Shown here: positions 1-64,000 of the stretch, in pieces
Layout of the letters: each line of letters opens with the position of its first letter
How positions within the stretch are numbered: the stretch's first letter is position 1
NCBI GenBank assembly: GCA_016125095.1
Contig: WGMK01000022.1
Location: 37,897 to 101,896 of the forward strand
DNA from: Candidatus Hydrogenedens sp.
GTDB lineage: Bacteria > Hydrogenedentota > Hydrogenedentia > Hydrogenedentales > JAEUWI01
Direction: 5' to 3'
DNA: 64,000 nt
Position numbers and translations under genes: made by a program
The notes under the pieces: model-generated
Databases searched by the model: none
What the model saw: the letters and a program-made list of their open reading frames with translations, nothing else
What the model was told of the DNA's origin: nothing

Positions 1-130
1 TTTACTCAGAAGGTTTAGACAGTATGGCTCAATTCATTACAACTACCGACAAGACCGGTCGAGAAGGTCACTGGGTCACACTTCAAGACGGCCGTAAGAT
101 CTTCATCTACCATTAGTTACATAAAAGGAC

Positions 131-155
131 GTGCGGCGGGAAAAACCCGCCGCAC
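131..155. terminator. GC-rich hairpin, possible intrinsic terminator
   Basis: Perfect 10-bp stem GTGCGGCGGG/CCCGCCGCAC with loop AAAAA. A T-rich run exists only on the minus-strand side (complement of ATAAAAGGA, 121-129), so orientation and function are uncertain. Confidence 0.3.
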
Positions 156-161
156 GCGACC

Positions 162-232
162 GGGGTGAGGCAGTGGTGCCACCCGCGGAGTCTGGATTCG
201 CTGGGTCGGGGGTTCGACTCCCCCTCACTCCA
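162..232 (+). tRNA. tRNA-like element, non-canonical (anticodon-like loop CUG); degenerate tRNA or integration-site remnant
   Basis: 7-bp acceptor pairing GGGGTGA/TCACTCC (one G-U). Canonical T arm GGGGG-TTCGACT-CCCCC (208-224). 5-bp stem GCGGA/TTCGC with 7-nt loop GTCTGGA. There are no proper positions 8-9, only a 3-bp D-like stem GGC-AGTGGT-GCC, extra ACCC/GGGT pairing, and no encoded CCA. Confidence 0.4.
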
Positions 233-387
233 CTCGTCAAGAACATCTGACGATCCGCACGTTCGGGATTGCTAGACGAAAATCAAAAATGCGTATATTA
301 CGATAAGTGCAGATCGACTTCGATTTGACTTTCCATAACTTTCGCCATCATATCACAATTAAAGAGAAATTCTTGAGAAAAGATTTG

Positions 388-1326
388 CTATCTAGGAGAT
401 TCCGGTCTGTACCGTAGCGCCGCCACGACCGCCTGCTGCACGGGCACGGAGGCGGAGAGTTCAAGGTGGCCGATGCCCTTGAGGCGGAGGTTGTCGGCGT
501 GGGGCAGCACGGAGCTGTCTTGCGGGGCGATGATGTTGTCGTGGGTGCTCCAGATGGAGGTGATGGGCACGGGCTTGGGCTCTTCGGCATTGAGCGCCGT
601 GAGCCAGGCATTGCCGGGTATCATCTGCCGGGCGTCTTCCCCAGGTCCGGACTTCGCGGTCACAGTGCCGTGGTGCGGGGTGCCGAGCGTGATGATGCGG
701 CTGACATGCGCGTCGCCGCCGTGGTGCTGCACATAGCACCGCGAAACGAGCCCGCCCATGCTGTGCCCGATGAGCGCGACCTTCTCCGCCCCGGTTTCCT
801 GCCGGATGGCATCGACGCGCGCGGCGACCTGCCGGGCGAAGTCTTCAATGCTGCCGAAGGTGGGGTCCATGTTGATGGTGTAGAGGTTGTGAAAGCCCGC
901 GGCGCGCAGGGCGGGCTTGAGTGGAATCCAATAGGCGCCGTTGCACACGTAGCCGTGGACGCAGAGGATAGGCATGGAGCTATCGGGCTTCGCCGGGCCG
1001 CGCTGATTTATCAGGAATTCGAAGGGGTGGTAGCAGCAGAACATGCGCAGCACGGCGCCATATTCGGCCAGCGCCAGCCGCCGCCATCCCGCCGCGTCGA
1101 GTTCATCCTTCGGCGCGCGGTCGTAACGGAAATGCTCCGATACGCCGAACATCTTGCGCGTCACGTTCGCCCGGATGCCCAGCGCCACCACCGCGCAGAC
1201 CGCCAGCGTGATCGGCGGACTGATAAGCCCGAGGAACGACAACAGCCAAGCGGCCGCCGCGTAGATCAGCGCCTCGGCCGCCATCGCGGCGACCAGTATC
1301 TTTGAAAGCATCCCGATGAACGGCAT
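388..1326 (-). CDS. membrane-anchored alpha/beta hydrolase (lipase/PGAP1-like)
   Basis: 312-aa ORF with hydrophobic N-terminal segments, then a hydrolase core with nucleophile elbow LIGHSMGGLV and the LCVHGYVCNG motif. Confidence 0.8.
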   Translation of the reverse strand: MPFIGMLSKILVAAMAAEALIYAAAAWLLSFLGLISPPITLAVCAVVALGIRANVTRKMFGVSEHFRYDRAPKDELDAAGWRRLALAEYGAVLRMFCCYHPFEFLINQRGPAKPDSSMPILCVHGYVCNGAYWIPLKPALRAAGFHNLYTINMDPTFGSIEDFARQVAARVDAIRQETGAEKVALIGHSMGGLVSRCYVQHHGGDAHVSRIITLGTPHHGTVTAKSGPGEDARQMIPGNAWLTALNAEEPKPVPITSIWSTHDNIIAPQDSSVLPHADNLRLKGIGHLELSASVPVQQAVVAALRYRPESPR

Positions 1327-1344
1327 GGCGGATTCCTGCGGGGG

Positions 1345-2304
1345 TTAGTTACGGACCCAATCGGAGAAGGACACGACGGCTTCGCGCGCTGCGTCTTCGC
1401 CCTTCACCGCGGTCACCCCGCCGACGTAGCGCGGCGTGGCGAAGACGGCATCGTAGTAGCCGCCGCCGAGGTGGCAGAGCAGAAAGCTATGGCCGTCGTC
1501 CTCGAACTCGCTTGTGCTCTCGCCATATTGCCCGAAGTAGGCGCGGTAGCGATCGAGCGTTTCCCGGATGGCCGCCTCGTCCGCAGGCATGCGGACGAAA
1601 TAGGTAATGGTCGCGCCGTTGAACTCGCCCGTCGATTCGGCGGTGTAGGTCTGCGGCATGAACTCCAGGCTCATGGCGTCGGCGTTGAAGTACTTGATGG
1701 ACCCGGCGTCAAACTGCGGGGCGGTGAACACCTTCACGCCCCAGAGCTCGCCGGTCTCGCTGTCGAGCCGCGCGGCCAGCGCCTTGCCGATGCTCTCCTC
1801 GGCGGCGTGGAGTTCGGGCGTGTCGTCCGAGGCGACGAAGGTGGCGTAGAAGCGGCCCTTGCGGAAAAACACGTCGCCGCGGCTGCGGTAGGCCGCCTCG
1901 CCGATCTCCAGCGGCTCGCCTTCCTCGAAGCGCTCGACGCCGAACACGCCGTAGGCCTGCACCGGCTCGGTCATGTCGTAGAGGAAAATCTCGATCTCGC
2001 CCGCCCCGCCCACCATGCGGCAGAAGGCCAGGCCCGAGGTGCCGTAAGACAGGTACAGCTCGCTGCGGCCGTTGATCTTGTCGTACATGCCCTCGGGCGT
2101 GTAGCGCTCGACGCCGGTGTGCTTCCAGCCCTCCACCTCGAGCCCCTCGAGCGCGGTGGCGATGGCCTCCGTCATCTTCAGGTCGGCCTCGCTCAGCTTC
2201 GACGGGTCGTAGGCCGAGGTCACAAAGCCGCCGTCATCGGCGCGACCCGGTCCACACGCCAAAACCAGCGCTGCCAGCAGAAAGCCCAGCAATCGTTTCA
2301 TCAT
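1345..2304 (-). CDS. hypothetical lipoprotein
   Basis: Internal start MMKRLLGFLLAALVLAC (lipobox LAC) at 2304. The upstream part of the 405-aa ORF is Arg/Pro/Ala-rich with no signal peptide. No recognisable family. Confidence 0.65.
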   Translation of the reverse strand: MMKRLLGFLLAALVLACGPGRADDGGFVTSAYDPSKLSEADLKMTEAIATALEGLEVEGWKHTGVERYTPEGMYDKINGRSELYLSYGTSGLAFCRMVGGAGEIEIFLYDMTEPVQAYGVFGVERFEEGEPLEIGEAAYRSRGDVFFRKGRFYATFVASDDTPELHAAEESIGKALAARLDSETGELWGVKVFTAPQFDAGSIKYFNADAMSLEFMPQTYTAESTGEFNGATITYFVRMPADEAAIRETLDRYRAYFGQYGESTSEFEDDGHSFLLCHLGGGYYDAVFATPRYVGGVTAVKGEDAAREAVVSFSDWVRN

Positions 2305-2401
2305 GGTACTTCGTTCCTTGCCGCCCGGCGTTGACTGATTCGCCCTCGTGGGGTACTCTGGCATGGCTGTATGCCGAAAGCCAACCAGGGAGGCGAACGC
2401 C

Positions 2402-3448
2402 ATGCCTAAAGACCACGCGCTGGACCGCCGGGGATTCATGAAAACCGCCGCGCTGGCCGGAGCCGCCGCGGGATTCGCGGGCCGCGCCGGGGCCGAGCTG
2501 CCTCCGCTGATGAAGCGCCCGGGCGACGACGGCCTCATCCACGGCCACGAGGCGCCCGGCATGACCTATCGCAAGCTGGGGCGCACCAACTACATGGCGA
2601 GCCGGCTGGTGTTCGGCTGCGGTGCGGCGCTGAGCGGCGGCAAGGCCGTGCGCCTGCTCGACCGTGCCCTCGAGGCGGGCGTCAATTTCTACGATGTCGG
2701 CTCGAACACCTATTACCGCGGCGCGGAGAACCACCTCGGGCCGTTCATGAAGGCCAACCGCGACGCCATCTGGGTGAGCTCGAAGGCCCCGCAGAAGCTG
2801 GTGGCGGACCACAAGGACGGCGACCCGCTGACGGTGGAGCAGGCGCAGTCGATCGCCGCGATGTGGACCAAGCTACTCGAGGCGAGCCTGAAGGACCTGG
2901 ACACGGAATACGTGGACGCTTACTACATCATGGCGTGCAGCGATCCCTCGGTGGTGAAGGCCGAAGAGATGTACCAGGCCTTTCTCGACGCCAAGGCGGC
3001 GGGTAAGGTGGGGCACTTCGGCGTGAGCACGCACCACAACACCACGGCCGTGCTCGAGGCGATGGCGGAGACCGGCTGGTACGACCTCGCGATGATGGGC
3101 ATCACGCCGGCGGGCTGGTACGACTGGAACATCCACGACCTGGCCGAGGGCACGCCGCCGATGGCGAAGCTCAAGCCGGTATTCGAAAAGGCGCGCGCGG
3201 CAGGCATCGGGCTCATCGGCATGAAGAGCGCGCGCTACCTGTCGCCCGCGGGCGGCAAGGATGATCCCACGCTCTTCGACGCGCACTATACCGAGGCGCA
3301 GATGAACAGCGGGCTCGACGGCTTCCAGCGGTCGTATGCCTATGTGCTGGCCAACGGCGTGGACGTGGTGAATTCCGACATGCAGAACTTCGAAACGCTC
3401 GAGGCCAACCTCAAGGCCGTCGCCGCTTCCGACACCCTCTTCGCCTAG
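2402..3448 (+). CDS. aldo/keto reductase with twin-arginine (Tat) signal
   Basis: Start MPKDHALDRRGFMKTAALAGAAAGFAG (RRxFMK Tat motif). AKR-like core (GVNFYDVGSNTYYRGAENHLG, GHFGVSTH). Confidence 0.8.
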   Translation: MPKDHALDRRGFMKTAALAGAAAGFAGRAGAELPPLMKRPGDDGLIHGHEAPGMTYRKLGRTNYMASRLVFGCGAALSGGKAVRLLDRALEAGVNFYDVGSNTYYRGAENHLGPFMKANRDAIWVSSKAPQKLVADHKDGDPLTVEQAQSIAAMWTKLLEASLKDLDTEYVDAYYIMACSDPSVVKAEEMYQAFLDAKAAGKVGHFGVSTHHNTTAVLEAMAETGWYDLAMMGITPAGWYDWNIHDLAEGTPPMAKLKPVFEKARAAGIGLIGMKSARYLSPAGGKDDPTLFDAHYTEAQMNSGLDGFQRSYAYVLANGVDVVNSDMQNFETLEANLKAVAASDTLFA

Positions 3449-3453
3449 ACGCG

Positions 3454-4305
3454 ATGGGCATGAAGGAATCAGTCGCGGCCGCGATGGGCGCCAGCGTGGT
3501 CTCGACGCGTCCGCTCGAGGGAGGCTGCATCGGCGAGGTCTACCATGCCACGCTCGACGACGGCCAGGAAGTGGTCGTGAAATGGCACGCGGGCCCGGGC
3601 GGCACGCTCGATACCGAGGGGCAGATGCTGCGCTATCTCGACGAGCACGCGGGCCTGCCCGTGCCGGTCGTCTTCCATACCGAGCCCGGGCTGCTGATCA
3701 TGAGCTTCGAGCCGGGCAGCAGCACCTTCAGCACCGCCGCGCAGCAACACGCCGCCGTGGCGCTTGCCGCACTTCACGCGGTCGCTGCGCCCAAATATGG
3801 TTTTAAGCGCGCCACGCTGATCGGGGGACTGCACCAGCCGAACGACTGGAGCAAGAAGTGGGTGCCCTTCTTCCGCGAGCAGCGGCTGTTGTACATGGCG
3901 GAAGAAGCCGCGCAGGCGGGGCGGCTGCCGGCATCCACGCGCGCCCGCATCGATCAATTGGCGGAGAAACTGCCAGACCTCATCGGCGAACCCGACAAGC
4001 CCGCGCTGCTGCACGGCGATGTGTGGACCACCAACGTGCTGGCGCAGGGCGGCAAGGTGACCGCCTTTCTCGACCCCGCCATCTATTACGGCCACCCCGA
4101 AATCGAGCTGGCCTTCATCACGCTGTTCAACACCTTCGGTGACGCGTTCTTCACGCGGTACCAGGAAATACGCGCCATCGCGCCGGGGTTTTTCGAGGAA
4201 CGCCGAGACTTGTACAACCTGTATCCGCTGCTCGTGCATGTGCGCCTCTTCGGGGGCGGCTATGTGCACAGCGTGGAACAAACGCTAAGCCGCTTCGGCT
4301 GCTGA
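3454..4305 (+). CDS. fructosamine kinase family protein
   Basis: LLHGDVWTTNVL and FLDPAIYYGHPEIELAF motifs typical of the fructosamine-3-kinase/aminoglycoside-kinase fold. 283 aa. Confidence 0.85.
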   Translation: MGMKESVAAAMGASVVSTRPLEGGCIGEVYHATLDDGQEVVVKWHAGPGGTLDTEGQMLRYLDEHAGLPVPVVFHTEPGLLIMSFEPGSSTFSTAAQQHAAVALAALHAVAAPKYGFKRATLIGGLHQPNDWSKKWVPFFREQRLLYMAEEAAQAGRLPASTRARIDQLAEKLPDLIGEPDKPALLHGDVWTTNVLAQGGKVTAFLDPAIYYGHPEIELAFITLFNTFGDAFFTRYQEIRAIAPGFFEERRDLYNLYPLLVHVRLFGGGYVHSVEQTLSRFGC

Positions 4306-4319
4306 GCGGAGGCCCTGCC

Positions 4320-5030
4320 ATGAAAGCGAAAACCCTGTTGCTGCTCGCGCTCGTATGCGTCGCGCTGCCCGCCATCGCGCAGGCCCCGCCGGAAATCGAT
4401 GATCGCAACCCGGCGCACGTGATGAGTTACCTCGGCGCGGACTGGCTGGAGCGCCCGACGCGTGACGAGGAGCAGCAGCCCGACAATGTGATCGCCGTGA
4501 TGGACCTGAAGCCGGGCGACGTGGTGGTGGACCTCGGCGTGGGAACGGGCTATTTCGCACGGCGCATGGCGCCCAAAGTGGCACCGGAAGGCAAGGTGCT
4601 GGGCGTCGATATCCAGCAGGAAATGCTCGACCTGCTAGAGCAATACTGCGAGGACGCGGGCATCGAGAACGTGGTGCCGATTCTCGGCACGGAGACCGAC
4701 CCCAAGCTGCCCGAGGGCGGCGTGGACTGGGTGCTGCTGGTGGATGTGTATCACGAATTCCAGCAGCCCAAGCCGATGCTCGAAGCGATCCGCAAGGCGC
4801 TCAAGCCGGACGGCCGCGTGGCGCTCTTGGAATACCGCCTGCAGGGCGACACGGCAAAGCACATCAAGGAAGACCACCGCATGTCGGTGCCGCAAGTGTT
4901 GGCCGAATGGAACCCGGCGGGCTTTGAACTGGTCGATCTGCAGGAATTCCTGCCCACGCAGCATTTCTTTATTTTTAAACGGGGCTGTATCTGCCCGGAG
5001 GAAAAAACACCCGATGCGCCTGAGAAGTAA
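4320..5030 (+). CDS. class I SAM-dependent methyltransferase with N-terminal signal peptide
   Basis: Signal MKAKTLLLLALVCVALPAIAQA. SAM motif I VVDLGVGTGYFARRMA. Confidence 0.8.
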   Translation: MKAKTLLLLALVCVALPAIAQAPPEIDDRNPAHVMSYLGADWLERPTRDEEQQPDNVIAVMDLKPGDVVVDLGVGTGYFARRMAPKVAPEGKVLGVDIQQEMLDLLEQYCEDAGIENVVPILGTETDPKLPEGGVDWVLLVDVYHEFQQPKPMLEAIRKALKPDGRVALLEYRLQGDTAKHIKEDHRMSVPQVLAEWNPAGFELVDLQEFLPTQHFFIFKRGCICPEEKTPDAPEK

Positions 5031-6903
5031 GCTGTGCGCGGCCGCGCTGACGGCCACCCTGTTGATGCCTGTTCTCGCTTTCGCCCAGTCCGCCCAGGTC
5101 GGTGCGGACAAGCGGCTGCGCCCCAACGAAAAGGTCGTCGTGCGCCATCTGCACTATCGTCCCGCCCGGTGGGAAGAAGAGCACGTCAAAGAATACGAGA
5201 ATCTGCCGCGTAATGAGGGCGGGCTGCTCTATCTCTACCTTCAAAACGTGTCGGACGAAGCGGTCGATTTGAAGTTCTGGCGGGCGAACGGCGAGGACGA
5301 ATCGTATTGGCGGCTGAACCACCTCACCGCGTGGGACCGCCTGTATGACCGCCACCTGCAGCCGGGACAATCGACCGTCCTTGAGATCAATGCGCTCACG
5401 AAAGACTTCGCACCCGGCGGCGACTTCAAGTTCGCGTATGTCGGCGATGGCTGGTCGCCGGTGTGCGTGTACAAGGGCACGCTCGAGGCGGCGCCCGCGC
5501 GCATTTCCTACGTGCGCGTGCATGACGACATGAAAACCCTGACCGTGCACCTGCGCGACACGAGCGGCGTCCCGGCCGATGCGGTCGCGCTCGCGGTGGC
5601 GGGCAAGACGATCGCAGAGACCACCTGGCAAGGCGCGGATTTGGCGACGGGCGCGGCCATCGCCACCGTGGTGCTGGAACAGCCGTTGCAGGCCTCGGAG
5701 CTGCTGATGCTGCAAGCGACGATCACGCGCGGCAGCGAGACCACCGAGGCCTGGGCGCACCGCCGCGCCTATCCGGATTACTTCCCCATCGGCGTCTGGA
5801 GCAACGGCCCGGACACGTGGGACACACTGTACCGGATGCACATCGACACGATGGTGGCGGGCGGCAGCCCCGACGACCGGTTCTACACCGAGGCTGTGCC
5901 GAAGTACGGCTTTCGCAACATGGTGCATACCGGCGTGCCCACCGAAGTGGACCGCGTGCGCGCCGTGGCCGACCGGCCGGAAATCGCCTGCTGGATGATT
6001 CAGGACGAGCCGGACTGGTCGATCGCGTCGAACATCATGCTGCATACCGACAACGAACTGCGTAAGTACGATCGGTCGAAGCCGAGCTTCATCACGCTGT
6101 GCCGCAACGTGAAGTTCATGGAGTATGCGCCCATTGCCGACATCCCCTGCCAGGACCACTATTCGGTAACCGCGCCGAGCAGCAGCCAGTGGCCAAAGCC
6201 CTACGGCACGCGGCTGGAGGAAACGGCCTACTACACGCGCGACCTGAAGTACGCGAGCGAGCCCAAGCCGATCTGGATCTGGACCCAGGGCATCGCGAAC
6301 TGGGGCGAGCGCCCGAAGCGCCCGGTGCCCACGCCCAACGAACTCGCGGCGCAGCTGCTGCTCAATATCGGGCGCGGCGCGAAGGGCATCATCTGGTTTA
6401 ACTATGCCGAGGACGTGGCGAAGGAATGGCCCGATGCGGTCGAGGCCATGCGCGACTGGGGCCGCGTGATGCGCATGCTCCGGGACGATCTGCTCGATGG
6501 CGACATCGCCGACGTCCCCGTGGAGATGGCGGCAGACCTCAAGCTGGATGTCGCGACCGTTCTCTCGGGAGACGCGCTCTCCCTGCTGATCACCAATACC
6601 GACTACGAAATCGACCCCGAGGCCTATCCGTTCAAGACGAAGGAGAACGCCTCGCTGACCGTGCACCGCGTCCCTGCCTGGCTCAAAGGGCAGCCCGTGT
6701 GGCGTGTATCGCCCGAGGGCGTGGCACCCCTGGAGCGCACTTGGAGCACCGACTCCGGCGATGACGCCGTGGCGATTCAGGCCGGCACTATCGAAGCGTC
6801 TGCCGTCGTTGTCATCGCCTCCGAGGCCCGCGCGGAGCAATACCGCAGCGAATACGCCGCGGCCCTCGCGCAGGAAACGGCGGCGGCTGAGGAGGTAAAG
6901 TAG
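5014..6903 (+). CDS. secreted hypothetical protein (possible TIM-barrel glycoside-hydrolase-like)
   Basis: Start MRLRSKLCAAALTATLLMPVLAFAQSAQ (signal peptide) at 5014, overlapping the previous gene by 17 nt. The N-terminal 90 aa of the 719-aa ORF are out-of-frame overlap of the methyltransferase gene. The functional guess is weak. Confidence 0.65.
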   Translation: MRLRSKLCAAALTATLLMPVLAFAQSAQVGADKRLRPNEKVVVRHLHYRPARWEEEHVKEYENLPRNEGGLLYLYLQNVSDEAVDLKFWRANGEDESYWRLNHLTAWDRLYDRHLQPGQSTVLEINALTKDFAPGGDFKFAYVGDGWSPVCVYKGTLEAAPARISYVRVHDDMKTLTVHLRDTSGVPADAVALAVAGKTIAETTWQGADLATGAAIATVVLEQPLQASELLMLQATITRGSETTEAWAHRRAYPDYFPIGVWSNGPDTWDTLYRMHIDTMVAGGSPDDRFYTEAVPKYGFRNMVHTGVPTEVDRVRAVADRPEIACWMIQDEPDWSIASNIMLHTDNELRKYDRSKPSFITLCRNVKFMEYAPIADIPCQDHYSVTAPSSSQWPKPYGTRLEETAYYTRDLKYASEPKPIWIWTQGIANWGERPKRPVPTPNELAAQLLLNIGRGAKGIIWFNYAEDVAKEWPDAVEAMRDWGRVMRMLRDDLLDGDIADVPVEMAADLKLDVATVLSGDALSLLITNTDYEIDPEAYPFKTKENASLTVHRVPAWLKGQPVWRVSPEGVAPLERTWSTDSGDDAVAIQAGTIEASAVVVIASEARAEQYRSEYAAALAQETAAAEEVK

Positions 6904-7292
6904 TGGCAGGCGGGGCCAAGGCGGTCGCATCAGGGCAGACGCTCGAGGACCGCGTCGTGGTGATTGCCACGGAGCTCGGTCTCAAGGTGGAGACGCAGGT
7001 GAAGGTGGGCCGCCGGATCTGGGGTGCTGTCCGCAAAATCGATGTCGTGCTCAAAGACCCGACGACGCGCGTGAGTTTGGGTATCGAGTGCAAATTCCAG
7101 AAGAGTTCCGGTACCGCAGAGGAAAAGATTCACGCCACCATCCGCGACATGGAGGCTTGGCCCATCCGTGGTATCGTCGTCTATTCCGGTCCGGGGTTTT
7201 CGGAAAACATGAAGGCGTTTCTCTTGTCGACAGGAAAAGCCGTTGACTTGGATGATCTCAACACCTGGCTTCGGCTTTATTTCGGACTATGA
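6903..7292 (+). CDS. small PD-(D/E)XK nuclease, candidate restriction endonuclease
   Basis: 129 aa. GTG start overlaps the upstream stop. D..ExK arrangement KIDVVLKD...LGIECKFQKSSG. Stop overlaps the Dam start (ATGA). Confidence 0.6.
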   Translation: MAGGAKAVASGQTLEDRVVVIATELGLKVETQVKVGRRIWGAVRKIDVVLKDPTTRVSLGIECKFQKSSGTAEEKIHATIRDMEAWPIRGIVVYSGPGFSENMKAFLLSTGKAVDLDDLNTWLRLYFGL

Positions 7293-8134
7293 TGGCCACC
7301 GACGAAGCGTATAAACCCCGCCCCTTCCTGAAATGGGCGGGCGGCAAGGGGCAGCTGCTGCCGGAACTGACCGCGGCCGTGGCGGAGGCCAGGAAGTTCA
7401 AGGCCTACCACGAGCCCTTTGTGGGTGGCGGCGCGCTGTTCTTCGCGCTGCAGGGCGGCGGCGCACTGGCGGAAAAATCAGTACGTCTGTCGGACACGAA
7501 CCCGCGGCTGATCGACCTCTACCTTGCCATCCGCGACGATGTGTCCGGCGTGATTCGGCACCTGAAGAAGCACGCTGCGGCGCACGACGAAACATACTAC
7601 TACGCGACGCGCGCCGAGATACCGAAGACTTCTTCGGCACGGGCGGCGCGGCTGCTCTACTTGAACCGCACCTGCTTCAACGGGCTCTTCCGCGAGAACA
7701 GCAAAGGCGAGTTCAACGTGCCGATGGGCCGCTACAAGAATCCCGCCATCTGCGACGAGCCGAAGCTGCGCGCCGCATCGGCCGCGCTGGCCCAGGCCGA
7801 CATCGCCTGCCGCCCCTTTGAAAGCGTGCTGGATCATGCCGCGAAGGGGGACTTCGTCTACTTCGATCCGCCCTACGCGCCGGTGTCGGCCACGGCGCAA
7901 TTCACCAGCTACCACCAGGACGGCTTTGGCACGGCGGATCAGGAACGGCTCGCAGACGTGTGTGCGCAGCTTCACCGGCGCAAGGTGAAGTTCCTGCTCT
8001 CGAATTCCGACGTGCCGCTCATCCGCGATCTCTACAAAGACTTCCAGGTCTCGCAAGTCTTCGCGACCCGCATGGTCAACAGCCGCGCCGACAGGCGCGG
8101 CAAGGTGGCCGAGGTGCTCGTGCGGAATTTCTGA
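7289..8134 (+). CDS. dam: DNA adenine methyltransferase (Dam/D12 class, N6-adenine)
   Basis: FLKWAGGKGQLLPEL, EPFVGGGALFF and FDPPY motifs. 281 aa. Confidence 0.9.
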   Translation: MMATDEAYKPRPFLKWAGGKGQLLPELTAAVAEARKFKAYHEPFVGGGALFFALQGGGALAEKSVRLSDTNPRLIDLYLAIRDDVSGVIRHLKKHAAAHDETYYYATRAEIPKTSSARAARLLYLNRTCFNGLFRENSKGEFNVPMGRYKNPAICDEPKLRAASAALAQADIACRPFESVLDHAAKGDFVYFDPPYAPVSATAQFTSYHQDGFGTADQERLADVCAQLHRRKVKFLLSNSDVPLIRDLYKDFQVSQVFATRMVNSRADRRGKVAEVLVRNF

Positions 8135-8187
8135 ATTGCGGATGCGACCGAACCGAAGCAAGCCTTAACCAGAAGATTTCTACGCCG

Positions 8188-11082
8188 CTACTGGAAGCTG
8201 AGCGTGCCGACCTTGCCTTCCTGGGCGGCTTCCATGGCCTCAATGAGCGCGCCCTGGTCGGCGCTGATGTCGACCGTGAGGTTCAGGTGCTTGCTGTTCA
8301 GCTCGGCGGTGCCGGTGATGCGGCCGCCGGCGTTGAGGCCGAGGCGGATGCGCGCGCGGTCGAAGGGACGCTGGGGAGCGTCGCCGATGACGCTGGCCAC
8401 CACGCTGCTGATAACGCGGCTGCCGGAAACCTCGGCGTCGTTCTGCGACATCATCGCCTGCACCACCATCTCGCGGCTCATGGTAAAGCCCTCGGTTGAT
8501 TCGAGGTCGGCGTCGAGTTCGATGATGCGGCTGTTCTCGATGGCCGCGCGGATGTGTCCGCCGACGATGCCGGTGACGGGGCCATAGGGCAGCGCGAAGG
8601 CCGTGCTGAACGCGGCCAGGTCGATGCCGGAGACCTCGGCGTCGAAGCGCAACGGCAACGAGGACTTGAGCAGGTTGACCTCGCCGTTCGCCAGCACTTC
8701 GCCATTCCACAAGTCGGCGCGGGCTTTCTCGAAGTAGGTTTCGGTGCCCTCCGCGCGTACCTGGGCGGTCAGGTTGCGGAAGATGGCACCGAAGGCAACG
8801 GCATCGCCGGCGGAGAAGGGCCCGGCCGCCGTGCCGCCGTTCTCGAGGTTGGCGTAAATCTCGAGCGTCATGCCGGAGAGCGCAAGCGCGTTGTCGGGCA
8901 GCACGATGCCTCCGGTCATCACGAGATCGCCCGTGCCGCGCTGGCCGGTATCGTCGTAGCGGATGTTGCTGCCGTTGACCTTCAGCGTGGCATCGCCGGA
9001 GTCCACATAGCCGAAGGCCTGCAGCAAGGCAAGGTCGCTGTCGAGGGTGAAGGTGTCGGCCGTCACGGTGCCGCTCGCCGTGTCAAAGGCGAATGCGCCG
9101 AGCGTGGCGTGGGTCTTGTCCTTCCAATCGGCCGTGAGCGACCCGGTCGTTTCGCCGGACTTTGCACTGTAGTTCACCTCGCCAGCCAGCTGGATAATCT
9201 CGCCCGCGGGCATGGCGATACTGCCGTGCCAGAACTCAGCAAGGTCGAGGGCGAGCTTGCCCAGCGTGTAGGTGTCGTTGGCATAGCGCAGGGTCGCCTT
9301 GCCGCTGGTCTGCGCGCCGAAGCCCGAGAGTCCGAGCAGGCCCGCCAGGCGCTCCAGGTCGAAGTCGGCCTTCAGCGGCAGGTTTCCTTCCGTCGTATCG
9401 GCTTTCCCGCCCTCGATGGAGACCTTGCCGATGCCGTCGATGCCCAGCGTGACGTCGAGTGGATAGGCGGTCGGCGCTTCGTTGTTGAGATAGCCCTTGG
9501 CGGTCAGTGCGTAGGGCAGGGGTGCTGACGAAACGAGCGGCCCCAGGCGCGATAACGTACCTTTCCAATCGATGGCGTGCTCGGCGAAGGCACGTCCGTC
9601 GAGCGCCTTTAGCGATACCGTACCCGTGGCCGTGGCGTCGAGCCAGCTGGTCGGGTCGGTGGCCGTCCACGCCGCCAGCCACACACGCGGTTCGAGCGCA
9701 TCGGTCGTCACGCTTGTTTCCCAGATGCCGGTGTCGGGGTAGCGCAGGCTGGCGTTCCAGTCTTCGTGATCCTCGTGCTTCCCCGTCAGCGTTGCGAGCC
9801 AGGCGCCGCCGTCTTCTTGCGACGCGCCGAAGGTCAGGCCGAAAGCGTCCTTCGCATCGCGCAGGCGCGGCGAGACTTCGCCCACCACGTGCAGCGCGTC
9901 GTGCTGCGTGAGGGTGGCGGACCAGCCAGCGGCCTCGAGCTTGGGCAAGTAATCGAGCGGCGGCGGACCCTCGGCCGGGGGAAAAAACGAGCGCAAGGCC
10001 ATCCGGCTCCAATCGTTCGCGTGCACCGTGGCCTCGAAGCCATCCTCGAGCAGGGTGGCGTCCATGGCTGCGCTGGCACCGTCGATGAGCATGATCGCGC
10101 CGCCGAGCCGCAGCGTTTCGCCGTAGTCGCCCTTCAGCTTGAGTCCTGCAGGACCGGCATACCACGGCGCGCCGAGGGGACCGACTTCAAGCCCCAGCAC
10201 CTGGCCGCCTGCTTCGAAATGCCGCTCATCGTCCTTAAATTTGCCCGAGGCCTCGGCCACCTCGAAGCGCGTGAAGCGCGTCTCCACGGGCAGCCAGGGC
10301 TGCGCCAGCTCGGACCACAGGCTGCTTTCCAGAATGAGGTGCTGCACCTCAAACTTGAAGTGCTCAGGCGTCCAGTAGACGAACTCGCCGCGTCCGCTGG
10401 CGAGACCCTGCACTTGCGCGACGAACAAGCCCTCGACGCTTTCCGGCGTGTAGCGCGCGGCGGCGTCGAGCGAGCCCTTCACTTCCTGCAGGCCGAGATC
10501 CGTGCCGGGTGCAGACCATGCGCCGGAGACCGTGTCGCCGTGGACGCGGGCCTTCACGTTGTCTGCGTTCTCGATCTCGGCATCCACGCTGAGCCCGTCG
10601 AGCTGTAGCGACAGCGCGGGCGTCTCGACGCGCAGCGGCAGCTTCACGATGGAGACCTTCTCCGGCAGATAGGGTGTGGCGTCGAACCCGCTGGAGGGCT
10701 GCGAAGCGAGGTGTGAGACGAAATCGAAGTTGCGGTCCGGATTCTCGAGCACGTTAAGCGCCAGCTTGCCGATCGCCACGGACGTCACGTGCCGACTGCC
10801 GGTGGACAGTTGCACCGAGATGTTCTTCGCGGCGGCGAGCGGCGGAGCGTCGGGGTCCTCGATATCGCGCACCTGCAGCGTATCAACGGTGGTGTGCAGC
10901 CCGGGCGATACGCCACTCGCGTCGATATCTGCCGGCACTACGGCGGCTATGCCCAGTTCGAGCAACAGTTCGCTCTGCGACCACAGCCCGCCCCCGGCGG
11001 CCAGCAGCAGCACGCCGCCGAACGCCAGCCGGCGGGGCCAGCGGCGGCGCGGGGGTTTCGGCTGGGCTTGCGGTTCCGGCAT
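8188..11082 (-). CDS. large N-terminally anchored envelope protein, AsmA/YdbH-like
   Basis: 964 aa. Basic N-terminus plus one TM (RRLAFGGVLLLAAGGGLW). Long beta-rich body. The C-terminal region resembles YdbH/DUF748-type lipid-transfer proteins (recall only). Confidence 0.55.
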   Translation of the reverse strand: MPEPQAQPKPPRRRWPRRLAFGGVLLLAAGGGLWSQSELLLELGIAAVVPADIDASGVSPGLHTTVDTLQVRDIEDPDAPPLAAAKNISVQLSTGSRHVTSVAIGKLALNVLENPDRNFDFVSHLASQPSSGFDATPYLPEKVSIVKLPLRVETPALSLQLDGLSVDAEIENADNVKARVHGDTVSGAWSAPGTDLGLQEVKGSLDAAARYTPESVEGLFVAQVQGLASGRGEFVYWTPEHFKFEVQHLILESSLWSELAQPWLPVETRFTRFEVAEASGKFKDDERHFEAGGQVLGLEVGPLGAPWYAGPAGLKLKGDYGETLRLGGAIMLIDGASAAMDATLLEDGFEATVHANDWSRMALRSFFPPAEGPPPLDYLPKLEAAGWSATLTQHDALHVVGEVSPRLRDAKDAFGLTFGASQEDGGAWLATLTGKHEDHEDWNASLRYPDTGIWETSVTTDALEPRVWLAAWTATDPTSWLDATATGTVSLKALDGRAFAEHAIDWKGTLSRLGPLVSSAPLPYALTAKGYLNNEAPTAYPLDVTLGIDGIGKVSIEGGKADTTEGNLPLKADFDLERLAGLLGLSGFGAQTSGKATLRYANDTYTLGKLALDLAEFWHGSIAMPAGEIIQLAGEVNYSAKSGETTGSLTADWKDKTHATLGAFAFDTASGTVTADTFTLDSDLALLQAFGYVDSGDATLKVNGSNIRYDDTGQRGTGDLVMTGGIVLPDNALALSGMTLEIYANLENGGTAAGPFSAGDAVAFGAIFRNLTAQVRAEGTETYFEKARADLWNGEVLANGEVNLLKSSLPLRFDAEVSGIDLAAFSTAFALPYGPVTGIVGGHIRAAIENSRIIELDADLESTEGFTMSREMVVQAMMSQNDAEVSGSRVISSVVASVIGDAPQRPFDRARIRLGLNAGGRITGTAELNSKHLNLTVDISADQGALIEAMEAAQEGKVGTLSFQ

Positions 11083-11085
11083 GCG

Positions 11086-12510
11086 TTACTCCGTGCCGTT
11101 CACTTCCACCTTGATCTGCCCGATGAGCGGCAGCAGCTTGGTCTGCTCGAGCAGGTCGCCCTCAGACAACTTGATGTGCGTGACATCCACGCCCACCTGG
11201 TTGAACGTGGGATCGACCTCAATCCATTCACCCACCCAAACGCGGGACCATTGGTGGAAATAGAATCCGGGCTGGCTGGCCTCCACATAGATGAGCCCGG
11301 CGACGGTCTGCGCGGGAATGCCGGCGGCGCGCGCCAGTCCCACAAACAGCACGCTGTGCTCGGTGCAGTCGCCCTCGAGGTGATTGAGCACCTCGAGCGT
11401 ATTGGTCAAGCGCGCAGAAAAGGTGCTTTTCATGTTGGTGTACACCCAGCTGCACAACTTCTCCGCCGCCTTCACGGCGTTCGTCTCGCCGTCGATGATC
11501 TCTGCGGCCTTCGCCTTCACCGCGTCGTTGTCGCTCTGCACATAGGCGCTCGCCTCGACCCATTGCGCATAAGCCGGATCCGTCACCGGAAGCGTGGCTG
11601 CCGTGAAGCCCTTCAGGTCGATGCGCTTGCTCGTGAAGTTGAAGAAGCCTTCCGCCGGGGAGAAGTTCTGGCGGTTGTCGTTGAACAAATGATCCTCGCC
11701 GAGCGGCGCGGTGATTTTCAGCGAGAGGGAATCGCGGCCGCGCGGGTCCTGCAGGGGCGCGTCGAGAATCGCCGCGTTCGACACGATTACGTCGTTGCTG
11801 TAGTCCACTTGTTTCGCCACCTCGGCGGGCTCGAGCCGCAGCACCATGTTGTCGGCGATGTGATCTTCCAGCACCACGCCGCGCGCGGTGACGTAGGTGA
11901 CCGTACTCAGGCCCATCACGTCGATGTTGGATTGAATCTTGTACACGGGTGTGGGCACACCGTTCAGGATGCGTTCCTCGATGGCCTGTACGAAACTGAC
12001 GCCGGTCACTTCCTTCGAGTACATCGGCTCGAAGAGCGAGAAGTTCATGCCGTCGCCCACCACGGGGGACTTGAGCACCCAGAGCGCGTGCTTTACGGAG
12101 TCTTCCAGCGTCTCGGCGGGCCGCGGCAGTTCCGACACGCTTTCCTCGCCGCCGAGGAAGCGCGAGAACTTCATGATGTCGCCCTCGACCACACCGACGA
12201 AGCGCGACTTCTCGCTGGGGGTCTCGATGACGGATTCGACCGAGGCGAGCTTGCCCTCGGCGTCGTAGAGGCGCCGGGTGTTGATGTGCATGTCCTGACG
12301 CACGCCGGCCATCGACATCTGGAAGTGGGCGTCCTGCTCCACGTTGTACTGGCCGTCGCTGCGCTTTTCGAAGGCCTCGCGCGCGTAGCCCGCCTTCTGC
12401 CCGTTGAAATAGACGCCGTACCAGTCTTCGCCCAGCAGCGGCGCCATGTCGGGCATTTCGGCCCATGCGCCCGATGCCGCCACCAGTAGCAGCAGGATCA
12501 CTCTCTTCAT
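11086..12510 (-). CDS. transglutaminase-like domain protein, secreted
   Basis: Signal MKRVILLLLVAASGAWA. Cys-protease-like core EGDCTEHSVLFVGLARAAGIPA ... FYFHQWSRVWVGEWIEVDPT. Confidence 0.8.
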   Translation of the reverse strand: MKRVILLLLVAASGAWAEMPDMAPLLGEDWYGVYFNGQKAGYAREAFEKRSDGQYNVEQDAHFQMSMAGVRQDMHINTRRLYDAEGKLASVESVIETPSEKSRFVGVVEGDIMKFSRFLGGEESVSELPRPAETLEDSVKHALWVLKSPVVGDGMNFSLFEPMYSKEVTGVSFVQAIEERILNGVPTPVYKIQSNIDVMGLSTVTYVTARGVVLEDHIADNMVLRLEPAEVAKQVDYSNDVIVSNAAILDAPLQDPRGRDSLSLKITAPLGEDHLFNDNRQNFSPAEGFFNFTSKRIDLKGFTAATLPVTDPAYAQWVEASAYVQSDNDAVKAKAAEIIDGETNAVKAAEKLCSWVYTNMKSTFSARLTNTLEVLNHLEGDCTEHSVLFVGLARAAGIPAQTVAGLIYVEASQPGFYFHQWSRVWVGEWIEVDPTFNQVGVDVTHIKLSEGDLLEQTKLLPLIGQIKVEVNGTE

Positions 12511-12549
12511 GAAATCTCTCTCCTGGAGGCCAGCGCGTATTGTACCGGA

Positions 12550-13857
12550 TTAACGCGCGCCGCCGCCCGATTGAAGACGCGCGCGCAGGGCCTGCGCCAC
12601 GGCATCGGCCACCGCGCGCGCCCCGGCCTCCGTGAAATGGCAGTCGTCGTAGAAATATTCCGGGTTGCCGTTCATGGGATCGAGGTCGACACACGCGGCG
12701 TCTTCCTCGGCACAAATCTCGCGCAAGCGGTCGTTGTAGGCGTCCATCGCGTAGCGCAGTCGTCCCAAGCTCAAATACCTTCCATCCGGGAGCCAGCCGA
12801 ACCAGCAGAGGCTGTCGACGCCCAGTCTCGGAACTGAATCCCAGAGCGTGGGCTGGGTGGTGAACACGATGTCCAGCCCGCGCGCCCGTGCTGTCTGAAT
12901 CAGACGCCGGATGCGGTCGCCGTATTCAAACAGCCCGCGCGTCAGGTCAGGCCGTTCGTCGGTGAGCGGCGCTTCCTCGCGATGTGATTTCCGCACGAGC
13001 ATCTCGTCGCCGCCGCGGCCTTCTTCGTATCGGAGCGGCGGGCGCCGCGGCTGACGCAGCGTGTGAATCAGTTGCAGCAGCGCGCTGCGCGTCCACCAGG
13101 GAGCAGGCCCCGAGGGTTCGGCGAAGTCATTCAGTTCGGCGCGCGGTGAGCGGGTAAAGCGGTCGCCGTCGAAGCGGCGGAACACCGATTCGGTTTCCTC
13201 GTCGGCTAAGTAGCGCCAGAGATCGTTGACGCCCGGCTGCACCACGATGCCGGCGCAGCTGCGGAGCAGCGGCGAATCCTCCACGAAGCGTAGGTGCTGG
13301 CGCGAGTCGAATCCGCTGATACCCACATTGCCGACCCACACGCCGTCGAGGGCTTCGGAAACCAGCCAGGGCCAGGTTTTGCGATCGTCGAGGTAGACGC
13401 ATTCGGTGGTGCTGCCGCCCACGGCCAGCCAGCGCGCGTCTCCGGGCTGCGGCGGCTCGGGCGCGCGGATGCCGCGGCTGTCGGTGGTGAAGTGCGAGGG
13501 CCCGGTGATGCCGTTGAGAATGCCGGGCTCGTGCACGCGCCGCACGAATGGACCGCGCGTGTGGAAGCGGCGGTGCAGGCCGAGTTCGTCGTTCGCGCGG
13601 TTCGCGCCCCATTCGAGCAGCGCGCCGCACAGCGCGAGGGAGACCAGCAACAGCAGGCCGTTCGCCTGGTACTTCGTGGCGCACCGCTGCGTTGCGGGAA
13701 GCATGAGCGACGCGCCGACACACACGGTGCCCAACAGGATGGCGCCGGTAATCCCGTGTTCGAGGACGCCTTCGGGGCGCCAGCCGAGCGCCACCATGGT
13801 GGCGAGTTCGAGGGTGAGCGCGCCGCTGATCAGCGCGAGTGCGGCGAGCAAGATCAT
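12550..13857 (-). CDS. membrane-anchored SGNH/GDSL hydrolase family protein
   Basis: Three N-terminal TM segments. Block I-like WLAVGGSTTECVY and block V DDCHFTEAG. Start overlaps the upstream stop. Confidence 0.75.
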   Translation of the reverse strand: MILLAALALISGALTLELATMVALGWRPEGVLEHGITGAILLGTVCVGASLMLPATQRCATKYQANGLLLLVSLALCGALLEWGANRANDELGLHRRFHTRGPFVRRVHEPGILNGITGPSHFTTDSRGIRAPEPPQPGDARWLAVGGSTTECVYLDDRKTWPWLVSEALDGVWVGNVGISGFDSRQHLRFVEDSPLLRSCAGIVVQPGVNDLWRYLADEETESVFRRFDGDRFTRSPRAELNDFAEPSGPAPWWTRSALLQLIHTLRQPRRPPLRYEEGRGGDEMLVRKSHREEAPLTDERPDLTRGLFEYGDRIRRLIQTARARGLDIVFTTQPTLWDSVPRLGVDSLCWFGWLPDGRYLSLGRLRYAMDAYNDRLREICAEEDAACVDLDPMNGNPEYFYDDCHFTEAGARAVADAVAQALRARLQSGGGAR

Positions 13858-16800
13858 GGCAGCGCGAAGGCCACCCAGGCGTCGCCGGGGGTGGTGCCGA
13901 GTTTGCCGCCGCCGGTGGCCGCGACGACCACATACTGCTTGCCGCCTGCTTCATAGATGGACGGGGGCGCATAGCCGCCGAAGGGAAGCGCGTGGCTCCA
14001 CAGGATATCGCCGGTATCCGCGTCAAAGGCGTAGATCTTTTCGTCGGGCGTGCCTGCGCAAAATATCACCCCACCCGCCGACACGCTCGGTCCGCCGAAG
14101 TTTTCCGCGCCGGTGTCGTCTTCGCCCCACGCCGCCAGATCGGGGTAGGTGCCCAGCGGACGCTGCCATAGCAGCTTGCCGGTGTTCAGGTCGAGGCAAT
14201 TCAACGTGCCCCAGGGCGGCTTGCAGCCCGGGTAGCCCTCGTGGTCCAGCAGTTTGGGGTAGCCGTTGCACACGTAGCGCAGCGGACCGTCCGGCGCGGC
14301 GGGCACGGCGCCCTCGGGCAGGTCGCGCAGGAAAAGGTAATCCAGCAAATCATCGATCTGGGCATCGGTCACGGCGATCACGGGCATGCTATTCTTGCCC
14401 GAGCGCAGCAGCGCGCGCACGGCATCGTCGTTCAGCCGCCGCGCCAGCCCTTGCAGCGGCGGGTTCATGCCCACGCCCATGCGGTCAGCGCCGTGGCATT
14501 TCATGCAATGCTCGCGGAAGACGAGTTCGCCCGGCGTGGGCGGGGCGTTCGGATCGCGCGCGGCTTCGTCCGGGCGAAAAACGGTGATGATCCACGGCAG
14601 GTTGTTGGCGGAGACGTATAGGCGGCCGTTGCGAGGGTCGACCGCGCCGCCCATCCATTCGGCGCCGCCGTGGATGTTGTAAAGCACCGTGGGCCGGTTT
14701 TCCTCGAAGGCTTCGAACCAGCCGAAGGCGGCCCGCTCGACATGCTGCTCCACGGCCAGCCGCGCCTCGGGCGTGCGCTCGGTGATGTCGTCGCGCGTGA
14801 ACACCGGCCGCGCAAAGGGCTCGGGCAATTCGATGTCGGGCTGGTAGGGCCACGTGCGTTCGCCCGGCAGTTTCGACACCGGTGCGCGCCGCAGCCGCAC
14901 GGGATACACCGGCGCGCCGCTCTCGCGATCGAGCACCAGCGTGTTGCCGAGTTTCGTCACCTGCGCGACCACATCGACCCGGCGGCCTTGGCGTTCGATA
15001 CTGGTCAGTATCGGCGGCGCGGGAATGTCAATGTCCCAGATATCGTGGCGCAATTCCTGAAAGTGCCAGCGCCGTTCGCCCGTGCGCGCATCGAGCGCGA
15101 TGACGCAGTTGGCGAACAGGTTCTGGCCGAGGTGGTTATTGCCCGCGAAGTTCGGCTTGGGCGAACCCGTAGAGACATAAGCGATGCCGCGCTGCTCGTC
15201 GAGCGCCATGCCGCCCCAGCAGTTCGCGCCCTGCTCGGGTTCGTCCCAGGTGTCGCGGCCGTACTCGCCGTCTTGGGGAATCGTATGGAAGGTCCATCGG
15301 CGTTCGCCTGTGATTACGTCGAAGCCAGCGACATCCTGCGTATAGAGCGGCAGCACGAGCGTGTGCTCGAAGACTGCGCCGGCCACCCGCGATTCGCCCG
15401 ACGCTACGCGGCCGCCGTCGCCGAATTCCGCTATAGGCTTGCCCGTGCCGGGATCGAGTGCCCAAAGAAAACCGCCCGCCGTGAAGAACAGGCGGGCGGG
15501 ATGGGCTGCGTCGCCGGGCCAATGGGTCAGGCCGCGGAACGCCGGCCGGCCGCCCGGATCGAAGCGCCATCGCTCGCGCCCGGTGGCCGCATCGAGTGCC
15601 ACCAGCCGGTCGCCTGCGGTGGGCGCATAGAACGTATCGCCGACCACAATCGGATTGCACTGTACGTTGCCCGCGCCGTCGCCGGAGCGGAAGTCCCACG
15701 CGACTTCCAGTTGGCCGACATTCTCGCGCGTGATCTGGGTGGCGGCGGCAAAGCGTGTGTTGTGCGTATCGCCGTGCGACCGGGTCCACGTGGCGTAGTA
15801 GCCATGCGGCTCCGGCAAGGCCGCAGTCAGGGCGTTCGTATCGGCGGCGGGAATCGTCTGGAATTCAGGCAGGCGCGCGCGCATTGCGGGGTCTTCCACC
15901 TCGGGAGCGAGCGCCGCCGACTTCTCGGGCAGGTCGTCGAAGTTCCACAGACCGAGCGTCGCGTCGTTCGGCTGCAGCGGCGTGTCGATGAGATCCAGCA
16001 CCTCGGTACCGCGCGTGATGCGCACGTCGTCGATCAGGCCATCGCAGAAAAGGCCGCCCTCGACGAGTCGCCCGATGCCGAGACCGCCGGGAACGGGCGC
16101 CATGCCAGTCGAAGTCTTGGCGCTTTCCGCAAAAAGGTAGCTCTCGTAATACACGCGGATGCGGCCGGGGTCGTATTGCATGCTGATGCGGTGCCACTTG
16201 CCATCGCAAATCGGAATCCCCGTGCGCACGTGGTCGGGCTGCAGGCCGGGGGTATACACGCACAATTCGCCCGTACCCGGCTCGGTAAAGATCTCCCAAT
16301 GCGCACCCGAGGCCTTCGTGTCGTTCGCCAGCAGGATGTTGTAGTTCGCGGCGCTGTCCAGCTTCACGCGGCACTGCACCGTAATCGGCGGCGCGCCGTA
16401 GGCGGGATTGCCGGCCGCCACCAGGCTGCCCTTGAGCGCGCGGCCGAACGCGGGCGATTGGCCTTCGACGCCCGCGGCCGTGTCGTTGCGGTCCACCCGG
16501 AGCGCCGGACGCGGCCCGGCGTCTTTGCCATCCAGCTGCGCCACGAGCCAATCGAGTCCGTCGAGGTTGTCGGCCAGCGTTTCCTCGGCATCGTCCATGG
16601 TGTGGCCGAGCACGCCGATAGGCCCCGTGTAGCCGCTGTCGCGGATGGTGCGCAGCAATTCCAAATCGAGTTCGCCGTTGCCCTGCGGAAGTATCTTGTC
16701 GCCCGCGAGATCCGCGCCTTTGGTCATGCCGTTCAGGTTGAGGCAGTAGAGATAGGGCTTCATTTCCTGCAGCAGCTGCGGAAAGCGGTCGAGATGGCCG

Positions 16801-17975
16801 TGCCCATGGTGCAGGTTATACACGAGGCCCACGTTGTCCGCGTCGAGGGCATGCAGTATTTCGAGTTGGTTTTCCGGTTCGCCGAACCAGCCGCCGTGGT
16901 TGTAAAGGCCGACCTTGCAACCGATATCCGCCGCCGCTTCTACAATGGGACGCAGCGCCTCGACGTGCGACTGCACGCGCTGCGCGTGCTCTTCCGCGCT
17001 GCATTCGATCTCGCCGCCGTGCATGGACACCCAGAGTTCCGTATGGACCTCGTGGCGCTTGAGCACGTCGAGAATCTTCTTGGCCGTATCGTCCAGCGCG
17101 CCGGGAAACCAGAAGGCCTTGAGCCCGATGCCCCAGCGCTTGAGCGTGTCCATTTCCTCGTTGAACTGCGCGATGTGCTCCTCGCGCCAGTCGTAGGCCA
17201 GCTGATAGATGCCGTGCCGCGTGAGCATCTCCGCGCGCGCCTCGGGTCCGCGCTTCTTCGCATCGAAAGGCACCACGCACCAGGCCACGAGGTTCTCTCG
17301 ACCGAACAGGCCCGAGGTCCGAACCGTACCCTCCACAAAGGGCCGCACGATCTTCGTCCAGCGCTCGTAGCCGGTCTCGTTCATGTGCAGCTTGTCGCGC
17401 ACGTAGATGGTCTCGTCCGGCTGGCCGTCGTCCTTGAGCATCACAGTGCTCACATCGAGAAACGATACCCGCTCGCGCTCCTCCGCCATCTGCTTCACCG
17501 CCGCGTTCACTTCCTGCATCGCGGGCCACATGTCCCACCGCGCGATGCTCGGCTTGATGCTCAGCACCAGCACTTCGGCGTCGGGCAGCGACTCGGCCAC
17601 ACGGTCGAGAAAGGTCTTGTAGTCGGCGATGACCTCGGCCGGGGCCATGCCCTTGTCCACGTCGTTGTCGCCGGAGTAGAAAACGATCTTGGCGGGCTTG
17701 TACGGCGTGACCACGCGGTCGAAGAACTCGAGCACATCGGCCACGGTCGAACCGCCGAAGCCGCGGTTCAGCACAGGCTCGTCCGGAAACCACTTGTCGA
17801 GTTTCCAGAAGACGATGCTCGAGCTCCCCACGAATAGCACTTGGCCCGGCGCGGGCGGATGCTCGGCATCCATCTCCTCGAAATGCGCAATGGCCGGTTC
17901 CCAGAGGTTCTTCGCCGCGCCGGGCAGCGCCGCCAGCGCCACAGCCAGTGCCAGCAATCCCGTTCCTATCCGCAT
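13854..17975 (-). CDS. multidomain fusion: SGNH esterase + xylose-isomerase-like TIM barrel + LamG-like + PQQ beta-propeller dehydrogenase with c-type haem motif
   Basis: Start MRIGTGLLALAVALAALPGAA with GGAGG 6 nt upstream. Motifs: VLFVGSSSIVFW/GFGGSTVADV/DKLHMNETGYERW (SGNH); LYNLHHGHGH (TIM barrel); ALDAATGRERWRF and ALDARTGERRWHF (PQQ repeats); CMKCHG (CxxCH). Confidence 0.8.
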   Translation of the reverse strand: MRIGTGLLALAVALAALPGAAKNLWEPAIAHFEEMDAEHPPAPGQVLFVGSSSIVFWKLDKWFPDEPVLNRGFGGSTVADVLEFFDRVVTPYKPAKIVFYSGDNDVDKGMAPAEVIADYKTFLDRVAESLPDAEVLVLSIKPSIARWDMWPAMQEVNAAVKQMAEERERVSFLDVSTVMLKDDGQPDETIYVRDKLHMNETGYERWTKIVRPFVEGTVRTSGLFGRENLVAWCVVPFDAKKRGPEARAEMLTRHGIYQLAYDWREEHIAQFNEEMDTLKRWGIGLKAFWFPGALDDTAKKILDVLKRHEVHTELWVSMHGGEIECSAEEHAQRVQSHVEALRPIVEAAADIGCKVGLYNHGGWFGEPENQLEILHALDADNVGLVYNLHHGHGHLDRFPQLLQEMKPYLYCLNLNGMTKGADLAGDKILPQGNGELDLELLRTIRDSGYTGPIGVLGHTMDDAEETLADNLDGLDWLVAQLDGKDAGPRPALRVDRNDTAAGVEGQSPAFGRALKGSLVAAGNPAYGAPPITVQCRVKLDSAANYNILLANDTKASGAHWEIFTEPGTGELCVYTPGLQPDHVRTGIPICDGKWHRISMQYDPGRIRVYYESYLFAESAKTSTGMAPVPGGLGIGRLVEGGLFCDGLIDDVRITRGTEVLDLIDTPLQPNDATLGLWNFDDLPEKSAALAPEVEDPAMRARLPEFQTIPAADTNALTAALPEPHGYYATWTRSHGDTHNTRFAAATQITRENVGQLEVAWDFRSGDGAGNVQCNPIVVGDTFYAPTAGDRLVALDAATGRERWRFDPGGRPAFRGLTHWPGDAAHPARLFFTAGGFLWALDPGTGKPIAEFGDGGRVASGESRVAGAVFEHTLVLPLYTQDVAGFDVITGERRWTFHTIPQDGEYGRDTWDEPEQGANCWGGMALDEQRGIAYVSTGSPKPNFAGNNHLGQNLFANCVIALDARTGERRWHFQELRHDIWDIDIPAPPILTSIERQGRRVDVVAQVTKLGNTLVLDRESGAPVYPVRLRRAPVSKLPGERTWPYQPDIELPEPFARPVFTRDDITERTPEARLAVEQHVERAAFGWFEAFEENRPTVLYNIHGGAEWMGGAVDPRNGRLYVSANNLPWIITVFRPDEAARDPNAPPTPGELVFREHCMKCHGADRMGVGMNPPLQGLARRLNDDAVRALLRSGKNSMPVIAVTDAQIDDLLDYLFLRDLPEGAVPAAPDGPLRYVCNGYPKLLDHEGYPGCKPPWGTLNCLDLNTGKLLWQRPLGTYPDLAAWGEDDTGAENFGGPSVSAGGVIFCAGTPDEKIYAFDADTGDILWSHALPFGGYAPPSIYEAGGKQYVVVAATGGGKLGTTPGDAWVAFALP

Positions 17976-18050
17976 GGTCCGCCTCCTCGATTCGCAAGTA
18001 CAGCCCGTGGGCATGATAGGCAGGAACACGCGCGGCGTCAATCGGGAACG

Positions 18051-19205
18051 TCAGCCCGCGCTGCGAAGGGCGCGCAGCAATCTCTCCTGCGCGTCGAAAT
18101 CGCCCCGCGTGGCGGCAGCGGCGATGGCGTCCACCTCGGGCGCTATCCGGGCGATGCCCTCGAAGAGTGGCTGCAGGGGATACGCGGTGTCGCGCAGGTG
18201 GTGCAGGGCCTTGAGTGTGCGGAAAGCGTCGAACCAGGCGTGGAATTGCGCGTGCCGTTGTCCTGTCGTTTTGGTTTGCGCGGCGATACCGGGCCAGTCG
18301 GTGTCGAAGCCCTGCGCGTCGAGGTAGGCGCGCAGCGGCTCCGGGGCGTGGGCCACAGTGAGATTTCCGCCCGACACGATGCGCGATTCCGCAGTCCGCA
18401 GCCAGGCGCCGATCACAGCATACGATTTCGGGGCATACGCGAGATAGTCGTCGCCGCTTCCGGTGAAATCGCCGAGGCTGCGGCCCGTGCCGAAGGGCAC
18501 CCGGCCTGACACGCGCGCGGCGGGTCGTACCACGACGCCGGGCGCGCGCTCGACAGGACCGCACTTGGCGAGCGCCTGCAGGAAATAGAAATCCTCGCCG
18601 GCCTGCTTGCGACGCATGCCGCCCGAGACGGCGTAGGCCTCGGCGGCGCAGGCCATCGCACTGCCCATCGCGGTGTAGGCATAGGGCGACCCGGTAGAGC
18701 GCAAGCCGCGTTCGCAGTAGCGCAGGTACAGTTCGTAGGCGAGTATCGCGGCGCGCAGGGGACCGTCGAGCGGGTGCGCGAAATTGAAGACCACGCCCCA
18801 GCGCGGTACGGCGAAAGCCGCGAGCACGCCCGACAGATAGTCCGCGTCCACACGCGTATCCGCATCGAGCCCGACGATGGGGGCCTGCGGCCGTCCCGCC
18901 TCGGCCAGCAGCGCCGCCGCGTGGTCCATGCCTATTTTCCGCGCCAGCCCGACGCCGTCCTTGCGGGGCAATACGGCCTCGCACCAGCTGAGTGCGAAGG
19001 GATCGCGCCGTGCCGCGAGGTGCGTCAGCGTTTCGCCAGTATTGGCTATCGTGCCCGCGTCGGCGTCTTCGCGATGATTCACCACCACGATGACCTGCGC
19101 GCGCGGGGCTTCGGGGCAGGCCGCGAGATCCTCCAGCGTATCGCAGATCCCCGGATACTCGGCCAGCGCCGGAATGACGACCGCCAGCTCCGGCTGCTTC
19201 GACAT
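18051..19205 (-). CDS. glycosyltransferase family 2-like protein
   Basis: Start MSKQPELAVVIPAL at 19205. GLDADTRVD (DxD) and GEDFYFLQ motifs. The upstream 242 aa of the 626-aa ORF are Arg-rich overlap of miaA and were rejected. Confidence 0.7.
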   Translation of the reverse strand: MSKQPELAVVIPALAEYPGICDTLEDLAACPEAPRAQVIVVVNHREDADAGTIANTGETLTHLAARRDPFALSWCEAVLPRKDGVGLARKIGMDHAAALLAEAGRPQAPIVGLDADTRVDADYLSGVLAAFAVPRWGVVFNFAHPLDGPLRAAILAYELYLRYCERGLRSTGSPYAYTAMGSAMACAAEAYAVSGGMRRKQAGEDFYFLQALAKCGPVERAPGVVVRPAARVSGRVPFGTGRSLGDFTGSGDDYLAYAPKSYAVIGAWLRTAESRIVSGGNLTVAHAPEPLRAYLDAQGFDTDWPGIAAQTKTTGQRHAQFHAWFDAFRTLKALHHLRDTAYPLQPLFEGIARIAPEVDAIAAAATRGDFDAQERLLRALRSAG

Positions 19206-19273
19206 CGTCCCTTGCAGCGGCCATCGGTCCAGCGTGTCTCGGTGCCGCGCGAGATACTTCGCAATCCGGATAC

Positions 19274-20188
19274 TCACGACAGCGTCCGCAGTATCGCCAG
19301 CGCCGCGTCGAGCCGGGCCTCGGGCACCCAGTGGATTTCCGTGCCGTTGCGTTCCATGCGCCGGAACCAGGTGTCCTGACGCTTGGCGAATTGCGCGATA
19401 GCCGCATTCAACTTCTGGAAGAGGTCGTTGCGGTTCTTCAGATCGCCGCGGAGATAGGCCGCGACGAAGCGGTATTCCAGCCCCAGCAGATCGAGCCGTT
19501 CCCACGGCACGCCGCGCGCGTGCAAGGCCTCGACTTCTTCGATCATCCCAACATTCAGCCGCTCCTGCAGGCGCGCCGCGATGCGCTTCCGCAATTCTTC
19601 GCGCGGCCAGAGGGCGCCCAACACGACGGCCCGGATGGGCGGTCCCGGCTCCGGCGGATGCTCGTGCTCGTGCGTAGTGATTTCGATCGCGCGGATCGTC
19701 CGCGCCCGGTCGAGCGTGTCGGTGGTGTTGTGCTGCTCCGGTTTCAGGGTTTGTAGTTCCGCCGCCAGCGCGGCATCGTCCAGCGCATCCAGCCGGGCGC
19801 GCAGGGCGACGTCTTCCGGCACTTCGGCCATTCGGTAGCCGCGCAGCACCGCGTCGAGGTAGAGCCCCGTGCCGCCAGTAATGATGGGCAGGCTGCCCCG
19901 CGCGGTCACGTCTTCCCACGCGGCAAAGCAATCGCGCTGAAAGTGGAACACGCTGTATTCGGAATCGAGGTCTGCGATATCGATGAGGCGATAGGGCACC
20001 AGCGCACCGCCCTCGGCGTATTCCGACAAGTCCTTGCCCGAACCGATGTCGAGCCCGCGATACACCTGCCGGGAATCGGCCGAGAGAATCTCGCCGCCGA
20101 GCGTCCGCGCCAGCTGTACGGCCAGACGCGTCTTACCGGAAGCGGTCGGGCCGAGCACCACCAGGGTGTTGTGGCCGGCCGACGCCAT
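19274..20188 (-). CDS. miaA: tRNA dimethylallyltransferase
   Basis: VLGPTASGKTRLAVQLA P-loop and ADSRQVYRGLDIGSGK. ATGA overlap with the mtgA stop. Confidence 0.9.
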   Translation of the reverse strand: MASAGHNTLVVLGPTASGKTRLAVQLARTLGGEILSADSRQVYRGLDIGSGKDLSEYAEGGALVPYRLIDIADLDSEYSVFHFQRDCFAAWEDVTARGSLPIITGGTGLYLDAVLRGYRMAEVPEDVALRARLDALDDAALAAELQTLKPEQHNTTDTLDRARTIRAIEITTHEHEHPPEPGPPIRAVVLGALWPREELRKRIAARLQERLNVGMIEEVEALHARGVPWERLDLLGLEYRFVAAYLRGDLKNRNDLFQKLNAAIAQFAKRQDTWFRRMERNGTEIHWVPEARLDAALAILRTLS

Positions 20189-21303
20189 CAGCCCTTGTCC
20201 TTGTCCGCGTCTTTCCGCTCGTAGGCGGGGATGAAAGCCGTGCCGCCCAGGTTCTGCATCTGTTGCAGAATCCACGCCTGCTTGTTCAGCACCGTCTCGG
20301 AAGGGTCGGCGGGCGAGCGGTCCAGCGGATTGGGCAGGCACGCCGCCAGCAGCGCGCCCTCCTCCGGCGTCAGGTCGATCGCGGCCTTGTGAAAGTAGCG
20401 CTGCGCCGCCGCCTCGGCGCCGTACACACCTGGCCCGAACTCGGCCACGTTCGCGTAGATTTCCAGGATGCGCTGCTTACTCCAGCACACCTCTACCGCC
20501 AGCGTGAAGCACAGCTCGAGCCCCTTGCGCAGGTACGAGCGCGAGGGCCACAGGAAGACGTTCTTCGCGGTCTGCTGCGAAAGCGTGCTCGCGCCGCGCA
20601 GCTTGCCGCCGTCGCCCGCAGTTTCAATGGCGTTCTGCAGCTCGCCCACGTCGAGGCCCCAGTGGTCGAAGAACTTCTGGTCTTCCGCGGCGACGATGGC
20701 GAGCAGCAGGTTCGGGCTGATGTCCGCGCCGTCGCGCCACTCGTGCTCGATATGCCCCTCGCCCACGCCTTCCCAATAGCGGATGTACATGAGCGGCGTG
20801 CGGCCGGGATCCACATAAACCATCGACGCGACCCGCACCACGCAGAGCGACGCGAGGACCACGAGTGCCGTGGCGGTATTGCGGATCCAGTTGCGGATGC
20901 GCTCGGGCCAGGGCGGCTTGGGGCGCGGGACCTTGGGCTTGCGGGTGAATCGCAGTACCCGCTTAGCGGGCTGCGAAGGCTTTGGCGTGGCGGGCTTCGC
21001 GGCGGCAGGCTTAGCCTTGCGCACCGGCTTTGGCTTGGCAGGCTCGGGCGGCGGCGCGGCGGGTTCGACGGCGGGCTGCTTCGGTGCCGCTTTCTTCGGC
21101 GCCGCCTTGCGCTTGGCGGCCGGCTTCTTCTTCGCGGGGGCCTTCTTGGGCACCGCCTCGTCGGACTTCGGCGCGGCCTTCTTGCGCGGCGCCCGCTTGC
21201 GCGGCGCCTTCCCGGCATCACCCTCTGTCTTCGCCTTCGGCTTGCGCTTGGCGGGGGCGCGCTTCTTCTTCGGCGCGTCGTCCGTATCGGAAGAAGGACA
21301 CAT
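20188..21303 (-). CDS. mtgA: monofunctional peptidoglycan glycosyltransferase (GT51) with long Lys/Ala/Pro-rich N-terminal tail
   Basis: EDQKFFDHWGLD and GASTLSQQTAKN GT51 motifs. ~140 aa KAP-rich N-terminus, then a TM segment. Confidence 0.85.
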   Translation of the reverse strand: MCPSSDTDDAPKKKRAPAKRKPKAKTEGDAGKAPRKRAPRKKAAPKSDEAVPKKAPAKKKPAAKRKAAPKKAAPKQPAVEPAAPPPEPAKPKPVRKAKPAAAKPATPKPSQPAKRVLRFTRKPKVPRPKPPWPERIRNWIRNTATALVVLASLCVVRVASMVYVDPGRTPLMYIRYWEGVGEGHIEHEWRDGADISPNLLLAIVAAEDQKFFDHWGLDVGELQNAIETAGDGGKLRGASTLSQQTAKNVFLWPSRSYLRKGLELCFTLAVEVCWSKQRILEIYANVAEFGPGVYGAEAAAQRYFHKAAIDLTPEEGALLAACLPNPLDRSPADPSETVLNKQAWILQQMQNLGGTAFIPAYERKDADKDKG

Positions 21304-21317
21304 CGGCGCTCAGCCGC

Positions 21318-21821
21318 CTACCACTGGTAGAACCACTGCACCGGCCAGGCCGCGCAGTCCGCCGTACCGTAGAACCGGCCCGTGTCCGCATCAAGAATGA
21401 ACACGTGGTGGCCGCCCGGTTTCTCCTGGTAGCCCGCCCAATAACCGGTACCCTTTTCGGGACGGTGGTCGCTGAAGCGCGTCGCCTGATGCTGGAACCA
21501 CGCCAGCATGTCCTGGGCACGCGTGGGCCGGGCCTTCGGGTCCGCCGCGCAGCGCTCGGAAATCAGCGGCGAATCCAGCAGCTCGGTGTAGCCCGCGCGA
21601 ATGAACGCATCCGAGAGGAAATGCGCGCAGTTGTTCGATTCGCGGTTGTCCAGCACGCAGGTCTGCGTGTACATCCGCGCCGCCTTTTCGATGCTCGGTT
21701 CCACCGGCATCGCCGTGTGGAAACCTGCCGTCGTCACCTCGTTGTGGGTCGTCGCGCAACCCGTGGCCAGCAGGATTACAAAGCTGCAAAAGCGCAATAT
21801 GTGGGGGTGCATGCTCCGCAT
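21318..21821 (-). CDS. hypothetical lipoprotein, possible papain-like (Cys/His) amidase
   Basis: MRSMHPHILRFCSFVILLATGC lipobox. NNCAHFLSDAFIRAGY and GGHHVFILDAD resemble Cys-His-Asp amidase arrangements (weak inference). Confidence 0.6.
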   Translation of the reverse strand: MRSMHPHILRFCSFVILLATGCATTHNEVTTAGFHTAMPVEPSIEKAARMYTQTCVLDNRESNNCAHFLSDAFIRAGYTELLDSPLISERCAADPKARPTRAQDMLAWFQHQATRFSDHRPEKGTGYWAGYQEKPGGHHVFILDADTGRFYGTADCAAWPVQWFYQW

Positions 21822-21886
21822 GGGCACAGTATAGCAGGAAGTGCCGGAGACCGCATCCTGGAATTCCGATCCCTGGAGGGGCGGAT

Positions 21887-22507
21887 TTAGACCGCTGGGC
21901 CGGCCGGATCCGGAAGCGGCCGGAAGGAATACACCGCGTAGGCAGCGACCTCGCGGAACGTGGAATAGACATCGCGCCATTCGAAGTAGCGCGGGTGCGC
22001 GCCGTAGACCGTTTCGATGCCGAAGCGGCGGAACGCGAGGCGCGTGCGGGGCACGTGGAAATATTGCGAGACCGCGTAAGCGCTGTGTAGATCCCGCTCG
22101 CGAAGGATGCGGGCGGCATTGCGCGCGGTGGACCAGGTGTTTACTCCCTCGCTGTCGGCGATGACGCGGTCCGCCGGGATGCCGTGGTCCATCAAGTACG
22201 CCCGCATGACCGTCGCTTCGTCGAAGCCCTCGAGCCCTATGCCGCCGCTGACAATCACCAGCGGCACCATCCCTGACTCGTAAAGTTCGAGCGCACGATC
22301 CAGCCGGGCGCGCAGCCGGTCCGAAGGCTGCCCGTCCGCCTCGATGCGATTGCCCAGCACCACGGCGGCGTCGGCCTTGGCAGTATCGTCCCGCATGCCC
22401 GCCACGACGATGGCCAGCATGGCGAGCGCGTAGACCAAGATCGGAATCGCGATAGCCAGCAGGATCTTGCGCAGGACAAGGTTGTTCTTCCGCATATAGC
22501 TCTGCAT
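21887..22507 (-). CDS. YdcF/ElyC (DUF218) family protein
   Basis: N-terminal TM, VVLGNRIEADGQPSDRLRARLDRA and LVIVSGG pattern of DUF218. Confidence 0.8.
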   Translation of the reverse strand: MQSYMRKNNLVLRKILLAIAIPILVYALAMLAIVVAGMRDDTAKADAAVVLGNRIEADGQPSDRLRARLDRALELYESGMVPLVIVSGGIGLEGFDEATVMRAYLMDHGIPADRVIADSEGVNTWSTARNAARILRERDLHSAYAVSQYFHVPRTRLAFRRFGIETVYGAHPRYFEWRDVYSTFREVAAYAVYSFRPLPDPAGPAV

Positions 22508-22600
22508 TCCTCTGCCTCAAGATACGGAAACGGAATACGAAGTTCCCAATGGCGCGGCCCGCAGCTTGCGCGCGGCGGGGGCATGCCCTAAGCTACGGGC

Positions 22601-23602
22601 ATGAAACGCTATGGACTCGACGAGATTCTGGATATTCTGGTGGTGGGCGCCGGCCCGGCGGCGCTGGTGATTCTGCATGAGGCGGCGGCACAGGGCCTGC
22701 GGGCCGTGGCAATCGACCAGGGGCCGGTGTGCGGCGCGCTATTGCGGCACCCCACCTACATGAAATGGTTCAGCACCACGCAGAATCTCGAGCTGTGCGG
22801 ATTCCCGTTGTTGGCAAACGACAAGAACCCGACGCGCCGCGAATATCTGGCCTATTGCCGGGCGTTCGCGCGGTATTTCGATCTGAAGATCATCACCTAC
22901 CATACGGTGCAGCAGATCATTCCGCTCGATGGCTTGTTCCGCGTGCAGGCGGCGGATATCCACGGGCGCAGCTCGGTGTGGCGCGCTAAGCAAGTGGTGG
23001 CGGCCACGGGCTTCTACGACTCGCCCCGGCCGCTGGGCATTCCCGGCGAGCATTCGCCCAAGGTGTCGCACCGCTACACCGAGGCGCACGCCTATGCCGA
23101 CCACGACGTGATGGTTATCGGCGCGGGTTCCTCGGCGGCCGAGGTTGCGCTCGAACTTTGGCGCGAAGGCGCGCGCGTCACGGTGGTCATGCGCGGCAGC
23201 GTGTTCGACACGAAGTACTGGATCAAGCCCGACATCGAGAACCGCATCCGCGAAGGCTCCATTGCGTGTTACCGCGAGGCGGCCGTACTCGAGATCCTTC
23301 CTGATGACGTACGCGTGCGCACTTCGGAAGGCGCGGAGATTCTCGTGCCCAACGACTTCGTGCTCGCCATGACGGGCTACGAGCCGGATACCCGCCTGCT
23401 CGAGGCCGCCGGTGTGCGGGTCGATCCCGATACGAAAAAGCCCGCAATCGACGAGGCCTTCGAGACCAATGTGCCCGGCCTCTTTGTGGCTGGCACCCTC
23501 ACCGCGGGCGTCGATTCCAACGTCGTCTTCGTCGAAAACTCCCGCGAACACGCCCCCGTCATCGTCCGCCGCATCGCCGAGAAAACCGCCGCAAGGAATT
23601 AG
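22601..23602 (+). CDS. YpdA-family FAD/NAD(P)-dependent disulfide oxidoreductase
   Basis: ILVVGAGPAALV and VIGAGSSAAEVALEL dinucleotide motifs. Length and layout match the YpdA family. Confidence 0.8.
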   Translation: MKRYGLDEILDILVVGAGPAALVILHEAAAQGLRAVAIDQGPVCGALLRHPTYMKWFSTTQNLELCGFPLLANDKNPTRREYLAYCRAFARYFDLKIITYHTVQQIIPLDGLFRVQAADIHGRSSVWRAKQVVAATGFYDSPRPLGIPGEHSPKVSHRYTEAHAYADHDVMVIGAGSSAAEVALELWREGARVTVVMRGSVFDTKYWIKPDIENRIREGSIACYREAAVLEILPDDVRVRTSEGAEILVPNDFVLAMTGYEPDTRLLEAAGVRVDPDTKKPAIDEAFETNVPGLFVAGTLTAGVDSNVVFVENSREHAPVIVRRIAEKTAARN

Positions 23603-23612
23603 GGGCGGGGGC

Positions 23613-24026
23613 ATGGGACTTTGCAGCACAGCCTCAATCGCACCGCAAGAATTCAGAAAAGGAAAGAACTTGAATACCTTGCAGGAAAAGGGCTGGTTCG
23701 ATGCGCTGGATGCTGTCGAACCGCCATCGCAGGAGTATCTTGCGCATGCGCTCACGCTGCGCGTCGTGGCGTCGCTACGACACTACATGCGCGAACACAA
23801 ACTCACGCAGCGCGAGGTGGCTTCCCGCATGGGGGTAACCCAGGCGCAAGTGTCGAAATGGTTGAACTACGACAGCAACATGACGTTGCGGACGCTCGCG
23901 TGTTTTCTTGACGCGCTTGGGACGGATTGGCCCGAAATCGTGCTCGCACCGAAGACCAAGACCTCTGCACAACAGGCTGACCGGAAGACTCGATCACGTT
24001 CGAGTTCGCACGCGGTAACGCGCTGA
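23613..24026 (+). CDS. XRE-family helix-turn-helix protein
   Basis: HTH LTQREVASRMGVTQAQVSKWLN. Start uncertain (first in-frame ATG after the ypdA stop). Confidence 0.65.
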   Translation: MGLCSTASIAPQEFRKGKNLNTLQEKGWFDALDAVEPPSQEYLAHALTLRVVASLRHYMREHKLTQREVASRMGVTQAQVSKWLNYDSNMTLRTLACFLDALGTDWPEIVLAPKTKTSAQQADRKTRSRSSSHAVTR

Positions 24027-24033
24027 ACGTCGC

Positions 24034-25533
24034 CTACAGCATCCGCTTGAGGATCGGTTCCTCAATCTCCCGGTAGCTGTAGTCCGAGGCCTGAAGCAGG
24101 GCGAGGAACTGGGCGCGGGCCTCGGCAGTGGCGAACTCGAAGCCGATGAGCGCGCGGCCGATCTGTTCGCCGGTGTTGGTGTAGTTGAAGTAGCAGATGC
24201 TGGCGGTGTCGCGCATGGCGAGCAGGAAATCGCGCAGGGCGCCGGCGCGCTCGGGAAAGTCGAGCCGGATGAAATACGGCATGCGGAACTGCCCGGCGTT
24301 GTAATGGATGATGCGGAACTCGACGTCTTCCTGCGAGGTGACGTCCTCGTGCGGCACGTTGTACTCAGTGAGCCGTCGATCTAGGAGGGCGAGTTGCGGC
24401 GGCGATGCCTCGAAGCCGATCACCGGCCAGGCGGTGCTTTCGTCCACCTTGCCGTATTGCACCTCGATGATGTTCACGCCCTCGAGCAGCGTGTCGAGCA
24501 ATTGCAGCAGGCCGCCGGGGGTCTCGTGCATCTCGAAGCGGTAGTAGCGGCGGCGGTGCGCACCAATGGCCGCATGCCGCGCGATCCACGCCAGCTGGTC
24601 GAAGTCGACGTTGGCGCCGCAGAGCACGGCCACCACCTTGCAGCCCTTCAGCCGGTCGCGCTCCTTCATCATGCCGGCCACGCCCATGGCGCCCGAGGGC
24701 TCGGCGATCACGCGCCGCGATTCCCACAGCAGTTCGATGGCCGCGGCCACTTCCTCGTTGGTCACCGTGATGATGTCGTCGAGCAGCTCTGCGCAGAGGG
24801 GCATCGTGTGCTGGCCGGCCTTGCGCACCGCCGTACCGTCGCAGAACACGTCCACATGCTTGAGCTCAACGGGTTCACCCGCGGCGATGGCGGTTTTCAT
24901 GGAGGCCTGGTCGACCCCCTCGACGCCGACGATCCGGATGCCGGGGTAATAGGCCTTCAGCCAGCAGGCCACGGCCGCCGCCATGCCACCACCGCCGATC
25001 TGCAGGTAGGCCGCGTCGAAGGGGCCGTGGCCCGACATGACAATCTCGTCCGCCAAGGTGCCCTGCCCGCCCATCGTGCCGAAGTCGTCGTAGGCATGGA
25101 CGAAAGTGCGGCCGCTCTCGGCGGCATCGCGCAGGGCCTCGGCCGCGGCGTCGGAGTACGAATCGCCCACCAGCACTACCTCGGCGTGGTCTCCCCCATG
25201 CTTGGCCACCGCCGCCTGTTTCATGCGCGGGGTCGAGGTGGGCATGTAGATGCGGGCGTGCGACCCCAGTCGCGCTGCCGCCAGCGCCACGCCCTGGGCA
25301 TGATTACCGGCCGAGGCGCACACCACCCCGCGCGCGCGCTCCGCCTCGGTCAGCTGCGCCATGCGGTTGTAGGCGCCGCGCCATTTGTACGCGTAGATCG
25401 GGGACAGGTCCTCGCGCTTGAGGTACACCTCCGCCTCGATCGGCAGGTCGATACGCTCGAGCGGCGTGGGCTGGCCCACCGCATACACCCGGCTGCGGGC
25501 CATCAATATTTCGTCGAACAGGCGCTGTCGCAT
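24034..25533 (-). CDS. ilvA: biosynthetic threonine ammonia-lyase
   Basis: PLP-fold motif CASAGNHAQGVALAAARLG plus two C-terminal regulatory ACT-like repeats. 499 aa. Confidence 0.9.
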   Translation of the reverse strand: MRQRLFDEILMARSRVYAVGQPTPLERIDLPIEAEVYLKREDLSPIYAYKWRGAYNRMAQLTEAERARGVVCASAGNHAQGVALAAARLGSHARIYMPTSTPRMKQAAVAKHGGDHAEVVLVGDSYSDAAAEALRDAAESGRTFVHAYDDFGTMGGQGTLADEIVMSGHGPFDAAYLQIGGGGMAAAVACWLKAYYPGIRIVGVEGVDQASMKTAIAAGEPVELKHVDVFCDGTAVRKAGQHTMPLCAELLDDIITVTNEEVAAAIELLWESRRVIAEPSGAMGVAGMMKERDRLKGCKVVAVLCGANVDFDQLAWIARHAAIGAHRRRYYRFEMHETPGGLLQLLDTLLEGVNIIEVQYGKVDESTAWPVIGFEASPPQLALLDRRLTEYNVPHEDVTSQEDVEFRIIHYNAGQFRMPYFIRLDFPERAGALRDFLLAMRDTASICYFNYTNTGEQIGRALIGFEFATAEARAQFLALLQASDYSYREIEEPILKRML

Positions 25534-25632
25534 GGCTCATGTGCTCTCTAACCGGAAATTCCCTCCGGCAGTGTACGGTTTCCGCTTCACCTCAGCCACT
25601 TTTCGGGCGATCCGAAGTCCCGAAATGAGGCA

Positions 25633-25661
25633 TTGACGAAAATCGGTCAGAATGGTAGAGT
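25633..25661 (+). promoter_or_regulatory. sigma70-like promoter candidate
   Basis: TTGACG (25633-25638), 17-nt spacer, TAGAGT (25656-25661), about 85 nt upstream of the 25745 start. Confidence 0.35.
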
Positions 25662-25744
25662 TTAGCAGTTAGGGCATTTTCGTGTAGCAACCGTAGGCAG
25701 GGGCGTAGTTCATACGGCCTACCGGGTGTACAGGGGTCAGTTTT

Positions 25745-28261
25745 ATGCGCAGTAAGAGCGTGCGGTTTCCGGCATGGCTGTTGGCCGGGCTTATGATCGC
25801 TTTGGGCGGGGCGGCCACCAGCGCCGGTGCAGCGGATTATTTCACCGAGCGGGTCTCCGACTCGACGCGCTTCGCGAACAAGTCGGTACGGTTTTCACCC
25901 GTGGGCGGCGCCGACTACTACGAAGCCTGCGTGGCCGACATCACCTCGTTTCCCGAAAGCCCCGCGGGCGGCACCGTGGTCGAACTGGCCGACGACGGCT
26001 TCGTGAAGGTGCAGCCGGGGCTGACCCTCGAGTTTTACGGCCAGCGCTACGACAGCATCGTGCTCTGCTCGAACGGCTACGTGGGGCTAGGGCTGGGCGA
26101 CGTGAACTCCTCGCCGACCGCCACGAACCATTTCAATATTCCCAAGGTCTCCGGGTTCTACCGCGACCTCGACCCCACGGCCGGCGGCACCGTTTCCTGG
26201 AAGCGGGTCGGCAGCCAGGTGGTGGTGACCTACCGCGATGTGCCCCTGAAAGGGCAGCCCGAGGCGCTGGTCAGCTTCCAGATCCAGTTCTTCAGCAGCG
26301 GCGGCCTGGTCATCAGCTGGCTGAAGGCGCCCCAAGCGCTTACGCTGATCGGCCTTTCACGCGGCGAGGGCGTGCCACAGGACTTTGTGGACAGCGACCT
26401 GCTGGGCTACGACACCTGCCAGAGCGCCTGCCTGAATGCGATTACCGACTCGGCGGGCTCGCTGGCCGCGATTTACCAGGCGGGCTTCGGGCTCGACGCC
26501 GACACGCTCGACCTCGACGTGAACGGTATTTCGGACTACGCCAACCTGCGGCTGCTGGACGAGGTGCTGGCCTGGGGCGGCGCGCTGGGACACTGCACCG
26601 CGCTGGCCGCCTGGGAGAACAACCTCTCCATCCTCGAGGGCAAGCTCGCGGTGTTTCCGGCCAATGAGCTGACGTTCCTCGACCGTGACGACATGCTCTA
26701 TGCGATGACCGGCATGGCCACCATTGGCAGCCGTCGTTTCCCCCAGAACCTGGTGCGCTTTCTGGGATCCCGGTTTAACCTGAACATCGGACGGGAAGAA
26801 CTCGACCAGTCCGCGTTTCCGTTTGTGAACTGGCAGGGCGATGTGGACGAGGACGGCACCTGCAATTACGGCGAGTTCGTCGCGGCAGGCGGCGATACCG
26901 AGACTTTCGTCGTTGCGGCGACCGATCCCGATATCGATGCCGGGCTGGACGAATGCTTTGGCAACGACCCGGTGGTGGAAGAAGGCGAGGACGAGGGCGA
27001 GATTCCGATTGACGGCGAAGCGGAAAGCGACATCATCTGCGCGTTTCCGATGAACGCCCAGACGATGGTGCCGCCGCTGGGGAATTCCAACTCCGGCGTG
27101 GTGACCTTTACCGACCTGGGCGATTCGGTGCTGGTGACCGTGAATCACAACGTGCCGCTGCCCGCCGAGGCGCGCATGTTCTTCGGGCGGCCGGGCCAGT
27201 CCGGTATTCCTTTCATAGAGCTCGGCTCCGGCACCGCGCCGCTGGCGACCCTGGTGGCCAAGGGGCTGCTCGCGTTGCTGCCGAACGGTTTCTACGTGCA
27301 GGTCGTGCACACGGGCCAGCTCGTGAATCAGGATATCCGCGGCAATATCCTCTGCCCCTTCTTCGAATTGGCGGGCGGCGACGGCGAGGGTGAGATTTCG
27401 ACCGAGGCCGAGAATACCGAGGCCGAAATCACGACCGAGGGTGAAGGCGTGACCGATGGCGGCACCGACGGCGAGGCCGAAGTGGTAACCGACGGCGAAA
27501 TCACCACCGAGGGCGAGGCAGAGCCGGAAGGCGAAGTACTGCCCATCGAGCGTTGTCGCGCGACCCTCCGGGGCAATCGCTCGGTTCCGCCCACCGATAC
27601 GCCGTTCACTGGGCTCTATACCGTGACCCAGCTGGGGCGCAACGCCCAGATCGTGCTGTCGCACAATTGCGCGAGTCCGGTGCAAGCCTCGATTAACCTC
27701 GGCGGCGAGGGCGCTACCGGACCCGCGCTGCTCACCTTCTCGAGCGCGACCAGCCCGATTGTAGCCACGGTGACGCTCGAACTGGCGCAGTTCCTCTCGC
27801 AGGGCACCTACGTGCGCGTTGCGTTCGGCGGAAATAGCCCCGGCGAGATTCGCGCCGACCTCGACTGCGAGGTCGTGGTGCCCGAGGGCGAGGAAACCTT
27901 CGAGGGCGAAGGGCTGTTCGAAGGCGAAGGCGCGCTCGAGGGAGAAGGCTTACTGGACGGCGAGGCGGACAGTCGGCACAGTGGTGACTATCTCCCGCCG
28001 TATTGGGTCATCTCGCTCACCGAGGTGCTCCGGGTGGTGCAGTACTACAACATCGGCGCGTACAGCTGCGGCACTGGCGAGGACGGATTCCGCGCGGGCA
28101 CCGGCCCCACCAACTGCGACTTCGCGGATTTCGACTTCAGTCCGCCTAACCGGCGCGTGGACCTGTTCGAACTGATCCGCATCGTGCAGCTGTACAACGC
28201 GGGCGGCTACGAGCAGCGAACCGGCACCGAGGACGGCTTCGCACCGCTTGGCTCGCCGTGA
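25745..28261 (+). CDS. large secreted repeat protein (acidic linkers, two internal beta-rich repeats, twin C-terminal ~40-aa modules)
   Basis: Signal MRSKSVRFPAWLLAGLMIALGGAATSAGA. Coding periodicity is consistent along 838 aa. No confident family. Confidence 0.7.
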   Translation: MRSKSVRFPAWLLAGLMIALGGAATSAGAADYFTERVSDSTRFANKSVRFSPVGGADYYEACVADITSFPESPAGGTVVELADDGFVKVQPGLTLEFYGQRYDSIVLCSNGYVGLGLGDVNSSPTATNHFNIPKVSGFYRDLDPTAGGTVSWKRVGSQVVVTYRDVPLKGQPEALVSFQIQFFSSGGLVISWLKAPQALTLIGLSRGEGVPQDFVDSDLLGYDTCQSACLNAITDSAGSLAAIYQAGFGLDADTLDLDVNGISDYANLRLLDEVLAWGGALGHCTALAAWENNLSILEGKLAVFPANELTFLDRDDMLYAMTGMATIGSRRFPQNLVRFLGSRFNLNIGREELDQSAFPFVNWQGDVDEDGTCNYGEFVAAGGDTETFVVAATDPDIDAGLDECFGNDPVVEEGEDEGEIPIDGEAESDIICAFPMNAQTMVPPLGNSNSGVVTFTDLGDSVLVTVNHNVPLPAEARMFFGRPGQSGIPFIELGSGTAPLATLVAKGLLALLPNGFYVQVVHTGQLVNQDIRGNILCPFFELAGGDGEGEISTEAENTEAEITTEGEGVTDGGTDGEAEVVTDGEITTEGEAEPEGEVLPIERCRATLRGNRSVPPTDTPFTGLYTVTQLGRNAQIVLSHNCASPVQASINLGGEGATGPALLTFSSATSPIVATVTLELAQFLSQGTYVRVAFGGNSPGEIRADLDCEVVVPEGEETFEGEGLFEGEGALEGEGLLDGEADSRHSGDYLPPYWVISLTEVLRVVQYYNIGAYSCGTGEDGFRAGTGPTNCDFADFDFSPPNRRVDLFELIRIVQLYNAGGYEQRTGTEDGFAPLGSP
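27371..27537 (+). repeat. in-CDS degenerate acidic Thr/Glu/Gly-rich repeat tract
   Basis: Encodes GGDGEGEISTEAENTEAEITTEGEGVTDGGTDGEAEVVTDGEITTEGEAEPEGEV. Confidence 0.6.
27884..27968 (+). repeat. in-CDS tandem hexapeptide repeats (GEGxxE)
   Basis: Encodes EGEETFEGEGLFEGEGALEGEGLLDGEA. Confidence 0.6.
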
Positions 28262-28333
28262 TCCCGCTAGCGGCCCGCCGCGTCTATCCACTACAATAGC
28301 GCCTCGTATCTGATAATCCGCGAGGGCTGTTTC

Positions 28334-28717
28334 ATGGACTGGGAACTGTATTTCTACATGGCGCTGGCGCTGGCCTACATTGGCTATCCGCTTTACCTGC
28401 TGATGGGGCCGCCGCATGCCGGCAGCCGGCGCGTGCTGTCGCTCGGCCTCGTGTCTTACGGCCTCGCCGGTCTCTTCTGGCCAGGGCTGGACAACGGCGT
28501 CATGCTGTTTCTCTGCGGCGGCATGGCGGTGGCGGGACTGGGGCTGCTCTTCCGCGTGCAGGGCGATCGCGCGCCGTGGCTGCTGGCAATGGCCTATTGC
28601 CTCGCGGTGCTGGGTGCCGAGGGCGCCGGCCAGCCGGGCTTCGTGCTCGCGGCCGCCATCGTATTTGTCGTGGCGCTCGAACGCGCGCTGCGTCCGGCCG
28701 CCCCGGAAGAGGTCTGA
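28334..28717 (+). CDS. small integral membrane protein
   Basis: 127 aa with four hydrophobic segments. Followed 4 nt later by the next gene. Confidence 0.6.
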   Translation: MDWELYFYMALALAYIGYPLYLLMGPPHAGSRRVLSLGLVSYGLAGLFWPGLDNGVMLFLCGGMAVAGLGLLFRVQGDRAPWLLAMAYCLAVLGAEGAGQPGFVLAAAIVFVVALERALRPAAPEEV

Positions 28718-28721
28718 GCCG

Positions 28722-29405
28722 ATGGCCGCCCCCCGCTTCGCACTGGCGCTACAAGACGGCGATCTCCTGCGGCTGGGTGACACGATCCGTGCCGCAGAAG
28801 CCGCCGGTATCGACGAAATTTACCTGCGTACGGGCGATGGCCGATTTGTGCCGGACTGCTTCGGCGGCGCGGAGCTCGTACGGGCCGTAGCCGGGGCCAC
28901 GCGGCTGCCCGTGTATGCGCATTTGCTTTGTGAGGCGCCCGACCGCTACCTGACCGCGCTCCTGAGCAGCGGTTGCCGCGGCATCTTCGTGCATGCGGAA
29001 GCCTGCGTGCATGGACACCGTACCCTGCACGCCATCACGGGCGCAGGGCTCGAGGCCGGCCTTGCAGTCAATCCCGCGACGCCGCTCACCAGCCTGAACT
29101 ACCTGCTTCCGCATGCGGCACGGGTGCTGGTGCTGGCCGCGGAATACGGCGCAAAGCCGGGCACCTTCGCCAAGAGCGCCCCGGAGCGCATTCGCATTCT
29201 GTCGGAGAACCTCCGTTACCACGAGTATACGGCGCAATTGCAGGCGGCGGGCGGCATGACCGCGGAGCACGCGGCGCTGTGCGTGCGCATGGGCGCGTCG
29301 GTCTGCGTGCTCGATGGCGCTACCCTGGCCGTGCAGCCGGACGCGCTGGAGGCCGCCGTGGCGGCGTTCGCCGCAGCCTTCGAAACGCACCGCCACCTGG
29401 TCTGA
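28722..29405 (+). CDS. ribulose-phosphate 3-epimerase-like protein with degenerate active site
   Basis: Collinear with the Rpe layout (AGIDEIYLRTGDGRFVPD, VYAHLLC, GLAVNPATPL), but the canonical H-x-D, DxH and EVDGG residues are substituted. Confidence 0.65.
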   Translation: MAAPRFALALQDGDLLRLGDTIRAAEAAGIDEIYLRTGDGRFVPDCFGGAELVRAVAGATRLPVYAHLLCEAPDRYLTALLSSGCRGIFVHAEACVHGHRTLHAITGAGLEAGLAVNPATPLTSLNYLLPHAARVLVLAAEYGAKPGTFAKSAPERIRILSENLRYHEYTAQLQAAGGMTAEHAALCVRMGASVCVLDGATLAVQPDALEAAVAAFAAAFETHRHLV

Positions 29406-29409
29406 GTTC

Positions 29410-29919
29410 GTGGCGCTGCGCAACATCGAAATGAAGGCCCGCTTGCGCGGTCGCGCGGCCGCGCTGGCCGTATGCGAGGGACTCAAAGCCTCGGCGCAGG
29501 GCGACATCCACCAAATCGATACCTACTTCCGCGTGCCTGCCGGCCGACTCAAACTGCGCGAAGCCCAGCCCGGCCGCACGGAACTGGTGCAATACCACCG
29601 CCCCGATTCCGCCGGACCCAAAGGCTGCGACTACCAGCTTTCCGCCTGCAACGCGGACATCAAGCCGCTGTTGGCCGAGGCCCTGGGCGTGCTGACCGTG
29701 GTGGACAAGGTGCGCACGCTGTACCTGTGGAAGAACGTGCGCATCCATATCGACGCCGTCCAGTCGCTGGGCAGCTACATCGAGTTCGAAGCCGTGCTCG
29801 ACGACACCCACGACGATGCTGACGGCCACGCGAAACTGCAGGAACTCATGCAGGCCTTCGGCATCACCGATGCCGACCACGAGCCGGTCTCCTACCTCGA
29901 CCTGATGCTCAGGGCATAG
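29410..29919 (+). CDS. CYTH-domain protein (class IV adenylate cyclase / triphosphatase-like)
   Basis: GTG start giving VALRNIEMKARL (ExExK-type motif), QIDTYFRV, RLKLRE. 169 aa. Confidence 0.7.
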   Translation: MALRNIEMKARLRGRAAALAVCEGLKASAQGDIHQIDTYFRVPAGRLKLREAQPGRTELVQYHRPDSAGPKGCDYQLSACNADIKPLLAEALGVLTVVDKVRTLYLWKNVRIHIDAVQSLGSYIEFEAVLDDTHDDADGHAKLQELMQAFGITDADHEPVSYLDLMLRA

Positions 29920-30370
29920 CCCCGAAGAGCTTGTCCAGATATTGCCGCGCGCGGCCGTAGATGCCCGGCAGCGTGCTCTCGCGCGGGCCCGCTACATTGA
30001 GTGTGCCCACGCGCTCCTTGCGCAGCCACGCCAGCGCCGTTTCGATTCCCGTCTCCACTTCGAGATCCGCGATATAAATCGGCCGTCGCCACTGACGTGC
30101 GAGGGCGATGGTCAGCGCCGTGCCACCGGTCGGATCGCCTTCGGTCAGGATGAGCGTGGCATCCGAATCGCGCACGTTCCATTCGGTGCGCTGCGCGTAG
30201 TCCTCGTCTGGCGTTTCGTCCAGGGGATACACGGCATCAATGACGCCGTCCTCCGCGCGCCGCCCGCGCGGACACCAGCCGCCGCAAGGCAGCGCGAGAA
30301 ACAGCGCCGCATCCAGCGCCGCACGGTCCACGCCGGTCTGTCCGCCTGAAACAATACGCATCGGAATCAA
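29909..30370 (-). CDS. YpsA/SLOG-family protein (putative molybdenum carrier, PF12694-like)
   Basis: IVSGGQTGVDRAALDAAL motif. 153 aa. The 3' end overlaps the CYTH gene by 11 nt. Confidence 0.7.
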   Translation of the reverse strand: MIPMRIVSGGQTGVDRAALDAALFLALPCGGWCPRGRRAEDGVIDAVYPLDETPDEDYAQRTEWNVRDSDATLILTEGDPTGGTALTIALARQWRRPIYIADLEVETGIETALAWLRKERVGTLNVAGPRESTLPGIYGRARQYLDKLFGAMP

Positions 30371-30429
30371 CTCGAGTCTCCAGAATACTGGGCAGCACTG
30401 TACGCTGCGAATATGCTATTTTTCCGCGC

Positions 30430-32979
30430 ATGCCTTCCACTTTGCCCAAAATGCCGCCCCCCGTTCGCGAATGCCTCGTGGTGGCGCTGCTGCTTGTCGC
30501 CAGCGCTCACGCGGGCTTTGTCATGCTGCGCGACTGGCACGGGCCAGCACTTACCCTCACCAACGAACTCTATGTGCCCGCGGCCCTGTTCGCGCAAGGC
30601 AGGGGTTTCGTCAATCCACCGCTGGATGAACTGCCCGGGCTGAGAGAATTTCTTTATTGGCAGGGCGACGCCACGGCATGGTCGCCGGAATCGCTGCCGG
30701 AGACCTTCTCGTCGACAGAACTCGATACGTACCAGCGCTACCATCGCTATCTGATTTACGGCATGGGGTTCACGTGGCGGCTGCTGGGTGTGTCGTGGGA
30801 TGCGGCGAAATACTATGTGGTTTTCCTCTACGTGGCATCGGTACTCGCAGCCTATGCCCTGCTACGCACGGGGCTAAACCGCCCGCTTGCATTCGCCGGC
30901 ACCCTGGCGTTCGCCTTGTCCCCTACCGTGCTCGACGTGGTCTACAACGTCCGCGATTTCAGCAAGGCCCCTTTCATTCTCGCGCTACTCGCGCTGATGA
31001 TGTACCTGGTACGCGCGCCTCGGTCCCGCAAGCATTGGCTCATCGCGTGTGTTGCGCTGGGCATTGTCACCGGTATCGGACTGGGATTCCGGCGCGACTT
31101 GCTGGTCTGCCCGCCTGCCGTGCTTGCCGTGCTGCTCTTCGCGCCGCGGCCGGGCGGCCGTGCCCTCCTCGAGCGCGGCGCGGGCATCCTCTGCTTCGTC
31201 CTGGCCGGGCTCGTTTTCTCAGCACCGATTCTGGAATCGTTCCGCGAACGCGGTTCGCTGGTCTATCACGACGCGCTCATGGGCACCGCCACCGAGCACG
31301 ACGAGCGCATTGGCCTGGGGTTGGCCACCTACGAGAAATCACCGCTCAAGCACGACCTCTACATCTCGATTACGGCCGATCTTTATGCGGAGCGGGTACT
31401 CGGTCCGAACGCCGAAAGCCGGCCCAATCCGTCGTTGGTCGAACAGTCGCGGCTCTATTTCTGGTCGGTGCTGAAGATGTTTCCTGCCGACTTCATAGCG
31501 CGGGCCTGGCAGACGGTGTTCCGCGTTGCGGAGGGCGTGGAATACGCCGAATATCAGGGCATTCATCCCTTCCCGCTGCTGCATGGCCCCGGGGCCTTGG
31601 TGGAGGCGTTTGCCTATCGTTGGGGCGCCTATACCCTGCTATTTGCGCTCTTGCTGCTGGCCTGTATCGACATGCGCATTGCGATCATCTCGACGGCGCT
31701 TTACGCGTATTTTTCAGGCATCACGAGTCTGCAGTACGAAGCGCGCCACGCGTTTCACATGGTGGCGCCCACCTACGGGCTGTATCTCATTCCCCTCCAG
31801 TTCGGTGTCGCTGCATGGCGTAAACGGGTATGGACCGTAGACGGCCGTGGAGCCGTGCTGCGCCGCTCCAGCATGCGTGCTGGCGCGTGTTTCGTGTTGT
31901 TGATCATCCTGGTCGGAGCGCCGCTTCAAGCGGCCCGCGCGTATCAGCGCGGGAACCTGCTGCAATATGAACGGCAGCTGGAGCAGGCTGCACTCGAGCG
32001 TATCGAGTTGAGAGAACTTGACACGTCGTACGGCAAGCTCTTCCGTCCGGAGCCGCCGTTGCTGATTGGAAGCGATTTGCCTTTCGAGCCATATCGCAGA
32101 CCGCTGGGTGAATTCCTGATGGTGGAGCTTGAGGCCTATGCACCGCCCATGCCGATTTACATCGCTTATGAGTCCAGCTGGGGGCGGCATAACTACGGCG
32201 GCTTCATGCGAGCCCTGCCGGCCGGCGGGGAGCCGGGCGGAACGCTTCGATATTTCTTTCCCGCCATTGAGTACCGCGACGACCGCGATTGGTCGCGTTT
32301 CTCAGGCATTGCTATCCCGGCGGAATATGGCAACCCGGTGCGTGGACTTTACCGCGTGACCAACAAGAATGACTTCGCCTTCCATCTTAATTTTGCGCTT
32401 CCGGAGAACGAAGAGGCGCGCGTGCATGCGCAACGCCTGAGGTTTCCGTGGAACGGACCCGCACCCTTAAGCTACTGGACCTTTGATGACGTGCATCGCG
32501 GCCTGATGATGGCTTGGACGGATTTCCTGTTGGGGAATTACGACAAGGCCCGCGCCCAAATCGACGCCTTCGACAACGCCGTGTACTTCCCATTCGAAGT
32601 GTTCCACGCGCGCCTGGATCTCTTGGGCACCGAGGACGACTTCGGCCAATACATGGCCATGGCGATAGAGGGCATGCAGCGCTGGCCGATGGATTTCAGC
32701 GTGGCGATGAGCGTAAATCACGCGATGATGGCGCGCTTCGGGCTCGATGAGCGTGTGCCGTACTGGCAGCAGGCCGAAGCGGAGGCGCCGGATTCGGCCG
32801 CGCCGCCGATGATGCTGGGTTTCACCTTTGCCGGACTGCGGCGCTACGAGGAAGCAGAAAAGGCCTTCCGTCGCGCCAAGGCGATCGTGGGGGACAAGTT
32901 CGGGGTGGACAAGCACATCGCCCAAATGCAGATGCGAAAGCAGCAGGCGGCTACCGGGCAGGACCCCGGCGGGTATTAA
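30430..32979 (+). CDS. large polytopic membrane protein, GT-C-like N-terminal half, soluble C-terminal half
   Basis: 849 aa. More than 10 hydrophobic segments in the first ~480 aa. C-terminus helical/TPR-like. The family call is an inference only. Confidence 0.55.
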   Translation: MPSTLPKMPPPVRECLVVALLLVASAHAGFVMLRDWHGPALTLTNELYVPAALFAQGRGFVNPPLDELPGLREFLYWQGDATAWSPESLPETFSSTELDTYQRYHRYLIYGMGFTWRLLGVSWDAAKYYVVFLYVASVLAAYALLRTGLNRPLAFAGTLAFALSPTVLDVVYNVRDFSKAPFILALLALMMYLVRAPRSRKHWLIACVALGIVTGIGLGFRRDLLVCPPAVLAVLLFAPRPGGRALLERGAGILCFVLAGLVFSAPILESFRERGSLVYHDALMGTATEHDERIGLGLATYEKSPLKHDLYISITADLYAERVLGPNAESRPNPSLVEQSRLYFWSVLKMFPADFIARAWQTVFRVAEGVEYAEYQGIHPFPLLHGPGALVEAFAYRWGAYTLLFALLLLACIDMRIAIISTALYAYFSGITSLQYEARHAFHMVAPTYGLYLIPLQFGVAAWRKRVWTVDGRGAVLRRSSMRAGACFVLLIILVGAPLQAARAYQRGNLLQYERQLEQAALERIELRELDTSYGKLFRPEPPLLIGSDLPFEPYRRPLGEFLMVELEAYAPPMPIYIAYESSWGRHNYGGFMRALPAGGEPGGTLRYFFPAIEYRDDRDWSRFSGIAIPAEYGNPVRGLYRVTNKNDFAFHLNFALPENEEARVHAQRLRFPWNGPAPLSYWTFDDVHRGLMMAWTDFLLGNYDKARAQIDAFDNAVYFPFEVFHARLDLLGTEDDFGQYMAMAIEGMQRWPMDFSVAMSVNHAMMARFGLDERVPYWQQAEAEAPDSAAPPMMLGFTFAGLRRYEEAEKAFRRAKAIVGDKFGVDKHIAQMQMRKQQAATGQDPGGY

Positions 32980-33485
32980 TACCCCTCGTCGAGGAAGTGG
33001 TACTCGGGATACTCGACTTCGATCGAACCCGCCTCGATCCGGTTTTCCTGCTCGGCTGCAATCGGCTGTATCAGGGCCGACCACGTAATCCAGCCCAGCA
33101 ACAGGATGCCGCAGATTGCGCCCCAGGTCGCGACGTCCGACACCCAGCGCGGGCTGGGACCCGACGGCAGGAGGTTCGGCAGGGCGAAGGCAATCGGCGC
33201 TGCGGCGCGGGGCGCTACTTCCTCAGCCTGCTGCGGCTTCACCACTTGCGTCAGCATGCGGTAGCGATCGATGAATCGCTCGGGGCGCAGCTCCAGAAAT
33301 TCGCAATAGGACTGAATGAAGCCGATGGTGTAGGCGGCGGGGGGAAGCGCGCCGAGGTTACCGCTCTCGAGCGCGGCCAAGTGCTGCATCGGCACGTGCA
33401 CACGGGAGTGCGCTTCGGCGAGCGAGAGCCCAAGCTCTTCACGCCGAGTCTGTAATTCCATGCCTGGAAATCCGAATTCCCTCAT
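32976..33485 (-). CDS. RodZ-like HTH domain membrane protein
   Basis: LGLSLAEAHSRVHVPMQHLAALESGN HTH_25-type N-terminus and one TM near the C-terminus. ATGA overlap with the ftsK stop. Confidence 0.7.
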   Translation of the reverse strand: MREFGFPGMELQTRREELGLSLAEAHSRVHVPMQHLAALESGNLGALPPAAYTIGFIQSYCEFLELRPERFIDRYRMLTQVVKPQQAEEVAPRAAAPIAFALPNLLPSGPSPRWVSDVATWGAICGILLLGWITWSALIQPIAAEQENRIEAGSIEVEYPEYHFLDEGY

Positions 33486-36112
33486 GCAACATCTTCCCGT
33501 GATGAGGCCGCGTCCACCAGGATCTCGCGGGCCTTGCTCCCCTCGTGCGGTCCGACAATCCCTCGCAGCTCCATCATGTCTATCAACCGCGCAGCACGAG
33601 TATAACCGACGCGCAGCCTCCGCTGCACCATCGATATCGAGGCCTGTCCGGTTTCTAACACGACCTGAACCGCTTCGTCAAACAAGGGATCGTCTTCGGC
33701 ATCGAGCTCCGCTAATTTCTCGGTATTCTTACCATAGTTAGCAATCTCGTCGCGGTATTGCGGCGGGGCCTGGCGCTTAAGGTGGGCAATCAGGGCGAAC
33801 ATTTCCTCGTCGCTGACGAAGGCGCCCTGAATGCGCATGGGCTTGGACTGGCCCGCCGGGAGATACAGCAGGTCGCCCATGCCAATCAGCTTCTCCGCGC
33901 CGATCTCGTCGAGGATGCAGCGGGAGTCGACGCGCGACGAGACCTGGAAGGAAACGCGCGCGGGGAAGTTGGCCTTGATGACGCCGGTGAGCACGTCCAC
34001 CGAGGGGCGCTGGGTGGCGATGATGAGGTGGATACCCACGGCGCGGGCGAGCTGGGCCAGGCGTGCGATGGAGTCTTCCACCTCGGAGCGGGCGAGCATC
34101 ATCAGGTCGGCAAGCTCGTCCACCACGCAGACGATGTAGGGCAGCTTGCGGATGGCGTCCACGTGCGCGTGGTCGTCGTCGCCGCCCTCGAGCGCGATTT
34201 CGCCGTTGTCCACGCTCTTGTTGTACACCTCGATGTTGCGCACGCGCAGCTCGGCGAAGAGCTTATAGCGCTCCTCCATTTCCTTGATGAGCCACTGCAG
34301 CGCCGTCGATGCCTTTTTGGGATCGACCACTACCGGGGTAATCAGGTGAGGAATGTCATTGAACACGGATAGCTCGACCATTTTCGGGTCGATGAGAATC
34401 AGCTGCAGTTCGTCGGGCGTGTGGGTGAAGAGCAGGCTCGCGAGCAGCGCCTTCACGCACACGGTCTTGCCGGCGCCAGTGGCACCGGCTACCAGCAGGT
34501 GCGGCATGCCCGCGAGGTCCGCGATCTGCACATCGCCCGCGATGTCCTTGCCCAGGCCGAGCTTCAACTTGCCGCTGCCCTTCTGAAACACCTTGCTCTC
34601 GAGCAGTTCCCGGATGAGTACGGCGTCGCGCTCGACGTTTGGCACTTCGATACCGACACGGCCCTTGCCGGGAATCGGCGCCTCGACGCGCACGCGGTGC
34701 GCCTTGAGCGCCAGCGCGATGTCGTCGGCGAGCGCGAGAAAGCGGCTCACCTTGATGCCAGGCGCGGGCTCGAGTTCGAAACGCGTGATCGTCGGGCCGC
34801 GCGTTACGTCCGTCACGCGCGCCTCAATGTTGAAGGTCTGCAGCGTTTCTTCCAGCACCACGCTCGTTTCCTGCAGCTGCTCGCGCAGGTTCGGAATGAT
34901 TGTGGGCGAGGGCTCTTCAAGGATGGAAATCGGCGGCTTGGAATAACGCTTGGGATACTTGAAGTCCGCCGGCACTTCGTCGATCTCAAGGTTCTTGCGC
35001 ACGGCGCGCGTGGCGCGCTTCTGCGACATTTCCCCCGCCGCGCTGCCAATGAGGCCGCTGGCCGCGCGTGCGGCGCGTGCCGGCGGCTCGGGCGCCGCGT
35101 AGGGTTCCTCGTCCGGCTCGTCTGCAACGAAATCGTCCTGAAAGTCCGGCTCTTCGTAGTCGGGCTCTTGGGCCTGCTCGTATGCTTCCTGGACGGGTTC
35201 ATCGAACGGGGCTTCGTCTGCCGCGCCATCGTCCATGCCGGGCACGGCGTCGAAGGGCGGCGTGTCGTCGATAGCGAGATCGGCCTGCTTCGGCGGTTCC
35301 GGCAGGGGTTCGCGGAATTCCAGTTCGCGCTGCTGCACGCGGATATTCACCGCAGGACGCACCAGCGGCTCGGGCGGCGCGGCCTCTTCAAATTCTTCTT
35401 CTGCCTCGGGTAGTTCGAAGGGGGAGTCCTCAGCGCGCGTCCGGAAGTTCGCGGCGAGACCGCGAGCGCCTTCGTACATCGCGGCGTTCCCGCGCGCGAC
35501 GCCGCGCACCATTTTGCCGCCCACGCCGAACACCTGAAGAATCAGGAGATCGGTGGTAAGCAGCACGCCGATGAGTACGAGAAATCCGGAGAGGATATTC
35601 GAGCCGGTGAATCCGAAGTAGGGCAGCAGCAGAAAGTCGACCATGAAGCCGCCGAATGCGCCGCCGGCCTTCAGGTTCGAGGCGCCCTCGCCCAGGATCA
35701 GTTGCAACGATCCGGCCACGCTGGCCGCCAGCAGCACCACACCCAGCGAGCGCGAAATCAGCCGGTCGAGGGGATTGTGGGTAATCAGGCGCAGGCCCCA
35801 GATAAACGTAATGAGATACAGCACGTGGGCGGCGTCGCCCATGAGAATCGCGAGGATCCCCGCCACGATGGCACCCGGCGCGCCGAGCAGGTTGGGCACC
35901 TGCGACATGCCGTCGAAGGGGCGGATGGCCTCTCCGCGCGATGCGAATCCATCGGTCACCAGGGCGAGAAACAGCACCGCGGTGATCAAGAGCATGACCA
36001 CCCCGGCCAGTTCGCACCGGCGTTCGAATGATAGGCCTTCGGAACGACTCACTGTACGCTTCTCACTTCCTATGTCACCAAAGCCTGACTCGGCCAGCAT
36101 ATCAGAAGCCAT
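33482..36112 (-). CDS. ftsK: DNA translocase FtsK/SpoIIIE
   Basis: N-terminal TM block. Walker A LLVAGATGAGKTV, Walker B VCVVDELADLMM, gamma wHTH ASISMVQRRLRVGYTRAARLID. Start MASDML chosen. Confidence 0.9.
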   Translation of the reverse strand: MASDMLAESGFGDIGSEKRTVSRSEGLSFERRCELAGVVMLLITAVLFLALVTDGFASRGEAIRPFDGMSQVPNLLGAPGAIVAGILAILMGDAAHVLYLITFIWGLRLITHNPLDRLISRSLGVVLLAASVAGSLQLILGEGASNLKAGGAFGGFMVDFLLLPYFGFTGSNILSGFLVLIGVLLTTDLLILQVFGVGGKMVRGVARGNAAMYEGARGLAANFRTRAEDSPFELPEAEEEFEEAAPPEPLVRPAVNIRVQQRELEFREPLPEPPKQADLAIDDTPPFDAVPGMDDGAADEAPFDEPVQEAYEQAQEPDYEEPDFQDDFVADEPDEEPYAAPEPPARAARAASGLIGSAAGEMSQKRATRAVRKNLEIDEVPADFKYPKRYSKPPISILEEPSPTIIPNLREQLQETSVVLEETLQTFNIEARVTDVTRGPTITRFELEPAPGIKVSRFLALADDIALALKAHRVRVEAPIPGKGRVGIEVPNVERDAVLIRELLESKVFQKGSGKLKLGLGKDIAGDVQIADLAGMPHLLVAGATGAGKTVCVKALLASLLFTHTPDELQLILIDPKMVELSVFNDIPHLITPVVVDPKKASTALQWLIKEMEERYKLFAELRVRNIEVYNKSVDNGEIALEGGDDDHAHVDAIRKLPYIVCVVDELADLMMLARSEVEDSIARLAQLARAVGIHLIIATQRPSVDVLTGVIKANFPARVSFQVSSRVDSRCILDEIGAEKLIGMGDLLYLPAGQSKPMRIQGAFVSDEEMFALIAHLKRQAPPQYRDEIANYGKNTEKLAELDAEDDPLFDEAVQVVLETGQASISMVQRRLRVGYTRAARLIDMMELRGIVGPHEGSKAREILVDAASSREDVA

Positions 36113-36225
36113 CCGGCTACGCAAGGGATATTCTTGCCAAAAACACAATATGTGGGCACATTTGTCGAAGTGCTTGGCTATATATAGGCAAGCGGCACAA
36201 TTTTGGATGCTCAAGGTGCGAACAA

Positions 36226-36275
36226 AGGCAAAAAGAAGACCGCCCCAGGTAAGCTATAGCTAACCTGAGGCGGTC
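36226..36275 (-). terminator. intrinsic terminator downstream of proS
   Basis: Hairpin GACCGCCCCAGG...CCTGAGGCGGTC (36238-36275), followed on the minus strand by TTCTTTTTG (36226-36237). Confidence 0.6.
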
Positions 36276-36298
36276 ATTTGATTTCGGCTATAAATCGA

Positions 36299-37726
36299 TC
36301 AGTACGACTGCGCAGCGACCACGCGGCCCTTGCAGGGGGCGCCGGTAATCATACAGGGACCTTCTTCGTCCGGGGCGTCGAAGGGGATGCAGCGGATGGT
36401 CGACTTGGTGTCGCCCTGCAAGCGCTCCTCCACTTTCGGGTCGGCGTGATTCAGGAACACGCGGAAGAAGCCGCCGCCCTTGATGCGCTCCTTGTACTCG
36501 TCGTAGCTGTCCACGGTGTGGGTGCTCGCCTCGGTGCGGTCCTTGGCGCGCTGGAACAAGTTGGCCTGAATGTCGTCGAGCATCTTCTCGAGGTTCTCGC
36601 GCAGGCCGTCGGCCGAGAGCGTCACCTTCTCGCCGGTGTCGCGGCGCACCGCCACCACCTGGTTGTTCTCCACGTCGCGCGGTCCGAGCTCAATGCGGAT
36701 CGGGATGCCCTTGAGCTCCCACTCGTTGAACTTGTAACCGGGCTTGTACTGATCGCGATCGTCGATCTTGTAGAAGAGCTTGTCCCAGCCCTCGGTGATG
36801 TGGCGGGCCTTGGCCAGCGTGAGTGCCATCTGGTCGTCGTCGCGCCAGATGGGCACGATAACCACGGGCACGGGCGCGAGGCGCGGCGGAATCACCAGGC
36901 CGCTGTCGTCACTGTGCGTCATGATCATGCCGCCGATGAGACGCGTCGACACGCCCCAGCTGGTGGCGTGCACATACTTGCGTTCCGAATCACGATCCTG
37001 GAACTGCACGTCGAAGGCCTTGGCGAAATTGGTGCCGAGGTGGTGGCTGGTGCCGGCCTGCAGGGCCTTGCCGTCCTGCATGAGCGCCTCGATGCAATAG
37101 GTGTGCAGCGCGCCCGCGAATTTTTCCTTGTCGGTCTTGCGGCCCACCAGCACCGGCATGGCGAGGAATTCCTCGGCGAAGCGGCGGTAGACCTGCACCA
37201 TGCGGTAGGCCTCTTCCTCGGCCTCCTCGTGCGTGGCGTGCGCGGTGTGGCCTTCCTGCCAGAGGAATTCCGTGGTGCGCAGGAATAGGCGCGTGCGCAT
37301 TTCCCAGCGGAGGACGTTGGCCCACTGGTTAATCAGCAGCGGCAGATCGCGGTAGGAACTGATCCAGTTACGGTACGAATCCCAGATGATGGTTTCCGAC
37401 GTGGGCCGCACCACGAGCGGCTCTTCCAGCTTCTTGCCGCCGCCATGGGTGACCACGGCGCACTCGGGCGCGAAGCCTTCCACGTGCTCGGCTTCCTTCT
37501 TCAGGAAGCTCTCGGGAATCAGCAGCGGGAAGTACGCGTTGACGTGGCCCGTCTCCTTGAACATCCGGTCCAGGTTCTGCTGGATCTTTTCCCAGATGCC
37601 GTAGCCGGTGGGCTTGATGACCATGCAGCCCTTCACGGGCGAATGCTCGGCCATGTCGGCCTGCTTCACCACGTCGATATACCATTGCGAATAATCTTTC
37701 GCGCGCTCGGTGATGCCTTTTGCCAT
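36299..37726 (-). CDS. proS: proline--tRNA ligase (archaeal/eukaryote-like type)
   Basis: Start [20 protein letters not shown]. Class II core. C-terminal zinc-type domain ending in AAQSY. 475 aa. Confidence 0.9.
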
Positions 37727-37927
37727 GTTGCGTCGTTCCTGCCTTGCGGCCTGTTGCGGATACACCCCGCCCGGCAAACGAATACAAGGATATCCCGAGC
37801 GAGGAAGGAGAATGCCCGGCATCATAGCACACGCGCCGTCTGCCATCCACGCGGCAACCAAAGTGCGTATATTGGGTATAAAAGGAGAGTGCGCTGCAGA
37901 AGTCTCAAGCGGCGCGAGGAGACAGAC

Positions 37928-38515
37928 ATGACCCGCATCGACATCCCCATTCTGACGGGCGCGCGCTGTACCCTCCGTGGGTATCGGCCGGACGATGCGC
38001 CGTCGCTGGCGGCGCATGCGGACAACCGTGCCATCTGGCGCAACCTACTCGACATCTTCCCGTCGCCGTATACGCTCGCCGACGCCGAGCGGTGGGTGAA
38101 CCATTGCCAGACGAACGACGACGGGCAGGCGCACTTCGCCATCGAGGTCGAGGGCGCTTGCGCGGGCAATTTCACACTGCGTCCGCCCGACAGCGGCAAC
38201 CAGGACTTTCTCGAGCTGGGCTATTGGCTCGGCGAGGCGCACTGGGGCCGCGGCGTGATGACGGAGGCCGTGGCGCTCGGCATGGACTTCGCCTTCGCGC
38301 AGCTCGACTGCCGGCGCATCGAGGCCCGCGCCTACGGCTGGGCCGTGGGCTCGCAGCGGGTGCTGGAAAAGTGCGGCTTTACCCTCGAGGGTCGGCTCCG
38401 CAACCGCATGTTCAAGGATGGCGAACTGACCGACCAGTGCGTGTACGGCATCCTGCGGTGCGAGTGGCTGGCCCGGAAATACCAGCTGCACGCGACCTTC
38501 GCGGCGGCGTCTTAG
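37928..38515 (+). CDS. GNAT family N-acetyltransferase (RimJ/RimL-like)
   Basis: [21 protein letters not shown] and [17 protein letters not shown] motifs. Start MTRIDIPIL. Confidence 0.85.
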
Positions 38516-38627
38516 CACTATTCGCCGCCGAATCGACTCCGCTACCCCCTTGCTGAAACATCTCGCACCAGCGCGCGGTCTTCTTGCAGGTGACTTCGCG
38601 GGTGCGGGGTGTTAGGATAATCCGGAT

Positions 38628-41555
38628 ATGCGGGCTTTACTTGATATGAACGCGCGCGCGGGCACGGCGTGTGTGGCTGGCTTCCTCCTGATGACCATGG
38701 CCACTGCGGGTGCGTCTGCCGATGCCGGGCTGGATTATTTCACGCAGCAGGTGCAGCCGATTCTGGCGGAGCATTGCCTCAAATGCCACGGCGGCGGCGA
38801 GGGCCGGCCCAAGGGCGGGCTCGACATGATGTCGCGCGCCGCGCTGCTCGACAGCGGCGTCGTGGACTTGGCAGACGCTGCCGCCAGCGAATTGCTCGAC
38901 ATGGTGAGCTACCGCGATCCCGACCACGAGATGCCGCCGACTGGGCGACTGCCGCAGGAATCCATCGACACGCTCGCGGCGTGGCTGGCGCAGGGCGCGC
39001 CCATGCCCGATCAGCTCGATCCGGCCATCGTGCCCAAGGAAGCGGGCAGCGCGCACTACAACACCGAGATTAACGACGAGACGCGCAACTGGTGGGCGTA
39101 TCGTCCCATCGAGCGGCCGGCTCCCCCCGAGGTGGACAACCCCGCGTGGGCGAAGCACCCGATCGATCACTTCATCTTTTCCAAGGCGGCGGACCACGGG
39201 CTGACCCCCAATGGCCTGGCCGACAAGCGCGCGCTGATCCGCCGGGCCACGTACGACCTCACGGGCCTGCCGCCCACGCCGGAAGAGGTCGAGGCTTTCG
39301 CAAGCGATGCATCGCCCGATGCGTATCCGAAGCTGATCGACCGGCTGCTGGATTCGCCGCACTACGGCGAGCAGTGGGGCCGGCACTGGCTGGACCTGGT
39401 GCGCTACGCCGAGACCAACGGCTACGAGCGCGACAGCGCGAAGCCGTACATGTGGCGCTACCGCGACTACGTGATCAACGCCTTCAATGCGGACAAACCC
39501 TACGATCGCTTTGTGCAGGAGCAGCTCGCGGGCGATGAACTCGCCGATGGCGGCCCCGAGGGTATCGTGGCGACGGGCTATTACCGGCTGGGCATCTGGG
39601 ACGACGAGCCGGTGGACAAGCTGCAGGGACGCTTCGACAACCTGGACGGCATTGTCGACACGACCTCGCAGGTGTTCCTCGGAATCACGATGGGCTGTGC
39701 ACGGTGCCATGACCACAAGATCGACCCGGTGCCGCAGGCGGACTACTACCGCATGCAGGCCTTCTTCCAGAACATCACCGAGATGCACACGACGAACATC
39801 ACGCGGAGCATCCTCGCGCCGGGGGAACAGTCTGCCTTCGACGAGGCGGTGAAGGATCACCAGCGCGATATCGCCCGGACCGAACGACGCATCCGCGATC
39901 TCGAGCGCGAGTTCGCCAAGGCGCTGTTCGAGAAAGATCCTGCGGCATCGGGCAACGCGCACGTGTCGGACATGACCGACGTGCGCTACCGCTTCTACCG
40001 CGACACCTATCGCGAGCTGCCGGATTTCGACAACCTGAAGTTCGAGGACGAAGGGCGCGCCTTCAACGATTTCTTCGACCTCGAACCGGCCACGCGCAAC
40101 GACTTCTTCGGCTTCGTGTTCGAGGGCACGCTGCACGTGCCCGAGGACGGCAGTTACACCTTTTACCTGGACGGCGACGACGGCATCCGGCTGCCGCTGG
40201 ACGGCGAGAAGCTGGCCGAGCGCGACGGGCTGCACGGCACGGGCGACGAGCAATCCGCCACGCGCGAGCTGACCGCCGGGGCGCATCCCATCCGCCTCGA
40301 ATATTTCCAGTTCGACAAGGGCATGGCGCTCTACGCCGCTTGGTCGGGTCCGGGATTCGAACGGCGGCTGCTGTCGAACGAACGCAAGCTGCTCGACATT
40401 CCCGCGGAATTCGCGAAGCGCGCGGGAGAAGTGCTCGGCGAATCGGCCGCGAAGAAGCACGACTTCCTCGTGCAGAAACTCGAGCGCGAAAAGGCGCAGG
40501 AAGTGCCCGGCGGCAAATACGCGGCCTGCGTGGCCGAGAACGGACCCAACGCGCCCGACACCTTCGTCCACATGCGCGGCAATCCGCACGTCGAGGGCGA
40601 CCAGGTGCAGCCGGGCTTTCCGCAGGTGCTCGGCTTTCCCGACCCCGAGATTGCCCCTGCCTCGGATTCGCCCACCTCGCGGCGCCGTATCGCGCTGGCG
40701 CGCTGGATAACCGACCCGGGCAATCCACTCACGGCGCGCGTGATGGCGAACCGGCTGTGGCAGTTCCACTTCGGGCGCGGCATCGTCGAGTCGTCGAACG
40801 ACTTCGGCCAGGCGGGCATCCTGCCGACGCACCCGGAGCTGCTCGACTGGCTGGCCGCGGAACTGATGGACGGCGGCTGGACGCTCAAGCGCATGCACCG
40901 CATGATCATGCTGTCGCACGCCTACCAGATGTCGTCCGCAGGCAACGAGGCAAACCTCGCCAAGGACCCCGACAACCGCTACCTCTGGCGCTACGACATG
41001 CGCCGCCTGACGGCCGAGGAACTGCGCGACAGCATCCTCGCGGCGAACGGCGCGCTGAACCCGGAGCTGGGCGGCCCGAGCGTGTATCCGCCCATGCCGC
41101 GCGCGGTGCTCGAGACCTCTTCGCGGCCGGACGAGGCCTGGGGCAAGTCAGACCCCGAGGACTACACGCGCCGCAGTGTGTACATCCACGTGAAACGCTC
41201 ACTGCTGCATCCGCTGCTGCAGAACTTCGACTTCGCCGACACGGACAGTTCCTGCCCGGTGCGCTTTGCCACGGTGCTGCCCACGCAGGCGCTCGACCTG
41301 ATGAACAGCGACTTCGCGCACGAGCAGGCGGCGGTGTTCGCGCAACGGCTGAAGGCCGAGGCCGACACCCCGCGCGAGCAGGTGGCGCGCGCGCTCGAAC
41401 TGGTCACCAGCCGTCCCCCGGACGAGCGCGAAATCGCGCTGGGGCTGGGCTATATGGAAGAGATGGAAAACACCTTCGGACGCGACGAGGACGCCGCCCT
41501 GCAGCGGCTGGCCCTGCTGATGTTCAACATCAACGAGTTCGTTTTTCTCGACTAG
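38628..41555 (+). CDS. PSCyt/DUF1549/DUF1553 protein with PA14-like insert
   Basis: CLKCHGG haem motif, DUF1549-like HPIDHFIFSK, DUF1553-like CARCHDHKIDP. A PA14-like segment FEGTLHVPEDGSYTFYLDGDDG. Confidence 0.85.
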   Translation: MRALLDMNARAGTACVAGFLLMTMATAGASADAGLDYFTQQVQPILAEHCLKCHGGGEGRPKGGLDMMSRAALLDSGVVDLADAAASELLDMVSYRDPDHEMPPTGRLPQESIDTLAAWLAQGAPMPDQLDPAIVPKEAGSAHYNTEINDETRNWWAYRPIERPAPPEVDNPAWAKHPIDHFIFSKAADHGLTPNGLADKRALIRRATYDLTGLPPTPEEVEAFASDASPDAYPKLIDRLLDSPHYGEQWGRHWLDLVRYAETNGYERDSAKPYMWRYRDYVINAFNADKPYDRFVQEQLAGDELADGGPEGIVATGYYRLGIWDDEPVDKLQGRFDNLDGIVDTTSQVFLGITMGCARCHDHKIDPVPQADYYRMQAFFQNITEMHTTNITRSILAPGEQSAFDEAVKDHQRDIARTERRIRDLEREFAKALFEKDPAASGNAHVSDMTDVRYRFYRDTYRELPDFDNLKFEDEGRAFNDFFDLEPATRNDFFGFVFEGTLHVPEDGSYTFYLDGDDGIRLPLDGEKLAERDGLHGTGDEQSATRELTAGAHPIRLEYFQFDKGMALYAAWSGPGFERRLLSNERKLLDIPAEFAKRAGEVLGESAAKKHDFLVQKLEREKAQEVPGGKYAACVAENGPNAPDTFVHMRGNPHVEGDQVQPGFPQVLGFPDPEIAPASDSPTSRRRIALARWITDPGNPLTARVMANRLWQFHFGRGIVESSNDFGQAGILPTHPELLDWLAAELMDGGWTLKRMHRMIMLSHAYQMSSAGNEANLAKDPDNRYLWRYDMRRLTAEELRDSILAANGALNPELGGPSVYPPMPRAVLETSSRPDEAWGKSDPEDYTRRSVYIHVKRSLLHPLLQNFDFADTDSSCPVRFATVLPTQALDLMNSDFAHEQAAVFAQRLKAEADTPREQVARALELVTSRPPDEREIALGLGYMEEMENTFGRDEDAALQRLALLMFNINEFVFLD

Positions 41556-41568
41556 GCACGGGAGCACG

Positions 41569-43041
41569 ATGATGTCAGACAGACCCCGGAATACCTTTTG
41601 CGGCCGCACGCGCCGCGAGTTCCTGCGCACCATGGGCGGTGGCTTCACGTCGCTCGCGCTCACCGGCATGCTCTCGGTCGATGGCTTCCTATCCAGCCAG
41701 GCGTTCGCCTCGGACGGTATCACCCCCTTCGTGAATCCGCTGGCACCCAAGCCCGGCGTACTGCCCGGTAAGGCCAAGCGCGTCATCTTCCTGTTCATGT
41801 ACGGCGGCCCGAGCCATATCGATACCTTCGACTACAAGCCCAAGATGTACGGGCTGGACGGCAAGACGATTCAGGTGAAGACCTTTGGACGCGGCGGCAA
41901 GAAGAACGAAGGTCGCATCGTGGGGCCGAAGTGGAAGTTCCGGCAGTACGGCCAGAGCGGCGCATGGGTATCGGAGCTGTTCCCGCACGTGGGCACCTGC
42001 GCCGACGACATCGCCTTCATCAAGTCGATGACCGCCGACTCCCCCATCCACGGCTCGGCGATGCTGATGATGAACGCAGGCCGCATCCTCAGCGGACACC
42101 CCTCGCTCGGCTCGTGGTTGAACTACGGCCTCGGCTCGGTGAACGAAAACCTGCCGGGCTACGTGGTGATGCTCGACAAGACTGGCGGCCCCATCAGCGG
42201 CGCGAAGAACTGGAGCAGCGGCTACATGCCCGCGAGCTACGGCGCCACGGTGTTCCGCCCCAAGGGCGAGCCGATCATGAACCTGAAGCCCTACGGCGAC
42301 ATGAGCGAGGCCGAACAGCGCGCCATGCTCGACCGGCTGCGGCATTTCAACGAAGGCCATTTGGCCGCGCGCGTGGATAACTCCGACCTCGCGGCGCGCA
42401 TCGCCAGCTACGAGCTCGCCTTCAAGATGCAGTCCACCGCGCCCGAGGCGGTGGATATCGACAACGAGCCGGAGCACGTGAAGGATCTCTACGGCATCGG
42501 CCACGACCGCACCGATGACTTCGGGCGCAAGTGCCTGCTGGCGCGGCGGCTGGCGGAGCGCGGCGTGCGCTACATCCAGATCTATTCCGGCGGCTCGCAC
42601 AACGACGACAACTGGGACGCCCACGGCGACCTCGTGAAGAACCACGAGTACCACGCGGGCAACGCCGACAAGCCGATTGCCGGGCTGCTGAAAGACCTGA
42701 AGCAGCGCGGCCTGCTGGAAGAAACGCTGGTGGTGTGGGGCGGCGAATTCGGACGCCAGCCCACGGCCGAGTACGCAGAGGGCACCGGGCGCGATCACAA
42801 CGCCATGGGCTTCACCATGTGGATGGCGGGTGGCGGCATCAAGGGCGGTATCAGCGTCGGCCAGACCGACGAACTCGGCAGCAAGGCCGTCGAGAACCGC
42901 TATCAGGTGAAGCACCTGCACGCCACGATCCTGGAACTCATGGGGCTCGACCCCAACGGCCTCAGCTATTTCTACAACGGCCTCGACCAGAAGCTGGTGG
43001 GGGTGGAAGGCGCAGAGCCCATCTACCAGATCATGGCGTAG
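41569..43041 (+). CDS. DUF1501 (sulfatase-like) protein with Tat signal
   Basis: RTRREFLRTMGGGFTSLAL Tat motif. The usual partner of DUF1553 proteins. Confidence 0.85.
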   Translation: MMSDRPRNTFCGRTRREFLRTMGGGFTSLALTGMLSVDGFLSSQAFASDGITPFVNPLAPKPGVLPGKAKRVIFLFMYGGPSHIDTFDYKPKMYGLDGKTIQVKTFGRGGKKNEGRIVGPKWKFRQYGQSGAWVSELFPHVGTCADDIAFIKSMTADSPIHGSAMLMMNAGRILSGHPSLGSWLNYGLGSVNENLPGYVVMLDKTGGPISGAKNWSSGYMPASYGATVFRPKGEPIMNLKPYGDMSEAEQRAMLDRLRHFNEGHLAARVDNSDLAARIASYELAFKMQSTAPEAVDIDNEPEHVKDLYGIGHDRTDDFGRKCLLARRLAERGVRYIQIYSGGSHNDDNWDAHGDLVKNHEYHAGNADKPIAGLLKDLKQRGLLEETLVVWGGEFGRQPTAEYAEGTGRDHNAMGFTMWMAGGGIKGGISVGQTDELGSKAVENRYQVKHLHATILELMGLDPNGLSYFYNGLDQKLVGVEGAEPIYQIMA

Positions 43042-43127
43042 CGCCGCCGGTCAACGTACGAACGCGGGTGCGCGTTCCCCCCAAGGTATCGGCACCGGGC
43101 GTGCTGCGTCATTATTGGAGATCTACC

Positions 43128-44054
43128 ATGTCCATCCGTTTCATCGTTGTGCTGCTGCTGGCGGCGTGTTGCGCCGCGCAGGCCCAGAAGCCCACGTTCA
43201 CCGACCTGCAATACGGCCCGCACGAGCGTCAGAAGCTCGACTTTTGGAGCGCCGACACCAAGGAGCCCGCGCCGCTCGTCATCTATGTGCATGGCGGCGG
43301 GTTCGAGCACGGCGACAAGTCTCGCGCGACCGAAGGGCGCAATGGCAGCGATGTCAAAGACTGTCTGCGGAACGACGTTTCCTTCGCGTCCATCAACTAC
43401 CGCTTTCTGGACGACGCGCCGCTGCAAGACATTGTGACCGACACCGCGCGCGCCATTCAGTATCTCCGCAGCCGCGCGGCCGACCTGAATATCGACAAGA
43501 ACCGCATCGGGCTCTACGGCGAATCGGCGGGTGCGGGATCCTCACTCTGGGTGGGACTGCACGACGACCTGGCCGACCCGGCCAGTAGCGATCCCGTCGC
43601 ACGGGAGTCCACGCGGGTCGCGGCCATCGGCGCGCTCGCGCCGCAGTCCACCTACGACTTCGCGCAATGGCCGAGCCTGTTCGGACTGAACGACAACATC
43701 TGGTACCTCAGCGCTGTGTATGTCGGACCCCGGTATTACCGGCTCGACACCAGCAAACTGAAGAAGCCAGAGGGCGAAGAGACGCGGAAGCGCCTTGATA
43801 TGCTCGCGCTTATCACGCCCGACGACCCGCCCGTGTTCGTGCGTTGCTATCAGGACGATACCGAGGTGAGCACGTGGGACGACATGCTCCACCATCCGCG
43901 CCACGCCGAGGTGCTGCAAGAACGGCTGGAGGCCGCAGGAATCGAAAACGTGGTGGTACTCAAGGACATGCCCAAGAGCCAGAAGTCCGAAGCCGTCGAC
44001 TTCCTCATGCAGCACCTCAAGGCTCCGCGCGAAACTACCGCAGCCGTTCGCTGA
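43128..44054 (+). CDS. secreted alpha/beta hydrolase (esterase)
   Basis: Signal MSIRFIVVLLLAACCAAQA. VIYVHGGGFEHGD and GESAGAGSSLW (GxSxG). Confidence 0.85.
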   Translation: MSIRFIVVLLLAACCAAQAQKPTFTDLQYGPHERQKLDFWSADTKEPAPLVIYVHGGGFEHGDKSRATEGRNGSDVKDCLRNDVSFASINYRFLDDAPLQDIVTDTARAIQYLRSRAADLNIDKNRIGLYGESAGAGSSLWVGLHDDLADPASSDPVARESTRVAAIGALAPQSTYDFAQWPSLFGLNDNIWYLSAVYVGPRYYRLDTSKLKKPEGEETRKRLDMLALITPDDPPVFVRCYQDDTEVSTWDDMLHHPRHAEVLQERLEAAGIENVVVLKDMPKSQKSEAVDFLMQHLKAPRETTAAVR

Positions 44055-44062
44055 GCGCGGCG
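44035..44062 (+). repeat. direct repeat copy 1 (left boundary of inserted cassette)
   Basis: CTACCGCAGCCGTTCGCTGAG is identical at 44035-44055 and 44970-44990. It extends to 28 bp with one mismatch. Confidence 0.9.
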
Positions 44063-44479
44063 CTATACCCGCTGCGTGGCAGGAAGCTGGCAGGCCGCCT
44101 CCGCGTAGCCCAGCTTCCGCTTCTGTGTCTCTGGACGCTTCGTGTACGAACTGAAGAGCATCATGCTCAACTCGACTGCGGCGACCTCGTCCTGGTCCAA
44201 GGCTGTACGAATACGGGCAACGTCGTAACCGAATTCGTTCAAGAGTGCATGAATCCCTTTCAACTGGAATCCAATCGCGCGGTTGTCCAAGGCGGAGCGG
44301 TACAGTGTGAGGTATTCATCAATACGATCCGCCACGACACCCTCGTTGACCGTGATAAACATCACACAATCGCCGTGGGCGTTATACCAGGGCGCCCCAA
44401 TCCGATCGGTCGATTCCCAATCAGGTTCCTGCTTCAACTCTTCCACGTAAGCATCTAGGAAATGGGGTTCGCGGTCCAT
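44063..44479 (-). CDS. hypothetical protein, candidate antitoxin/immunity partner
   Basis: Start MDREPHFL with GGAGG 6 nt upstream. It overlaps the 3' end of the upstream gene by 25 nt. 138 aa. Confidence 0.6.
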   Translation of the reverse strand: MDREPHFLDAYVEELKQEPDWESTDRIGAPWYNAHGDCVMFITVNEGVVADRIDEYLTLYRSALDNRAIGFQLKGIHALLNEFGYDVARIRTALDQDEVAAVELSMMLFSSYTKRPETQKRKLGYAEAACQLPATQRV

Positions 44480-44892
44480 TTCAAGCCTCCAAACCGTTCT
44501 TCCCATCGGTCGATATGGTTCCGGTCGTCCGCGCTGGCGCGCTCTGGCCGGAAGCTGTACAGGATGAAACGGTCATTTAGATACACGGCGTAAATCAAGT
44601 GCTCCGGAAAGGGCTCGGCGATCACGCCCTCGCGCACATAGTATCGCTTCGGTCTGCCTACGAAACACCAGAAACCATAGTTCATATGCCGCACACCGCA
44701 ATAAATGTTCAGCGGATTGTCGAGCACCTCTTTTACACACCGGAGATTCTCGTACTCGACGGAATTATGCTGATACACACGCCGCACCAGATCCGCCGGG
44801 ATGGTGACTTCCACCACGGATTCCGGATTCAGCGGGTCTATCGTTTCACATGCGAAGTTCCGAGTCACGAATCTCTCTGTCCTTCCTGCCAT
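44455..44892 (-). CDS. hypothetical protein, candidate toxin (RelE/BECR-like layout is speculative)
   Basis: 145-aa ORF in the A/T-richer cassette. No strong SD. Pattern VYQHNSVEYENLRCVKEVLDNPLNIY ... LIYAVYLNDRFILYSFRPE. Confidence 0.55.
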   Translation of the reverse strand: MAGRTERFVTRNFACETIDPLNPESVVEVTIPADLVRRVYQHNSVEYENLRCVKEVLDNPLNIYCGVRHMNYGFWCFVGRPKRYYVREGVIAEPFPEHLIYAVYLNDRFILYSFRPERASADDRNHIDRWEERFGGLKWTANPIS

Positions 44893-44969
44893 TGTAGCAT
44901 TCTGCGCTGATTTGGCAAGAATTCATTTCTGAATGACCCGGAGAGATTAATTGCGCGGAGATATCGTGG

Positions 44970-44997
44970 CTACCGCAGCCGTTCGCTGAGGGCGGCG
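44970..44997 (+). repeat. direct repeat copy 2 (right boundary of inserted cassette)
   Basis: See copy 1. On the minus strand it encodes the udk C-terminus AALSERLR plus the stop codon. Confidence 0.9.
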
Positions 44998-45566
44998 GCT
45001 TCGGCCGCGAAATCGGCGTCGCCGGAGATGACATGCTCGGCTTCGGCCTTTGAAGGCACGACAAATTCCATGGCGAGCGGCGCGGTCTGGGTTTTGAACT
45101 GGCGCACCACTTCAGCGGCCGCGCGGCCGCGTTCGGTGGTATCCCGCTCCAGGCGGCGCTTGAGGCACAGGGTCTGCGGCGCCTCGATGTAGACCTTGAA
45201 GTCGAGCAGCGAGCGCAACGCCGGCTGCCAGAGCACGTGCAATCCTTCCACGATGACCACCGGCACCGGCGCGATTGGGATGGTCTCCGGGGTGCGGCTG
45301 TGCGTGGCGAAATCGTAGACGGGAATCTCGACCGTGGCGCCCGATTGCAGCGACATGAAGTTCTCGAAGAAGCGCGACCAGTCGATGGCATCGGGATGGT
45401 CGAAGTTCAGGGCGGCGCGGCGCTCGGCATCCATGTCGGCGCGGTCGCGGTAGAACGCGTCCAGCGGAATGACCGCGGCGTCGGCGCCCAGCGCCTCTGC
45501 CAGCAATCGCGCGAAGGTGCTTTTGCCTGCGCCCGAGGGTCCTGCGATTCCGACCATCAGGGGCAT
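44970..45566 (-). CDS. udk: uridine kinase
   Basis: VGIAGPSGAGKSTFARLL P-loop. 198 aa. Confidence 0.85.
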   Translation of the reverse strand: MPLMVGIAGPSGAGKSTFARLLAEALGADAAVIPLDAFYRDRADMDAERRAALNFDHPDAIDWSRFFENFMSLQSGATVEIPVYDFATHSRTPETIPIAPVPVVIVEGLHVLWQPALRSLLDFKVYIEAPQTLCLKRRLERDTTERGRAAAEVVRQFKTQTAPLAMEFVVPSKAEAEHVISGDADFAAEAAALSERLR

Positions 45567-45576
45567 CGGTGGTTCC

Positions 45577-46164
45577 TCAGTGCGAGAGCAGCGCCTGCTC
45601 GAGCAGCGCGGTAACTTCCGGCGAATGCGGCAGCTTCATCGCCTCGATATGCCCCTGCTCCGTCATCTTCGCCCAGGTCTTCTGGATAATCCGCAGCGCC
45701 TTGCGGTCTTTCTGCGTGGTGATGAATTCATCCAGCTGATACTGCATGAACACCAGGCAGGCGCAGTCCTCGAGAAACTGCACGTCGCGGTTGGTGGCGA
45801 GGCAGCGCTTGTGCAGCAGGAAATTCACCTGGTACTGCGCGTCCTCGTCCCAGCCCAGCTCCTGCATGATCTCGAGGGTCTTCTCGGCGTGGTGGTCGTA
45901 CAGCCGCGTGCGCCAGTCGAGGTAGCCCTTGCGGTTGGCCGGAAAGGAATCGCGGGGGATTTCCCAGCGGCGGATATGCTGCGCACGCGCGGCAATCTGC
46001 AGCTCGGGGCCGGGCTCCGGGTTCAGCTTGTGCAGCCATTCGCTCATGCGCCAGCCATAGAGCAGCGCTGCGGGATGTTCCTCGCCGTCGCGCAGTTCCT
46101 TGTTGGGGTCTTCGCTGTTGGCGGCGTCGATGCGCTCGAAAGTTCGCTTGAGGCGTTCGTCCAC
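45577..46164 (-). CDS. DUF4202-like protein
   Basis: 195 aa. Conserved-looking IAARAQHIRRWEIPR and LEDCACLVF segments recalled from DUF4202. Confidence 0.65.
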   Translation of the reverse strand: MDERLKRTFERIDAANSEDPNKELRDGEEHPAALLYGWRMSEWLHKLNPEPGPELQIAARAQHIRRWEIPRDSFPANRKGYLDWRTRLYDHHAEKTLEIMQELGWDEDAQYQVNFLLHKRCLATNRDVQFLEDCACLVFMQYQLDEFITTQKDRKALRIIQKTWAKMTEQGHIEAMKLPHSPEVTALLEQALLSH

Positions 46165-46222
46165 GGGGGATCCTTTGCTCGGGTTCAGGTGCCCGGATCA
46201 TAGCATTCCGGGCGGCGCCGCA

Positions 46223-46957
46223 TCACATGCCCAGGCCGCCGTCCACGCAGAGTACCTGGCCGGTCACGTAGGCGGCGTCGGGGCTGGCCAGAAAGAGCGC
46301 CGCGCCTGCCACGTCTTCCACCGTGCCCGTGCGCTTCAGCGGAATGCGCTCGAGCACCGCGCCGCGCTGGTCGTCGGTCAGCACGGCGGTCATGTCGGTG
46401 TCGATCAGGCCGGGCGCGATGGCGTTCACAGTGATGCCGCGGCTGGCCACTTCCTGCGCGTAGGCCTTCGTAAAGCCGATGATGCCCGCCTTCGCCGCAC
46501 TGTAATTGGTCTGGCCGCCCTGGCCGTGCACGCCCACAATGCTCGTGAGGTTGATGACCCGGCCCTCGCGCGCCTTGAGCATAGCGCGCGATGCCGCCCG
46601 GCACACATAGAACGCCCCGGTCAGATTGGTCTGGAGCACGGCGTCCCAGTCGCCGTCCTTCATCCGCATCATCAGGCCGTCTTTGGTGATGCCGGCATTG
46701 TTGACCAGCGCATACACGCCGCCCAGCTGTTCCGTCACCGCCGCCAGCAGACCATCTACAGATGCCGGGTCCGACACATCGCAGGCGAAGCCGTGCGCGT
46801 TCGGGCCGATTTCCGCCGCCACCCGCTGCGCGGTTTCTGCGTCGCGCCCGCAGAGGGCCACTGCGGCGCCCTCTTTCGCGAATCTCTCGGCAATCGCGCG
46901 GCCAATGCCGCGCGTGCCGCCCGTGATCAATGCCGTCTTGCCTGCCAATACCGCCAT
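46223..46957 (-). CDS. fabG: 3-oxoacyl-[ACP] reductase
   Basis: ITGGTRGIGRAIA (TGxxxGIG), NAG, YSAAKAG catalytic motif. Start MAVLAGKTAL. Confidence 0.85.
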   Translation of the reverse strand: MAVLAGKTALITGGTRGIGRAIAERFAKEGAAVALCGRDAETAQRVAAEIGPNAHGFACDVSDPASVDGLLAAVTEQLGGVYALVNNAGITKDGLMMRMKDGDWDAVLQTNLTGAFYVCRAASRAMLKAREGRVINLTSIVGVHGQGGQTNYSAAKAGIIGFTKAYAQEVASRGITVNAIAPGLIDTDMTAVLTDDQRGAVLERIPLKRTGTVEDVAGAALFLASPDAAYVTGQVLCVDGGLGM

Positions 46958-47026
46958 GCCCGGTTCTCCTTTGAAAGCTTCCGGCGCGTAGTGTACCAAG
47001 CGCGGCGCGTGGAAGGGCAGACGCGT

Positions 47027-48388
47027 TTAGTCCGAGGCCGCGCGCAGGGCCTCTTCGGTACAGACCACGATGCGCACGGGCACGCGGAAGGCGGCTTCGA
47101 GTGTGTTAACCAGGTCGAGGCGGAGCGGATCGGTCATCGCGACCAGCAGTGCGTCCTTGTCGAGCCGGAGCGGCAAGCATCCGTTTTCGAGCAGTTGCCC
47201 GCGTTCCGGAATGCTGAGCGCGGGGTCCGGCCGAAGCCGGTCCCCTTCGACGAACTCGAGCTTGAGCTGCCGTCCGAGCGTGCGGGCAATCTGCCGTTCC
47301 GTCGCCAGGTCGAGTTCCACCAGCAACTCGCCCAGGCGCTTGCGGGGTTCCTCCAGCTGGGCCTGCAGGGCGCGGTGCAGTTCGTCCTCGGTCAGCAGGC
47401 CGGCCTCGAGCAGCAGGGCGCCCAGGCGCGAGCGCGCCGCGAGGCCCTCGGGCTGGGGCAGCACCACCGTCTCCACTTCCTCGGTCGCCGGGTTCGCCCA
47501 GGCACCTTCCATCGTGGGCGGTTCTTCCGGCCATTCCGGCGCGGTGGCGGCCAGGGCCTCGGCGAAGGCCATGCACGAATCGAAGCGGCTGCCCGGGGTC
47601 TTGCGGAGCGCGCGCTCGAACACGGCCTCGAGCGCGGGGCCGTAGCCGCGCAGCGGCGGCGCGGGGGTCAGCTGGATCTGCGACACCACCGAGCCCTCGT
47701 AAAACGGCGGATGCCCGGCGAGCAATTCATACAGCGTGCTGGCGAGGCTGTATTGATCGCTGCCCGCCTCGATGCCCACGCCGCGGATCTGTTCCGGGCT
47801 CATGTAGCGCGGCGTGCCGCTTGTCTGGCCGGCGGCGTCGCGGGTGAACTCATCCAGCGCGCTGGCAATACCGAAGTCGGCAAGCGAGACCTCGGCGCGC
47901 GGCCCGAGCAGCACATTGCCCGGTTTGACGTCGCGGTGCAGCACACCGTGCTCGTGGGCATAGTCGAGCGCGCTCGCCAGCTGGCGGCCCCATTCGGCCA
48001 CCTGCCGCGGCTGGAACGGCCGCTGGCGCTCCTTCAGGGCCTGCGCCAGCGTGTGGCCCTCAATGTATTCCATGGTGATGAAGTAACGGCCGCCGTCTTC
48101 CCAGAACGTGTACACCTGCCGGATGTGGGGGTGGCGCAGGCGCCGGGTGACGATCACTTCGCGTTTCATGTCGCTGATGGCGGAGGGGTGGCGCGCCCAT
48201 TCCGGCAGCAACACCTTGCAGCACACCGGCTCGTCGTCCAAGTGGCGATCGCCCGCGAGCCACACCTGCCCGGCGCCGCCCGAATCAAGTAGTTCGCGCA
48301 ATGCATAGCGGCCGGCCAGCAGGCTGCCGGGGGCGAGTTCCCCGCCAGCGGGTGTCACGAAAGCGTCCCCAAGGTCGTTCCCTCTCAT
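47027..48388 (-). CDS. Ser/Thr protein kinase fused to a T2SSE_N/MshEN-type domain
   Basis: GGAGQVW, CKVL, HRDVKPGNVLL, DFGIA, SGTPRYMSPEQ. The C-terminus has two RLGxxLL...Q motifs. Confidence 0.85.
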   Translation of the reverse strand: MRGNDLGDAFVTPAGGELAPGSLLAGRYALRELLDSGGAGQVWLAGDRHLDDEPVCCKVLLPEWARHPSAISDMKREVIVTRRLRHPHIRQVYTFWEDGGRYFITMEYIEGHTLAQALKERQRPFQPRQVAEWGRQLASALDYAHEHGVLHRDVKPGNVLLGPRAEVSLADFGIASALDEFTRDAAGQTSGTPRYMSPEQIRGVGIEAGSDQYSLASTLYELLAGHPPFYEGSVVSQIQLTPAPPLRGYGPALEAVFERALRKTPGSRFDSCMAFAEALAATAPEWPEEPPTMEGAWANPATEEVETVVLPQPEGLAARSRLGALLLEAGLLTEDELHRALQAQLEEPRKRLGELLVELDLATERQIARTLGRQLKLEFVEGDRLRPDPALSIPERGQLLENGCLPLRLDKDALLVAMTDPLRLDLVNTLEAAFRVPVRIVVCTEEALRAASD

Positions 48389-48457
48389 CGGGCGGCAGTG
48401 TAACAGCCTCCGCCGCGCTGGGGCCACACCAAACTCGAATACCCGGAAAACAAGGGC

Positions 48458-48484
48458 TTTACATTTTGCGGTAGATGGTATACT
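48458..48484 (+). promoter_or_regulatory. extended -10 promoter candidate
   Basis: TTTACA (48458-48463), 15-nt spacer ending in TGG, TATACT (48479-48484). Confidence 0.3.
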
Positions 48485-48573
48485 TTAAGCGTGACGAAGG
48501 AACGGCGAAGCAAGGGATTGCGGTCCGTGATGAGGGTCTCAGGGCCGCCGACGTTCCGGGGAGGCAGAAGAGA

Positions 48574-48765
48574 ATGGGCAGGTACGGAATACCGGATAAC
48601 CCATCGCTGGAAACCCAGTCGTGGGTCCGGCGCTGGTGGCTCGAGTCAGTCTGCGGCTACCAGGTGCTGGAGGTGAAGCGCAGACCGCGCGCAGGATGGT
48701 TCGGCAAGCTGGCGTACGATGAGTCGTATGTGATGCTGCCGAAGAGCGTCGAACAGATCCACTAG
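48574..48765 (+). CDS. small hypothetical protein (63 aa)
   Basis: ATG preceded by GGAGG 9 nt upstream. GC-rich third positions. No family. Confidence 0.35.
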   Translation: MGRYGIPDNPSLETQSWVRRWWLESVCGYQVLEVKRRPRAGWFGKLAYDESYVMLPKSVEQIH

Positions 48766-48777
48766 GCAGGGGAAGGC

Positions 48778-49863
48778 CTAGTCGAACAGCCCGAGCGCCC
48801 GGCCGAGCGGGGCATTCTGGTAGAACCGCGGCATCACGATTTCGATGTCGCGCGTGACCATTTGCCGCGTGACGAAGAGCACCGAGGCGGGGTGCTGGTA
48901 AACCAGATCCTTGAGGTACTGCCACCAGTCGCCGGGTTCGATGCTGCGTCCGAGCAGCTTCGCGGGCACTTCCTTCGGGTCGACCCCGAGTTCCTGCAGC
49001 GCGATTTCCTCGCGCAGCTTGGCGCCCTGTTCCTGCTTCTGGTCGGCGATGCCCTTCATCTTCTCGCCGATATCGCGCACAATTTCGCAAGCCTCGCGGT
49101 AGCGCTTCACGAATTCGTCCCACTGCGGATCACGCTGCCGCACGTACTCGGCGATAAAGTTCACCAGCACATCGGCGGGCTTTTCGCGCAGGCGCGCGGC
49201 CAATTCCGGATCGAGCAGCAGGTAGTTCAGTGCCGCGGGAATCTGCCTTTCCGGCGGCAGCAGCGCGATGCTGTCCTCGGGCCGCTTGGGGTAAATGGCG
49301 TGCAGCATGAGCGCGCGGCTCTGGTAGTTCGGCACCAGCGGCATGGGTTCGGGGAAGGCCGCGTAGTCGTAGCTCAGCCCCGTGGCGATGCGGAAGCCGC
49401 GCACCGCCGTGTTCAGGTCGCCCTGGTCGAGTGCGGCCTCGGCCTGCGCGGCGTACTCTTCGCGCATCCGCTCGCGAATGCGCAGCATCTCGTAGGCCTG
49501 CGCCGCCACGGTGAACTTCTCCAGGCGCACGGCGTTGTCCGCCAGCGCCATGACCACGTCGGCATGCAGCTGCGCGGGACGCTTGGCCTTCAGCTGCGTC
49601 ACGTGGTGCTGCTGAATCTCCGGGCGCGATACCAGCGCCAGGGCCTGGTCGTAGGCCCCGCCGCGGTCCGCATCCGAAGGTCGCAGGTAAGCGTACTTGG
49701 CGGTATCGAGCACCTCCGGCGACTCGTCGCGCAGGGGTGAATTGGGCGTGAAGGCGAACTTGAGGTTCACCATGTCGCCCTGGGCCACGGCCTTGGCCAG
49801 GCAGGCGTCGATATCGGCCTGGCCTACCGGGCGCTTGGTCTCGGTCTTCTTCTTGCCGAACAC
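48778..49863 (-). CDS. hypothetical protein (361 aa)
   Basis: Clean ORF 3 nt downstream of the J-like gene. Helical composition with no recognised motif. Confidence 0.65.
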   Translation of the reverse strand: MFGKKKTETKRPVGQADIDACLAKAVAQGDMVNLKFAFTPNSPLRDESPEVLDTAKYAYLRPSDADRGGAYDQALALVSRPEIQQHHVTQLKAKRPAQLHADVVMALADNAVRLEKFTVAAQAYEMLRIRERMREEYAAQAEAALDQGDLNTAVRGFRIATGLSYDYAAFPEPMPLVPNYQSRALMLHAIYPKRPEDSIALLPPERQIPAALNYLLLDPELAARLREKPADVLVNFIAEYVRQRDPQWDEFVKRYREACEIVRDIGEKMKGIADQKQEQGAKLREEIALQELGVDPKEVPAKLLGRSIEPGDWWQYLKDLVYQHPASVLFVTRQMVTRDIEIVMPRFYQNAPLGRALGLFD

Positions 49864-49866
49864 GGC

Positions 49867-50445
49867 TTATCCTTTCGCGGCGAGCGTGCTGGCAACGACG
49901 CGCGCGCGTTCATCCCAATTGATCGTCGGGGGGGTGATCTCGTAGTACGGCAGCCGCTCGTGGATTTTCTGGTAGAGGCGCTGCCGGTGGTGGCGCAGCA
50001 CGCGGCTGGCGTGGCGCTCGTGGCTGGGATCCCAGTGGCTGTTTTCCACGCATTCCTTGTCGCGGCCGGCCTCGAGCACATACTCTTCCATGTAGGCCGC
50101 CAGGAAGTGCTTGAGCGCGCCCTCGTATTGCCGGCGGAGGTTGTCGGATTTCTCCGAGCCGGATTCCACGGCCGCGCGCCATTCTTCTTCCAGCGCAATT
50201 GTCCCGGCGCGGTCGGACTCGTATTTCTGCCGGCGCTCTTCGTCGCGCAGGATATAGAAGGCCGCGTTCATCTCCGCAATCTGCAGCAGGTAGGCCTCCT
50301 GCTTCGCGGGGGTCAAGGCTGTCGAGGCAATTTCGTTCACCAGCGCCTTCATGCGCTTGCGATAGTGGTTCTTCACCTCGCCGGGGTTCGCCGAGGCGTC
50401 GAGGCCGAGTGTGGCGAAGTAGTCGATATAGCCGTCGTCCGTCAT
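49867..50445 (-). CDS. J-domain-like protein lacking the HPD motif
   Basis: DYFATLGLDASANPGEVKNHYRKRMKALVNEIAS aligns with J-domain helices I-II, but HPD is replaced. 192 aa. Confidence 0.65.
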   Translation of the reverse strand: MTDDGYIDYFATLGLDASANPGEVKNHYRKRMKALVNEIASTALTPAKQEAYLLQIAEMNAAFYILRDEERRQKYESDRAGTIALEEEWRAAVESGSEKSDNLRRQYEGALKHFLAAYMEEYVLEAGRDKECVENSHWDPSHERHASRVLRHHRQRLYQKIHERLPYYEITPPTINWDERARVVASTLAAKG

Positions 50446-50532
50446 CGGGATGGTGCTCCTTGAAGCTGGGCATTGTACTGACCGGCGGCGCGCGCGCTCA
50501 AGGCCGCTCCCGGAAAATGGTATACTGCGCGG

Positions 50533-52302
50533 ATGGAATACGGCTCGCCGACATTCAGGCGGTTCCTCCGCTACGCCCGCCCCTACCTCCTCATTATCGT
50601 GGGGTCGATTGTGTGCGGCGTGCTCAAATTCGGCCTGGCGCTGCTGCTGCCCTATTGCCTCGCCTACCTCACCGACAACGTGATTCTCGCGGAAATCGAT
50701 GACGCCGAGCGCATTCGCCGGCTTTGGAACGTGACCCTCGTGCTCGGCGCCGGCTTCGCCCTGCGGCTGCCCGTGGCCTACTACCGCACCTATTTCGCCG
50801 AGCTGGCGGGTAACCGCACGATCTTCGATATCCGCGAAAAGCTCTACGCGCACCTGCAGCGGCTGAGCCTGGAACACCACCAGAAACAGCGCACCGGCAC
50901 CACCACCTCGCGCGTCATCAACGACATCAACCAGGCGCAGGACATCCTCGACCGCGGGGTGATGTCGGTCGGCGTGGACTTCCTCTTTCTCAGCGGTGCG
51001 GTGACGTTTCTCTTCTACCAGAACTGGCAGCTGGCGCTGGTGAGTCTGTTCACCCTGCCGCTTTACGCCTTCACCTTCGGCTTGTTGAACCCCAAGATGC
51101 GCGCCCGGGCGCGGCTCGTGCAGCAGCAGATGTCGGAACTTTCCGGCGAGGTGAACGAAAAGCTGTCGGGCCAGCCCGTGGTGATGGCCTTCGTACGGGA
51201 GACTTCCGAGCGCCGCCGCTTTTTCGCGCACCACCGCGCATACTTCGACCGGGTGATGGACCGCGTGCGGATTCAGGTGTGGCTCATCGCGCTGGGCGAA
51301 TTCTTCACGCTCGTCGGCCCCACCATCGTGCTCTGCTACGGTACCTACCTCGTGATGGAGAAGGTGATTCCGCCCGGCGAACTGCTGCTGTTCTACGGGT
51401 TCCTTTCGCACCTCTATCTGCCCATGCGCCGCCTGGCCGACGCGAGTGCGGCACTGCAGACGCAGCTCGCCTCGATGGACCGCGTGTTCGCCCTGCTCGA
51501 TGTCGACCCCGACATTCAGGATGCCCCCGGCGCGGGCAAGCTGCAGGTGACCGACGCCCGCATCGAATTCGACGACGTGCGTTTCCACTACCGCGAGGGC
51601 GCGCCCGTGCTCAACGGCATTTCGTTTACCGCCGAGCCGGGGCAGTCGGTCGCCATTGTCGGGCGGAGCGGCGCGGGCAAAAGCACGCTCATCAAGCTGG
51701 TGCCCCGCTTCTATGACCTGCAGGGCGGGGCCATCCGCATCGACGGCCAGGACGTGCGCGAGGTGACCCAGCGCTCGCTCCGCACCAGCATCGGCATGGT
51801 CATGCAGGACGCCATCCTCTTCAACATGTCCGTGCGCGATAACATACTCTACGGCCGCCAGGGCGCCACCGAGGACGACATGATGCTCGCCGCGCGCATG
51901 GCGCATGTGGACGAGTTCGTGCGCGAACTGCCCGAGGGCTACGACACCATCATCGGCGAGCGCGGCGTGACGCTCAGCGGCGGCCAGAAGCAGCGCGTGA
52001 GCATCGCCCGCGCTTTCCTGCGCGACCCGAAAATACTCATCCTCGACGAGGCCACCTCCAACCTCGATTCGCATGCCGAGGCCATCATCCAGGAGGCGCT
52101 CGAGCGGCTCATGCAGGGCCGCACCACGCTCGTCATCGCGCACCGCCTGTCCACCATCATCGACTGCGACAAGGTGGTGGTGCTCGACGACGGCCGGCTC
52201 GTGCAGGAAGGCACCCACGACAGCCTCCTCGCCCAGCCCGGTCCCTACCGCGCCCTCTGCGAAGAACAATTCGGCGCCGTGCACATCGAGGAAATCGCGT
52301 AA
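50533..52302 (+). CDS. ABC exporter, fused permease/ATPase (MsbA-like)
   Basis: Six-TM N-terminal half. GRSGAGKSTL, LSGGQKQRVSIARA, ILILDEATS. Confidence 0.9.
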   Translation: MEYGSPTFRRFLRYARPYLLIIVGSIVCGVLKFGLALLLPYCLAYLTDNVILAEIDDAERIRRLWNVTLVLGAGFALRLPVAYYRTYFAELAGNRTIFDIREKLYAHLQRLSLEHHQKQRTGTTTSRVINDINQAQDILDRGVMSVGVDFLFLSGAVTFLFYQNWQLALVSLFTLPLYAFTFGLLNPKMRARARLVQQQMSELSGEVNEKLSGQPVVMAFVRETSERRRFFAHHRAYFDRVMDRVRIQVWLIALGEFFTLVGPTIVLCYGTYLVMEKVIPPGELLLFYGFLSHLYLPMRRLADASAALQTQLASMDRVFALLDVDPDIQDAPGAGKLQVTDARIEFDDVRFHYREGAPVLNGISFTAEPGQSVAIVGRSGAGKSTLIKLVPRFYDLQGGAIRIDGQDVREVTQRSLRTSIGMVMQDAILFNMSVRDNILYGRQGATEDDMMLAARMAHVDEFVRELPEGYDTIIGERGVTLSGGQKQRVSIARAFLRDPKILILDEATSNLDSHAEAIIQEALERLMQGRTTLVIAHRLSTIIDCDKVVVLDDGRLVQEGTHDSLLAQPGPYRALCEEQFGAVHIEEIA

Positions 52303-52321
52303 GGCGGAAGCGGGGCTCTCC

Positions 52322-52536
52322 ATGCGGTTTGCCGCCTTGGAGTGCGAAAGGCTTGCTTGCGCTTTAACCGAGGGAGCTTGCTCCCGGCGCCGGCCGCAAC
52401 GTCTCGCACCGGCACAGGCGCTCTCACGACGCGATGGTCTTACGATGGCGTAAAGCGCGACGGCGCGTGCCGGGAGCAAGCTCCCTTAACGAAAGCGGCG
52501 GCAAGTCCGCCGCACTCCAAAGCGGCTGCGCCGCAT
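52322..52536. repeat. palindromic repeat element, copy A (~70-bp inverted arms)
   Basis: Left arm ATGCGGTTTGCCGCCTTGGAGTGCG...GGGAGCTTGCTCCCGG. The right arm is its imperfect reverse complement, ...CCGGGAGCAAGCTCCC...CGCACTCCAAAGCGGCTGCGCCGCAT. Confidence 0.8.
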
Positions 52537-52540
52537 ACGC

Positions 52541-53341
<801 letters not shown>

Positions 53342-53413
53342 GGCGGTGTTTCCTGTACGGACAGCCGCCTACGATACCGGCGCGTGCGGCGGCCGGGCAA
53401 ATCCGCGTATCCT

Positions 53414-54094
53414 ATGGGGGTCATGAGCCGCGCCGCGACCGCACCATCCACGCTCCGCATCACGGAGATCTACGCCAGCGTCCAGGGGGAATCCACCTGG
53501 GCGGGGCTGCGCTGCACCTTCGTGCGGCTGGCCCGCTGCAACCTGCGCTGCGCCTGGTGCGATACCACCTACAGCTTCCACGGCGGCGAAAAGCGCACGC
53601 TGGACGACATCGTCGCGGAGGTGGGCCGCATCGGCATTCCGCTGGTCGAGATTACCGGCGGCGAGCCCCTGGCCCAGCCCGAATGCCCCGAGCTTTGCCA
53701 GCGCCTGCTGGATGCGGGCCACGAGGTAATCATCGAGACCAGCGGCTCGCTGCCCATCAATACCCTGCCCGACGCCGTGGCGCGCATTATGGACCTGAAA
53801 TGCCCGGACAGCGGCGAGTGTGCGCGCAATCACTGGCCGAACATCGGCTACCTGCGGGCCGACCGCGACGAAGTGAAGTTTGTGCTGGCGAGTCGGGGCG
53901 ACTACGAATGGGCGCGCGATGTTATCCGGGAGCACGCGCTCGACCAGCGCTGCCAAGCCGTGCTGCTGTCGCCCGTGTTCGGCCGTATCGATCCTAAGGA
54001 CATCGTGAACTGGATGCTGGAAGATGCGCTGCCCGCGCGCTTTCAGCTGCAGATGCACAAGTTTATTTGGCCCCCCGACGAGCGAGGCGTCTGA
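53414..54094 (+). CDS. queE: 7-carboxy-7-deazaguanine synthase (radical SAM)
   Basis: CNLRCAWCDT cluster motif, ITGGEPL. The start is either 53414 or 53423. Confidence 0.85.
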   Translation: MGVMSRAATAPSTLRITEIYASVQGESTWAGLRCTFVRLARCNLRCAWCDTTYSFHGGEKRTLDDIVAEVGRIGIPLVEITGGEPLAQPECPELCQRLLDAGHEVIIETSGSLPINTLPDAVARIMDLKCPDSGECARNHWPNIGYLRADRDEVKFVLASRGDYEWARDVIREHALDQRCQAVLLSPVFGRIDPKDIVNWMLEDALPARFQLQMHKFIWPPDERGV

Positions 54095-54099
54095 CGCGC

Positions 54100-54798
54100 A
54101 TGCGATTCCACCTGAGTAAAATCCACTACGCCGAGGCTGCGCACTACAACCCCCGCGGCGATGCGCGCCAGCAGCGGCTGCACGGCCACAGCTACAAGAT
54201 CGAGCTGCTGGCCCAGGGGCCGCCCGATGCCATCGGCTGGGTGATCGACTACGCCGACATGAAGCAGGTCATCAAGCCGGTGATCGACGAAATCGACCAC
54301 GCGCTGTTGAACGAGCTGCCCGGGCTGGAGGACGACACCACGCTGCCGGCGCTCGAGCGCTGGATCGCCGCGCGGCTCGAGCCGCATCCCCCGTGGTACG
54401 CCGGGGTGCGCGTCAGCATCGACGGAGACTGCTTCTTCAATCCGGTACCGCTACCCGCAGACCCGCTGGAGAACCTGCCTGCGCGCGTGCGCTTCACCTT
54501 CGAAGCTGCGCAATCGCTGCCGCAATTGCCCGAGGGCCACGCCTGCCGCTGCGTCCACGGCCACAGCTACATTCTCGAAGCCGGGGCAGCCGACAACGAT
54601 GCGCTGGAAACCGACCTTGCTGCGTTGTACGAAACTCTAGACCACCGCTACCTGAACGAAATCGAAGGGCTCACCGGGTCGACCGTGGAGTTCATCGCCC
54701 GCTGGGTGTGGGACTGGATGGCCGCCCGGGGCCACGCGCCGACCTGCGTCGTCGTGCAGGAAACCTACACCGCCCGCTGCGCGTACTTCGGGGAGTAG
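54100..54798 (+). CDS. queD: 6-carboxytetrahydropterin synthase, fused tandem two-domain form
   Basis: Two PTPS-like halves, each with HGHSY. The second half closely resembles canonical QueD (FEAAQSLPQLPEGHACRCVHGHSY...VQETYTARCAYFGE). Confidence 0.8.
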   Translation: MRFHLSKIHYAEAAHYNPRGDARQQRLHGHSYKIELLAQGPPDAIGWVIDYADMKQVIKPVIDEIDHALLNELPGLEDDTTLPALERWIAARLEPHPPWYAGVRVSIDGDCFFNPVPLPADPLENLPARVRFTFEAAQSLPQLPEGHACRCVHGHSYILEAGAADNDALETDLAALYETLDHRYLNEIEGLTGSTVEFIARWVWDWMAARGHAPTCVVVQETYTARCAYFGE

Positions 54799-54801
54799 GC
54801 G

Positions 54802-56211
54802 CTACTCCGCCAAAGCCGCGATCACCTTATCCTTCAGCTCGGCGTATTGGGCTTCCTGGCCGGGGCCGAACCAGTTCATGAGGCGCCACTCGTAGTACTG
54901 GTCGTAGCCGTGGGTGTCCTGCCAGTAATACTCGTCGGGCGAGAGGTAGCCGCAGTAGGCGATACAATGGCTGCTGATCCAGAGGTCGGTGCCTTGTGCG
55001 GCGGCGGCCGATGCCCACTCCGGCGCGATGGCGCCGCCGGAATCGTAGGGCAGGCCAAGCCAGACGATATCGCCCACGCGGACGCCTTGAATCCAGCCCT
55101 CGGGCGGCAGGCCGACCACGTGCGCAAACAGCGGCGAGAAGCGCCAGTCGGGGGCCTCTTCCCACGGGCGTCCCTGCATGGGGGCCATGTCGACGGTCAC
55201 GCCCAGGGACCGCACGCGCGCGGTGGTATCGAATTCGAGCGCGTCGAAGTCGACGGTAAGGAAACGCTCGGCGAGTCCCTGGCCCATCGCGGTCATCCGC
55301 TCGACGGGCGTGCCTTCCTTCGGGGTGACGGGTCCCATCGCCCCGTAGGCCCCGCCGATGAGCACCGCCATGCCGCCGGTCTTGGCCTTGATGGCGTCGC
55401 ACAGCACGCCGGGATACTCGGCGGAGACTTCGAGGAATTCCTCGGGCAGCGTGTTGGGGTGCGCCGAATACCGCACCGCGTAGCAGGTATCGCCATCGTC
55501 CTGCTTGAGGACTGCGTATTTCAGCGACGGGTCTTTGCCCTCGACGTTCGTGCGGTTGTAGATCCATTCGCCCGCGTCCACTTCGCCGTGTGCGATGCCA
55601 GCAGGCTCGAGGTTCGCGTGTGCCTCTATGATCGCCTCGCTCAGCGCATTGGCGATGAGTTCCTCAATGGCGGGGTCGTAGGTGCCGAGGCTGTAATCGG
55701 CCAGCAGCCCGGGCGCGAAGCCGCCGGGCGCACAATGCGTGTGCGTGGTGGTAAACAGGATGTCGTTCGGCCCGAGCCCGGTTTTTTCGCCGACGCGTTC
55801 CCACACGATGCGCGCGATATTCAGCGTGGTCATCAGCAGGTCCGCCCCGATGAGCGCCACCGTATTTGCGCCGTCGCTCAGCACGATGGCCCGCACATAA
55901 ACCGGGTCGTGGATGCCGATGCAGCGCTTCTCATTCGGGCGATCGCTGTAGCCGCCCAGCGGCGTGCCGATAGGCGGGGTAATGTCGCGCTCGGCCCAGC
56001 CCGCCTGCAGCCGCTGCGGAGCGTCGCCCTTGTTCTCCGCGGCCGCCGCGCCGATGCGTGCGAGCGTGGCGGTGTTGTCGTAGGCGGGCTCGCGATACGA
56101 CGGCCACGGCCCGACGAAAAGCACCACGAATCCGCCCAGGGCCAAGCCCAGCAGCGCCACTGGCGCCACCACCCACTTGAGCAATCGCGATACGGCGCGG
56201 GGCAGCGGCAT
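54802..56211 (-). CDS. neutral/alkaline ceramidase N-terminal domain protein
   Basis: N-terminal TM. GGYSDRPNEKRCIGIHDPVYVRAIVL pattern of the Ceramidase_alk family. Confidence 0.75.
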   Translation of the reverse strand: MPLPRAVSRLLKWVVAPVALLGLALGGFVVLFVGPWPSYREPAYDNTATLARIGAAAAENKGDAPQRLQAGWAERDITPPIGTPLGGYSDRPNEKRCIGIHDPVYVRAIVLSDGANTVALIGADLLMTTLNIARIVWERVGEKTGLGPNDILFTTTHTHCAPGGFAPGLLADYSLGTYDPAIEELIANALSEAIIEAHANLEPAGIAHGEVDAGEWIYNRTNVEGKDPSLKYAVLKQDDGDTCYAVRYSAHPNTLPEEFLEVSAEYPGVLCDAIKAKTGGMAVLIGGAYGAMGPVTPKEGTPVERMTAMGQGLAERFLTVDFDALEFDTTARVRSLGVTVDMAPMQGRPWEEAPDWRFSPLFAHVVGLPPEGWIQGVRVGDIVWLGLPYDSGGAIAPEWASAAAAQGTDLWISSHCIAYCGYLSPDEYYWQDTHGYDQYYEWRLMNWFGPGQEAQYAELKDKVIAALAE

Positions 56212-57290
56212 TATTCGGCGGCCAGTTCGTGCTCGGCTGGCGTCATCTTGCGCTCGAGCCAGTGGGCGTCGTCGTGGAATCCGTATTGCGAGGGCTTGTA
56301 GTCGCCCACGAGCGCGACGTCCGCGCCGTTCTCAGGGATGGCGTCTTTCAGCCCGACCGCCCAATAGACGGCCTGCACCAGCAGGCGGCGCACGCCCTCC
56401 GAAAGCAGGTCGGCCGAGGCGCCCATCGTCGTGGTGAACACCTTGCCGGTCTCGCCGCCGGGAATCTGGTAGGTCTTAGTCCAGGCCACGGGCATCATCG
56501 GGTTATTGCGCATGCCGCGCACGGCCTTCGAGTCCGTCGGCCGCATGCCGTAGAACACGTCGTCGTTGTCGAAGTCGCCCTCGCGCTGGGTCACCTGGCC
56601 CATCACCAGCGGCTGGCAGTCGCCAGGCAGCGGCAGGCGCACGCCGTAGACGTCGGTCGAGCCCCAGATATCGCCGTCCTGGATGCCGCGCAGAATCGGC
56701 GAATCCTTGGCGTCGGCGGCAATCAGGCCCACCGTGCTTTCTTCCTTGTGGCGGCCGTGGTGGCTGATCCATTTTTCGCCCAGCACCAGCCGCCCGAAGC
56801 CGTCTTCCCAGGCCTCTTCCGCCCCGGCGTAGCCGTTCGCGTAGCGCGCCCAGGGCGAATCCGCCGGGGGATTGAAGGCGTGCGTGGAGGTGCGCATCCC
56901 GATGACCGGCCGCCCGGACTTGAGGTAGTTGTCGATGTGCGTCATCTGGTCGTCGGGCAAATCGCGGAAGCGCGTGAGGATGATCATCAGGTCGGCGTCG
57001 TCCAGCGCCTCGAGCCCGGGAATGTTCTTCGTGTAATTCGAATCCACCAGGCCCGTTTCGGGGTTGATGGCGAAGAGGACGGTACAGGTGAAGCCGTGGC
57101 GCTGCGAGAGGATCTTGCCCAGCTGCGGGAGGCCTTCTTCCGAGCGGTATTCCTCGTCGCCCGAAATGAGCACCACCTTCTTGCCCTTGCCCGGGCCGTC
57201 GCCGCCTTCGTACACCACCCAGGGATTGCCTGCCGCCGCGGCCGCGCCGCACACCAACAGCGCCAGCGCGCTCAGCCACACTCGCTTCAT
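56211..57290 (-). CDS. ThuA domain protein, secreted
   Basis: Signal MKRVWLSALALLVCGAAAAAG. KVVLISGDEEYRSEEGLPQLGKIL is typical of PVC ThuA-like proteins. Confidence 0.75.
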   Translation of the reverse strand: MKRVWLSALALLVCGAAAAAGNPWVVYEGGDGPGKGKKVVLISGDEEYRSEEGLPQLGKILSQRHGFTCTVLFAINPETGLVDSNYTKNIPGLEALDDADLMIILTRFRDLPDDQMTHIDNYLKSGRPVIGMRTSTHAFNPPADSPWARYANGYAGAEEAWEDGFGRLVLGEKWISHHGRHKEESTVGLIAADAKDSPILRGIQDGDIWGSTDVYGVRLPLPGDCQPLVMGQVTQREGDFDNDDVFYGMRPTDSKAVRGMRNNPMMPVAWTKTYQIPGGETGKVFTTTMGASADLLSEGVRRLLVQAVYWAVGLKDAIPENGADVALVGDYKPSQYGFHDDAHWLERKMTPAEHELAAE

Positions 57291-57368
57291 GATCGGAATC
57301 CTCCGCTTGATTAGGTGCCAAAGCCCAGTCCACGCCAACCTAGCACGCGGGCCGATGCCACGCAAGGA

Positions 57369-58844
57369 TCAGGATCGCGTCCGCGCGGCGAGGCGGTTCC
57401 ACGCGGCCTCGAGCAGCATCCCCATGAGCGCGACCGAGAAGGCCGACACGAGGAAGCGGTAACGGGCGGTCTCGTGGAAATCGAGCGCGCAGCCGAGCAC
57501 GGCCACCACGACGATGTTCGCCAGAAGAAAGCCGAGCACCAGGCGTTGCGGGTCGAGCCGCAGCGTGCGTGTGCTGCGGCACCACCGTACGAGGCTCCAG
57601 ACGCCAAAGAGGAAGGCCGCCGGCAGTCCGAGGAAGAGCGACAGGTAGGGCGTGAAGCCCGCGCGCGCCAGCCACGGGATGTGGGGCCGCAGGTCGAGCG
57701 GGAATTGCGCGTAGACGACTTTGTTGTAAAAACCCAGCGCCCAGGGCATGGCGGCCTTGTTCTGCGGCGACACCGGCGGGCTGTCGGTAGGCCCGAGGAA
57801 ACGGTAGGCCGACATCGCGACGGCAGCGAGATAGGCCTCGGGGCGGTGGAAGAGCACATAGCGCGCGTCCTGCCCGTAGACCTTGCAGATGGCGATGTTG
57901 CCGTAGTGGTTGTAGTTCACCTCGCCGTTGCGCTTGTGGGTCTCTGCGAGCGCGGGGATGCCGGCGAAGCGCTCGGGCACCTCGCGGTATTCCGGCGGGT
58001 AGGCGTCGAGCGAGGCCCAGCGGTTGACGAGCGAGAGCGGCGAGAGCTTGCCCGCAGCCACCAGCTGCTGCTTCTCCTCCCAGCCGATGTTGCCCGCGGT
58101 CATGATCCACAGGTTCTTGTCCACAAAGGTGGACGCCGTGAACGAGCCGAAGAGCGCGGCGTTCTTGGCGTAGAACGCGCCCAGCAGCAGCACCGGCACA
58201 AGCCCGACGATCAGGAGCCGCCTGCGGTATTGCGGCAGCATGGCCAGCAGCGCCCCGAGCACCAGCACCAGGTAGGCCCAGTGGAACAGGCTGCGGATGC
58301 CGCACACGATAAACAGGCAGAGGAAGAACCCGGCGATACTGCCCCAGGTGCCGCGTTCGGCCACGCGGAACAGCAGCACTGCCGCGAGCGCCAGCAGCGA
58401 GGCCGCGGGGAATTCGTAGAGCAGGAAGTGCTCCCACAGGATGAAGCCCGGGCTCGCCATCAGCAGCGTCGCCAGCACGGCGGCCAGCCCGCGCCGCACC
58501 CCCAGCCGCACGGACAGCGTGAAGGCGCATAGGTACAGGTTCAGGCCCAGCGCCAGGAAGATGAGGTGGAACAGCCAGGGCGATTTCGGCGTGACCTTCA
58601 GCACCAGCCCGGTGAACAGGTTGAACAGCGGCGGCTGGATGTGGAGATACCAGAGGCTTTCCAGCAGGCGCGTGCGGAGCAATTCGGGGTCGAGAAAATG
58701 CATCACGCCGTCCAGGCTCGACCGGTCGAACCGCACCCCGGCGGCCCAATAGGCGGCATGCACGGCGAAAAACACGCCCGTCAGGACGGCATACGCCCGG
58801 AACGGCGCGCGGGGGCTCCCGGTTTCGCTGGCCATGCGCGCCAC
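57369..58844 (-). CDS. polytopic membrane protein (unknown function)
   Basis: 491 aa with about 12 hydrophobic segments. Divergent from the ECF sigma gene. Confidence 0.65.
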   Translation of the reverse strand: MARMASETGSPRAPFRAYAVLTGVFFAVHAAYWAAGVRFDRSSLDGVMHFLDPELLRTRLLESLWYLHIQPPLFNLFTGLVLKVTPKSPWLFHLIFLALGLNLYLCAFTLSVRLGVRRGLAAVLATLLMASPGFILWEHFLLYEFPAASLLALAAVLLFRVAERGTWGSIAGFFLCLFIVCGIRSLFHWAYLVLVLGALLAMLPQYRRRLLIVGLVPVLLLGAFYAKNAALFGSFTASTFVDKNLWIMTAGNIGWEEKQQLVAAGKLSPLSLVNRWASLDAYPPEYREVPERFAGIPALAETHKRNGEVNYNHYGNIAICKVYGQDARYVLFHRPEAYLAAVAMSAYRFLGPTDSPPVSPQNKAAMPWALGFYNKVVYAQFPLDLRPHIPWLARAGFTPYLSLFLGLPAAFLFGVWSLVRWCRSTRTLRLDPQRLVLGFLLANIVVVAVLGCALDFHETARYRFLVSAFSVALMGMLLEAAWNRLAARTRS

Positions 58845-58944
58845 TCTGTCGCGCGGTCCCGACGGAAAGCAAGCCGCCCCGGAAAATTCGATTGATCGAT
58901 CCGGCGTCCGGGGGCCATAGTACGGTCGGGAGGCTGAAAAGCAG

Positions 58945-59547
58945 ATGGACGAACCAAGGCAGGGCGACCCCGATATCCGGCTGATGCTGGCCGCGCGCGG
59001 GGACGATCTGGACGCCTTCGGCCAGCTGCACGACCGCTATCAGCCCAAGATTCGGCGGTTTTTCTACGGCCTTACCGGCGCGCCGCAGGAAGCCTCCGAC
59101 CTCTGCCAGGAAACCTTTGTGCGGGTCTGGCGCATCCGCAAGCGCTACCGCGCCACCGGCTCGTTCCAGGCCTACCTGTTCGGCGTGGCCAAGGTGGTGT
59201 GGATGGAGCACCGGCGGCGCGTGGCTCGGCTGTGGCAGTGGGAGATGCCCCAATCCGCCGCGCCGCCCGACGCCGCCTCGACCGCGCCCGGTCCGGCCGA
59301 GCAGGCCCTGGGCGGCGAACTGCGCGAGCATATCTTCGCCGCGCTGAACGATTTACCCGAGGAACAGCGCCTGGTGTTCGTGATGCGGACCATCGACGGC
59401 CTGGGCCTGGAAGATATCGCGCGGGCGCTGGATTGCCCCGTGAACACCGTGCGCTCGCGCAAGCTGCTGGCCGTGAAACGCCTGCGGCACCGGCTGCGCG
59501 AACTCTACGCCGAATGGACGCACGCGCGCCCGGAGGTGGAGCCATGA
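58945..59547 (+). CDS. ECF-type RNA polymerase sigma factor
   Basis: Region 2 (FGQLHDRYQPKIRRFF, QETFVRVW) and region 4 (LEDIARALDCPVNTVRSRKLLAVKRLR). Confidence 0.85.
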   Translation: MDEPRQGDPDIRLMLAARGDDLDAFGQLHDRYQPKIRRFFYGLTGAPQEASDLCQETFVRVWRIRKRYRATGSFQAYLFGVAKVVWMEHRRRVARLWQWEMPQSAAPPDAASTAPGPAEQALGGELREHIFAALNDLPEEQRLVFVMRTIDGLGLEDIARALDCPVNTVRSRKLLAVKRLRHRLRELYAEWTHARPEVEP

Positions 59548-60002
59548 ACTCGAGACTCGATGCCCACATCCTTGCCTGGCTGGACGGCGAACTGGACCCG
59601 AACGCCCAGCGGGACCTGCTGGAAGAAGCGTTCAACGATCCGGAAACCGAGGCCCGGCTGCATGCCTGGCGCGAGGATCTAGCCGCGTTCGACGCCGCGC
59701 TCGCGCCGCCCGAAGCGCGCTATACCTTCGCCACGCTCCGCGCGCGGCTGGAAACCATCACGCCGCTGGATGAAATCCGTCTGTTCCTGCCCCGGCTGCG
59801 GCTGGACAGTCCCGTGCCGCGCTTTGCCGTGGCGGCCATGCTCGCCGCCGCGCTGGGCAGTTCGTGGCTGCTCGGGCGCTTTCAGCGCGCCCAGGCCGAC
59901 GCCGCCGATCGCCTGCGTGATCGATCCGACTTCGTGGACGACATAGTAGCGATGTCGGCCGACCCCTCGGCACCTTGGCCGGAAGACACCGACCAGGCCT
60001 GA
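59544..60002 (+). CDS. putative anti-sigma factor
   Basis: ATGA overlap with the sigma gene. N-terminal LDGELD-type anti-sigma helix and one TM (FAVAAMLAAALGSSWLL). Confidence 0.65.
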   Translation: MNSRLDAHILAWLDGELDPNAQRDLLEEAFNDPETEARLHAWREDLAAFDAALAPPEARYTFATLRARLETITPLDEIRLFLPRLRLDSPVPRFAVAAMLAAALGSSWLLGRFQRAQADAADRLRDRSDFVDDIVAMSADPSAPWPEDTDQA

Positions 60003-60040
60003 TCGAACCCCCGACCGCACGGGACGGAGCCTTCTTACGC

Positions 60041-61249
60041 ATGACGCAATACCGCTATACCGGCGTGGATTCCGAAGGCGCCCCGCAGGCCGGGGCCATC
60101 GAGGCGGATTCGGCCCGCGAGGCCACCGCCCGCCTGCAGGAGCGCGGCTACACCGTGAACCGCATGGAACGCGCCGACGGTAGCGGCGGCATCCTGCGGG
60201 TGTCGCAGCGGCTGAGTTGGGAAGAACTGAGCCTCTTCGCCGAGCAGCTGCGCGCGATGGTGAAGAGCGGCCTGCCGCTGCCCGCCACGCTGAAAGCGCT
60301 CGCGGCGGACATGCGCCAGCCCCGCATGCGCCAGGCGCTGGACGGTATCCGCAACGATCTCGAGCGCGGCATTCCGCTGCACGAGGCCATCGAGCGTCGG
60401 CACGACGCCTTCCCCCGGGTCTTTCCCGCGCTGGTGAAGGCGGGCGAGGCCTCGGGCAACCTGCCCGGCGTGCTCGAAGTGCTCTCGCAATACGCCAGCG
60501 ATTCCGCGCGTCAGCGCCAGGAACTCGCCGCCGCGATGACCTATCCTGTCATCCTCTTCGCCGTGCTCCTCGGGGTGTCGATTTACTACTACAACTCGGT
60601 GCTGCCGGAAATAAGCGACTTGGGGCGCGAACTGGCCAATATCAGCACAGGAGAGACGAGAACGTCTCAAGCCATCGATTGGCTGCTGGGGCTGTTCCAG
60701 CCGCAGGTGCTTGTTGCGCTTGCGGGTCTGGCCGGCGTGTTCTTTGCCGCGCGTGTGCTGCTCAACCGCTCCGCCGCAGGGCGCTACTGGCTGGATTGGC
60801 TGTTGCTGCATGTGCCGTCCTCCGGCCGCGCGCGCTACCTCGCCGCGATGTCCCGCATGAACCAGACCCTCGCGATCCTCCTGAAGTCTCGCGTGCCGAT
60901 CGTCGAAAGCCTCGATCTCGCGGGCGCGGCCTCGGGCAGCGCGGTAATGCAGGAAGCCCTGCAGGCCGCGGCCGGGCGCATTGCGGCGGGCGAGCGCATC
61001 GCCGACGCCCTGGCGCAGCATGCCCTGTTCGGCCGCGACTATTGCTGGCTTATCGGTACGGCGGAAGACCGCGGCGATCTGGAGCAGGCGCTCGACAGTC
61101 TCGCGCAGCGCTACCGCGCGCAGGCCGATTCCCAGCAGAAAAGCTGGTCGCTCCTGTTCAATGCCGGTCTCATCGTCGTCGCCGGTTCCGTCGTGCTGGC
61201 CTATTACCTCGCGTTCTACGGGCGGCTGCTGAGCGGATCGATCTTCTAA
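60041..61249 (+). CDS. gspF: type II secretion / type IV pilus platform protein F
   Basis: MTQYRYTGVDSEGAPQAGAIEA N-terminus and two T2SSF repeats. 402 aa. Confidence 0.85.
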   Translation: MTQYRYTGVDSEGAPQAGAIEADSAREATARLQERGYTVNRMERADGSGGILRVSQRLSWEELSLFAEQLRAMVKSGLPLPATLKALAADMRQPRMRQALDGIRNDLERGIPLHEAIERRHDAFPRVFPALVKAGEASGNLPGVLEVLSQYASDSARQRQELAAAMTYPVILFAVLLGVSIYYYNSVLPEISDLGRELANISTGETRTSQAIDWLLGLFQPQVLVALAGLAGVFFAARVLLNRSAAGRYWLDWLLLHVPSSGRARYLAAMSRMNQTLAILLKSRVPIVESLDLAGAASGSAVMQEALQAAAGRIAAGERIADALAQHALFGRDYCWLIGTAEDRGDLEQALDSLAQRYRAQADSQQKSWSLLFNAGLIVVAGSVVLAYYLAFYGRLLSGSIF

Positions 61250-62760
61250 TGAGCACGCCTCCGGAAAAGAAACCGCTTAGCATCTACGACCGCAGCCCAA
61301 TCGCGCGGTGGGTGCTGCGGCGTCCGTCGCCCTATCCGCCGAAACACCGGCCTCCTCGCACCTTTCCCGACGCCGGGCCCGCCCTCGCGAAAGCCGCGCG
61401 CGGCTACGAGCGCTGGGCGGGTCCACGCGTCTTCCGCAGGACAACCTGGCGGAAGCAGGTGCTCGAGGTGACCGGTACGCTTGCGGCGATTGCACGCGCG
61501 AACCGGCCGCTGGCCAGCGGCGTCGAAGCGGCCTTTGCGGAGGAAACCAAGGGTGGACGCGCCTTCGAGATTCAGTTGGCCCGCGCGCGCGGAATCATCG
61601 CAGCCTTGATTGCCGCCGCGTTGCTGATCTGGATCGGCTTTAGTCTGGAAGATCTGATCACGGACGTCCGCAGCCGTTTTGAAGGACCCGGCTATTTCAA
61701 CCGGGGCCTGCTGGATGAGAACCTGGTTATCGTCTTCGTGACGACCCTTGTGGTCTCGTTGGTGGTCTACTATCTCTTCCGCTACGGCCTGGTGCGGTCG
61801 GGCCGCGCCCGCCTGTTGGCGGCGCTCTATGCACGCCTTTCCGACGGACAGCCGCTCTCGGAGGCCATGCGCGGGCTCCACCGTTTCTTCCCCCGGCACT
61901 ATGCCGACCTGGTGGCCGCAGGTGAGCGTTCGGGGAACTTGGCGGAGTCCCTTACGTGGCTCGAATCCGAGTCGGCGGATCGGCTTAACCAGACGAGGCG
62001 AAGCCGGGCGCACTTCTATTACCTCGGGTTCGTGTTGATTGCGGGTACGGCCATCACGCTCTTTGTTGCCGTGAAGGTGCTGCCTGTCTTCGTTGAGATA
62101 TTGGAAGAGTTCGGCAAGGATACGTCCCCCTATCCAGTGCTTGCGATTATCCGGAATCTGGGCGACGCGCTCGTCTACCGCCCATCCTACTTTTTCTGGC
62201 AGGCGATGCAGCTCGTCGGCATCGTCGCCCTGTTCTTGCTGCTGCGGTGGCTGGGGCGCGTGTCGGGCATCAACGCGATGCTCTCTACGCTCTGGGCGCG
62301 GTTCACGTATCCGGGGCACACCGGCGCTCTGCGTAGCCTCTATCACGCTTCGACCCTGCTGGGCCGCGAACTCGAGGCAGGCATTCCGATGGACGAAAGC
62401 CTCGGCCATGTGTGCGAGGCGGAACTGTTGCCGGCGCACCGGCGCATCTTCGCCCAGGCGCGCCGCCGCGTGCAGCAGGGCGAACCGCTCGGCGCTTCGC
62501 TGCGTGCCTACGGCCGCGGTCTTGTGCCAGCCTCCTTCATCGCCTTCATCGAACTCGGCGAGACCAGCGGGCGCTTGCCCGAGTCGCTGCGGCAGGCGTC
62601 GGATCTGTACTGGCCCGTCATCGCCGCGCGCTCGAACATCACGCGCACGGTCGTGCTCAGCGGCTGCGTGTTGCTCACCGGCGGCGCCGTGTTCTCCGTG
62701 GTCCACCTCTGCTTCGCGATGCTCACCGGCATGACGGAGGCGATGCTCGATGCGCTGTAA
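61249..62760 (+). CDS. second, divergent GspF-like platform protein with basic/Pro-rich N-terminal extension
   Basis: TAATG overlap with gspF. T2SSF-like segments (FPRHYADLVAAGERSGNLAESL, FIAFIELGETSGRLPESL). Confidence 0.7.
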   Translation: MSTPPEKKPLSIYDRSPIARWVLRRPSPYPPKHRPPRTFPDAGPALAKAARGYERWAGPRVFRRTTWRKQVLEVTGTLAAIARANRPLASGVEAAFAEETKGGRAFEIQLARARGIIAALIAAALLIWIGFSLEDLITDVRSRFEGPGYFNRGLLDENLVIVFVTTLVVSLVVYYLFRYGLVRSGRARLLAALYARLSDGQPLSEAMRGLHRFFPRHYADLVAAGERSGNLAESLTWLESESADRLNQTRRSRAHFYYLGFVLIAGTAITLFVAVKVLPVFVEILEEFGKDTSPYPVLAIIRNLGDALVYRPSYFFWQAMQLVGIVALFLLLRWLGRVSGINAMLSTLWARFTYPGHTGALRSLYHASTLLGRELEAGIPMDESLGHVCEAELLPAHRRIFAQARRRVQQGEPLGASLRAYGRGLVPASFIAFIELGETSGRLPESLRQASDLYWPVIAARSNITRTVVLSGCVLLTGGAVFSVVHLCFAMLTGMTEAMLDAL

Positions 62761-62788
62761 CCAAGATACGAACTGCCGGAGCAATCCC

Positions 62789-62954
62789 CCGCGGCGCAGC
62801 CGCCTTGGAGTGCGGCAGACTTGCTGCCGCTTTTCGGAGGGAGCTTGCTCCCGTCGCCGGTGGTACAGCCTTGGTCTGACGTGCAAGCGACGGAAGCGAG
62901 CTTCCTCGTCAAAGCGGGAGCTAGCTCCCGCACTCCAAAGCGGCTGCGCCGCAT
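62789..62954. repeat. palindromic repeat element, copy B (right arm shortened)
   Basis: GCGGCGCAGCCGCCTTGGAGTGCGGCAGACTTGCTGCCGCTTTTCGGAGGGAGCTTGCTCCCG is ~90% identical by eye to the reverse complement of the copy A right arm. It ends in ...GGGAGCTAGCTCCCGCACTCCAAAGCGGCTGCGCCGCAT. Confidence 0.8.
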
Positions 62955-62974
62955 CCCGCGCCACGCGGCGGGGG

Positions 62975-63358
62975 ATGACGCTGCTCGAAATCATCGTCGC
63001 GTTCGCGATTCTCACGGCGGGGCTGGGGGCATTCACGCGCGTGTATTTTTCCAACGTAGAGCAGACGCGATCGCTGGCGCGGCATCAGCGGGCGCTGCGG
63101 GTGCTGGAAAACGAAATAGCGCGCACGCGGGCGCTGCCGTCCTCGGCGCTGTCGCCCGGCGAAGCGCTGCCGCTGCTGACCGAGGACGACGAACTCGCTC
63201 CACTGCCGGAGGCCGCCGGTTTCAAGCGCATCGCGCCGTATCAGGCCGCGCCGGGACTCTACGAACTGACCGTGTCGCTTACCTGGACCGGGCCGAACAA
63301 CCGCCGGATCGAGCAATCGCTCACCACGCTGCTGCCTGCGGCGGAGGTTGCCCCATGA
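62975..63358 (+). CDS. prepilin-type N-terminal domain protein (minor pseudopilin, GspI-like); start/leader unresolved
   Basis: The G|MTLLEIIVAFAILTAGLGAF class III signal core begins at the first ATG. The only in-frame upstream ATG is at 62750, across the repeat element. Confidence 0.65.
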   Translation: MTLLEIIVAFAILTAGLGAFTRVYFSNVEQTRSLARHQRALRVLENEIARTRALPSSALSPGEALPLLTEDDELAPLPEAAGFKRIAPYQAAPGLYELTVSLTWTGPNNRRIEQSLTTLLPAAEVAP

Positions 63359-63909
63359 AGCCCCGCAAGCACACCCGCGCGGGCATCACGCTGCTCGAAC
63401 TGATGGTGGTGATGGCCGTCTTCGGCTCGATGCTGGGCATGGGGATGAAGCTGCTGTTTACGGCGCAGCGGCTTTCGGCCGTGAGCCTGCTCGCGCACGA
63501 ACGGCTGGAAGAGGCGCGCACCTTCGACGCAGCCCTGCGCGACATTATTCAGCGCGCCAGCGGTTTCGCCGAGGCGGCGGGCGACTACCGCGCGGAAGAC
63601 GAGACACTCGTGCTGCGGATGGCGGAAGTGGACGGCGGAGACCTGCGCGCGGTGATTGGCCGCGTGCCGGAAACGCAGCGACCGTTCATTGCGATGTTGC
63701 GCCAGTCCGACGGCGCGTGGCAGGCGGAGCGTTTTCAGGTATTTCCGCTGCCGCTGTCCGGGCTGCGGTTTCAGGCGGATGCGCAGGCTAACCTCGTGCG
63801 CTGCCGCTACAGCCTCGCGCTCGAACCCGGCGAGCGCAAGCCGGCCGAGATTCCCGTGCTGACCACCTGGGCCGCCCTGCGCGGCAAACACACGGGAGCC
63901 GCGCCATGA
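63355..63909 (+). CDS. prepilin-type N-terminal cleavage/methylation domain protein (pseudopilin)
   Basis: MKPRKHTRAG|ITLLELMVVMAVFG. ATGA overlap with the previous gene. Confidence 0.8.
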   Translation: MKPRKHTRAGITLLELMVVMAVFGSMLGMGMKLLFTAQRLSAVSLLAHERLEEARTFDAALRDIIQRASGFAEAAGDYRAEDETLVLRMAEVDGGDLRAVIGRVPETQRPFIAMLRQSDGAWQAERFQVFPLPLSGLRFQADAQANLVRCRYSLALEPGERKPAEIPVLTTWAALRGKHTGAAP

Positions 63910-64000
63910 ACACGCGCGAATCGAAACGGGGCGCGGCGCTGCTCTACGCCATCGGACTGATGGCCATCACGGGCATTATCGCGGCGGGCGTCTGGCAATC
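63906..64000 (+). CDS. partial CDS, GspK-like N-terminus (runs off window)
   Basis: ATGA overlap. MNTRESKRGAALLYAIGLMAITGIIAAGVWQ resembles the GspK leader/TM. Confidence 0.45.
   Translation, partial: MNTRESKRGAALLYAIGLMAITGIIAAGVWQ

Follow-up and report, generated by a model that had tools for sequence, protein, structure and literature searches.

At the tail-to-tail junction of udk, encoding uridine kinase, and an esterase gene, a cassette of 0.9 kb with two small genes, designated A and B, was found in the window (the whole stretch of 64,000 nucleotides of Candidatus Hydrogenedens sp. DNA that was analysed), and this cassette is very probably an insertion of foreign DNA. It is bracketed by two direct copies of the 3′ end of udk, each of which provides one of the two host genes with its stop codon. 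Genes A and B belong to an uncharacterised, conserved two-gene family, previously unannotated, and are candidates for a toxin–antitoxin or defence system. The coordinates of the features are given in Table 1.

Table 1. Features of the udk–esterase junction (positions in the window)
Feature	Position	Strand	Description
Host esterase	43128..44054	+	Pfam BD-FAE / Abhydrolase_3, 308 aa; last 7 codons (..ETTAAVR) in repeat copy 1
Direct repeat copy 1	44035..44062	.	28 nt, first 21 exact; probable duplicate of the udk 3′ end
Inserted cassette	44063..44969	-	907 bp, G+C 0.542; promoter region, gene A, gene B
Gene B	44063..44479	-	138 aa; stop codon 44063-44065 abuts repeat copy 1
Gene A	44455..44868	-	137 aa, GTG start, agrees with public gene call P0001
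Sigma-70-like promoter match	44891..44918	-	TTGCCA, 16-nt spacer, TACAAT preceded by TG; 10/12 positions
Direct repeat copy 2	44970..44997	.	28 nt; native udk 3′ end
Host uridine kinase udk	44970..45566	-	Pfam PRK family PF00485, 198 aa; ends ..LSERLR

Direct repeat and reconstructed target site

Two exact occurrences of the 21-mer CTACCGCAGCCGTTCGCTGAG, and no more, were found in the window (44035-44055 and 44970-44990), each on the plus strand. If one mismatch is allowed, the two copies agree over 28 nt (44035-44062 versus 44970-44997, spacing 935); they diverge at positions 29-30. In 100 dinucleotide-preserving shuffles no match appeared, even with three mismatches tolerated, i.e. the chance expectation is 0. 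Copy 1 comprises the last seven codons of the esterase and its TGA stop codon (44052-44054), followed by 8 nt up to the stop codon of gene B. On the minus strand, copy 2 forms the end of udk (..AAALSERLR), namely its last six codons and the stop codon TAG (CTA at 44970-44972). The extent of the repeat and this assignment of its copies to the two C-termini, which had been described in an earlier note made from the sequence alone, were confirmed by the window search and in the ORFs.

Eighteen of the 21 nucleotides of the repeat represent the conserved coding 3′ end of udk and align with udk of the relatives L122 (CTCAGCGGGCGGCTGCGG) and L123 (CTATGCGAACGGCTGCGT), in each of which the udk end is single; the repeat is a copy of a sequence present once in the host. 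With good probability, it is the duplicated host target of the insertion. Neither the 21-mer nor its 18-nt core was found again in the window, in the viral contigs of IMG/VR or among 132 fetched loci. No notable hairpin was found in the reconstructed target and the 28-mer. The sole mismatch of the 28-mer (44991, in copy 2) falls on a synonymous third-codon position of udk, and since the 28-mer already carries this mismatch, the event has some age. The repeat is unlikely to be an artefact of assembly, because an exact repeat of 21 nt is shorter than the usual assembly k-mers; another assembly of the locus (Logan SRR10063241, L085) agrees with the window at 100% identity across 9,028 bp, both repeats included.

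Collapse of the two copies to one leaves intact ORFs of the esterase (308 aa) and udk (198 aa), overlapping by 20 nt, in agreement with the proposal of the earlier note that a single copy carries both stop codons. Removal of copy 1 would extend the esterase frame to 332 aa, and removal of copy 2 that of udk to 230 aa. Accordingly, each host gene retained its full reading frame because the duplicated segment holds both stop codons. The single-copy empty site is reconstructed as CACCTCAAGGCTCCGCGCGAAACTACCGCAGCCGTTCGCTGAG[G/C]GCGGCGGCTTCGGCCGCG, and the circle junction derived from the sequence is GGAGATATCGTGG-CTACCGCAGCCGTTCGCTGAG[C/G]GCGGCG-CTATACCCGCTGCG.

Composition and gene content of the cassette

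The G+C content of the cassette is the lowest among all 907-bp windows of the 64 kb; outside it, such windows have a mean of 0.654 (sd 0.022) and a minimum of 0.588. The GC3 of the cassette genes is 0.67-0.68 versus 0.81-0.90 in neighbouring genes. Genes A and B are co-oriented and overlap by 25 nt (44455-44479), and the ribosome-binding motif GGAGG and the ATG of gene B are located within the codons of gene A for the conserved motif RFGGLKW. An alternative in-frame ATG at 44892 would extend gene A to 145 aa. The promoter-like site is located upstream of gene A, in the approximately 100 nt of non-coding DNA at the A end; at the B end, non-coding DNA is absent. Directly upstream of the cassette is udk, which points in the same direction.

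No recombinase-like ORF was found inside the cassette, either in the ORF list or in scans against Pfam, NCBIfam, PADLOC and PHROGs, and terminal inverted repeats are absent from its ends. The A/T-richer interior, the two co-oriented overlapping small genes and the absence of a recombinase, all reported in the earlier note, were thus found as described. No Rfam match was detected over 43800-45200, the cassette DNA had no match in the phage collection, and its non-coding ends had none among the other loci compared.

In the nearest complete relative (L120/L121), which is distant (udk 73% and esterase 69% identical in L120) and does not represent a close-strain empty site, the gene order SDR-DUF4202-udk-esterase-DUF1501-PSCyt matches the window on both sides, and the cassette is absent. 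Since a syntenic relative is devoid of the cassette, the arrangement is read as an insertion, and on this point the earlier note is borne out by both composition and synteny. No cassette remnants were found in the spacers of relatives.

The A-B gene family

Neither A nor B has a match in Pfam, NCBIfam, PADLOC or PHROGs, and profile searches with A and B against PDB sequences gave nothing significant. No matches were found for 70 members of family A in Pfam, NCBIfam and PADLOC, for seven members of family B in Pfam, or for the window proteins and alignment members among known toxin and antitoxin families. The two proteins are unrelated to each other. A protein-pattern search of IMG/VR viral contigs revealed no relatives of A or B, and neither protein had a match in the plasmid collection. 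AlphaFold2 models of A (mean pLDDT 39, 3-sequence alignment) and B (mean pLDDT 48, 9-sequence alignment) were unusable. About 15 invariant polar residues are encoded by gene B within the first 75 aa. Family A includes 161 cluster representatives at E ≤ 1e-3.

Gene A is followed by an overlapping gene B in all eight loci inspected. The loci adjoin genes of restriction–modification, toxin–antitoxin or transposases: type I restriction–modification genes and an integrase fragment in L001; P63C and an IS1595 transposase in L003; genes for a PIN-domain protein and DUF433 in L131; and genes for an HNH nuclease and a DNA methyltransferase in L132. The G+C content of the module is lower than that of the flanks in seven of the seven other loci. 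Homologous A-B pairs occur as passengers of IS1595-family transposons: in L130, the pair and the IS1595 transposase (DDE_Tnp_IS1595) form an element of 2,152 bp with 26-nt inverted ends, flanked by a perfect 8-bp duplication, CAATCAAG, and in L003/L002 inverted repeats bracket A-B, P63C and the transposase. No inverted ends were found in the window, L001, L124, L127, L131 and L132. Consistent direct repeats flanking A-B were not detected in the seven other loci, and weak pairs of 14-17 nt were present around A-B in L131 and L132 only. The different A-B copies have coding sequence in common and no non-coding ends.

Similar to type II toxin–antitoxin modules, A and B are two small, apparently translationally coupled genes with a promoter-like site of their own, always paired; their distribution is patchy, they are poorer in G+C than their hosts, and they are located beside restriction–modification, toxin–antitoxin and transposase genes. 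Unlike type II modules, they have no match to a toxin or antitoxin family or to a solved structure, and the proteins are larger than is typical (~138 aa). Type II toxin–antitoxin modules are also carried as passengers of Tn3-family transposons (PMC7157771). Gene organisation, distribution and neighbourhoods, rather than homology, make a toxin–antitoxin-like or defence function of the A-B pair an evenly balanced supposition.

Mode of insertion

The best explanation, which taken as a whole has in our estimation about an even chance of being correct, is that a horizontally acquired, self-contained two-gene operon (promoter-like site, A and B) entered the genome in a single event at the point where udk and the esterase converge, and that 28 bp of the host, namely the udk 3′ end, were copied in the process. 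The cassette has no mobility function of its own. To judge by its organisation, distribution and neighbourhoods, the pair would most likely be a toxin–antitoxin-type addiction or defence module, kept because its loss costs the host; elsewhere it rides as a passenger of IS1595-family transposons. That the insertion followed a break-and-fill route, and was not site-specific, is proposed tentatively, with a probability somewhat short of even.

Restriction–modification complexes insert with long target duplications and without mobility genes (Nobusato et al. 2000, Gene 259:99; Furuta et al. 2010, PMC2853133), and some of their long target repeats include the 3′ ends of host genes (PMC2853133). Similar to such inserts, the cassette is a small complex of apparently selfish type without transposase or integrase, with a G+C content unlike that of the host; on both sides it has direct repeats of a unique host sequence, longer than the duplications of transposons, and it is missing from a relative, albeit a distant one, with conserved flanks. 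Unlike them, it carries an uncharacterised pair with no match in Pfam or PADLOC, and its target is the junction, with a presumed overlap, of two convergent genes. Four points count against the best explanation. No empty site was found in a close strain, the nearest complete relative being distant and having a spacer at the junction, and neither A nor B matches a toxin or antitoxin family. The length of the repeat, 28 bp (21 exact), is under the cut-off of >30 bp that separates the class with long target duplications (cases from 46 to >400 bp) from site-specific recombination (PMC2853133); moreover, the event is single, and no other A-B copy has such repeats. [quoted passage not shown] Such insertions have been described before for other selfish gene pairs, and the window adds one tidy instance.

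Integrative elements that insert into a conserved gene leave it intact, and the direct repeats of about 20-30 bp on either side of them consist of its 3′ end. The repeats may accordingly be the attL and attR sites of a site-specific integrative element that targets the 3′ end of udk and brings a replacement gene end, the cassette being either cis-mobilisable, with its recombinase supplied from another locus, or all that survives of a decayed island, in which case it would have been retained as an addiction module; we regard this as unlikely, though more than marginal. A repeat of 21-28 bp is typical of att cores, it coincides with the 3′ end of udk, a conserved housekeeping gene that is still intact, the pair in L001 is located directly downstream of a 179-aa ORF of the Phage_integrase family, and repeats of <30 bp are compatible with site-specific recombination according to PMC2853133. 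However, neither the cassette nor the genes called in the surrounding 9 kb (L085) revealed a recombinase, and 10 further ORFs of the window revealed no integrase or transposase; nor did the data searched contain a second element or, as noted above, a further copy of the core. The cassette, 907 bp long and nearly all coding, has no room for arm-type sites: because the stop codon of gene B abuts the repeat, there is no spare DNA for them. Other A-B copies, which have only coding sequence in common, are not flanked by such repeats, and a decayed island would require a deletion ending precisely at the att site. The suggestion of the earlier note that the repeat is an att core, with mobilisation in trans or an island remnant, gained no positive evidence.

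The other systems compared with the cassette differ from it more clearly. The A-B copy of the window lacks the transposase and the inverted ends of IS1595 transposons, and 28 bp are duplicated around it, where those elements duplicate 8 bp. The IS30-family element IS1630 of Mycoplasma fermentans generates unusually long target duplications, of 19-26 bp (Calcutt et al. 1999, as cited in PMC2853133), and the 21-28 bp of the window are near to them; IS1630, however, has a transposase, inverted ends and inverted-repeat targets, none of which is present in the window. The dif modules of Acinetobacter are small, have no recombinase of their own, use XerC/XerD at 28-bp sites, and some of them carry toxin–antitoxin genes (bioRxiv 10.1101/2022.01.12.475240). 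A dif site was rejected for the 28-mer, which has no 11-6-11 dyad (4 of 11 arm positions complementary on inspection), an unremarkable fold and a coding role in udk. An integron gene cassette was also rejected, as the cassette has its own promoter-like site, no palindrome at either end and boundaries other than GTTRRRY (attC); a duplication of the CRISPR or casposon type was ruled out by inspection.

The ancestral junction

Provided that the insertion was simple, the esterase frame of the immediate target would have extended about 20 nt into the udk end; an ancestral overlap of udk and the esterase is thus deduced from the sequence under this condition. The earlier note had proposed an overlap of about 20 bp and a comparison with related genomes for the empty site. 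The collapsed site gives the 20-nt overlap, and the cassette is absent from L120/L121, but the two genes do not overlap in L120, being separated by a spacer of 302 bp.

The esterase of L120 ends 3 aa past the conserved ..HL (..HLGVE followed by the stop codon), and that of the window 11 aa past it, i.e. its tail is about 8 aa longer than in homologues; more distant homologues continue for 2-4 aa beyond the residues that correspond to HL. In the nearest relatives by udk (L122 and L123, 76-77% identical), udk extends 6 codons beyond ..LR, and the 150 nt or more that follow it in L122 appear to be non-coding; the last 27 nt of L122 are perhaps the end of an esterase gene (..SLK and a stop codon), too short to call. 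The gene downstream of udk varies among the relatives: an esterase gene, an FGGY-kinase-like gene or a symporter gene. The exact udk protein of the window matched only one contig, identical to the window, while the locus closest by esterase (L086, DUF1501 gene 87% identical in nucleotides) ends at esterase residue 252. In view of the spacer of L120, the esterase tail and the longer udk, either the overlap is recent and derived or, in a more complex event, a spacer gave way to the cassette.

The second of these possibilities, according to which the genes never overlapped, the ancestor had a spacer of 150-300 bp and the present junctions arose by a more complex event, is considered improbable. 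The insertion and duplication of the udk end would have been followed by a deletion that removed the spacer together with the stop codon of the esterase, or else the spacer would have been replaced in one step by illegitimate recombination; the longer esterase tail would be a by-product. The spacer and shorter esterase end of L120, the non-coding DNA after udk in L122, the early stop of distant esterase homologues, the longer udk of L122 and L123 and the variable gene downstream of udk are all in line with such a history. However, it requires at least one extra step, with an endpoint exactly matching the udk stop codon in copy 1, whereas the model of simple insertion already explains every base, and the relatives compared (57-77% udk identity) are too distant to reveal the immediate ancestor. 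An old, vertically inherited arrangement, a chance repeat or an assembly artefact is effectively refuted: although the mismatch in the 28-mer indicates some age, the zero chance expectation, the compositional minimum at the cassette, the syntenic relative without it, the identical second assembly and the occurrence of the A-B pair elsewhere in unrelated genomic contexts all stand against it.

Implications for the A-B family

A further reading has two versions, in both of which A-B would be a new toxin–antitoxin or defence family riding IS1595 transposons; even jointly, they are very improbable. In the first, A-B would be a minimal mobile unit, one protein of which would make or provoke a staggered break of about 28 nt, at which its own genes would be captured; given its invariant polar residues, B would be the better candidate for making the break. 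If true, the virus-like life cycle that has been suggested for restriction–modification systems would have a protein-only counterpart in this unit. In the second, the udk 3′ end would be an attachment site, and a recombinase acting in trans would move cassettes of 0.9 kb.

Returning to the single insertion with duplication of host DNA, the locus offers a base-by-base view of how a small selfish gene pair may enter a gene-dense genome where intergenic space is absent, leaving both neighbours intact. With its many representatives, the A-B family is a directly testable candidate for a new toxin–antitoxin or defence system, a candidacy that rests on its neighbourhoods of defence and mobile-element genes and on its status as a passenger of IS1595-type transposons.

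Composition and Organization of the Cassette

The G+C content of the cassette is 0.542, the minimum among all 907-bp windows of the 64-kb stretch; outside it, windows of this length have a mean of 0.654 (sd 0.022) and a minimum of 0.588. GC3 is 0.67–0.68 in the cassette genes and 0.81–0.90 in the neighbouring genes. The A/T-richer interior described in the earlier note was confirmed, as was the presence of two co-oriented overlapping small genes, A and B, without a recombinase; no recombinase, terminal inverted repeats or Rfam match were found in the cassette. The same sequence, both repeats included, is present without a single difference over 9,028 bp of Logan SRR10063241, a public assembly made independently. 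The second-lowest G+C content of the window (0.578) was found at its edge, adjoining a tRNA-Gln gene.

Genes A and B are oriented as udk and located directly downstream of it. The GTG start of gene A fits the N-termini seen across its family. The GGAGG motif and ATG codon of gene B lie within the codons for the conserved C-terminal motif RFGGLKW of gene A, and in the three closest cassettes no other DNA is as well conserved as this dual-coding overlap (alignment columns about 545–575). The stop codon of gene B touches repeat copy 1. Since no terminator-like site was seen after gene B, transcription of the cassette would continue in antisense into the 3′ end of the esterase gene, and that of udk would continue into the cassette.

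Features of the cassette, its junctions and other sites of the window
Feature	Position	Strand	Description
Low-G+C edge	1-800		
tRNA-Gln	162-233		
D12-class methyltransferase	7289-8131	+	N6-adenine DNA methyltransferase, Dam-like, PF02086, E=4e-63
Esterase	ends in copy 1	+	308 aa, BD-FAE/Abhydrolase_3
Repeat copy 1	44035-44062		esterase end (+ strand) ..ETTAAVR, TGA
Exact 21-mer, copy 1	44035-44055		
Cassette	44063-44969		907 bp
Gene B	44063-44479	-	138 aa
Gene B stop codon	44063-44065	-	
A/B overlap	44455-44479	-	25 nt
Gene A	44455-44868	-	137 aa from GTG; start as in public gene call P0001
Sigma-70-like site	44918-44891	-	TTGCCA, 16-nt spacer, TG-TACAAT
Repeat copy 2	44970-44997		udk end (- strand) ..LSERLR, TAG
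Exact 21-mer, copy 2	44970-44990		
udk (uridine kinase)	ends in copy 2	-	198 aa
Intergenic repeat, first copy	52331-52536		
Intergenic repeat, second copy	62799-62954		

Direct Repeat at the Junctions

The 64-kb window contains exactly two copies of the 21-mer CTACCGCAGCCGTTCGCTGAG, and 100 shuffles that preserved dinucleotide composition gave no match. Even when 3 mismatches were allowed, no third site appeared in the window. The two copies, spaced 935 nt apart, can be aligned ungapped over 28 nt with a single mismatch, and the next two positions are unlike. The duplication of 21–28 bp noticed previously was thus reproduced, together with the preservation of both host C-termini, the esterase ending in one copy and udk in the other, and the location of both stop codons (CTA...TGA) within any one copy.

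The 3′ ends of udk in the closest relatives, L122 (CTCAGCGGGCGGCTGCGG; 76% protein identity to the window) and L123 (CTATGCGAACGGCTGCGT; 77%), align with the 18 coding nucleotides of the repeat; accordingly, copy 2 represents the original end of udk, and copy 1 the duplicate. The lone mismatch is synonymous in udk, where it falls on a third codon position; on the side of copy 1, it falls within the non-coding gap of 8 nt. Because this position is neutral, it appears likelier that 28 bp were duplicated and one neutral change followed than that 21 bp were duplicated and 6 further nt match by chance.

Elsewhere in the window, an intergenic repeat of about 160–205 bp is present in two copies; it is internally symmetrical in inverted form (GCCGCCTTGGAGTGCG ... 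CCGCACTCCAAAGCGGC), contains a GAGGGAGCTTGCTCCC palindrome, and looks like a REP- or MITE-like element.

Comparison with Related Loci

In the closest syntenic relative, L120/L121 (udk 73%, esterase 69% identical), the gene order on both sides is as in the window, namely, SDR, DUF4202, udk, esterase, DUF1501 and PSCyt/PSD1, and the cassette is absent. No remnants of A or B were detected in the relatives’ spacers. The cassette is inserted foreign DNA, with 28 bp at the 3′ end of udk duplicated and both host genes preserved.

Collapsing the copies to one yields the 308-aa esterase and the 198-aa udk with a tail-to-tail overlap of 20 nt; deletion of copy 1 would give an esterase of 332 aa, and deletion of copy 2 a udk of 230 aa. 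If the insertion was simple, the target must therefore have been an esterase/udk overlap. The ancestral overlap of about 20 bp proposed earlier is coherent but unconfirmed: L120/L121 provides a locus free of the cassette, but its genes do not overlap, being separated in L120 by an A+T-rich gap of 302 bp (6604–6905; G+C 0.52), and its esterase ends in ..HLGVE*. The window esterase continues for 11 residues past the conserved HL, and remoter homologues end 2–4 residues past the equivalent point. The sequence of the nearest esterase relative, L086, is truncated at esterase residue 252, before the junction. In L122 and L123, udk continues for 6 codons past ..LR. Since no overlap is seen in relatives, it would, if ever present, be a recent product of spacer loss; otherwise, the spacer would have been replaced in a more complex event.

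The downstream neighbour of udk among relatives is the esterase, an FGGY-kinase-like gene or a symporter, and the downstream DNA is different in every relative, which suggests that the udk 3′ flank is a rearrangement-prone spot in this lineage. In L123 (downstream DNA at 812–1012), the FGGY-kinase-like gene is convergent and located 34 bp from udk, and in L005 (downstream DNA at 5789–6136), the neighbour is the solute symporter gene.

Gene Families A and B and Their Neighbourhoods

The window proteins A and B have no match in Pfam, NCBIfam, PADLOC or PHROGs or in phage and plasmid collections, no relatives in IMG/VR viral contigs, and nothing significant in profile searches of all PDB sequences; A is not related to B. 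Their AlphaFold2 models were unusable (pLDDT 39 and 48). Close relatives are very scarce: among 5.8 billion clusters, A has 2 and B has 8. A HMMER scan of 1.84 billion representatives with the A profile revealed 161 proteins at E<=1e-3, including 73 at E<=1e-10. Full-length members of family A, mostly about 130–150 aa, carry the motif DP..P.G...NL..A..VL..P.RIF.G.R....GGWCYVG.P..W....PFP...VY.VY.N.R...Y.WR.E.AD..D...P..W..RF, and 70 aligned members gave no convincing match in Pfam, NCBIfam or PADLOC. Homologues of B are 32–58% identical to the window protein, with about 15 invariant positions in the N-terminal 75 residues, including W31, Y32, G36, D37, C38, R52, D54, T58, Y60, S62, R67, G70, F71, Q72 and K74.

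Gene A is followed by an overlapping B homologue in all eight loci whose flanks were usable (the window, L001, L003/L002, L124, L127, L130, L131 and L132), and the G+C content of the module is below that of its surroundings in all seven other loci. The genomic neighbourhood is unlike in every locus: type I hsdS/hsdR and a Phage_integrase fragment in L001, P63C and an IS1595 transposase beside dprA in L003, an IS1595 transposase in L130, PIN-domain and DUF433 genes in L131, and genes of HNH nuclease and N6/N4 methyltransferase in L132. The A-B module is strictly paired, translationally coupled, patchily distributed and foreign in composition, and its neighbours are defence and mobile-element genes. 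This pattern is typical of toxin–antitoxin or small defence modules, which A-B may resemble in behaviour rather than family membership.

In L132, a 17-nt direct repeat (5161–5177 and 6418–6434; 15/17 identical), possibly due to chance, brackets A-B, and a tRNA-Pro gene (6987–7072) is located about 850 bp downstream. The window itself encodes a D12-class methyltransferase, for which no restriction partner was found among the few neighbouring ORFs scanned.

IS1595-Type Carriers

In L130 (ENA ERZ25067264; 5867–8018), A-B and a convergent IS1595-family transposase gene form a 2,152-bp element with 26-nt terminal inverted repeats (23/26 positions matching), flanked by a perfect 8-bp target duplication, CAATCAAG. 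This element is a true IS1595-type transposon that carries A-B as passengers; toxin–antitoxin genes are known as transposon passengers in the Tn3 family (PMC7157771). In L003 (Logan SRR11714420; 1028–3953) and L002 (JGI 3300036760), which carry the same element, inverted repeats (one pair of 21 nt with 95% complementarity and an outer pair of 20–23 nt) enclose A-B, a P63C-domain gene and a transposase gene, the product of which is 33% identical to the L130 transposase; no clean target duplication was found in these two loci. In contrast, the window copy has neither transposase nor inverted ends and is flanked by a duplication of 28 bp, not 8 bp. Hence, either it came by a different route or its junctions were remodelled later.

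Mechanism of Insertion

The window junctions fit the class of insertion with long target duplication, described for restriction-modification complexes flanked by long direct repeats of unique host sequence and lacking mobility genes, although 28 bp lies between the 19–26 bp of IS1630 and the >30-bp cut-off set in that study against site-specific recombination (PMC2853133). Such inserts often have atypical G+C content, their repeats sometimes take in the 3′ end of a gene, and the authors put the events down to double-strand breakage (PMC2853133). For the cassette, we tentatively favour a one-off staggered break, followed by capture of the fragment and fill-in. The neat outcome would probably reflect selection, as only duplication of the whole segment with both stop codons leaves both genes unchanged.

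Origin as an att remnant or cis-mobilisable element is unlikely: the att core suggested in the earlier note is compatible with the 28-bp length, but no recombinase was found in the cassette, in the genes called within 9 kb or among 10 further window ORFs, no reuse of the core was seen in the window, IMG/VR viral contigs or 132 compared loci, and there is no room for arm sites. Still more doubtful is a complex replacement of the spacer by the cassette; the missing overlap in relatives, the 302-bp gap and the shorter esterase end of L120 speak for it, while simple insertion into an overlap is coherent, the collapsed site keeping both ORFs. A dif-like site (arms complementary at only 4/11 positions), an integron attC and IS inverted ends were rejected from the sequence.

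The window case is a single event, the mechanism of which is unproven. With repeats of 21–28 bp, recombination or slippage could also, on rare occasions, remove the cassette precisely. This kind of event is already known for restriction-modification systems; new are the cargo, an unannotated conserved A-B pair that elsewhere rides IS1595 transposons, and the target, a junction of convergent genes.
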